Assembly: GCF_001949145.1 (NCBI RefSeq) | Contig: NW_019091366.1 | Span: forward strand, 2,996,815-3,027,626 | Reading direction: 5' to 3' | DNA from: Acanthaster planci | Taxonomy: Eukaryota | DNA: 30,812 nucleotides | Shown: positions 1 to 30,812 of the stretch, piece by piece | Numbering within the stretch: the first letter of the stretch is position 1 | Layout: each line of letters begins with the position of its first letter | Position numbers and translations under genes: made by a program | The notes under the pieces: model-generated | Databases searched by the model: none | The model's input: the letters and a program-made list of their open reading frames with translations, nothing else | What the model was told of the DNA's origin: nothing

Positions 1-87
1 TGCTAAGATGAGATGTGAGTCCAAGAATACCTAAGTACTACAGACTAATAGTTGTATTGTGAGCCATTTGAACTTATAATTAATTAC

Positions 88-189
88 CTGGGATTGAATT
101 ATCCTCAAACTCACTGATAGCTTGCAGTACAATAGCCTGATCTTCAGACAGCACAAACTGCTCTTGAATTCCACTCTTGATGCTTTCCC
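88..189 (-). CDS. MVP: MVP exon ([34 protein letters not shown])
   Basis: Matches MVP [32 protein letters not shown]. The donor CCAG|gtaatt is followed by intron to the window edge. Confidence 0.75.
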
Positions 190-3100
190 CTTGGATGAAA
201 TAATGACAGAATTATGTAACAATGACAAAGAAACACAAAACCATGTCAAATGGGTGTTAAAGACGGATGGGAAAAGTTAAAAACCAATCTCATTTCTTGG
301 AAAAGCTAAATACAATCCAATGAGTCAGTTTGGAAAGGTTATAACTTAGATCACCATGTTTACAAAACTAAAAATACTATATACAGCAGCAGATTTGATA
401 CTGTTTCACAACAGAAGAAGTGTGTCTTAACACGTAACATCACAGGGTGAAGTAGAAAGAGGCTAACCTGGATGAAGGAAGAAACTAGTATGACCTTTAC
501 GGAGTTCTTCACATCCAAGCTGAGAATGCCCATCTTCATCCACCGGATTACAAACGATGCAATACTGACCCTTCTCGAGGACTGTCTTTTTAACAGATTT
601 CACTGCTTGCTACAAGGATATAAAGTAAACTCTCTTTAAGGTAACAGAAAACCTGAACGTTTCTTTCTTTACAGACAGCATAAAGAATGGACACCACAAA
701 TATGACAATGCAAAGACACTTCTAAACAAAAGCTCAACAACGTGTTTCACAAATTAATCCTAATGGAAATGTACTCAGGGCAACTGTTTGGCTCAGCAAT
801 GACCAAACTAAATCTAATTAAAAATGCCTAGTCTTTACAGATTTTCATAAATGACAAGTTTTCTGTCACTAGACCAATAATTTTGGGTAACTAAAAAACT
901 GTCGAATCAACAAAACAATACTTACATTTTTATCTAATGTCTGGAACATGTTACCAAAATAAATTTAAGATTTCATCCGAGTAATTAAAGAAGCTCTTTT
1001 GACTCTCTGGACAATAACAAAATCATTTTACAGACTGGTTGCCTGTTACCTCGCCTATAGAGCTGCTTAAGCACAAAATTTGCTTAAGTGCAAAAAAACC
1101 TTACTTGATAAATCAGGTAACTAGCCGAAATTCCATGTGATGTATATTGTTTTGGGATTGTGTTTAGCTGTTTTTTTGGTTGGTGACCTCTGTTTATCAA
1201 GCAAAGTTTTTTCACGCTTAAGCAAATTTTGTGCTCAAGCAGCTCTATGAAATTGGCCCCAGTTACCTCGCCTATCCAGTTACCTCGCCTATTTCAGGGA
1301 TGTACATTTCAGTATCATCAGCTGTCACCATCCACTCCTCTCCAGCCTGGCGCTGCCTCCCTAAGGCATCTTGACAATTGTGCTCAGCAATAAGATGTAG
1401 AGCAACATCTTGCTTGAGGATGTAAGCAGATACCAGCTCAACCACCTAAAAGGATTGAATGGAAGCAACCAAGAATTCTGGAAACAAGTCCCTGAGGCTA
1501 CCTTCGACAAGGTGCACTACTCCTGAGGCTACCCACGACAAGGTGCACAGCTGTGACATAACGTTTGGGTGATATTCGCTTGCATAAACTAATAAGGCAA
1601 TATTTAAGAAAAGGTATATTCTGGTTCCATCACTTAAATGTCAGATTAGATTTGCCCTTTGGCAAAGTACAATTTTTAATATCCTCTCCTATGTAAACAG
1701 ATCTTTTTTTCACGTACTCAATGCTCACCTCTTCATAAACTCCAGGGAGATAAGCTCCTGCTTTCCTGACCAACCATTCCTCACCACTCACACGAGTGCT
1801 GAGTACAGAAAAGACAAGTCAAACTCATGGTTTGAAATATTCATCAACCAGACAGTGCTGATTTCTCCACTATCAATACATACTCTGTGAGGTTGCATCT
1901 GGAAGTAATTTCTTCATACAATTCAGGTATTTCCTCAGATCAGATTTGCTGGGTTCTACTTGTTGGGAAATACATATGTTGCAAGAGTAAATCTGATGTA
2001 CAGGTGTGTATACATTATTTCAATACTACAAGTACAATGAGTAATGATACAATCAACAGTAACATACTCGTAATATGCAAATATTGGGTAAACACCACTC
2101 ATATACCAGGAAGTTAAATTTTATGCCACATCCAAATGTTGGGACAAATCCAATAGTTATTCCTTACATTCCTTTATCAGTAAATCCTTGGGTTGCTCTG
2201 AGATGAAGTGCTTGACCTTGACCAATGACTGCTGCATTAACCCAACCAACAATCTCCTAAAAAGACGACAAAATGTAGAAAACAACCTGCACATCAATTA
2301 AACGAGGGGAGGTATTATTTCACACAAGTTGTCCTATCAAGTTGCCATTAAATTGTTAACAGAAATTATATATGTGTCAATGCAACAATGTTAACCATGG
2401 GCAATGTCTAAAAACTTTTCTTCATACAACAACTGATCCTTACAGCTTCAGCGGTGGGTTTATAGGTCAAAGGTCCTTCCAGTTGCCACAGATCACCTGC
2501 TTGTCTCTGTACCCCATCAACCTCATGATCAAGGACAGCTTTTAGCTGGATGGCTTGATTGACTTTCACAACAGGCAAAGGATGCATGGCCTTGCGATAG
2601 CCTAAAATAAAGCATATATTAAGTCTCATACTCTCCCAAAGATGAAAACGTGAGTGAGCTGTTGACAGTTGAAGGCGCTTTTATTGTATTTATCAGTGTT
2701 TAGAAATAGTGGCATGCATGTTAGTACAATGTCATATGAGAGCTTGCTTCCACATTGGTTCCTAAACTAAAGCATTTGTAGTGAAGAGAGCAATGAACAC
2801 AGAGGAACTACTGTAGTCTATTTTTTCTATGATTGTTGGGTCACACATGGACCTTCAAAACTCATTATGTGTGACTCTCAGTATTACATGTAGTTACATC
2901 TGTAATTAAACCAAGTTCATCCCAATCAAATGTGACAATGACCATGTATTTAGGCATACCTTCAAATCAAGACAAAACCGAATGTGATCAGTGGAGAAAA
3001 CTGTTTAATTGACAGGTAAAGTTACATTTTTGGGTGGAGAGGAATTCAGAGTTGTTGGGCACTGATGTTCACTCATTCATTCATTATCAGCCTTATGGTG

Positions 3101-4116
3101 CTAGTTTCTAAGAACTCCAAATTTAAGATGAGCACTACATGTGTTATACTTCAAAGCTGCAAACTTGGGAACAACCAATGGTGTTATTACATTACCTCGT
3201 GATGAAAAGTCTTGCAAATTTTCAGCACTTTCTAATTTTTCTCCAGGATACAGTGGAAATGGTTCCTGAAATGAATAAAAAAAAAAGGGTCAAATATCAT
3301 TACAACTTTTTTGGATATTGCTACATTTTTTGGAGTTTCAAGTTTTTCAAACTTAGATTTATGCTTAACCTTTGCTTTGGAAAGCTCAGTCAATTTGTCA
3401 TAGTAGAGTCAATTATACATGTACTTGTATTAAACAAGGCTTCGAGCAGATGCTTTTCAATAAATCAGTTTACTCTACCTGATAAAAACGAATTTCGACC
3501 TGTCCATGTTTCAACTCACACTGCACCCCCTCCTCATAATGACTGAAATTATAAATAAAGCAGATAGAGGTTGTTACTAGGCATACAATTTCCATCTGCT
3601 TGGGTACACTTCTCTGAAGCGGCATACATGTATGTTTGCTAATTCTGTTGTAAATAGGTCTTGTGTTCAGTACAACAGTTCTCTTGCTGGTCTTTGTTTG
3701 TCAGCCTCATAGGGTCAACTGATCTTCTACACGAAAGGTGTCTCTTTGCAAAATGGGAATAAGAGACATTAATTTGCATTACTTCAATTATTTATAACTT
3801 TTTTGATCTGAATAAAAACATACTTTAGATAGGAACCTGAAGGTAAAGATACAAAATATTTTTCTACATCTGGGGAAAGTTGAGAATATGACAGCCAATT
3901 TAACAACAATGTTTTGCACAGTTCACAAGAGATATATGTTTCTTTTTGATTAATAATACTGTGAAAAGAAAAAAATTTTTAAATCATTTACCTCATGGGA
4001 TCTTTGACTCTACAGTAATGACCTGGTGGAACAATAACACATGGAATAGGTCCAGCCACTAACTTCTCATTATTCAGAAGCATAAGTCTCTGGGGACCCA
4101 CTTCAAGACGAGTTAT
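88..4116 (-). CDS. MVP: Major vault protein (MVP), N-terminal portion. The locus spans several exons and continues beyond position 1. The first coding exon (Met...IPPYHY) was not located.
   Basis: Spliced exons align to vertebrate MVP repeat domains. [43 protein letters not shown] matches [54 protein letters not shown] matches [55 protein letters not shown] matches [54 protein letters not shown] matches [40 protein letters not shown] matches [22 protein letters not shown]. All junctions have GT/AG and consistent phases. Confidence 0.9.
468..585 (-). CDS. MVP: MVP exon ([39 protein letters not shown])
   Basis: Matches MVP [38 protein letters not shown]. Acceptor ttaaaaag and donor CCAG followed by gttagc. 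Confidence 0.8.
1059..1247. mobile_element. MITE-like nonautonomous element (~190 bp) with ~30-bp terminal inverted repeats, in an MVP intron
   Basis: The left end agagctgcttaagcacaaaatttgcttaag (1059-1088) is the reverse complement of cttaagcaaattttgtgctcaagcagctct (1218-1247), with one mismatch. The AT-rich, non-coding core between them is flanked by copies of (a)gttacctcgcctat. Confidence 0.6.
1263..1294. repeat. Tandem duplication of the exon-end/splice-donor unit agttacctcgcctat (copies at 1263-1277 and 1280-1294; a third copy at 1044-1058)
   Basis: Direct sequence identity. The 1280-1294 copy holds the functional ATAGGCGAG|gtaact donor of the 1287-1455 exon. Confidence 0.7.
1287..1455 (-). 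CDS. MVP: MVP exon ([54 protein letters not shown])
   Basis: Acceptor atccttttag and donor GAG followed by gtaact. The donor lies inside a 15-nt unit (agttacctcgcctat) that occurs three times. Confidence 0.8.
1729..1798 (-). CDS. MVP: MVP exon ([23 protein letters not shown])
   Basis: Acceptor tgtactcag and donor GAG followed by gtgagc. Confidence 0.8.
2170..2255 (-). CDS. MVP: MVP exon ([29 protein letters not shown])
   Basis: Acceptor ctttttag. Matches MVP [30 protein letters not shown]. The donor GGAAT|gtaagg bypasses the in-frame TAA. Confidence 0.8.
2444..2601 (-). CDS. MVP: MVP exon ([53 protein letters not shown])
   Basis: Acceptor ttattttag and donor GCT followed by gtaagg. Matches the MVP repeat-3 region. 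Confidence 0.85.
3196..3265 (-). CDS. MVP: MVP exon ([23 protein letters not shown])
   Basis: PFPLYPGE is conserved in MVP. Acceptor ttcatttcag and donor CGAG followed by gtaatg. Confidence 0.85.
3479..3542 (-). CDS. MVP: MVP exon ([22 protein letters not shown])
   Basis: Acceptor tataatttcag and donor CAG followed by gtagag. Phase links the 3992-4116 exon to the EPFPLYPGE exon. Confidence 0.75.
3992..4116 (-). CDS. MVP: MVP exon ([12 protein letters not shown]...HYCRVKDPM)
   Basis: Acceptor ttatttccag precedes GAAACC. Donor ATGAG is followed by gtaaat. Ends in phase 2. Confidence 0.85.
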
Positions 4117-5744
4117 GTTGGTTTCCTGGAAATAATGAGCAAAATAATATATGAAAGTCCAAGTTAAGCACCTATCAGGTGTTGAAAAAACATACGTCAT
4201 CACAACTTCATACATGAGGTCCAGATGGTAAGGATGTACTCAAAATGTACTAAGTCAGTTGAAATGGGCTAAATATTGTTGTATTTGTTTTAAATTGAAT
4301 CCTCTATATGGTTACAGGATTTTTCATCCCCATGCATCCCTTCCCCAGAGATCTGTCGCTCTGCATGTAGAGTTTGGTGTTGGGAAATTAAAAACCATGC
4401 GGTATTTCTCGATTCAGAACATGTTCCCTTGCTAGCCATCATGAATGTTTTTAAAAAGGAGCGCCTTTTATTTCTGGGGGGTTTTGGTGAGGAAAAGAGG
4501 GCTCAGTAATCCTTACTTTTGGGGACACCTTCTGTTCCCCTCAGTTTATAAACTTCTCACAAGGTGTGTATCAGTAGACTAATACCTTTGCAGCTTGGAA
4601 AATCTTATTGCACAACTGTGAAGTAAGTTTGGAGGGGACATTCCGAGAAAATGTGACACTCTCTGTCAATTTTGGCAGTGAAGACATGTATGTTATCAGT
4701 GTAGGGGCAGAACCAGGAATTTTTCAGGGAGATCAGGCCCATCAGATTTCTTTATGACTTACTGCTACAGGCAGACAGACACAAGTTATGAATATTACTG
4801 ATAATTCTTACAGGACGTATTTTTTATTAGTAATACAACTGTTCCATCATTTTAAAATGTTTTTCTAGCGTCAAAGTGACGTAGGGGTGGGGAGATGGGG
4901 TGATCAACCCCCTTGGATCTAACATTACACCTGTTGTAATGCCCTGAGTTAAACTAAGGGAAAGAGTTCCATGGCCTACATGGATATGCACACTTTACAC
5001 AAACCCAAAAGTTTACGACTGGTCTGAAAAATACAAAGTATTTTCTAAGTATTTAGGGGTCTAAATGCTGTTTCCCTGGTAAATTGGGGTTGGTATACAT
5101 CTATTTTGGGACCCCTCCATTTTTTTTCATTTCACAAAAGAGGTTGACCTGCACAAATGTGCAACTTCGGGTGAATATACTCGAACTCATAAATCAGCCT
5201 ATATTTTACCAGTCAAAGTGCATGTTTTGCATAACTGTGGTCATTTTTACTCCATAATTTTCCTCAAAAATCAAATCCCTACCCCTTTCCCACACAATTG
5301 GTCCTCCAGTTCAACATGATCTATTTTTTGTCCAAAAGTTGGGGAGTGTATACTTGGGTATCCCCCTATTTTTTTGACACTTTAATCTTGGAAAACTGGT
5401 AAGTCCCCCAAAAAACAAAGGTACCTCTCTCTTTATTACGCTGACCCTATTTCTTGGAAACTTCAAATTGTAAATTGTGAGAAAATACATGTAAGGCCTT
5501 CTGATAAACCAACCATGCAAATTTGAATCCACCATGTGGCACGTGTTAAACACTCAGTTTCCCCTCAAAACTCTAAACAAAACTCTGCCCTTTTTTGACA
5601 TTAACCCTGAACAGTTATTGAGCATGATGTCAGTGTCACAGCTAAAATGTAGCTCTCCCTTCTAAATATAAGAACAGGGTCTCCAAATTTACAATCCCCC
5701 AAAAGTTTAGAAGTAACTTTAGAAGGAGGTCCCCAAATACATAG

Positions 5745-6600
5745 TTAATACATCATGTCTACGCTGACTGGGAAGTCCGAAGTCCCGCACCCTCCTCCAA
5801 ATAGCGGAACTAAGCAGGAATGTGCAGGCCTGTAAGTTGTAAGGCTTGAGTACGTGTTATGCTGGTTACTCACCACGTCTAAAATGTGCACAAAATCCAC
5901 AGGTCCAATGTTTACAACTCCTGCCATTTCTATTGCTCTATCTGCAGAATGCACTCAGCGTCGCCGCGAAGATAAGGAAAGAAGAGTTTGTTCTAAAATC
6001 TTTCCGAGCCGAGTTTCGGGAGGAACGTTACAAGGGAGTTCACCATGGCAGTGACGTACATGTAAATGTGGTAAATGACTAGACTTACTTAGCTAGCTCC
6101 TAACTTCGACCCTTGACCGATGAAACCACTAGTGAACTTGGTTGGGCATATGACATTAATGGTCAAGGAGATTTTATTATTCTGACTAACTAATCAGTAA
6201 TCACAGTCTTAGGTGAAAAGAACGTTCTAGCAATTATGTGATAAATTCAGCACCTTTTTCACGGGCAGCATGACATTTGACATGGCGTCCCTATCAAGCT
6301 TCCCTCTCTGTGTAATGGTTTGATCCCGACCCTCGATGACACATACCGCGGGTACGGCGTGTGTGTGCAGTGTACTTGCCAAAGGGGTGCAGTGCAGGGT
6401 AGTGTCCCAATTCGAGGAAAATTCTCCTCCAGGCGTAGGCGCACATTAAGTACCCCCCCCAGATTCTTTCGAAAGAAGGGTTTGTTTGAGCCAAGAAATG
6501 GTGGGATTGTGTCAGTCTGGCTCGGGATCATCTCTGTAAATTCAGGGGCACTCATCTGGGAGAAAAGCAGACAAAAATGTGATTGAAAATTTGTCAGAAG
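5745..6600. promoter_or_regulatory. GC- and CpG-enriched island that stands out from the AT-rich surroundings. Possible promoter/5'UTR region, plausibly for MVP whose 5' end is not resolved.
   Basis: Local CG dinucleotide density (cgccgcgaag, ccgagccgagtttcggg, ccgcgggtacggcg) contrasts with the rest of the window. Overlapping ORFs on both strands show no recognisable protein similarity. A strong donor ACGTG|gtgagt is present on the minus strand near 5872. Confidence 0.3.
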
Positions 6601-6889
6601 AGCCCCCGAAAAGGTGAGGGATGTCATTTGAAAAATGGCCGCTGAGAAGACTTGGGAACATTTACTTTTTGGAGGGTGACTTTGTTTTGGGTGGATAATT
6701 AAAAAAATCATTGGTTAACCAACTAGAAATTGAAAATAGCATGAAATCTGAAGGACCAAACAACATGTTTTTTGTTTGAGAGGCCTCAGTTGCCTGCCAT
6801 GGGGCTCCAAACTTGGTTGATTTTACACTATTTTCAATGGAGCTTGAATTGGTTCCGTGCACCCATAGTGTCCTTCCTCCACGGTGGTA

Positions 6890-6990
6890 CATACATGTAC
6901 TTGCACCGCATGAATGATTAGCTCACGTACATGTATGTACATGGACATGTACATACTTATGTACGTGTACATATGCGTAGATGTAAGTTC
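6890..6990. repeat. Degenerate (TGTACATR)n palindromic microsatellite-like tract
   Basis: The pattern acatacatgtacttgc...gtacatgtatgtacatggacatgtacatacttatgtacgtgtacatatg is directly visible. Confidence 0.5.
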
Positions 6991-7817
6991 CTACGGAATG
7001 TAATGGGGTGGATAGGAGAGAATATTTTCCAAAATTCAGAAACTTATACAGGTACATTTATATCAATATTTTATTGCAACAAATGGTGTGAGGTACACCA
7101 AACACACAGGTGTAACACTTCAATAAATCTAATTATCCAATCGGGTTGGAAAAAATGCCATTCTCAACTTTTGATCTCGTAAAAGTACTTTAAATGTATC
7201 TTAAATAAATAAAAGCCACCTCACTGTATAAAAGTTATACAACATATTTTTTATCCTTTGTGCTTACAGTATGCAGTGGATGATAACTAAATTCACTGTC
7301 AAAGACATAAGAGAGTTGTTCTCACGATACATTTTTCAAAGGAATAAGAGGACCTTAAATATTCTGCTGCAAATCTAAGATAAACACCAGGTGCTTTAAT
7401 ACTGATTACATGTAGTAGGAGTAGAGTGATGCAAGTGGCTTTGTTAGGAGAGTAGCCAATCAATAACTTTGGGAAAAATTCTCTAAGTAGTCCAATACCA
7501 AAATGAACAATGATAGAAAAAGCAAAAATTCATTTCAATTTAAAAGTCATAAAGATAATTCCAAACAATGAAAACGCTGTTCTCTGAATGACTCTTTATG
7601 GGGTGCTACAAAATTTCATATTAAAGAGTAGGGTGCAAGTTCAATTATGTATGATTTTAGTAACAGGTTCAAAACTGTGAATATTTCATACAAAAAATCT
7701 TCCACAGCAACCTTCAGAAAATTAATCATAAGTACAACTCTTTGAGATATCAAACGATTAAGAGCCAAGTAAGATAGTCATGGGTATTATCAACTGTTAT
7801 TGACAAAACTGATTTTG

Positions 7818-7827
7818 TTATGTTATC
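7818..7827 (-). CDS. IDH3B: IDH3 terminal micro-exon (..RIT*), followed by 3'UTR toward lower coordinates
   Basis: Acceptor caactgcag. AG+G ATA ACA TAA reads in phase. Tentative, because the coding part is very short. Confidence 0.4.
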
Positions 7828-10800
7828 CTGCAGTTGATGAAACCATCTACTGATGCTTGTTTACCTGAGATTATTTACAACTGCACTTGTAAACTCACTG
7901 GTTGTGGCATATCCACCCATGTCTTGTGTGCGTACCTTCAGTCAAGAAAAGACACAAAAGAAAAATAAGCATCTGCATGCAAATAAAACATAAAAATATA
8001 CTGCTTTTATGAAAGCAAAGTACTTGATATTAAAAAAATCAAAATTGGGAAAAATTCTTAGGGGTATCAAGGCAAAGAAATGAATGATGAAGGTAACTGC
8101 TCTAGCTTCTTTGAAATTTAAGGATTGGTACTGAAATTCATATCACAGTCAGGTGAGTACGAATTTGAAATTTAGTGTAAATTGCCCCAGAAATGAAGAT
8201 AATTTATAGACGTCAGAAGGTATTTCCATTCGCAATTGTCACTGAGCAATCTAAGTCTTGACTGAACTCACCTTGCCTGCACTGACAACTGACTCCACTG
8301 CTCTTTGAATGAGCTTGGCATACGAATCCATGCTGTAATTCAATAAAAAAGGGAAAGAGTTACAAAAGATAGTTTGTGGTTTATTGTTAAAATGGGTACA
8401 GGTGTTTGATATCTACATCGTTTATGTGTCTTGACCATGATGCCTCTATGTAAGGGGTCAGTAATAAACTAGATCTTAACGTGTCTCCATCGCCTATAAA
8501 CCATACAATTACACAATGCAACATCTAAGATTCTTAAAAGAAAACACTCATATAATGTAGCCATCAATTTCCTGTTTTTATTTCTACAGTTGAAAGAAGA
8601 TTTTGAAGTGTTTGTTGAGCCAAACTGTTTTTTCACTTTTGGGCATCCTTTGAAGCCATACTGATAAATGACTGATGAAAGAGTAAAATTCTACGGGCCA
8701 ACAGGATGAACGAGTAGACTCTACCAAGAGCCTCAGAAGATTAAAATGTCATTAATGATTTGGACAATACACTTACTGAAGATGTTTGAGCATGTTGGCA
8801 GCACAGAGAAACATAGCTGTAGGATTAGCAATGTTACGCCCCACAGCTTGTGAGAAGGTATGTCTAGCACCCTGACCAATCAAATAAAGAATTCCCATCA
8901 TGACTTTAAACAACTTGCCCAATCGACATACACATCCAAAATTTGAATTAACACTGACATGAAACAAAAGAAACATTGTCATTATGATCAAAGGCATGAA
9001 AATATATGTTTAAAATAAATTGAACACCATGAGAGGCATCTGAGACAAATCTAAAGAGCAATACACTTTCAGTGAAAGTTTTTATCACACAAAACGTAAA
9101 TTCTAGCAAATGTCTTCTGCTTGGTAAACTTTTGACTTCATTCTATTTTGTTTACATTGATATAATTTCCCATCAACTTACAGGCTCAAATATTGCAAAT
9201 TCCGTGGAGTAACTTTCTCCAGGAACCACCCCTGCTCCACCAACCAGCCCAGCCGCTAAGTTATCAACAATGTTGCCATAGAGGTTAGGGGTGACCAGCA
9301 CATCAAACTGATGAGGATTGGAAGCCAACTGCATGCAACAATTGTCAACAATCATAGACTCGAACTGGATCTTAGGGTACAAAGTTGAGATCTGGCGACA
9401 GCTTTCAAGAAAGAGACCATCCCCAAGTTTCCTAGAAAAGAAAACAGAATTTAATTGATATTGCAGGAATAGAAGTGACAACAGGGTAACCTGTGCAATG
9501 GATATTTAAGCATAACAAATAACTGGCTCGATCATAACATTTGTGTTTCACAAATATTTGTACCCGAAGGATAATAAAGCACTGTATGGTATCATCAATC
9601 TTAAACATTAGCCAATTAATTTTCTGATTGATCCGAGTTGCCTAGACATCACGATTTTCAAGCAGCCTAAGAGGATGGGCTATCATTAAGTCTATGCCTC
9701 GTCGGCTGTCAAACCTGATGCAGCGAAGCAAAAATGATAAAATCTGTCATCCAAGCGTGAAGAGTACTCACATTATATTTGCCTTGTGTACTGCAGTAAC
9801 TTTCTGACGATCATTTCTTCTGGCGTAATCAAAAGCAAACTTTGCAATCCGCATTGAGTTGGCTCTTGTAATAATCTTCAGGCATTCTACAACACCAGGA
9901 ACACTCTGATAGAAAAAAGAATCCATACGCCAGTACAAATAAATAATATCCACTCTTTTCAAACTTACGAAAGTGATCTCCGAGTCTCAATACATAAGGC
10001 ATACAGTCACATGATCATTGCAAACATAGACAATGCAGGATTACCTCATGTTCCAATGCACTATACTCTCCTTCTGTCTGTTCACGTATTACAACAAAAT
10101 CCAGACCAGTGTGTCTTGTCTTAATGCCCGGCAGAGTACGACACCTAACAACATTGGCAAATAGGTCCAATTCTCGTCTGTCAGGGAAAAATATTTTAGT
10201 CAAGTCATAAGATGTGTTTAATACAGTTATTAACAGAAAAGTTCCAGAGACGGCAATCAGTTGGTGCTTAATTAGCAAACAAATACACACTTTATGTGAT
10301 CAAACATCCTGAGCTTGCTACGAGCTCTTAGAAGAAACAACACATCCACAATCTAAATTCCTACATTTTCTATGGTTAATAATGGTTTGTGAAGACTCTG
10401 TACATACATTAAGCCATGGAATTTGGCCCTCGTTTTACCTAGCAGTTCTAAGTGCAAGTTTCAAATAGGAAAGGTACATGTACTCCCTCTGAGTGTTCAT
10501 AATTGTACATGTTCATTGGTGTTGTGATGTTTGACTTCAAGAGTTACCAAACCTGATTTTCATGTTGAGTGTCTGAAGCTCACCACCTCCTCCCCAGGGT
10601 GTGTGAATGATTCCCTTGAGGGCAACCTGGTTCCGCTTAAAGGAATCAATGACATCACCTACAGTGGCACTCTTCCCTACTTGTACCTCACTGCAGAAAG
10701 AAAAAATACATAATGACATCAACCAGTTCTAAGCAATATTGAAAATAAAACCTGCAATGTATAAATCATGAGTAATTTCCATTTTCAGTGCTATAAGTTG

Positions 10801-11671
10801 AAACGTAGTGTTATAACACCACATATTATGCAAGATTTTGTTCAGCTTAAAGGAGAAAAGATCTTGTATTAATTCAAAACTGCACAGCAGTGATCAAAAA
10901 ATTACATAAATGTTGGCATACCAGTACCTGACAAATAATTCCTCAAAGTCTACTGGCACTTCTGCACTTTTGAACACTTCCCTGACAGATAACATAAGTT
11001 CAGGACCAACGCCATCCCCTGGGATTAGTGTGACAGTCCTCTTGGTGTCTGGCTCAGCTACTGGAGCCTGGGAACATCACAAACATATTTAAGTAAAAAA
11101 GCAATTAAGGGTCTAGGAAGCAAGGAGAAAAAGAAGCAGGCTAAGAGTGAAATAGGAGAAGCAACAGTTCTTTTATATGAAAAACAAGCAATAGAGGGGC
11201 TGCATGGAGCACCCTCACAGAGGACAGGTCTTGGTTCCTGTGTAATATGCTTGAAAAGACCCTATAGTCCTTTCTTGTCATATAAATCTAAATAACAAAC
11301 ATGTCCTTTGTGAGGGCACTCCACACAGCCCCTCTAAGGCTCTGGACTATAGGCCTAAAAGAAGCCAAAAGACATAAATAAATGTTTAATTCTCTTGTAG
11401 ACCACGTGGCCACTGGATGATCTTCATAATTTTAATATTGTTTTGTTTAGACAGATTTCCATACTAACCACTTTTATTAACACTTTGAATTAGGTTTAAC
11501 TGGAAAAAGTAACCAAAACTCACTAAAGACAATCTGAATTCTAACACTTGTATTTTCTAACTTACCACAGGTTTTTGACAAGCTTGGCTTATTGCAAGTG
11601 TTCTGACTAGTAAGTGGACTGATGGTAACTGTGAAAAGTAATGTTTGAATAGTAAATGTTAATAACAGCAT
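7818..11671 (-). CDS. IDH3B: NAD+-dependent isocitrate dehydrogenase (IDH3) subunit, most similar to the beta/gamma regulatory subunits. Ten exons.
   Basis: Spliced product: ...[36 protein letters not shown] / [20 protein letters not shown] / [44 protein letters not shown] / [45 protein letters not shown] / [74 protein letters not shown] / [20 protein letters not shown] / [46 protein letters not shown]. Colinear with human IDH3B ([53 protein letters not shown]). Confidence 0.9.
7865..7935 (-). CDS. IDH3B: IDH3 exon [23 protein letters not shown]
   Basis: Acceptor gactgaag and donor CAG followed by gtaaac. Matches IDH3B/G KVRTRDMGGY.TT.DF...VI. Confidence 0.85.
8272..8332 (-). CDS. IDH3B: IDH3 exon [21 protein letters not shown]
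   Basis: Acceptor ttgaattacag and donor AAG followed by gtgagt. Confidence 0.8.
8777..8871 (-). CDS. IDH3B: IDH3 exon [31 protein letters not shown]
   Basis: Acceptor tttgattggtcag and donor CA followed by gtaagt. Holds the conserved IANPTA motif. Confidence 0.85.
9182..9431 (-). CDS. IDH3B: IDH3 exon [14 protein letters not shown]...[35 protein letters not shown]
   Basis: Acceptor ttttcttttctag and donor CCT followed by gtaagt. Confidence 0.9.
9772..9905 (-). CDS. IDH3B: IDH3 exon [44 protein letters not shown]
   Basis: Acceptor ttttctatcag and donor AT followed by gtgagt. Confidence 0.9.
10045..10177 (-). CDS. IDH3B: IDH3 exon [44 protein letters not shown]
   Basis: Acceptor ccctgacag and donor GAG followed by gtaatc. 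Confidence 0.9.
10553..10690 (-). CDS. IDH3B: IDH3 exon [46 protein letters not shown]
   Basis: Acceptor tttctgcag and donor ATCAG followed by gtttgg. Matches IDH3B RNRVALKGNIET... Confidence 0.8.
10928..11060 (-). CDS. IDH3B: IDH3 exon (V)[43 protein letters not shown]
   Basis: Holds the PGDGVGPE nucleotide/substrate-binding N-terminal motif. Donor GTCAG followed by gtactg. Confidence 0.85.
11566..11671 (-). CDS. IDH3B: IDH3 putative first coding exon ([35 protein letters not shown]) acting as a presequence
   Basis: A true ATG at 11671-11669 on the minus strand. The donor TGTG|gtaagt is in phase with the acceptor ggctccag|TA of the next exon. The sequence is hydroxyl-rich with few basic residues, so assignment as a mitochondrial targeting peptide is tentative. 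Confidence 0.4.
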
Positions 11672-11699
11672 TTACAGTGACAAAAAATGATTTCAAGAT

Positions 11700-11800
11700 T
11701 TTGGGGAGTCAGGTTGGCGTAGTGATTCTTTCTCAACGCCTTCCATCTCTGCGGCCCGGGTTCGAATCCTGGCCCAGTCCACATGTGGATTGGTTTTCAG
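11700..11800 (+). mobile_element. tRNA-derived SINE-like fragment with a B-box/T-arm-like motif
   Basis: gcggcccgggttcgaatcctggcccag holds the canonical tRNA T-arm/B-box consensus GGTTCGAATCC. No complete cloverleaf can be folded, so a SINE head is more likely than a tRNA gene. Confidence 0.4.
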
Positions 11801-12038
11801 TCCCTACCTGATTCCGCGGGTTTTACCCAGAATATTCCTTTGGGGTTTTCCTCCTACCTCTAAAACTGTAACTGCTTCTCACTGTCTCCTCTCTACAGCC
11901 TCAGGTTTTTATTCAGGCTTGCGAGCTACAGTGCCTGGGGTGCTTTTGAGGAATTCTTGGTGTCATTACCAGTGGGAGTGGGACCACGATGCCTGCCACG
12001 ATAGTTACTACCACTGTACCAGTACCACTGCCATACCC

Positions 12039-12120
12039 CCAGAACTGTGGGGTCCAACGTACGTCCGCTCCACTTCTATGTTCATGGGAGCGCAGCGGGC
12101 GTCGGACCCCACAGTTCTGG
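12039..12120. repeat. Perfect 19-nt inverted repeat ccccagaactgtggggtcc / ggaccccacagttctgggg around a ~40 bp GC-rich spacer. The ccccagaactgggg motif recurs at 13305-13320.
   Basis: The reverse-complement identity is directly visible. Additional palindromes ccagtggcagtgccactgccatgcc lie in 11990-12170. Confidence 0.6.
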
Positions 12121-12708
12121 GGGGTAGGCCTACCAGTGGCAGTGCCACTGCCATGCCAGGGGGATGGGTAGAGTCAGTCTGCCACATAGCATTATGCGTT
12201 ATCACAATCAAAAGTAACAGGAAAGATAGACATACAAATACAAAAAGGAGGAAGTTAATTACTCACTTTTAAACCAGTCCTCGTTAATATTTTGCAAAAG
12301 AGGCTAGAATTCGCCATCAGTTTGATCCGTATTTCTTCACGGTCTAGTCTGAGTGACACAGTAGGCAATACACCAATGCAAGGTTCAGAACAGACTGGAC
12401 CCTCTAGATTCAACGTTTTAAATGTACATGTACTCCCAGATCCTTGAAATGATCGAAGAGGGAAACCAGACCGATGTTAACATGGCCCCTTTCACCATGC
12501 GCGCAATTTGTCGCCAGCTTTGCTGGAGTAGTATTTCAAGATCTCAGCTGATAATCTTACCGTTCATCTCTCTCAATAAAAGTGAGAATCACTTCCGACG
12601 GATGGCGAAGGTATTTAAACAATTAGATACTTGATCCATGGAGGAAGGAAAAAACATTGAGGACAAGCCTAGGTTCCCCATACAGCGGCGGACCCAGGAT
12701 TTTTCAAA

Positions 12709-12721
12709 AGGGGGGGGGGGT
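12709..12721. repeat. Poly-G homopolymer (12-13 nt)
   Basis: gggggggggggg. Paired downstream with C/G-rich aaaagggggtggggcgtgtaccctaccccccc (12890-12925). Confidence 0.5.
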
Positions 12722-12967
12722 GAACTGAAACCATGGAGGTAGTATGAAAAGTATCCACTCGGTTTGGGGATTGGAGCAATTTTGTATTCTAGGCACTCTG
12801 TGGTGCAATTTCAGATGGTATGACCCCTCTCTTTTCTTTGCTTGCCCTTTTCTTCCTTTTCATTTATTTATTTATTTATTTAATTTTTTGAAAAGGGGGT
12901 GGGGCGTGTACCCTACCCCCCCGATGATCTGCCCCTGTTCCCTGATTCTTTCCCATGACATACACTA

Positions 12968-13252
12968 GGCCTACCCATGGACGTATATAAAAAAAAGCAG
13001 GACTCGCAATGCCCTTAATCAGCTTATAGAGATCATTAAAACCACTAGCGGCCATTTTACCAAGCCGAATACAAATTAAGTTTGCCCAGCAATGCCCGCC
13101 TTTGTTCTCCCTGGCATCAATAGAAGCAAGCCAACCCACCCATTTGTATTCGGCTTGGTAAAAGGCCGCTGGTTGGCTTCTATTTCATGTATTTCATATA
13201 AAGGCGTTGCAAGTCCAGGGTTTTTTTTATATATGTCCGTGGGCCTACCCCC
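12968..13252. mobile_element. Foldback/MITE-like element. Outer inverted repeats ggcctacccatggacgtatataaaaaaaa ... ttttttttatatatgtccgtgggcctacc, and inner 35-nt inverted repeats (13043-13077 vs 13143-13177).
   Basis: ccactagcggccattttaccaagccgaatacaaat is the near-perfect reverse complement of atttgtattcggcttggtaaaaggccgctggttgg. The element has no coding capacity. Confidence 0.5.
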
Positions 13253-14134
13253 AGTCTGAGCCTAGTATTAAACTTGGACTACACTACCCCCGACGTCCGT
13301 CCTGCTACCCCCAGAACTGGGGAGTCCGCATCTGCCTCACGAGACATACACTATTTCCGATGATCGAAAGGGTACTGACTAACATTAGGCACATTAGGGG
13401 CATTAGGGTGTCGATGCTGTAAGTTTTGACAAAATTGTGCATCAAGAGAACAAGGAGAAACTTGCATGTACACGTACATGTAATTAGACTGGAGCTTATT
13501 GCTATGGGAGTTTTGAAGGCACGCACAGGTGTCACTCATTTTATTAGTGCAGCACCATGTGTTAGTTTTGTACAACCTCAATTGTAGGCCTATATAGGCC
13601 CTAATTATTTACAAAAATAAGTGAAGTTTAATTATTGTGTTGAAATATGTGAACATTGATGTTCTGAAGGTGCTTGGAAGTTTTAAATTAGTTCACTACC
13701 TAATTGAAAAAGGTGGATGTGACTGAAATTAACCAATCTTACAAGAAGTGGAGACTGTCATGACAAAGATGCTTGCACTTGATCATTTTCATCAGGCTCC
13801 TGTGATGTTAGGGAGCTCCATTTCCCATGGACACCGGGGGTTTTGCATTGGAACTGAACATCCAATCAGCCGTTATCCAGTCCCCAATCAAGAGGACTTA
13901 CCACAAGACATGCAAGATACCATTAACGAAGTTGCAGAGAGGGTAACAGGCTCAACAAATTCACTTTACATGTGCAAGGATCCCATTAAAACAAACTACT
14001 GTTAGCATTGTTCTCAGAGCAAGACTTGGATACAACCTGTCATCCGATCCATACAGAATTCTGTTGCCAGATGCCCCATTGTATTTTGCCTATTTCTGAT
14101 TTTAACGTTCTAAAGTGCACTCAACCAAGGGAAA

Positions 14135-14578
14135 ATGAAATCAACTCAAAGAATAAAAGTTTTGACAGGTGAAAGAATGGTACTGGAATGTTTTTCAAGG
14201 AAAAATGAGCAATTTAGGGGCAAACCTTTGAGCTTTATGTACATATATTTGCAAAAGAGTTGTTTGTGCATTGTTACTTATACTGAAAATGTGAATGATT
14301 TGGCTGAAATAGATTCATATATTTATGACTTTATTCATTGCTTTCAGAGTGGATTTGTTCCTAATGTCTTCAAAGCACTCTCCCACCGGCCAGATGAATT
14401 CCGAGCTTTTTTCAGGTATTATGATGTCATCATGGGAAAAGAAACAGGATCACTCACTAAAGCTGATAAAGAAATGATCGTTGTTGCTACCAGCTCAGTC
14501 AACAACTGCTTGTATTGCATCATATCTCACTCAGCACTGTTTAGGATCTACTCCAAGAATCGTATTCTAGCTGACCAG
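14135..14578 (+). CDS. Carboxymuconolactone decarboxylase (CMD)/AhpD-family 'peroxidase-related' protein, exon 1. Holds GFVPNVFKALSHRPDEFRAFF and the catalytic CxxC..H (NNCLYCIISH).
   Basis: Strong similarity to bacterial TIGR01926/PF02627 proteins (GxVPNxF, AL.H.P, E.E.I....S..N.C.YC..SH). ATG at 14135, with in-frame alternative ATGs at 14177 and 14237, so the true start is uncertain. Donor GACCAG|gtgagg at 14578. Confidence 0.75.
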
Positions 14579-15296
14579 GTGAGGAACATCTATGGGCAAA
14601 TTTGATCAAGGACCTCTTGTTAACTAGTGGTTGGTTTGTGCATCATGTACAGTGAAGTTGAATTATGAATGACCCCAGTCCAACGTTGTTAGGTCATTAG
14701 GTCGAAGGGGACAAGAGGTGGCCTGAGGAAGTGCAGAATAGCAAAAAGAAAAGTGAAAAGGGTCGTTTCTCTCTGCACTGTGCTATTGAAAATGGTTCAT
14801 GTCAACCAACGATGCGATCAACCTTGACAGGCTGGTCGTGAATAGTTGACTAGACTTGTACAACCGTTGTTCACTAATGTGCATTCCATCAGAGTTAGTG
14901 GAACTATGATTAACTATGATAATTGATCGAAGTGACCCTGTAGTTACGATTCATTTGAAAATGTCCAATGTCATTCAGACGTGCATGCAATTTGAGGTCT
15001 GTCCTACCAGTGCACCCTACACAAACTCGCATGTGTGCTTTGTTCCCAAATGACTTCACTGTTTGAAATACCAGACTGGTTCACTGAAGTAGGTTTCACA
15101 ATGCATTTTACACCTGTAAATGCTATTTAAAAATGTGCACTTAAGAATATAGCATTTAAGTAAGGATTATTAAAGTGGGTCTTGAGACTAATACTACAAA
15201 TGTGAAAAGTTAATGCCGTGTTGTACATGTTCATGGAATGCATTTCCTTGCAAAGTTTGACAAAAGAGGTATTTTATGATATCTCCACATCTTCAG

Positions 15297-15560
15297 ATTG
15301 CAGCCAATTGGGAATGTGCTGAATTGGACTCCCGACAACGAGTGATTGTGGAGTTTGCCATTGCTGTCTGCAAGTCTGAGACTATCACAGAAGAACACTT
15401 TAAGAAACTAGAAGCACACGGCTTGGACCGTGAAGATGCTTGGGACATTGGTGCTATTGCTTCTTTGTTTGCATTGTCAAATCGAATGGCTCATCTTACA
15501 GATATGAGACCAAATAAAGAGTTTTATTTAATGGGAAGGGTGCCCAAAGAGAAAAAGTAG
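15297..15560 (+). CDS. CMD/AhpD-family protein, exon 2 (IAANWECAELDSRQRVIVEFAIAVCKSETITEEHFKKLEAHGLDREDAWDIGAIASLFALSNRMAHLTDMRPNKEFYLMGRVPKEKK*)
   Basis: Acceptor ctccacatcttcag at 15296, phase 0 with exon 1. Matches the C-terminal half of the bacterial peroxidase-related enzyme family (L.FA.KLT....I...D...L...G..D..I.D...V.A.FN..NR...). Confidence 0.75.
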   Translation: MAANWECAELDSRQRVIVEFAIAVCKSETITEEHFKKLEAHGLDREDAWDIGAIASLFALSNRMAHLTDMRPNKEFYLMGRVPKEKK

Positions 15561-16768
15561 GAGCACAGCTGGATATCAGAAACAAAAGCACTGCAGTCAA
15601 CAAAATGGAAATCTTAGAGTCACTGTAATCACACTTTAATTTTTACAGTAAATTACACAGAAATTGATCATATCCAAACATTTTTCAACATTTAACATCT
15701 GAAGTTGACCACATCTAAACTGTTAACTGGTATCAAGCATTCAAAGTTCTATCCATGAAAAAGTGTCTTATCTTGGTATTGTGATTTTTTTGTTATATTT
15801 ATTTTGATCAATACCACTTAGTAAATTCACTTTAATTACAAAATAAAAAAGTTGCATTTGTGAAAAAAAGTAAAATCTAATGAAGTCCAACAGATTACAA
15901 AGTGGAGTTTACTTTCTAACAGGTACAGAATGTTAACAACCTTGGCAGTCTATCATGTAAAATGTATGTATAAATATAGAACTATGTCATTTAAGCTAAG
16001 CTGTTTTTACCATTGTTTCATTGACACCTTTGTAAATGTGTTTCAGTTTATGCAAGATTGCTGTTCAATGCACGTGCATCTAGTGGTTAATTAATTGAAG
16101 TTGAAAGATAATGTTTTCATGATGGACGTGCAGTTGAAAACAAAAGAAAAAAAAAAGAAAACAACTGTGGTTTGGTAATGATGTTGAATATTGATAAGAG
16201 CATTATTGTGAATACTTTTCTCAAATGAACTGAAGGGAACAAAACTGGATTGATCCTTAGATTTTTAGATAGGTGATGAGTGTCTTGATTGTATTACAAA
16301 CCTCCTCTTGAACTAAACTGGGTATGGGAAGGTTTATGGGATATAGGTTTAAGGATATGGGAAGCTGTAGAGTAGGTTGTAAAAATTTAGCATACATTAT
16401 GAAAGGTTGACAGACTTCCAGTAGAGTCTGCAATACTGCACTTTTGAAACACAGAAAGATGCACATTTTGAATTTAATAATTGTATGCAGTTCACTCAAA
16501 GATAAAATGTACAAATAAAATACAAATTTGTGTTGTCTGAAGCTTGAAAGTTGCAAAATAAAACTGGCAGCTCATTAACGTACAAATGTATGCATAGATG
16601 TACTTACATGTCTGACTGTCCTAGGTGTTTCTTTCAACTATTGGGAATATTTAGTTGAAGTTGTGTCTAATATAAGTTTTAAGGTTTCCTGTCTCCTTGA
16701 CTGGAGATGATAAAAGACACACTGATATGATAGAACAAAATTCATGGCATCTGCAAAATTCTTTAGGT

Positions 16769-16884
16769 TCAAACTGACTGTTGAACGACGGACAAATGCT
16801 GACCATATGTTGGCTGCTCATGGAAACACACAGGCAGGGACCGAGTCGTATCACCATAAGTGTGGCCAAACTGGAATCGAATCT
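16769..16884 (-). CDS. FAM166-like terminal exon (QIRFQFGHTYGDTTRSLPVCFHEQPTYGQHLSVVQQSV*)
   Basis: Acceptor ctatttaacag. Stop TGA at 16771-16769. Confidence 0.65.
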
Positions 16885-19434
16885 CTGTTAAATAGAAAAA
16901 GAGAAATTTAGAGTTACCGTTTTGAATAAATGATAATGGTTGAAAGATTTCAAACAATTTAAATTCTCAGTTGAGTAACACCACTACCACATTTAAAGAA
17001 GGCACTATGAAATTCTAGAATCCTGCTCACGTGGTAGGTATCCTGTGTACTTGGGCACCATTCCAATTTGCTTGTAAAGACGTCTCTGCATCAAGACATC
17101 TCTGTCTTCTTTGGTAAGCTGGATGGATGCCTTTGCTTGGTCATCTGGAAGCATGGTCCTGAAAAAAGAAAAATGATGCAAAAAGAATGAAGACAAAAAA
17201 TCTCAGGCAGTTACTTCACAATCTGTTCAATTATAAAGAGGGCTAAAGGTTGGAACAAGAGAGGGCTAAAGGTTGGAACAAGAGGGCTAAAGGTTGGAAC
17301 AAGAGCACTTTATAGCCTTAACATCTAAACAAAAAATCAGTTCATACTATAGTGATGAAAACAAGGGTACATGTACTAGCCTAGCTAGACCATGACATGG
17401 TAAAGTTATGTATAAACTCTAAACACACAAACTCTAGCTTACTTGGGAGTGTAGGCTTGTCCAATTCTCTCTGCATGCCTTTCTGTCTCATCATAGAAGG
17501 TATTGAAAGATTTATCACAGATGGTATGATAGCGAGCACCTAGGCCCAGTTCAGACACACCTTGTCTTGGAATGAAGCCCTTGTACCCTGGCATAGGGGC
17601 TTCTCTAGATGCACGTTTGTCTTCTGAGAAAGGGAAGGAATTCACCATGTTATATTGAGCGTACTTGGAAATTCGAAAAAGGAATCTGATGAATATTTTA
17701 TGAATTACATATTGCTTTTAGTGGTATTTAAAAAGCAATGCCAAGTCATTACCACAGTTACAGAATTTAAAAAGTAAAGTACAAAAACCGAAAAAAAAAT
17801 CGAGAAAACTCTTTCTCGTATTACAATCATGGAGGTATCAAACAAAGCTTTTCTAAGATTAAATTACAACTCAATCCACTCGGAGAACTGGTAAGGTTAA
17901 ATTCTGTTAACATTTTGAACAATCACCAACCTAGAAGTATTTTGGAAGTCGGATGTCTGTCCCTGTACTGGTTTAATCGGTGGATAACTGTCCCTTCATC
18001 TACCATTGGCCGTAGTGGTTTGATCTGCGTTTGTGCTTTTCGTAATGTGTGCACCTTGGTATCATGTTCCTTGGTGTTCCTCATGAAGTCATCAATGCAG
18101 ACATCACAATCTTCCTTATAGGTGTTGCCAAACTTGAATGGCATTCTGGGAATGTAGCCTGTAATGCGAAGCATTTAAGGTGAAAAAGTACATGAATATG
18201 TACATAAGGGGGCTACATTCAAAAGTATTTTGAGATCGAGGTAAACAAAACGGATTTTGTTGTGGCTTATCAAGCTACATGTATACTGGAAAAGGGTTTT
18301 CAGAACAGGCCCAAAAAACTTGTAGCATTTGATAATTTTAATTTAATCAGGAAATTGATAAGGGAAGGGCTAGCGGTAAGAAACAAGTTCTTGACAATAT
18401 GAGTGTGTTTAAAGCTGGGGGAAATTCTTTTCCTTTAAGTAAATATATGAACTAAATTATCATCAATAAAGGAATATGAGAGAATTTTGGGGGGCGGGTG
18501 GGGTTAGAACTTCACCTGATATGAAAATAACAAAATACGTGTAAATAAATGTGCCTGATACCTGTGTATCCAGGAACCATTTTCTCTGTCAGCTTATTGT
18601 CTCCTGTTGATTTAGGAAGTTTAAGATCTCGTCTTGTACCACTCCCTTCCACATCCTCTGGACCACTTAGACCTGTTCCAACAAAGGTTGTCTTTGGATC
18701 AAAATAGTTCTGCGGAGAGGCTGTATATGCTGGATGCCTGGTTCTCCATGACTATAAATTATAAATTAAACAGAAAAGGGTCTCAATATAGTATAATGTT
18801 GCATAAGCCTACTTGAAAGAACGCGTTTGAAAACTGCATGCAGATAAAAGATTCTCTTGGTTAGCTTAATACACATGAAAGTTAGGACACCAGCTTTTGA
18901 CTTGGTGCGTAATGGGTCAGGTCACTCACATCAGTAACTCTTTCACATTTCAGGTCAGTCCAACAAGTGGCGGGGCAAAAACTAAAGTCAAATACGACTG
19001 TAGACATAACTGAAGTTTCTGAATCATCCATACATTTTACATTCATAGACAAATGGTCACTTATTTTCAGTTTTTATCATACGTTCACACATACAGTCCT
19101 GAATTTTGACATGTGAACTATTATAATTAGTACATTACATGGATTGTATGAGTCCAACCGCTGGTTAGGTTACAGTGGCTAGACGTTCTAAAATTAAACA
19201 TTTATATATTTCCACCATGCAGAAAATTCCTTGGGATGCACAGCAATTCTCTGGACAAATTCTATACTTAATGCACAAAAAAATGAATGTTATTCCTGGC
19301 TGAAACTTTTAAGTTTCATACTGCATATAAGAAATACATGTACATGCAAATGTGTTACCTCAGATAATTTATTTGTAGCATTGCCATATGTATCACCAAC
19401 ATGATACTTGTATTGCTCTATGTAACCTCGGTAC
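16769..19434 (-). CDS. FAM166/CIMIP2-like (DUF2475) ciliary microtubule inner protein. Six exons identified. The initiator exon was not found and is probably at 19440-19960.
   Basis: Product: ..YRGYIEQYKYHVGDTYGNATNKLSE / SWRTRHPAYTASPQNYFDPK...KMVPGYTG / YIPRMPFKFGNTY... / EDKRASREAPMPGYKGFIPRQ... / KTMLPDD...IGMVPKYTGYLP / QIRFQFGHTYGDTTRSLPVCFHEQPTYGQHLSVVQQSV*. The iterated [VI]PGYxG[FY]xP and [FY]xFGxTYG motifs are the FAM166 signature. All junction phases are consistent. Confidence 0.7.
17031..17158 (-). CDS. FAM166-like exon (KTMLPDDQAKASIQLTKEDRDVLMQRRLYKQIGMVPKYTGYLP)
   Basis: Acceptor ttttcttttttcag and donor CCAC followed by gtgagc. Confidence 0.65.
17229..17300. repeat. Tandem repeat, about three copies of a ~23-nt unit (gagggctaaaggttggaacaaga), in a FAM166-like intron
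   Basis: Direct repetition is visible. Confidence 0.7.
17443..17623 (-). CDS. FAM166-like exon (EDKRASREAPMPGYKGFIPRQGVSELGLGARYHTICDKSFNTFYDETERHAERIGQAYTPK)
   Basis: Acceptor ccctttctcag and donor CCAA followed by gtaagc. Confidence 0.65.
17931..18158 (-). CDS. FAM166-like exon (GYIPRMPFKFGNTYKEDCDVCIDDFMRNTKEHDTKVHTLRKAQTQIKPLRPMVDEGTVIHRLNQYRDRHPTSKILL)
   Basis: Acceptor cgcattacag. The weak donor CTAG|gttggt is supported by phase continuity. Confidence 0.6.
18562..18751 (-). CDS. FAM166-like exon (SWRTRHPAYTASPQNYFDPKTTFVGTGLSGPEDVEGSGTRRDLKLPKSTGDNKLTEKMVPGYT)
   Basis: Acceptor aatttatag and donor ACAG followed by gtatca. Confidence 0.65.
19359..19434 (-). CDS. FAM166-like exon (YRGYIEQYKYHVGDTYGNATNKLSE)
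   Basis: Acceptor ttatttcag and donor GAG followed by gtaaca. Confidence 0.6.
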
Positions 19435-19959
19435 CTGAAATAACACACATTAAAAGAATCATGGTTGATACTGAACGTAAATGAATCTCTTTAGATCAAA
19501 TAATGTAATTACATGTAAAATAATAAGAAATAGCAAGTTTCTTTATCTTACTGACCAAAAGGAAAATGATTTTATTTTAATGTTTTATTGCATTAGTTCA
19601 CAAACACATCACTTTTGCACTATATTATTCATATCAATCACTGTCAAACCATGTACATACATGTCATTGGTAAATTGTGAAAGAATTGGCATCTCACTTG
19701 AGATTTATTTACAAATGGTGAAAGCATTCAACCCAACGTTACTAGCAAATATTGAATATATCGAAAATTCAACTGTTGTCACCATGGTCACTGACACGGC
19801 TACGGTAACCAATACAGGTGCAATACTTCAATCAATCAATTATATCCACGTAAAATGTGATTGCATTATGATAACCTCAAATACAATGGTTCAATTTAAA
19901 GTAAGTTTCCTTACCCCGGAAGTTCCGTTCCAGGTTTAAGTTGACTAAATTCTCTCCTT

Positions 19960-20500
19960 CTTTTAACATTCCACGTAGTGGAATTCGGCATAGATGTGTT
20001 CATCATCTTGGCAACGTATCGTTGTCTTTGAACCTTCAGAATCGAACTTTACAGCCTGACAACTTGAGCAGAGTTGTGCCGTTTCGTGGGCGTCGCGCGC
20101 TTGCACTGCAGGTGGCTCTATGTTGTGGCGTGGTGAAGGTACGAGGGTCGTTGCTAGACGTGGTCCGTGTACCTCATTATGCGGTTGTTAGGGGATAGAT
20201 TGCACAGCTAGGAGCATGACATTTGATAGGCAAATGAGGTTGACACGGTGTGTGTAATGAGCACGCCGCTGTGCGGTGGCAGTCGAGGATGGGATATGAT
20301 GCTGCTAGTTGTAAATGATGATGACCAGCTTTGGCGAGCGAGTAAATGAGAAGCTTTCCGTTCTCTCCTGTAGCCGACATGACTTCCATCATGGATGCAG
20401 TGGTGTGACCCGATTCTGTCTGCTTCTGATGATCAATGAAGCAAGACAATTTCGATCGTGTTGTGAGAATTACTTGTAACAAAGAATTTTTGCTAGTGAT
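19960..20500. promoter_or_regulatory. CpG-rich putative promoter/5'UTR region upstream of the TRPV-like gene, possibly bidirectional with the FAM166-like gene
   Basis: CG dinucleotides are locally enriched (ggcgtcgcgcgcttgcactgcagg, acgagggtcgttgctagacgtggtccgtg, gcacgccgctgtgcggtggcagtcgagg) in an otherwise CpG-poor window. Sits just 5' of the first ATG of the TRPV-like gene (20512). Confidence 0.4.
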
Positions 20501-20511
20501 CAGGACACAAA

Positions 20512-20872
20512 ATGAAGGAGGATGTGAAGTATGGAAATGACAGTCAAACCAATGTTTGCATGGAAATCTATGAGCTGTATGAGGATCTTGTTGATTTGGC
20601 AAGGGAGGCCAGCAAGTCACGCGTTTCACAGGCGGCATTTGAGGATAAGATACGCGGGAGCGATGTCAGCAAATTCCTGTATGATGATGGAAGTGGGAAA
20701 ATGACATCAATTAAAGCACTAGTGAAAATCAGAAACCAGGATAACTGGATCAATAATGATGTTGTTGATGCTAGAGATCAAAAGAAGAAGAGACGACCGA
20801 TTGCGAAGTTGAAGAAAACCATGGTGACTGGATCATCATTAGGGAGTGCTAACAAGATTAAATCTGAACAGG
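20512..20872 (+). CDS. TRPV-like putative exon 1 ([15 protein letters not shown]...[20 protein letters not shown]). Variable N-terminal region.
   Basis: ATG at 20512 right after the CpG-rich block. The donor CAGG|gtgaat at 20872 is in phase 1 with the acceptor ttttcctcag|AG at 21329, giving ..[25 protein letters not shown]. This region of TRPVs is poorly conserved, so the exon is not homology-confirmed. Confidence 0.5.
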
Positions 20873-23800
20873 GTGAATGAAGTTGAAAATATTCAGTAAA
20901 TTTTACTTAAAAAGTAGACTGCTCTTATCAATGATATCACCATATAAGAATAGTAATGATGGTGGGGATGGTGGTAATATGCTAAATGGTGATATGGAGC
21001 TGATGCTTGATTTGTACGTGTAGAGTACGTTGTAATGATGGAGGGTGATGAGACTGATAATGATAGAGAATTTTGATAACGGGGATGATTACAATGATGA
21101 TGACCGTGGTTGTATTGAGGATGGTAATTATGAGAAATACAATTTATTTCACAGTACTTAATAGTGCAGTTGAATAAAATGGACAAATTGAGAAATAATG
21201 AAGCCAAGTAAAGAATAAAATTGAGTAAGCCTCAATAGGTTTTAAGATGAATGTTGTTGACATAGGAACAAAAGTTATGTTCTTGAGGACATGCTAATTA
21301 TTGATCTGTGCAATTCTGTTTTCCTCAGAGGCCCAGCGAGAAGTTTGCTGGGACATTGACAGACGTGGTTATTCTGGAGAGACCTTACTCCATGTTTGCT
21401 TCATGAGTCCCCACAATAAAGATGTTAACTTTGAGATTGCCAAACAACTCATAAAAGCATGGCCAAAGATGATAAATGACTTCATCCTAGGAACTGAAAA
21501 CTATGGTAAGTATGATACGTTTGCATCATGCAATACCAAATTCTACCTCAAGGAGGTCTTTTCATCTCTATAATCTCAGAACCTTGACTCTACTGGGCTA
21601 GCTGTCTGTAGTTGGCTTTTAATCCAATTATGGTGATCAACTGTATTTACATGTAGGTGCTTTGTTAGCTGCACTTTCTCAGTTATCGGTGAAATATTTT
21701 GATAAATGCGTATAAAAGAAAGCAACTCCATTATTATTCCCCAACTCCTCCCCCTAACAAAAAGTCAGGGTCAGACCTATGACTACTGCACTTACAAAAA
21801 GAGTTTTGTTTTCAGGTGATGAACCAGTTACAAGAATTTATGTTTTTTACACTTTCTTGAACATTTCAGGTGAAACATGTTTACATAAAGCTATTGTAAA
21901 TGAGAACATCAGTATGATCAAGTTCCTGATTGAGAATGGAGCTGACTTGAATGTTCATTGTTATGGAAGGTTCTTCAGGCCAGATGACCAGAAGGCTTGG
22001 TGTGAGGACTCACTTAACCATGAACACTTCATTTTGTACAAAAAGACAAACTATGAAGGGTGAGTATACAAATATTAATAAATATCAAGCAAGATGGGAG
22101 AAATTTGTGTTGGATGGCATTGTTGAGGTTTTTGAGTGCATCTTTGAAAAGGACAGTTGTGACATTTTCAGGCAATTCAAGAGTTTGCATTTTACTTTAA
22201 AGCTTGTCAGAGCTGTTTAAACTGCAGGGATACAAATAAAAGAGAATGTAGCAATGGCAAAACCTTTTGGATGCAGTAAAGAATATTTAATTGTAAGAGT
22301 GGTCATGAGGCAATCCATTGAGTTCAGTAAGACTAACAGGTAAGAAATGACATATTTTGAAATTATTGTGACTATTCCTAAGACTTACATAGTGTAATTT
22401 TTCCTAGACTCACCTACTGGGGAGAAACACCACTGACGTTTGCAGCTTGTCTGGATTTAGATCACATTTTCCGTTCTTTGTGGGTGAAGGGGTGTGATAT
22501 CAATGCTCAAGACACTAATGGGAACACTGTACTTCATATGATGGTTTTACATGATAAGAAGGTAAGTCTTTTTGACAACAGCAACTAATTCTATTTTAGT
22601 GTCACATCTTAATGTTTTGACTTGGTTCCAAACTTCAGCCTTCTGTATTATCCTTGTTCAAATTTTACTTTTATGCTGACATGCATGTCAATGACCAAAG
22701 GATTTTCTGTTTTATCATGTTCTTTGATAGTCTTCAAGGATATTTGTCAGGGGATTAAAAAACATATGATTGCATTCCCAGAGAGATATATATATTTGGT
22801 TATTATGTGAACTTTTTTTTTGCTCAGGATATGTTCACTTTGGCATATGAGTTGGGTGGTGACTGCACCATCAAGAACAATCAAGGGTACACTCCTTTGT
22901 CTCTGGCTGCCAAGCTACATAGGATAGACCTCTTTGAGCATATTTTGTTCTTAGAACGTCAACTCTCATGGAAGTATGGCGATGTTACTTGTGCATCATA
23001 TGCTCTGGATGGCTTAGACAGTATTAACTATGATGGTACCATCAATAATAAATCATCACTGCATCTCATTGTAAACCAAGTAAGTTGTATTTAGTGTTGA
23101 TTCAGAAGAACAAAAGGGCATGCAAGGTTTGAACATTGCCCACCGGCATGTAAAATGTGCATCGGCTGTGTGTTTGCTCAAGAAGAATAGAACATGGAGA
23201 TGGCAACCTGTACTGCAGGTTTTACAGAGGGAGGCATACAGTAGTTGACAATCTCTACCACAATTTTTTTTATATTGATTTTACTGGAATTATATCTTAA
23301 GAGTATAGAATTTCTAAAAGTAGTTTGTCATTCTGACTTGTCTCCTAGATTACTTCAACTGAGGAATTCATGTGTTACACTGTATTTATTAAAAAGATAA
23401 AATTCAATTTTGACCTGAATTCCCTCTAATACCTTGTCACTTTTTGCAGACAAGCAAGGAACATCTTCAGATGTTGAAAGGTGTCATCTACAAGCTGTTG
23501 GATGAGAAATGGAAGACATTTGGTCGTTTCAATTTCTTTGCTCGCCTAGCATTCTTTCTTCTGTACCTAGCTGTACTCACAACTGCATTCTATCTCAGGC
23601 CGGGAAAGGTAAACATTAAAAACAACCTCCATCCAAACAATGTATTTCAAATTTGAAATGTTTGCAAGTTGTTTAAAAGGAATTCACATTATTTTCTCTA
23701 CGTATTTTAAGTTTTCAATAATTTGTTGACATGTTCTACTTTTCTCAATGTCCCTTTCATCAATTTTCTGTCCTGCAGGACCCTAAAGCATTCACAGTAC

Positions 23801-26588
23801 ACAACAATGTTACTCTACCTAATGGCTCAGTGATTGACGCAGGAACAGAAGTTATTGAGCCATGCTACTTGCTGTATACAGACACATCAACAGATCAGGT
23901 AACTTCTATTTTGCAGTACACGATTACATCAACACGGAAAAATGCACTCAGTTATTATTCAGCTTTGACAAGAGTAAGAACAGGTTTATGCTCCTTTCTT
24001 CATCACAGGCACGTGTGGTTTTTGAAATCATCACCTTGATTGGATCATTAAGTTATCTTTTCTTTGCTGCGAAGGAGACATACCACCTTGGAAAGTGGTC
24101 TTTCATGGAACTTATGGTAATTCTTGTGTTTCTAGCTGGTTTTTTTATTTGTTTGTGGCTTAGGAAATTATTATTAACATTATGAAATTAATAGTTGTAC
24201 AATAGGAAATAGTTTTGACAGTTTTCATCTTGAACTACAGGTTTTAGCCCCAGCCAAAGCGATGTTCCTACTGTCATGTTGTTTTATCATCTTGGCATGT
24301 TTTGGCCGTATCCCTCCATGCAATCCATACTACGAAGATGTCTTCATCACATTTGCCATTTTGACTGCTTGCCCCTATTCACTGTTTTTCCTGAGGTAAA
24401 TCATGGCTCCTTTTATGTCTGACTGCTGAGTCGTTTGAAAGATCAGTTAATGAATATGAGTGCTTATTGTATGCCATGTCTCCTGACAAACATGTTGACA
24501 TTATCCATTGTCAATGGAAATAATAGCTGTATAATTTTGCAACCTTTTTTAAAAAGATGAAGATAAAAAACATTTAATAGGAGAGGTCACGACTCAAAAG
24601 ATGGCAGACAGGCAACTGCTTATTATAAAATATTGAATAAGCCCAAACCTATTATCCCCTTGTAATTGTTTGTTTTGTTGCATTTATAACTTTATAGAGC
24701 CCTGAAGCTTGTGGGTCCATTCATCTTCATGATCTACAAAATGATTCATGGTGATCTTCTCAAATTCCTCGCCATTTATCTCATCTTCCTGTTTGGTTTC
24801 TCCCAAGGTAAAAGATCAAACCAATTGTGTTAGGAAGCTTTAATCTCAGAATACTTCGAACATTCTTTGATGAAAGTGGATTGTTAAATGAATGCTTAAC
24901 TTCACGGTAGTCTTGTTCTTCCATTTTCTTTTTAGCTATGCATATAGTATTCCTTGGCTACAGGGGGGAGTTTGAGCTATTGGATTCAGTTATTGGAATG
25001 TTTGTAATGTCCCTGGGTGAGTTTGGTGATATTTATGCCACGTTTGATGAAACAAGATATCCAGTAATGGGAAAGGTATGTGTGAATTCTATGAATATAC
25101 TTTTACTTCATCTGTGCCTCCACATGAATAAATGATTTCAATTTGTTACTGGGAATGGAATTCAATTCTCATTTTGGCGCAACTTTTGAATATAATTTTT
25201 GTATTTTGGATTGTTTTAGATCATTTGCAAAAAGAACAAAGCTTAAACTACATCTGCATTTGTTATGTAAAGTAAATATTAAAAAAACGACTAAAATATA
25301 TTAAGATTAAGACTTTGTCTCTCCCTCTTACTTCTGTCTCAGTTGATTTAACTTTAAAATCTAGTTCTGTTTTAAGTTTTGTGTTTTCTGGTGTCCATCC
25401 TTCCTTAGCTTGTATCAAATCTTCCTTTTCTGTTAATGGTTTCTTAATCATCATACAAGGTGTGTGTACATGACTGTATAGAAATTCACTTTATCCAATA
25501 TTTTTATCTGCATTCATTCTGCTTACGTGGTTACCTCTGTTTCACCATCACACAACTATTCTACTTAACGCAGTACTTTTTTCCTCCCTAAATCTCATCC
25601 TAAGTAAATGCAAACAGCATGTTATGTTTTACTGATTGTAGTCATGTGGGCAAATTGCCTCATTTTTTCCCTGTATTTTTCCTGCATAGTTGCTGTTCTG
25701 TGTGTACATGGTCCTAGTGGCACTACTTCTAGTCAACATGCTGATTGCTATGATGGGGAGTACGTTTAGTACAATAGCCGAGACAGAGAATGAATGGCAG
25801 AGACAGGTATTAAAATGCCAAGTTGATAGACTACAACTTGAGTTTAATGGTAAAATCATGTAATTGTTGAGGAGTCTGCAGCCACAGTTTGGAAGCGAGT
25901 GGGTAATATGTACATTTGTATTCAGTTTTAGAGTGAAGAGGAATAGCTGGATATTTTGGAAAATCTTTTGCAAAAATTAAGCCAAATTATTTCAGTTTAT
26001 TCAGAAATTGAACCAGGATATTAAAGTTGAAGGTAAAGAACTGAATTACCAATTAGTCAATTTATGCCAGGCGTGTCCTATAGGGTTTGCAGATATTGCT
26101 AATAAAATGTCAGTTTGCATTTTATTGATGTTCTCAGGATTCAATTCATTTCAGTGGGCCAAGATTGTCCTCATATTAGAGCAGTCATTGTCACCAGCTG
26201 TCAGAGTCAGTGTGCTACACAAGTATTCAACACCAATGTGGGATGGCAGGCAAGACCGAGCTATGATCATGCAAACAGAGAATGAGGTTGGTCCGAGTAA
26301 AAAAACTTTCTTACATAGTTTTGATTCCACAATGTACTACGCTTACATTGTCAAGTCAGGGTTGCTTGACGTTTTTATCTGTTGCTGACAAAGTTTCTCA
26401 AGAATGTTGTCAAACTGATTTCCTTCATTTTTCTTGCTTGTGATCATTTAATCTTTTCCATCTTGAAAAATAGTCTCTATTTTCTATTGTTACAGGACCA
26501 TGACGATGCAACCATACAGAAGTCTAAACATCGCCACAATGTCAATTCTAATCGCGAGTTCATTGATGGTGTATGGCAATCGACATAA
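20512..26588 (+). CDS. TRPV-family cation channel with about 14 coding exons: a variable N-terminus, ankyrin repeat domain, S1-S6 with pore loop, and TRP box
   Basis: Spliced product includes GETLLHVCF...[272 protein letters not shown] and [11 protein letters not shown]. These are colinear with vertebrate TRPV1-6 (YxGETPLxFAAC, NTVLH, LLxxKWxxFG, LFxFxxG.., NMLIAxMG). Confidence 0.9.
20930..21160. repeat. Low-complexity (GATGRT/GGTGAT)-rich degenerate minisatellite in TRPV intron 1
   Basis: gatggtggggatggtggtaat...ggtgatatgg...gatgatggagggtgatgag...gatgattacaatgatgatgacc. This produces the spurious His/Tyr-rich minus-strand ORF 20893-21207. Confidence 0.6.
21329..21505 (+). CDS. TRPV-like exon 2 (ankyrin repeat 1)
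   Basis: Acceptor ttttcctcag and donor TATG followed by gtaagt. Confidence 0.85.
21870..22059 (+). CDS. TRPV-like exon 3 ([13 protein letters not shown]...[32 protein letters not shown])
   Basis: Acceptor catttcag and donor AAGG followed by gtgagt. The finger loop is longer than in vertebrate TRPVs. Confidence 0.8.
22408..22561 (+). CDS. TRPV-like exon 4 ([51 protein letters not shown])
   Basis: Acceptor tttttcctag and donor AAG followed by gtaagt. Confidence 0.9.
22828..23079 (+). CDS. TRPV-like exon 5 ([40 protein letters not shown]...LHLIVNQ)
   Basis: Acceptor tttttttttgctcag and donor CAA followed by gtaagt. Confidence 0.9.
23450..23608 (+). CDS. TRPV-like exon 6 (pre-S1 and S1: [53 protein letters not shown])
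   Basis: Acceptor ctttttgcag and donor AAG followed by gtaaac. Confidence 0.9.
23779..23898 (+). CDS. TRPV-like exon 7 (S1-S2 extracellular loop)
   Basis: Acceptor tgtcctgcag and donor CAG followed by gtaact. Has N-glycosylation-type NVT/NGS sites. Confidence 0.75.
24009..24116 (+). CDS. TRPV-like exon 8 (S2)
   Basis: Acceptor cttcatcacag and donor ATG followed by gtaatt. Confidence 0.85.
24241..24395 (+). CDS. TRPV-like exon 9 (S3-S4)
   Basis: Acceptor tgaactacag and donor TGAG followed by gtaaat. Confidence 0.8.
24698..24807 (+). CDS. TRPV-like exon 10 (S4-S5 linker and S5: [36 protein letters not shown])
   Basis: Acceptor aactttatag and donor CAAG followed by gtaaaa. Confidence 0.9.
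24936..25075 (+). CDS. TRPV-like exon 11 (pore helix and selectivity-filter region)
   Basis: Acceptor ttctttttag and donor AAG followed by gtatgt. Confidence 0.85.
25690..25806 (+). CDS. TRPV-like exon 12 (S6 and TRP box)
   Basis: Acceptor tttcctgcatag and donor CAG followed by gtatta. Holds NMLIAMMG and WQRQ. Confidence 0.9.
26155..26286 (+). CDS. TRPV-like exon 13 (post-TRP domain)
   Basis: Acceptor attcatttcag. The donor GAG|gttggt is weak, so the 3' boundary is uncertain. Confidence 0.6.
26495..26588 (+). CDS. TRPV-like putative terminal exon ([30 protein letters not shown])
   Basis: Acceptor ttctattgttacag, in phase with the previous exon. This is a short, basic C-terminus. More C-terminal exons cannot be excluded. 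Confidence 0.45.
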
Positions 26589-28396
26589 GGATCAGTACTA
26601 CCGAATAGCAGAATCAATGAAATGTGAGTTTCTCAAGTGCAGTACAAACTTAAAATTGTCGATGTCAAAGCAAATACATCTCATCATAGTGTTTGCTTTT
26701 CCATTTACTATGCTGATTGCTCTGTATAACAAGCCAAATCAACTTAAATGTTGTATTTGACACTTGTGTGTTAAACCATGTGGCATTTACCCAAAAGAAG
26801 GGGGTGGGGCAAATTCCACTTTTATAGAATTGAAAGTGCCAGCATTCTAAAAATGGTCCTTCCACCTTTCTTGGAGGGTAGGATTCTTTTATGGATGAAA
26901 AATTGGACAGTCATTTTGTTTGGATGAGAAATCCATTTTATCTCCCAACCAAATAACTGGATAAACTACTGTTAAACCTCAACAAGTAGCTCCCAAGAAC
27001 TGCACAAATAATCTGACTTCTGGCATTTTGAAGTACAAGATTCTAATCAGGAACCGAGTCACTAAGTAGGGAGAATCTAACTTCAGCTTTCTTCCTAATC
27101 AGAAATATTGGATTAAACAACCATTTTGCATGATTTAGTAGAACTAAAACGAGCTCATAAAAAACTTCATTTTACTGGTAGTCTGCAACGAGGAGTGTAG
27201 CCAAGGAGACACTGCAGTAGATAGTTTAGCATCAAAATGTTCCATGTTGGCCCAGAGTTGTAATGTGTACATGTCACTTGTGAATTAATAATTTCAAGAG
27301 GAAAATCATAGATGGTAATGTATGGCAGACCAACTCTTAGTGTTGTATTGATATAGTCTATTTTCAATTTCTGCTCACTGGCAGTTTGTTGCCAACTGAT
27401 GTCACAAAGAAACCAACTTGTGAAAGAAACTTGATGGAATGAAAATGGCAGTCTAATTCAATCACAAGCAAGTCAGTAGTACACAAAATATAAAGCAATG
27501 AATTTAAGCCAATGTATGATATTTTAATATCCAAACATTAAATAAGGTGAAACCGAGTACTTTCAGTAAGTGCCATGACAGTAAAACAGTCTAATTTGAT
27601 TTGGTGTTACAGTGCACATGAACTAGAAAAGTCAATTTCACAAGTTACATGAACGGTTATTTTTTGGTTATTTTTGACATAACTTTTAACATTAAACAAG
27701 AACTGAAATTTATCACTTTATCAAGTAATTTCAATTTATATACATCTTTAAGGAGCAACACACAGACTGTTAAATGTTAATTTATATAGCAATCTTTATA
27801 AATGAATCCTGCTAAAATGCTTTCAACATTTGATTGGAACATTTAAAGTACAGCCTCTGAAAAATGCTGCACATCAGTGATGGAAGGATATGGGTGGGCA
27901 CTCAATATAAAATTCAAATTTTAATTCAATTTTGTGGCAGTGAAATATTGCGATATTGCTCTAGTCATTGCATGACAGTAATATGGAAGGTAATTACAAA
28001 CACTGAAACACAAAGGTCATTATATGACCAAGTTCTTGGGATTTAAGTGAAAAGTTACCAAACAATCTTGAAAATGACTTTAAATTGTCTATTTACCTTT
28101 TGTAAATGAATGTATTTCATAATGGTAGTAAACTTCAGCAAATAATTCAGCAGCATGTAAGGTTGCAATCTGTTGAAGACAATTTATGTTGAATTTATGT
28201 TCAAGAAAAGGTCAATTTGATTTTAAATGTATGTGTATATACAACTTAATCACTATGCCTAGCCGATTCCAATGTCCAGTGTCTTGTGCATTATTGCAAT
28301 GGTGTTCAATTAAAGTTGCTGATCAAGGTAGAATTCCTTTGCAAATTATATTATTGTGCACATTTTGAAAACTGCTTTCTTACATTGTCTGCTTGA

Positions 28397-30656
28397 CTAA
28401 TAATCTTTCAACAACAGGAATAGCAATGAATTTGCCAGCAAAATGAGTGAAATAGGGCAGGCAATGCATTGAGCATGTGCTGTTTCTTTAAGGTCATTGA
28501 CCTGATCATCTTCTTTCACTTCCTTGACATCTTCATTGAGCGACAATGCCTCACAGTTGAAGGAGTTTGAGCTGTACACCATTCCTGCTGGGCACTTGCA
28601 GTCCAACTCTTCCTGTACATGTGTCGCTTCCTCAGGACATCCAAGAGACAAGAATGGGATTCTGTTAGAGTGAGAAGCCTGTACACTGTCTACAACATCG
28701 CGGGCATGGCGAGTGATGATTGTACCCGTTGTTCTGCCTACTCCTGCTCTGCCTACCACACTTTTTGCCAAGATGATATCTTGCATGTGTGGCAAGGCTG
28801 CTCGTCGTTTTCTTCCTTGAGTATCGATGAGTCGGTAGACCACAGTAATCGTGTAGACATCGGACTCAGCTGACAGCGCCAGGTTGTAGAAGGTAGAACG
28901 GTGTACAGGAACTGGAATTCAAAATGGTGCATTCATAACTTTAACGTGGTGTTCTGGTGAAAGGAGTTTACAAAAGTGTGAGCTTAAACTCTGTAACCAT
29001 AAAACACTGGTGGTAGAAAGGGGCAAGGCCAGGGGTCAGTGGCCATCCCCCATTTTTTCGGCCGAAGGGACTTGGCCCCCACTTTCGACAGGTGCTTTGA
29101 AAATTCTTCAGCCACTGCCATATAAGGTCATGTGTGAAATTGCTGCTTGGGCACAATGAACAATAATGTTGCAGACCTTTAGCTCGGTTAAAAGTGAATG
29201 TTTCAATTATAAACTTAATTGAAGATAGATGAGATATGAAAAGTGAATGTTACCGGTGTATTGAATTGTGTAGAATACAATAATCCAGACCAGAAACACT
29301 ATTGATTCAAACTTTTTGTATTAACTTAATAAAAATTACACCTGTTATGATTAAGCATGACATCCACAATGCTTTTGGAATATGTGAAAGGAACATTTAT
29401 TGACATTGTGTCATTATGATACAGTATTTTAGGATACAGTCTAAATTTTGCAACAGTGGTATTTGTGGATCTCCTACTTACTTGCCAAAGTCTCTCCCGA
29501 CTCTTCACGTAAATATTCTTGAATGTGGAGAGGTTGTTGAACATCATTTTCCACATGAGTAGTATTGTAAGCGTTCAGAATCACCACTGTTCCATTATCG
29601 TCTGTGATGCGAGGAATGAAGTTGAAAGTAGCATCATAGTGTGCAACGTAGCGGTCTTCAGAAGGTGCTTGCAGACAACCCTGTGGATTTGAAATGAATT
29701 AAGCGAACACTTCTAGAGAATATGGGATGGATGCATCTCATTCTGGACATTTATCTCACGGGGTTTATGCAACAAATATCAGATTAAAACTTGAGAGTTG
29801 GGGAAATTAAAAATCAAAATATGCCAAGTGTACAAATAATTGAATAGACTGCAGTAGAGGGAGAAAACTGCTAGTTCAGACTATTTACCTGTAAATACTG
29901 GTGACTGGCATATTCCTGCCCTTTGCATACCATGAAGAGTAGCAGAAAGAGGTCATAGTCTTTGCGGAGGAAAGCAGGGGAGAATTTAACTCGCAGGTCA
30001 ACATACTCTTTGTGAGCTACTCCCCTGGATCCCGTGCCATAGCTGAGGTCTTCATTGCTTGCACCTGATGTAATAATATAAGATATGGTTTGAAATGAAA
30101 GACTTAAATCCTGAAAATTATATGTTATTGCCTCAAACGTAAAGTTAATGACCTTGAAACAGTTCTTCAGACACTTTGGATTTCTTTACATGATCTCTTA
30201 CTAGTATTTTTTCACTTTCATTACTCAGAGCAGATTTACGCACAATTTAAAATGTCAAAGCCTCAATGGTTTAACTGCTGAAAGAAATGAAACTCGAGTA
30301 TGAATGGTCTTTATCCAGTGTGACTGTCCACAGAAAGTTCATGTATCCATCAGTTGAACAGGTTTTTAACCTTCAGTTCTTCGATTGAAAATAAAGTAAA
30401 AATTGACCTCATAATTTGCACAACTTCTTGCCTACTTGAGAATGAGAGCACTACTACCTGTCAGTGAATGGAGTATGATTATGACTTGGTCTTCTTCTTC
30501 ATCTTGTACAAAGACTGTTGTCTGAATAGTGATCAATGCCGAGATCTTGGCTGGGTCAACACTCATTGCAATACAAGATGAAACATTCAGAGTGTTGTTC
30601 TCCAGGCCACATCTGAGCACAAACAAAAAGATAGCAGCGACTTTACATTTTGACAC
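28397..30656 (-). CDS. Partial gene (at least four exons; the 5' end is beyond or near the window edge). It encodes a secreted/membrane-anchored protein with a ZP-domain-like pattern, a consensus furin site (RKRR), an EGF-like Cys motif and a C-terminal hydrophobic (GPI/TM-like) tail.
   Basis: Exons 30458-30656, 29889-30064, 29482-29680 and 28397-28911 join with consistent phases (donors gtagta, gtaaat, gtaagt; acceptors ttacatcag, aaatccacag, gaattccag). Product: ..LRCGLENNTLNVSSC.. (resembles the ZP-N CGxNxMxVS strand), GCLQAPSEDRYVAHYDATFNF (resembles the ZP-C CxATPSxDPxRYxFI motif), ...VYTITVVYRLIDTQGRKRR|AALPHMQDIIL... CKCPAGMVYSSNSFNCE ... CIACPISLILLANSLLFLLLKDY*. The fold assignment is tentative. 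Confidence 0.4.
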
Positions 30657-30812
30657 ATCTCCAAATGAAGCTCAAACACCACATTTAAAATATTAGGTGG
30701 GGTTTCAGTAGCTACCTACGCATTCCAAAATTAAAATTAATTTTTGCAGTCAGCAGTGAGTGGTACAAATAGATTGTCCACACCTACACAGCAGATTTTG
30801 GGAGCTGACGGA

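Follow-up and report, generated by a model that had tools for sequence, protein, structure and literature searches.

A sea-star MITE beside a triplicated splice-donor repeat in an MVP intron of Acanthaster planci

Within the PHIS superfamily (PIF/Harbinger-ISL2EU-Spy), the NuwaI group of animals has as its defining features a CWG target-site duplication (TSD) and terminal inverted repeats (TIRs) of 12-61 bp, usually with GGG at the start (PMC4482050); its host list holds fish, beetle, crustacean, mollusc and anthozoan, and no echinoderm (Han et al., 2015, Mob DNA 6:12, PMC4482050). It is this little-studied group, unreported from echinoderms in its defining survey, that the features of the sea-star MITE family described here appear to fit. 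The family has a 3-bp 5'-CWG-3' TSD (80/99 ends), a TIR of ~43 nt, within the range of 12-61 bp, with the consensus start GGCCC (GGGCC in the A. planci copy), an animal host, and the character of a cut-and-paste type with MITE derivatives. It differs in lacking a transposase or Myb/SANT ORF, because it is non-autonomous, in that about a quarter of its copies pair a CTG flank with a CAG flank, and, for the A. planci copy, in the truncation of one TIR and the long duplications of its flank. The family TSD and TIR thus match NuwaI, an assignment made on these features only, since neither a transposase nor an autonomous element bearing these TIRs was found. Tourist-like MITEs (PIF/Harbinger) are likewise short non-autonomous hairpins with a GGCC-type TIR start and a 3-bp TSD, frequent in introns and UTRs; in PIF/Harbinger sensu stricto, however, the TSD is TWA (TAA or TTA), whereas the flanks of the sea-star family are CWG, with TTA outside the TIR at 1/99 ends.

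The MVP intron and its donor repeats

The stretch analysed (the window) is 30.8 kb of Acanthaster planci DNA, with MVP on the minus strand. Its IDH3B shows 100% identity to the A. planci protein, and its MVP exons match the A. planci MVP isoform X2 of NCBI (P0241) without a difference. Full-length MVPs were retrieved with a lengthened chimeric query; an earlier MVP protein search had given, among the matches listed, fragments at 47-49% identity. The features of the region are as follows, a slash marking the exon-intron boundary.

467..609, minus strand: following MVP exon (...FFLHPG), from tblastn, translation and the match to isoform X2
610..1283, minus strand: MVP intron holding the repeat and MITE block, 674 nt, of which 234 nt are Acanthaster-specific (1059-1292 or equivalent)
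1284..1445, minus strand: MVP coding exon (VVELVSAY...), from tblastn and translation, identical to isoform X2
1276..1292, minus strand: repeat copy C, ATAGGCGAG/GTAACTGG, with the authentic 5' splice site inside
1259..1275, minus strand: repeat copy B, a perfect tandem of C (17/17), whose cryptic donor (GT, 1266-1265) lies 17 nt downstream from the authentic donor
1042..1058, minus strand: repeat copy A, ATAGGCGAG/GTAACAGG, whose cryptic donor (GT, 1049-1048) lies 234 nt downstream from the authentic donor
1057..1259, no strand assigned: MITE copy of ~201-203 bp, complete at 1259, its TIR at the other end being without the outer 11 nt
1193..1259, no strand assigned: complete TIR arm, in gene sense reading GGGCCAATTTCATAGAGCTGCTTGAGCACAAAATTTGCTTAAG...
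1057..1112, no strand assigned: truncated TIR arm, beginning ATAGAGCTGC; the outer GGCCCAATTTC is absent
1260..1262, minus strand: 3-bp TSD CTG at the complete MITE end, from family flank statistics and alignment to family copies

The final 9 nt of the MVP exon are ATAGGCGAG (1292-1284), followed by GTAAC; the exon ends at 1284, with the intron GT at 1283-1282. This exon-proximal donor is the one in use, because the isoform X2 junction EIGE/QAVK requires it. Exon end and donor lie in a 17-nt repeat unit, present in two copies in perfect tandem (CCAGTTACCTCGCCTAT at 1259-1275 and 1276-1292) and in a third with one mismatch (CCTGTTACCTCGCCTAT at 1042-1058), so that copies A and B share 16/17 positions; the 5' splice-site core GAG/GTAAC is present in all three. 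The initial annotation described a 15-nt unit in three copies. The repetition is real and non-random, but two of the positions given for it (1263-1277 and 1280-1294) are off by 2 nt: exact matches to the 15-mer agttacctcgcctat lie at 1261-1275 and 1278-1292, and positions 1044-1058 read tgttacctcgcctat, with one mismatch to it. The exact core common to the three copies is the 14-mer GTTACCTCGCCTAT (1045-1058, 1262-1275 and 1279-1292), for which only 0.07 matches are expected by chance with 2 mismatches permitted.

In the orthologous intron of two other sea stars there is a single donor, and the element is absent: the junction reads ...ATAGGAGAG/gtcagcatcgaac in Patiria miniata and ...ATAGGAGAG/gtaatacgcac in Asterias amurensis, with intron lengths of 744 nt and 425 nt, respectively (the Asterias comparison is from the A. 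amurensis locus L003, the A. rubens locus L002 stopping short of the orthologous exon). The insertion is lineage-specific to Acanthaster, relative to Patiria and Asterias. The sequence downstream from copy A is probably the ancestral start of the intron and the CAG at 1045-1043 the probable original insertion target, as judged from a short, weak alignment of intron starts (15/24 positions with Patiria).

The locus resembles introners in that a transposon-linked duplication overlaps a splice site: the donor in use consists, at +5 to +8, of TSD or duplicated sequence. It differs in that the intron pre-exists, Patiria and Asterias having it at this position free of the element, and in that the MITE fills ~200 of the 674 nt and provides neither splice site; the introner reading was rejected on the ground that the intron predates the insertion. 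The same MVP intron of Patiria carries a MITE of its own, a Tourist-like one with a TAA TSD (locus L001, 24257-24625).

The MITE family and its target site

The hairpin within the intron is a genuine MITE and a member of a family widespread in sea stars. The 30-bp TIRs of the initial annotation are borne out at 1059-1088 and 1217-1246 (1 mismatch; 0 expected by chance), and extend to an inverted repeat of 56 nt with 89% complementarity (1057-1112 and 1193-1248). Folded as RNA, the region gives -102 kcal/mol (z = -10.4). In Rfam, solely generic long-hairpin plant miRNA models were matched (MIR841, MIR1435, MIR8562), far under their gathering scores; given these scores and the mere resemblance of hairpin shape, the matches were rejected as homology. 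In line with a MITE (short, <800 bp, non-coding, with TIRs), the element has ~201 bp and only ORFs of 33-43 aa, and a search of 1.84 billion representatives gave no meaningful protein match for its 54-aa translation, the one match being spurious, to a repetitive protein.

Other genomic copies of the TIR were looked for and found, and the view that the hairpin is a mobile element, already taken in the initial annotation, stands. The window itself holds 1 copy of the family; dispersed copies occur at loci of Asterias rubens and A. amurensis, and 90 metagenome contigs derived from sea stars also carry the TIR. The TIR lies at 7645-7672 and 9136-9163 of the A. rubens locus, and its 16-nt terminus occurs 5 times there and 2 times in the A. 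amurensis locus (0.06 expected in each). The metagenome contigs that bear the MITE resemble Asterias in other repeats, at 70-85% identity, and contain 56 full copies with a modal length of 191 bp. A first TIR pattern, GCTGCTTRAGCACAAAATTTGCTT, had 0 matches in metagenome and viral contigs; a refined pattern for the outer TIR was positive in metagenomes, with 0 matches in viral and prokaryotic genome contigs. The long ORFs in MITE-bearing loci resemble host genes by their first residues, and a literature search found nothing specific on Acanthaster MITEs. These copies define a high-copy sea-star MITE family of ~191 bp with a CWG TSD and a TIR beginning GGCCCAATTTCATAGAGCTGCTTAAGCA. Its true TIR start is 11 nt outside the hairpin edge derived from the window (GGCCCAATTTC...).

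Directly outside the TIR stands the triplet CTG at 43, CAG at 37 and another triplet at 19 of the 99 ends. Where CWG is found on both sides of a copy, the flanks are identical in 25/34 and mixed in 9/34. On one possible but doubtful reading, the mixed CTG/CAG flanks would mean that the excised element carries donor-derived CWG overhangs; if true, this would be a piggyBac-like seamless mechanism, one not known to have been described for the PHIS superfamily.

Aligned to the family, the two ends of the A. planci copy are unequal. The consensus TIR matches the end at 1259 from its nucleotide 1 (40/43), and the end at 1057/1059 only from its nucleotide 12 (31/32); the copy diverges from the family right after CTCTAT, and the bases 1057-1058 (AT) are common to the MITE end and repeat copy A. 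The interior also aligns to family copies, beyond the TIRs. At the complete end there is a perfect CTG with A at -5, as in canonical family insertions, and the last 4 nt of copy B consist of this TSD (1262-1260) and the first base of the TIR (1259).

This alignment bears on a reading of the hairpin (186 bp, 1060-1245, with palindromic ends ATAG...CTAT) as a Tc1/mariner MITE of the Stowaway type, flanked by a duplicated TA. Within the window the likeness is close, in size, in hairpin shape and in the TA at both edges of the inverted repeat (1058-1059 and 1246-1247). In the family copies, however, the TIR runs 11 nt further, to GGCCCAATTTC, and is then followed by CWG, so that the TA pairs are internal TIR bases; the model, built on the window alone, is refuted by these copies and retains next to no probability.

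Origin of the repeats

The 15-nt repeat was at first read as the TSD of the element. The 13-17-nt repeats are not a canonical TSD, because that of the family is the 3-bp CWG and one end lacks the outer 11 nt. A family-length repeat abutting two complete termini is not found: the repeat at 1042-1058 adjoins a TIR shortened by 11 nt, and the additional, tandem copy is beyond any TSD model. Nor do the repeats flank the element quite as proposed, since the right-hand copy does not abut the element as then delimited, the 10-12 nt between them being outer TIR. Where a long direct repeat adjoins a hairpin, it need not be the TSD; here the true ends and the TSD came into view only after other copies had been aligned.

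On balance, a CWG-targeting MITE probably inserted into the MVP intron, and two junction rearrangements then produced the extra donors; the 13-17-nt repeats most likely come from end joining or templated repair. The MITE would have entered the CAG at +5 to +7 of the intron in the Acanthaster lineage, with an expected canonical product, in gene sense, of ...ATAGGCGAG/GTAA-CWG-(GGGCCAATTTCATAGAGC...GCTCTATGAAATTGGCCC)-CAG-GCAACC, the element being in parentheses. The distal TIR would then have lost its outer 11 nt, with AGGCGAGGTAA, a copy of the exon end and first intron bases, put in their place, and with a 2-nt overlap (AT) on one side of the join and CWG on the other. Such a pattern would be expected if a break at the transposon end, left for example by abortive excision, had been repaired by microhomology-mediated or templated end joining. 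Joining of this kind (polymerase-theta-type repair) leaves footprints at transposon ends, and the distal junction resembles them in its 2-3-nt microhomologies, its lost terminal bases and the inserted short copy of the nearby flank. At the proximal junction, 17 nt (ATAGGCGAGGTAA + CTG + G) would have been doubled in tandem. This tandem copy is atypical as an end-joining product: no microhomology flanks it, and the repair model does not specifically predict it. SDSA mis-priming on the exon CTG was rejected as its source, as it predicts CTG/AAATAGG (the slash here marking the join), where CTGG/ATAGG is observed.

The lack of microhomology at the perfect 17/17 tandem, which resembles an unmerged overlap, also speaks for an artefact of assembly or haplotypes, in which pieces of the two alleles of a heterozygous canonical insertion, one with the MITE and one empty (...ATAGGCGAGGTAACAGGCAACC...), were strung together, or a 17-nt contig overlap was left unmerged; the true MITE allele would then read ...CTCTATGAAATTGGCCCCAGGCAACC, with a single donor. 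Copy A and its downstream sequence are exactly what the empty allele would read, the triplication is known from a single A. planci assembly, and palindromic MITEs are trouble spots for short-read assemblers. Yet the distal junction overlaps by only 2 nt (AT), on which assemblers do not join, and the break falls within the TIR, not at the inverted-repeat boundary where the graph would tangle. The region is also free of Ns and gaps, and natural-looking, imperfect small tandem repeats occur close by, at 1491-1548; an artefact is, in sum, unlikely.

Close to the interpretation in the initial annotation is a one-step, non-canonical insertion, in which a truncated or extrachromosomal MITE was captured at a ~17-nt staggered double-strand break in the donor region, and fill-in of the overhangs left a long 'TSD' not made by transposase. 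Given the true TIR end, copy B does adjoin the complete end and copy A the truncated one, and their 16/17 identity would suit such a history. The perfect CTG with A at -5 at the complete end would then be a coincidence, however, and the third, tandem copy would go unexplained. We consider this capture improbable also in view of the family, where the other ends with 13-17-nt flank repeats are MITE-next-to-MITE arrays (in which the flank is the terminus of another copy) or probably due to chance. With these arrays and three probable chance matches set aside, the A. planci copy is the only one among 165 family ends to have its own flank copied at length, and the only one to combine such a copy at the far end with a tandem upstream.

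The duplications could also have come first, the 17-nt junction being triplicated by slippage, the MITE entering the CWG of the middle copy, and the TIR end being lost afterwards in a deletion of 17 nt (GAAATTGGCCC-CWG-G-AT) that runs from one AT to another. Every 17-mer does hold a CWG target with A at -5, the deletion needed is exactly 17 nt with AT microhomology at its bounds, and small tandem repeats are found in the neighboring intron. This history nevertheless needs four events against two or three, and starts from a junction that is single-copy in Patiria and Asterias; moreover, copies B and C are perfectly identical while the TIR arms have diverged by 11%, which suggests that the tandem copy is young and does not predate the insertion. 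Such an order of events seems very unlikely.

Membership of the family, the CWG TSD, the truncation of one end, the lineage specificity and the stop codons are observed; the order of the steps and the mode of repair are inferred. The A. planci copy is a curiosity of transposon repair and not a new kind of element, and the MVP case leaves the understanding of transposons or splicing unchanged.

Consequences for MVP splicing

The two cryptic donors had been thought to be in frame. They are not usable as such: the donor of copy B adds 17 nt to the exon and shifts the frame, that of copy A adds 234 nt, and both extensions read GTA ACT GGA TAG (VTG*). Because of this in-frame TAG at the fourth codon, use of either would lead to a premature stop; the extra donors are not productive, and only the exon-proximal donor leaves the frame open.

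A fuller account, which we regard as possible but doubtful, would take the junction rearrangements as real and as the germline trace of a CWG-targeting (NuwaI-type) transposon whose excision was aborted, with repair by templated end joining. The 5' splice site of MVP would then have been rebuilt by chance from TSD-derived bases, with two decoys of equal strength 17 and 234 nt downstream, and a measurable fraction of the MVP pre-mRNA would be spliced unproductively and degraded by NMD. What the gene presents in any case are three identical donor cores in series, two of which lead to premature stops.

Repeat copies of the MVP splice donor and their setting

MVP was located by tblastn with a human MVP sequence, together with frame translations; the window holds the following genes.

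Genes of the window
1 to ~4150, minus strand, 5' half of MVP
near 5832-5918, minus strand, probable alternative first exon of MVP
~7.8-11.1 kb (about 7860-11100), minus strand, IDH3B (NAD-isocitrate dehydrogenase beta)
~13.7-15.6 kb, plus strand, CMD/AhpD-like gene
from ~21.3 kb, plus strand, ankyrin/TRPV-like channel gene

The MVP exons are identical to the A. planci major vault protein-like isoform X2 of NCBI (P0241), and the IDH3B protein shows 100% identity to NCBI A. planci, 93% to Patiria miniata and 87% to Asterias rubens. The gene order CMD-IDH3B-MVP is kept in Patiria, and the IDH3B-MVP adjacency also in Asterias rubens; through this synteny the loci of Patiria miniata (L001), Asterias rubens (L002) and Asterias amurensis (L003) were fetched, the last with a lengthened MVP query. 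Cyanobacterial MAGs also encode MVP-like proteins, named 'colicin uptake protein', with 48% identity to starfish MVP.

The MVP exon at 1445-1284 ends in ...CCTGAAATAGGCGAG, followed by GTAACTGG; an imperfect 31-nt tandem repeat lies in the preceding MVP intron, at 1491-1548. The initial annotation described the exon end and its donor as a triplicated 15-nt unit. Three copies are indeed present, although the unit is 17 nt long, two of them had been placed 2 nt off, and the third has one mismatch: two units of CCAGTTACCTCGCCTAT form a perfect tandem (copy B, 1259-1275, and copy C, 1276-1292), and copy A (1042-1058) reads CCTGTTACCTCGCCTAT. The exact 14-mer core is found three times (0.07 expected), and the three donor sites are identical from -9 to +5; at +6, copy A has A where the other two have T. 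As the annotated protein reads ...|QAVKSVKK across the junction, the donor in use is that of the exon-proximal copy C (GT at 1283-1282). Use of the donor at 1266 would add 17 nt to the exon, and use of that at 1049 would add 234 nt; either extension gives GTA ACT GGA TAG, with a stop as its fourth codon, and these donors are thus not the in-frame alternatives they had been taken for. They would instead be two decoys with the same core, downstream of the functional donor, and the use of either would be expected to yield NMD substrates.

The orthologous junctions of Patiria (...CCTGAAATAGGAGAG|gtcagcatcgaacagttcttaaaa) and Asterias amurensis (...CCAGAAATAGGAGAG|gtaatacgcacagg) have a single donor, without a copy of the element. 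The A. planci sequence past copy A (gtaacaggcaaccagtctgtaaaa) has the same length as the start of the Patiria intron, with 15 of 24 positions in agreement; because of this resemblance, GTAA-CAG-G is the likely ancestral target. The 234-nt block is a gain in the Acanthaster lineage. That the donor was already triplicated, and then received the insertion and lost 17 nt, we regard as quite improbable. The orthologous Patiria intron contains, about 40 nt from its start, an unrelated 369-bp MITE (L001 24257-24625; TIR GGCCAAAAAAAAAAAGTCTCCGGTTTCTGGTATG) with a perfect TAA duplication on both sides, of the PIF/Harbinger type.

The MITE family and its target site

The inverted repeat within the MVP intron comprises 56 nt at 89% complementarity (arms 1057-1112 and 1193-1248) and folds into a very stable hairpin (-102 kcal/mol, z = -10.4). 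No second copy similar to it was found elsewhere in the 30.8-kb window, and a first TIR pattern gave no matches in the metagenome and viral collections. Blastn of the element against the three sea-star loci identifies the same TIR in both Asterias loci, where its terminus is found at five sites in L002 and at two in L003; chance would give 0.06 in each locus.

Family members in the Asterias loci
L002 (Asterias rubens), 7645-7672, 9136-9163 and ~8912, family TIR
L002, 20986, 30319 and 37261, further family ends
L003 (Asterias amurensis), 35398-35596, ~200-bp copy
L003, 7521 and 14297, solo ends

In the Asterias copies the inverted repeat reaches 11 nt further out (GGCCCAATTTC-ATAGAGCTGC...); the 10-nt GAAATTGGCC (1249-1258), which had seemed a gap between the A. 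planci element and repeat copy B, is thus the outer part of its TIR. The refined pattern matches 90 metagenome contigs, nearly all from the single assembly JACSEG01. These contain other repeats that are also present in the Asterias loci (70-85% identity), as well as long uninterrupted ORFs (e.g. L010, L040, L084) whose first residues look animal-like (actin-related protein, phosphoserine aminotransferase); the contigs therefore come from sea stars. They are probably transcripts, and if so, the MITE is often transcribed as part of UTRs. Of the family members in these contigs, 56 are full copies, their modal length being 191 bp, and the A. planci copy is homologous to them in its interior as well (alignment A1). 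The proposal that the hairpin is a MITE is borne out by this recurrence of the TIR in the Asterias loci and the 90 contigs. Upstream of IDH3B in L002, a 1.5-kb stretch (7645-9163) has family TIRs and CTG on both sides, and a third TIR lies within it at ~8912. The stretch represents either nested copies or a larger non-autonomous relative, and contains no obvious long ORF.

The three nucleotides outside the TIR are CTG at 43, CAG at 37 and other at 19 of 99 family ends, the even split of the middle base between T and A being as expected for a CWG target and not for fixed element bases; 61% of ends have A at position -5. This matches the NuwaI group of the PHIS superfamily, found in animals and defined by a 3-bp CWG duplication and TIRs of 12-61 bp usually starting GGG (PMC4482050), a putative membership that is read from TSD and TIR. 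The CWG flanks rule out both a TA model (Stowaway) and a TWA model (Harbinger proper). Where CWG is present on both sides, the flanks are identical in 25 of 34 copies and mixed, one CTG and the other CAG, in 9 (e.g. L004 66-238, L008 860-1052, L018 720-911, L023 974-1147), where simple mutation would give about 1-2 (binomial P about 2e-5). An excised element might carry donor-derived overhangs, so that the middle base can differ between flanks; the A. planci copy belongs to this mixed class. Head-to-tail pairs with a single common CWG (...GAAATTGGGCC-CTG-GGCCCAATTTC...; L027 4078-4466, also L057, L022 and L062) suggest that insertion beside an existing copy is favoured.

Structure and proposed origin of the A. 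planci copy

Written in gene sense, the region is GAA [ATAGGCGAGGTAACTGG] [ATAGGCGAGGTAA-CTG] [GGGCCAATTTCATAGAGC ... GCTCTAT] [AGGCGAGGTAA-CAG] GCAACC... At 1259 the copy matches the consensus TIR from the first base (40/43), at the distal end only from base 12 (31/32). There, the expected ATGAAATTGGCCC-CAG-G is replaced by ATAGGCGAGGTAA-CAG-G, which repeats the end of the exon and the first bases of the intron; the expected and the observed sequence share nothing but AT at one side and CWG at the other. Tandem C-B takes in the TSD and the first TIR base. Among 165 family ends, the A. planci copy alone has its own flank copied twice, once at the far end and once as an upstream tandem, other long flank matches being MITE-next-to-MITE arrays or probable chance hits; the long repeat is thus not how the family normally inserts, and the family duplication is the 3-bp CWG. 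Apart from small coordinate errors, the observation in the initial annotation is real; its interpretation was correct as to the MITE but mistaken on the TSD and on the reading frame.

We consider it reasonably probable that a canonical insertion was followed by distal break repair and a proximal 17-nt duplication. The MITE would have inserted canonically at CAG and a break would have arisen at its distal end, plausibly by abortive excision, to be repaired by microhomology-mediated or templated joining: the 3' end of the flank would prime on the proximal CWG and copy the exon end over about 13 nt before rejoining the resected TIR at AT. The 17-nt proximal junction would have been duplicated separately or within the same event. 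That a truncated copy was captured at a staggered break is an unlikely alternative, and an assembly or haplotype chimera is just as unlikely. There is also a resemblance between the exon end and the missing TIR terminus (TGAAATAGGC vs TGAAATTGGC).

Predicted effects on the MVP donor

Under the proposed insertion and repair, the +5 to +8 bases of the functional MVP donor would now be derived from the TSD or the duplication. In the gene-sense RNA of 1249-1300, the exon end (GAAAU-A-GGC) and the orphan outer TIR (GCC-A-AUUUC) are complementary; their pairing in the predicted fold closes a small loop that holds donors C and B, adjoining the 56-bp hairpin, and may or may not influence splice-site choice. 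A separate small hairpin, with 24-nt arms of 96% complementarity, lies at 12036-12123, and a 22-nt minisatellite at 17236-17305.

Follow-up and report, generated by a model that had tools for sequence, protein, structure and literature searches.

The window analysed here, a stretch of 30,812 nucleotides from the starfish Acanthaster planci, contains a gene for a protein of CMD/AhpD type. A first-pass annotation of this DNA regarded the gene as a candidate for horizontal transfer from bacteria into this genome or lineage. The locus raises the question of whether the gene is a recent bacterial acquisition, a contaminant, or an animal gene of long standing. We consider it probable that the data as a whole are best explained by an old, single-origin, pan-metazoan AhpD-like gene, whose product would be imported into mitochondria and act as a CxxC reductase, whose expression would be coordinated with that of IDH3, and whose source would be a proteobacterium.

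Structure of the starfish gene

The locus corresponds to RefSeq gene LOC110973825, which is annotated as "uncharacterized protein." Spliced mapping resolves it into four coding exons and three GT-AG introns (Table 1). The first-pass annotation had proposed two exons encoding a protein of ~200 amino acids. Its single intron (intron 3) and its last exon, terminating in TAG, were correctly placed. However, its first exon was taken to begin at 14135, and the ATG found there, together with the following 71 codons (MKSTQ...HCFQ), falls inside intron 2. Coding exons 1 and 2 had been missed, and the two exons as drawn encode 235 amino acids, of which 164 are real coding sequence.

Coding exon 2, whose translation is identical to the RefSeq proteins, forms the beginning of the conserved core of the NCBIfam family TIGR01926 ("peroxidase-related") and is required for a full profile match. 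The two-exon model matches this profile only from position 15, with 165 bits, whereas the corrected model matches positions 1-178 of 178 with 181-182 bits against a cut-off of 81.8 (E=8.6e-54).

RefSeq XP_022080651 and the spliced product agree at every residue (100% identity); the corrected exons reproduce isoforms X1, X2 and X3. Isoform X1 (276 aa) consists of the corrected model plus 20 additional residues, because it begins 60 nt upstream at an ATG at 12422; the N-terminus added in this way is acidic. The ATG at 12482 and the preceding stretch GGAAACCAGACC..AACATGGC are conserved in Patiria, whereas the ATG at 12422 is not conserved there. Most of the N-terminal extension is missing from isoforms X2 and X3. 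For X2, a possible alternative first exon lies in intron 1, ending ATG/gtatga at 12815-12817, as suggested by the N-terminus of this isoform (M/APVMLG). Intron 1 also holds a nested palindromic MITE-like element at ~12974-13243. An Rfam scan of the window produced no match.

Table 1. Positions in the window of the CMD gene and of its upstream flank. Slashes mark exon-intron boundaries.
Feature	Position	Strand	Details
First coding exon of the neighbouring gene for a mitochondrial NAD-isocitrate dehydrogenase subunit (beta/gamma type)	12267-12317	-	MANSSLFCKILTRTGLK/gtgagt
Interval between the divergent start codons of the IDH3-type and CMD genes	12318-12481		164 bp
Coding exon 1	12482-12610	+	N-terminal extension MAPFTMRAICRQLCWSS...HFRRMAK; donor AAG/gtattt; from spliced mapping
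Intron 1	12611-13795	+	1185 nt, phase 0
Coding exon 2	13796-13942	+	APVMLGSS...HPISRYPVPNQEDLPQDMQDTINEVAER; encodes ISRYPVPNQEDLPQDMQDTINEVAER; acceptor tcatcag/GCT, donor AGG/gtaaca
Intron 2	13943-14347	+	405 nt, phase 0; position ..EK/SGF..
Coding exon 3	14348-14578	+	SGFVPNVF...ILADQ; acceptor tttcag/AGT; bears the catalytic helix hairpin
Active-site signature	14471-14530	+	Glu-x11-Cys-Leu-Tyr-Cys-x3-His; Cys codons 14507-14509 and 14516-14518
Intron 3	14579-15296	+	718 nt, phase 0; GACCAG/gtgagg (14578/14579) to cttcag/ATT (15296/15297); position ..ADQ/VA..
Coding exon 4	15297-15560	+	IAANWECAELD...MRPNKEFYLMGRVPKEKK, then TAG stop

Family membership and active site

The starfish protein consists of one AhpD-like domain and belongs to the TIGR01926 branch of the CMD superfamily. 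The CMD/AhpD assignment made previously thus holds: in addition to the TIGR01926 score, the Pfam CMD family (PF02627) is matched with 41.1 bits against a gathering threshold of 23 (E=1.8e-10). The Pfam CMD match and that to the TIGR00778 AhpD core domain both map to coding exon 3. The motifs SGFVPNVF, HRPDEFRAF, DKEMIVVATSSVN and NNCLYCIISH, on which the assignment had been based, are all present.

An AF2 model of the protein (pLDDT 91) has an all-helical fold. Foldseek places this model closest to 2PRR, a structural-genomics entry from Ralstonia eutropha JMP134 described as [quoted passage not shown] (YP_296737.1), with TM 0.96-0.97 and rmsd ~1 A. The two proteins align over their full length with 56-57% identity (E=1.7e-70). 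The next matches are 6K40 (DR1765, which is AhpD-like and comes from D. radiodurans), 3C1L, 2PFX and 2OYO, and TM values are 0.89-0.97 for all five solved TIGR01926 members. The starfish protein also shares with 2PRR and its proteobacterial orthologues the CLYC..H motif and a C-terminal MRPN-EF-LMGRVPK tail.

The residues expected to form a proton relay (E92, C104, Y106, C107 and H111 in XP_022080651) are invariant in an alignment of 29 animal, bacterial and protist sequences. Their spacing is the same as in the relays of PA0269 (Glu36/Cys48/Tyr50/Cys51/His55) and of M. tuberculosis AhpD (Glu118/Cys130/His132/Cys133/His137) (PMC3141380). A weak match to NF041238 raised the possibility that the CxxC motif is read as selenoprotein (TGA). 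This reading was rejected because both cysteine codons are TGC.

Distribution among animals

The first-pass annotation expected the best database matches to be bacterial. However, all named matches among the best 120 are from animals, and these represent at least six phyla: echinoderms, hemichordates, amphioxus, a tunicate, corals, an anemone, a brachiopod, molluscs, cartilaginous and bony fishes, amphibians and birds. No mammal is found among these 120. Orthologues with 58-88% identity occur in other echinoderms, hemichordates, amphioxus, tunicate, vertebrates, molluscs, brachiopod and cnidarians. The zebrafish orthologue is named si:ch211-175m2.5, and literature searches on this gene, on animal CMD or AhpD proteins and on their horizontal transfer produced nothing on this animal family. 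One divergent sequence, P0128, looked at first like that of a non-animal eukaryote but is a fast-evolving copy of mollusc type, with Saccostrea as its nearest named relative (52%).

Gene structure is conserved over the same range. The phase 0 intron at EK/SGF (intron 2) is present in 12 of 12 animal species checked, and that at ADQ/VA (intron 3), also in phase 0, is present in 11 of the 12 and missing in Actinia; exon boundaries were taken from tblastn segments for Actinia and Mya and from exact-splice mapping for the others. A further intron, in phase 1, is common to a fish, a brachiopod, a chiton and a bivalve. Between the CxxCxxxH motif and WD[IV], 114 of 115 animals have 63 residues, and 194 of 194 bacteria have 64. 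This one-residue deletion is, judging from these sequences, private to animals. This gene and its introns are found alike in corals, molluscs, fishes and birds, and it is therefore of long standing in animals, not recently imported from bacteria.

N-terminal extension and predicted mitochondrial targeting

Of 118 animal proteins, 113 have an N-terminal extension of at least 25 amino acids, with a median length of 48 residues and medians of 7 K+R and 2 D+E. At most one acidic residue occurs among the first 25 positions in 94% of the animal proteins that bear an extension, and a motif of the form R-x-[FYLMIC]-[STAC] is found near the end of the extension in 61%. The extension encoded by starfish exon 1 resembles those of these orthologues in being basic and almost free of acidic residues. 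Such composition suggests that the protein may be imported into mitochondria by means of a basic, acid-poor presequence that often ends in a site resembling R-x-[F/Y]-[S/C/T].

Gene neighbourhood and linkage to IDH3

As the first-pass annotation had noted, the CMD gene is flanked by an IDH3-type gene and, at its other end, by a CIMIP2/SPMIP5-type gene. An internal exon of the former (10045-10179) matches human IDH3B best (E=2e-16), followed by IDH3G (6e-15) and IDH3A (8e-9), and the Patiria orthologue begins MMASSLFCKIMPRGLK. An independent assembly of Patiria miniata has these genes in the same order: IDH3, CMD, CIMIP2-like, Ank-TRP channel.

The IDH3 gene adjoins the CMD gene in Acanthaster, Patiria, Ptychodera, Branchiostoma, Mya and Liolophura, and is at most 6 kb away in Actinia. 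The head-to-head arrangement seen in Acanthaster recurs in Patiria (123 bp between the genes), Branchiostoma (407 bp), Ptychodera (~3.2 kb) and Mya. IDH3 was not found within 10 kb of the CMD gene in Asterias, Lytechinus, Chanos, Lingula or Montipora. In fishes and birds the CMD gene seems to be located near DCAF10. The pairing with IDH3 ranks among the older gene linkages that have been conserved. The interval between the two start codons is a putative shared bidirectional promoter and 5' UTR region, from which the CMD and IDH3-type genes may be co-regulated.

These observations also bear on the integrity of the contig. Apart from the fact that the protein family is of bacterial type, nothing suggests that the gene derives from bacterial contamination or a chimeric contig, and we regard the probability of such an artefact as negligible. 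The gene order in the independent Patiria assembly, the head-to-head IDH3 neighbour in four other species from three more phyla, and the three spliceosomal introns refute it. Base composition points in the same direction. The starfish coding sequence has a GC content of 44% and a GC3 of 44%, whereas the genes for bacterial homologues have values of 64% and 88%. Bacterial proteins of the 2PRR type, with this GC3 of 88%, also differ from the starfish protein in that an additional residue separates the active site from the WDI helix, and in lacking both the putative targeting extension at the N-terminus and introns. The first-pass annotation was thus right to treat the locus as an integrated, intron-bearing nuclear gene.

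Bacterial and protist relatives and the origin of the gene

An alignment-based search of genome contigs found 597 bacterial loci. The best of these are mostly from Burkholderiales and related Pseudomonadota and are 51-60% identical to the starfish protein. Around the bacterial homologues, two loci have an ABC exporter gene upstream and one has a LysR-type gene. ORF calling revealed no consistent operon partner, although this procedure was swamped by spurious ORFs in high-GC DNA.

This degree of identity, and the great abundance of the family in bacteria, would be expected if a bacterial CMD gene had recently entered the starfish or echinoderm genome, as previously proposed. The bacterial affinity itself stands, in that the closest non-animal relatives are bacterial. 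However, the best matches belong to a widespread animal family, which refutes a recent transfer. The orthologues across animals are 58-88% identical, and GC3 is fully host-like. Because the introns, the private indel, the N-terminal extension and the IDH3 linkage are common across phyla, there was no transfer specific to this genome or lineage, and we consider such an event extremely improbable. Any transfer must predate the cnidarian-bilaterian ancestor. A useful negative lesson is that a bacterial-looking family with introns is not evidence for recent transfer when the gene is pan-metazoan.

A different possibility is that no transfer into animals occurred. By vertical descent, the gene could instead go back to the last eukaryotic common ancestor, with the mitochondrial endosymbiont as one possible source, and have been lost many times; the high similarity to bacterial proteins would then reflect nothing but strong constraint. 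Several observations agree with this scenario. The product appears to be mitochondrial, and evolution has been slow (66% identity between starfish and coral). One alphaproteobacterial homologue (Sphingomonadaceae, 58%) is as close as those from Burkholderiales. Moreover, TIGR01926 genes with N-terminal extensions are carried by the protist Reticulomyxa and by a protist clade that includes one EukProt entry.

However, other observations speak against it. Mean identity is 56% between animals and Pseudomonadota but 45% between animals and protists, and protists are themselves nearer to bacteria (51%). The protist homologues do not have the animal deletion and have insertions of their own. When a protist protein is used as query, the next-best matches after its own clade are bacterial (those named are Gammaproteobacteria or Burkholderiales) and not animal. 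In a neighbor-joining tree with 500 bootstraps, animals and protists group together in only 2.8% of replicates, compared with 100% for the protist clade alone and ~60% for animal monophyly, which the common introns and the common deletion also support; this tree is based on 193 columns with a method that is weak for deep nodes, and it resolves no bacterial sister group of the animal genes. Two sequences, a distant "outgroup" and the frameshifted sequence that paired with it, were left out of the tree. In addition, the eukaryotic distribution seen in these searches, which gave animals from cnidarians to birds and the protists named above, is patchy. On balance, we judge vertical descent unlikely, although it is a serious contender.

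We find a bacterial origin, before the cnidarian-bilaterian split, plausible. A proteobacterium would have donated the gene to the stem lineage of animals or to some earlier ancestor. Full domestication would have followed, in which the gene acquired introns, a targeting peptide and the base composition of its host.

Possible biochemical function

Judging from the features described above, the animal protein probably works in mitochondria as a thiol-disulfide or hydroperoxide reductase of the CxxC type. Its cysteine pair would act as a thiol-disulfide oxidoreductase or as a weak hydroperoxide reductase. If the protein functions as bacterial AhpD does, its electrons may come from lipoamide-carrying enzymes, a thioredoxin-type system or another dithiol donor and go to a peroxiredoxin or straight to peroxides.

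Among relatives, the closest one for which genetic data exist is DR1765 (6K40), which shares the TIGR01926-type architecture (TM 0.93, E=1.6e-29) and the CxxC motif, but is bacterial and only 29% identical. A DR1765 knockout is sensitive to H2O2, and the CxxC cysteines are needed for full complementation (PMC8945050). Partners are known only for the AhpD proteins of M. tuberculosis and C. glutamicum (PMC8945050); those of the former are AhpC, SucB and Lpd. M. tuberculosis AhpD (1KNC/1GU9) and PA0269 (2O4D/2IJC) resemble the starfish protein in the helix-hairpin active site and the Glu...Cys-x-x-Cys...His relay, and PA0269 shares its Cys-x-Tyr-Cys form as well. However, the M. tuberculosis protein is a trimer of different topology, which Foldseek relates to the starfish model with E of about 0.3-0.75 and 10-13% identity, and no equivalog model of this type is among the NCBIfam matches. 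PA0269 is 17% identical and has no counterpart of the additional helices at the N- and C-termini.

Proteins of the CMD superfamily have diverse functions, and the starfish protein might use other chemistry, as a PcaC-like decarboxylase, a thiol-dependent dehalogenase related to Bmp8, or an enzyme with another small-molecule substrate. The debrominase Bmp8 is a detectable relative (E=1.8e-5; TM ~0.67-0.75), no protein of the 2PRR type has a demonstrated substrate, and PA0269 has only weak peroxidase activity (PMC3141380). PcaC (EC 4.1.1.44), from which the Pfam family takes its name, belongs to the same clan and family (PF02627). However, the starfish protein differs from PcaC in its redox CxxC signature and in the absence of a beta-ketoadipate pathway context, its neighbours being IDH3 and a gene for a ciliary protein. 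The NCBIfam scan revealed no PcaC model at E<=0.01. Given also that the complete AhpD relay signature is invariant and that DR1765, the nearest characterised relative, protects against H2O2 in a CxxC-dependent manner, we find a function other than peroxide or disulfide reduction rather improbable.

The remaining interest of the locus lies in a protein conserved from corals to birds, with ~56% identity to proteobacterial enzymes, an intact AhpD relay and a presequence-like extension. One might go further and propose that most animals, apparently not including mammals, retain a bacterium-derived, mitochondrion-targeted CxxC reductase of AhpD type as part of a mycobacterial-style route of peroxide detoxification. 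The physical coupling of its gene to IDH3 (beta/gamma type) would predate the divergence of protostomes and deuterostomes and would in many cases rely on a bidirectional promoter of ~100-400 bp. This broader proposal is speculative and unlikely to hold. If it is true, lipoamide and NADH from TCA-cycle dehydrogenases could feed mitochondrial peroxide detoxification, which would constitute an unrecognised antioxidant pathway in animals. Confirmation of the reductase role would in itself add a redox component to animal mitochondria, one that mammalian-centred catalogues would overlook, and would provide a clear case of a gene acquired between domains long ago and completely domesticated since.

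The known AhpD-fold proteins of animals are the sestrins (PF04636), which share the AhpD-like helical superfold (TM ~0.5 to human Sestrin2, E=0.24). The starfish protein, a single domain of ~190 residues, does not match Pfam PA26 (sestrin), and therefore sestrins are not its orthologues. Sestrins also differ in that they are fused two-domain proteins without a CxxC relay of the same form, and they act on GATOR2/mTORC1.

Gene structure and family membership

The CMD gene is interrupted by introns of 1185, 405 and 718 nt, all GT-AG and all in phase 0, and its stop codon lies at 15558-15560. [quoted passage not shown]

The first-pass annotation had joined two exons, at 14135-14578 and 15297-15560. 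The intron between them is as described (donor GACCAG/gtgagg at 14578/14579, acceptor cttcag/ATT at 15296/15297, phase 0, as read from the sequence of 13800-15900), and translation of the two exons contains all of the quoted motifs (SGFVPNVF, HRPDEFRAF, DKEMIVVATSSVN and NNCLYCIISH). The first of these exons is too long. A strong acceptor, cattgctttcag/AGT, is located at 14347/14348, immediately 5' of SGFVPNVF, and the 71 codons upstream of this acceptor (MKSTQRIK...HCFQ) match nothing. An upstream coding exon with the donor AGG/gtaaca at 13942 instead supplies HPISRYPVPNQEDLPQDMQDTINEVAER, the conserved N-terminal segment of the TIGR01926 family. The first coding exon (MAPFTMRAICRQLCWSS...RRMAK/gtattt) was located because it resembles the N-terminus of the Patiria protein, and exact spliced mapping then confirmed it.

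The corrected model matches all 178 positions of NCBIfam TIGR01926 (182 bits against a cut-off of 81.8, E = 8.6e-54), compared with positions 15-178 and 165 bits for the first-pass model. The Pfam CMD match (PF02627) scores 41 bits against a cut-off of 23. By these tests, the starfish protein belongs to both the CMD and TIGR01926 families, and it carries an AhpD-type relay. Identification as a canonical M. tuberculosis-type AhpD, PcaC or Sestrin was rejected by Pfam and NCBIfam scans and by Foldseek. Our literature search found no paper on the animal CMD/AhpD-like TIGR01926 family, and a recent Sestrin review that treats AhpD-like ancestry does not mention it.

RefSeq isoform X1 (276 aa) consists of the 256-aa model plus 20 residues that begin at an in-frame upstream ATG at 12422. 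Isoform X3 (210 aa) uses the 13805 ATG, and X2 has a lone Met spliced to exon 2. Because Patiria keeps the sequence just 5' of the 12482 ATG (GGAAACCAGACC..AACATGGC) and not the 12422 ATG, the former is taken as the presumed ancestral start, and the annotated X1 start is probably too far upstream. The extra X1 N-terminus (12422-12481) is an acidic peptide, MYMYSQILEMIEEGNQTDVN.

Coding exons of the CMD gene and positions of IDH3 genes relative to CMD genes
Feature	Location	Strand or orientation	Basis or spacing
CMD coding exon 1	12482-12610	+	spliced mapping
CMD coding exon 2	13796-13942	+	spliced mapping
CMD coding exon 3	14348-14578	+	spliced mapping
CMD coding exon 4	15297-15560	+	spliced mapping
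Head-to-head IDH3/CMD	window 12267-12482	divergent	164 bp between start codons
Head-to-head IDH3/CMD	Patiria L001 9877-10001	divergent	123 bp between coding starts
Head-to-head IDH3/CMD	Branchiostoma (amphioxus) L003 9593-10001	divergent	407 bp
Head-to-head IDH3/CMD	Ptychodera (hemichordate) L087	divergent	about 3.2 kb
Head-to-head IDH3/CMD	Mya (bivalve) L091	divergent	annotated gene ranges abut
IDH3 near CMD	Liolophura (chiton) L088	tandem	IDH3 4 kb downstream
IDH3-like near CMD	Actinia (anemone) L089 2206-6145		about 4-8 kb upstream, Arf gene between

An old and widespread animal gene

The named proteins among the best 120 matches are all from animals, with identities of 58% to 87%. They come from asteroids, crinoids, echinoids, a holothurian, hemichordates, amphioxus, a tunicate, corals, an anemone, Lingula, chiton, gastropods, bivalves, a chimaera, many ray-finned fishes (in zebrafish the gene is called si:ch211-175m2.5), amphibians and birds; no mammal is among these 120. 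The best matches thus form a widespread animal family, the finding that the first-pass annotation had itself named as refuting its proposal of horizontal transfer in this genome. Its other contention, that the gene is not bacterial contamination, is borne out by host-like GC3, introns and conserved gene order. In the CMD coding sequence, GC and GC3 are both 44%, near the 38% GC of the window; bacterial homologue genes have medians of 64% GC and 88% GC3. The window and an independent assembly of another sea star, Patiria miniata, agree in gene order: Iso_dh(-), CMD(+), CMI2B-like/SPMIP5(-), Ank-Ion_trans channel(+). The CMD locus is neither contamination nor a recent transfer, and as a horizontal-transfer candidate in this window the gene is unremarkable. 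Its moderate interest lies in the conservation of an uncharacterized protein that strikingly resembles bacterial ones, and in the old linkage of the gene to IDH3.

Orthologous proteins from 12 species (Acanthaster, Patiria, Asterias, Lytechinus, Ptychodera, Branchiostoma, Chanos, Lingula, Liolophura, Mya, Montipora and Actinia) were mapped to their genomic loci by exact spliced alignment, with tblastn segment boundaries used for Mya and Actinia. The phase-0 intron ..E-K / S-G-F.. occupies the same alignment column in 12 of 12 species, and the phase-0 intron ..A-D-Q / V/I-A.. is missing only from Actinia (11 of 12). The fish Chanos (L005), the brachiopod Lingula (L006), the chiton (L088) and the bivalve (L091) have a further, phase-1 intron that splits the Gly codon of ..ETG/N..; its absence from echinoderms, hemichordate, amphioxus and cnidarians suggests an old bilaterian intron that was lost in several deuterostome lines. 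Between CxxCxxxH and the xWD[IV] helix, the distance is 63 residues in 114 of the 115 animal proteins in which it could be measured; the 194 bacterial proteins examined all have 64, and protist homologues have 64-80. In 113 of 118 animal proteins, the core follows an N-terminal extension of 25 residues or more; in bacterial open reading frames, the median distance from the start to the core is 8 residues. Because they are shared across species, at least two introns, the one-residue deletion and the extension can all be placed before the cnidarian-bilaterian split.

In Mya arenaria (L091 15174-15694), the 3' part of the ..ADQ exon, together with its gtgagg donor (KCLYCIIAHSALHRIYSKQPELADQ/gtgagg), is repeated several times in tandem within the intron that follows. 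Montipora foliosa carries two tandem CMD genes (L004 1-5633 and 10001-15896; 226 and 229 aa), and Patiria has a second, C-terminally divergent copy on a different scaffold (P0026, LOC119742814). The duck (Aix galericulata) orthologue P0114 bears the name "DDB1- and CUL4-associated factor 10," and a WD40 gene follows the fish CMD gene (L005 14998-19334). These are hints that vertebrate CMD copies adjoin DCAF10 and that the two are sometimes fused in error.

Linkage to IDH3

The reverse strand carries an NAD-isocitrate dehydrogenase gene of the IDH3 beta/gamma type, whose first coding exon (MANSSLFCKILTRTGLK/gtgagt) begins at 12317. The best human matches of an internal exon of this gene are, in order, IDH3B, IDH3G and IDH3A. 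IDH3 was not found within 10 kb of CMD in Asterias, Lytechinus, Chanos, Lingula or Montipora. The recurrence of the pair across four phyla cannot be due to chance, and it argues for long residence of the CMD gene in animal genomes. The two look like a very old conserved gene pair; their linkage suggests co-regulation, and the CMD gene would be transcribed divergently with IDH3.

Downstream of the CMD gene, at ~20500-26000 (+), is a gene whose product combines ankyrin repeats with an ion-transport domain of TRP-like type (GETLLH..). The same Ank, Ion_trans and YVC1_C family flanks CMD in Patiria (L001 20460-23895) and, on the opposite side, in Liolophura (L088 1-4793): the channel gene is downstream of CMD in sea stars and upstream in the chiton.

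Relation to bacterial and protist homologues

By sequence, the best solved relative is the Ralstonia eutropha JMP134 peroxidase-related protein (2PRR, E = 1.7e-70). A scan of one genome per bacterial and archaeal species recovered at least 597 loci, the best 80 of which are almost all from Burkholderiales and other Pseudomonadota (51-60% identity; Ralstonia, Cupriavidus, Paraburkholderia, Caballeronia and Rubrivivax among the genera), with one Sphingomonadaceae and one Myxococcota. An exhaustive search of representative sequences yielded 2727 clusters at E <= 1e-3, a few of them eukaryote-like with N-terminal extensions. When one of these eukaryote-like proteins, P0139, was used as query, it retrieved a small clade of protists, made up of a single EukProt entry and marine contigs, and also a protein of the foraminiferan Reticulomyxa. 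The next-best matches of this query are bacterial (those named are Gammaproteobacteria or Burkholderiales), not animal. This separate TIGR01926 clade (P0139, P0307-P0309, P0149 and, from Reticulomyxa filosa, P0404) has its own N-terminal extensions and insertions and may represent an independent acquisition.

Mean identity is 63% among animals, 56% between animals and proteobacteria, 45% between animals and protists, 51% between protists and bacteria, and 37% between animals and distant TIGR01926 members. In a neighbor-joining tree (78 taxa, 193 columns, 500 bootstraps), a method that is weak for deep nodes and here sampled without basal animals or unicellular holozoans, the animals, with a divergent copy from a mollusc among them, group together in 60% of replicates and the protists in 100%; animals and protists are joined in 2.8%. 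These comparisons favor an origin of the animal gene within one bacterial subgroup of the family, with no special kinship to other eukaryotic copies. Vertical descent accompanied by losses is rather unlikely, as neither the identities nor the bootstraps relate the animal gene specially to other eukaryotic copies. Because animals are nearer to bacteria than to protists and seldom group with the latter, we lean modestly toward an ancient transfer from a bacterium to a eukaryote, either in the stem lineage of animals or a little before it.

Predicted fold and function

AlphaFold2, supplied with a 29-sequence alignment, produced an all-helical model (pLDDT 91) that superimposes on 2PRR with a TM of 0.96-0.97 and an rmsd of about 1 A. 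The model also matches Deinococcus radiodurans DR1765 (6K40), 3C1L, 2PFX and 2OYO (TM 0.89-0.94), with weaker matches to S. pneumoniae AhpD, SMU.961, Bmp8, PA0269, Sestrin2 and M. tuberculosis AhpD.

The N-terminal extensions of the animal proteins are 48 residues long at the median, with 7 K+R compared with 2 D+E, and their first 25 residues are almost without an acidic residue. The extension often ends in R-x-[F/Y..]-[S/T/A/C] just before the core (HRGF/C in Acanthaster). Mitochondrial presequences that are processed at an R-3 type site have this composition.

E92, C104, Y106, C107 and H111 are invariant across animals, bacteria and protists in the 29-sequence alignment. Their spacing is the same as in the proton relays of M. 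tuberculosis AhpD (Glu118/Cys130/His132/Cys133/His137) and PA0269 (Glu36/Cys48/Tyr50/Cys51/His55), the latter of which has weak H2O2-reducing activity (PMC3141380). Loss of DR1765 makes D. radiodurans sensitive to H2O2, and the CxxC cysteines are needed for full rescue; in mycobacteria, lipoamide-carrying enzymes recharge AhpD with NADH, and AhpD in turn reduces AhpC (PMC8945050). On the best mechanistic reading, the animal protein would act in mitochondria, through its CxxC pair, as a thiol-disulfide oxidoreductase or a hydroperoxide reductase, with electrons perhaps donated by lipoamide/NADH or a thioredoxin-type system. Less likely are other activities known for this fold, for example dehalogenation or decarboxylation.

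Repeats near the gene

Intron 1 of the CMD gene contains a nested palindrome at 12974-13243 (outer arms 12974-12996 and 13221-13243, inner arms 13055-13076 and 13142-13163) that resembles a small MITE. A separate 24-nt hairpin in IDH3 intron 1 (12036-12123) has arm sequence in common with 13306-13328. A 160-codon open frame, also within IDH3 intron 1 (11790-12272, +), overlaps these hairpin repeats. It has a high content of Pro, Gly, Ser and Thr and probably derives from a repeat instead of being a gene.
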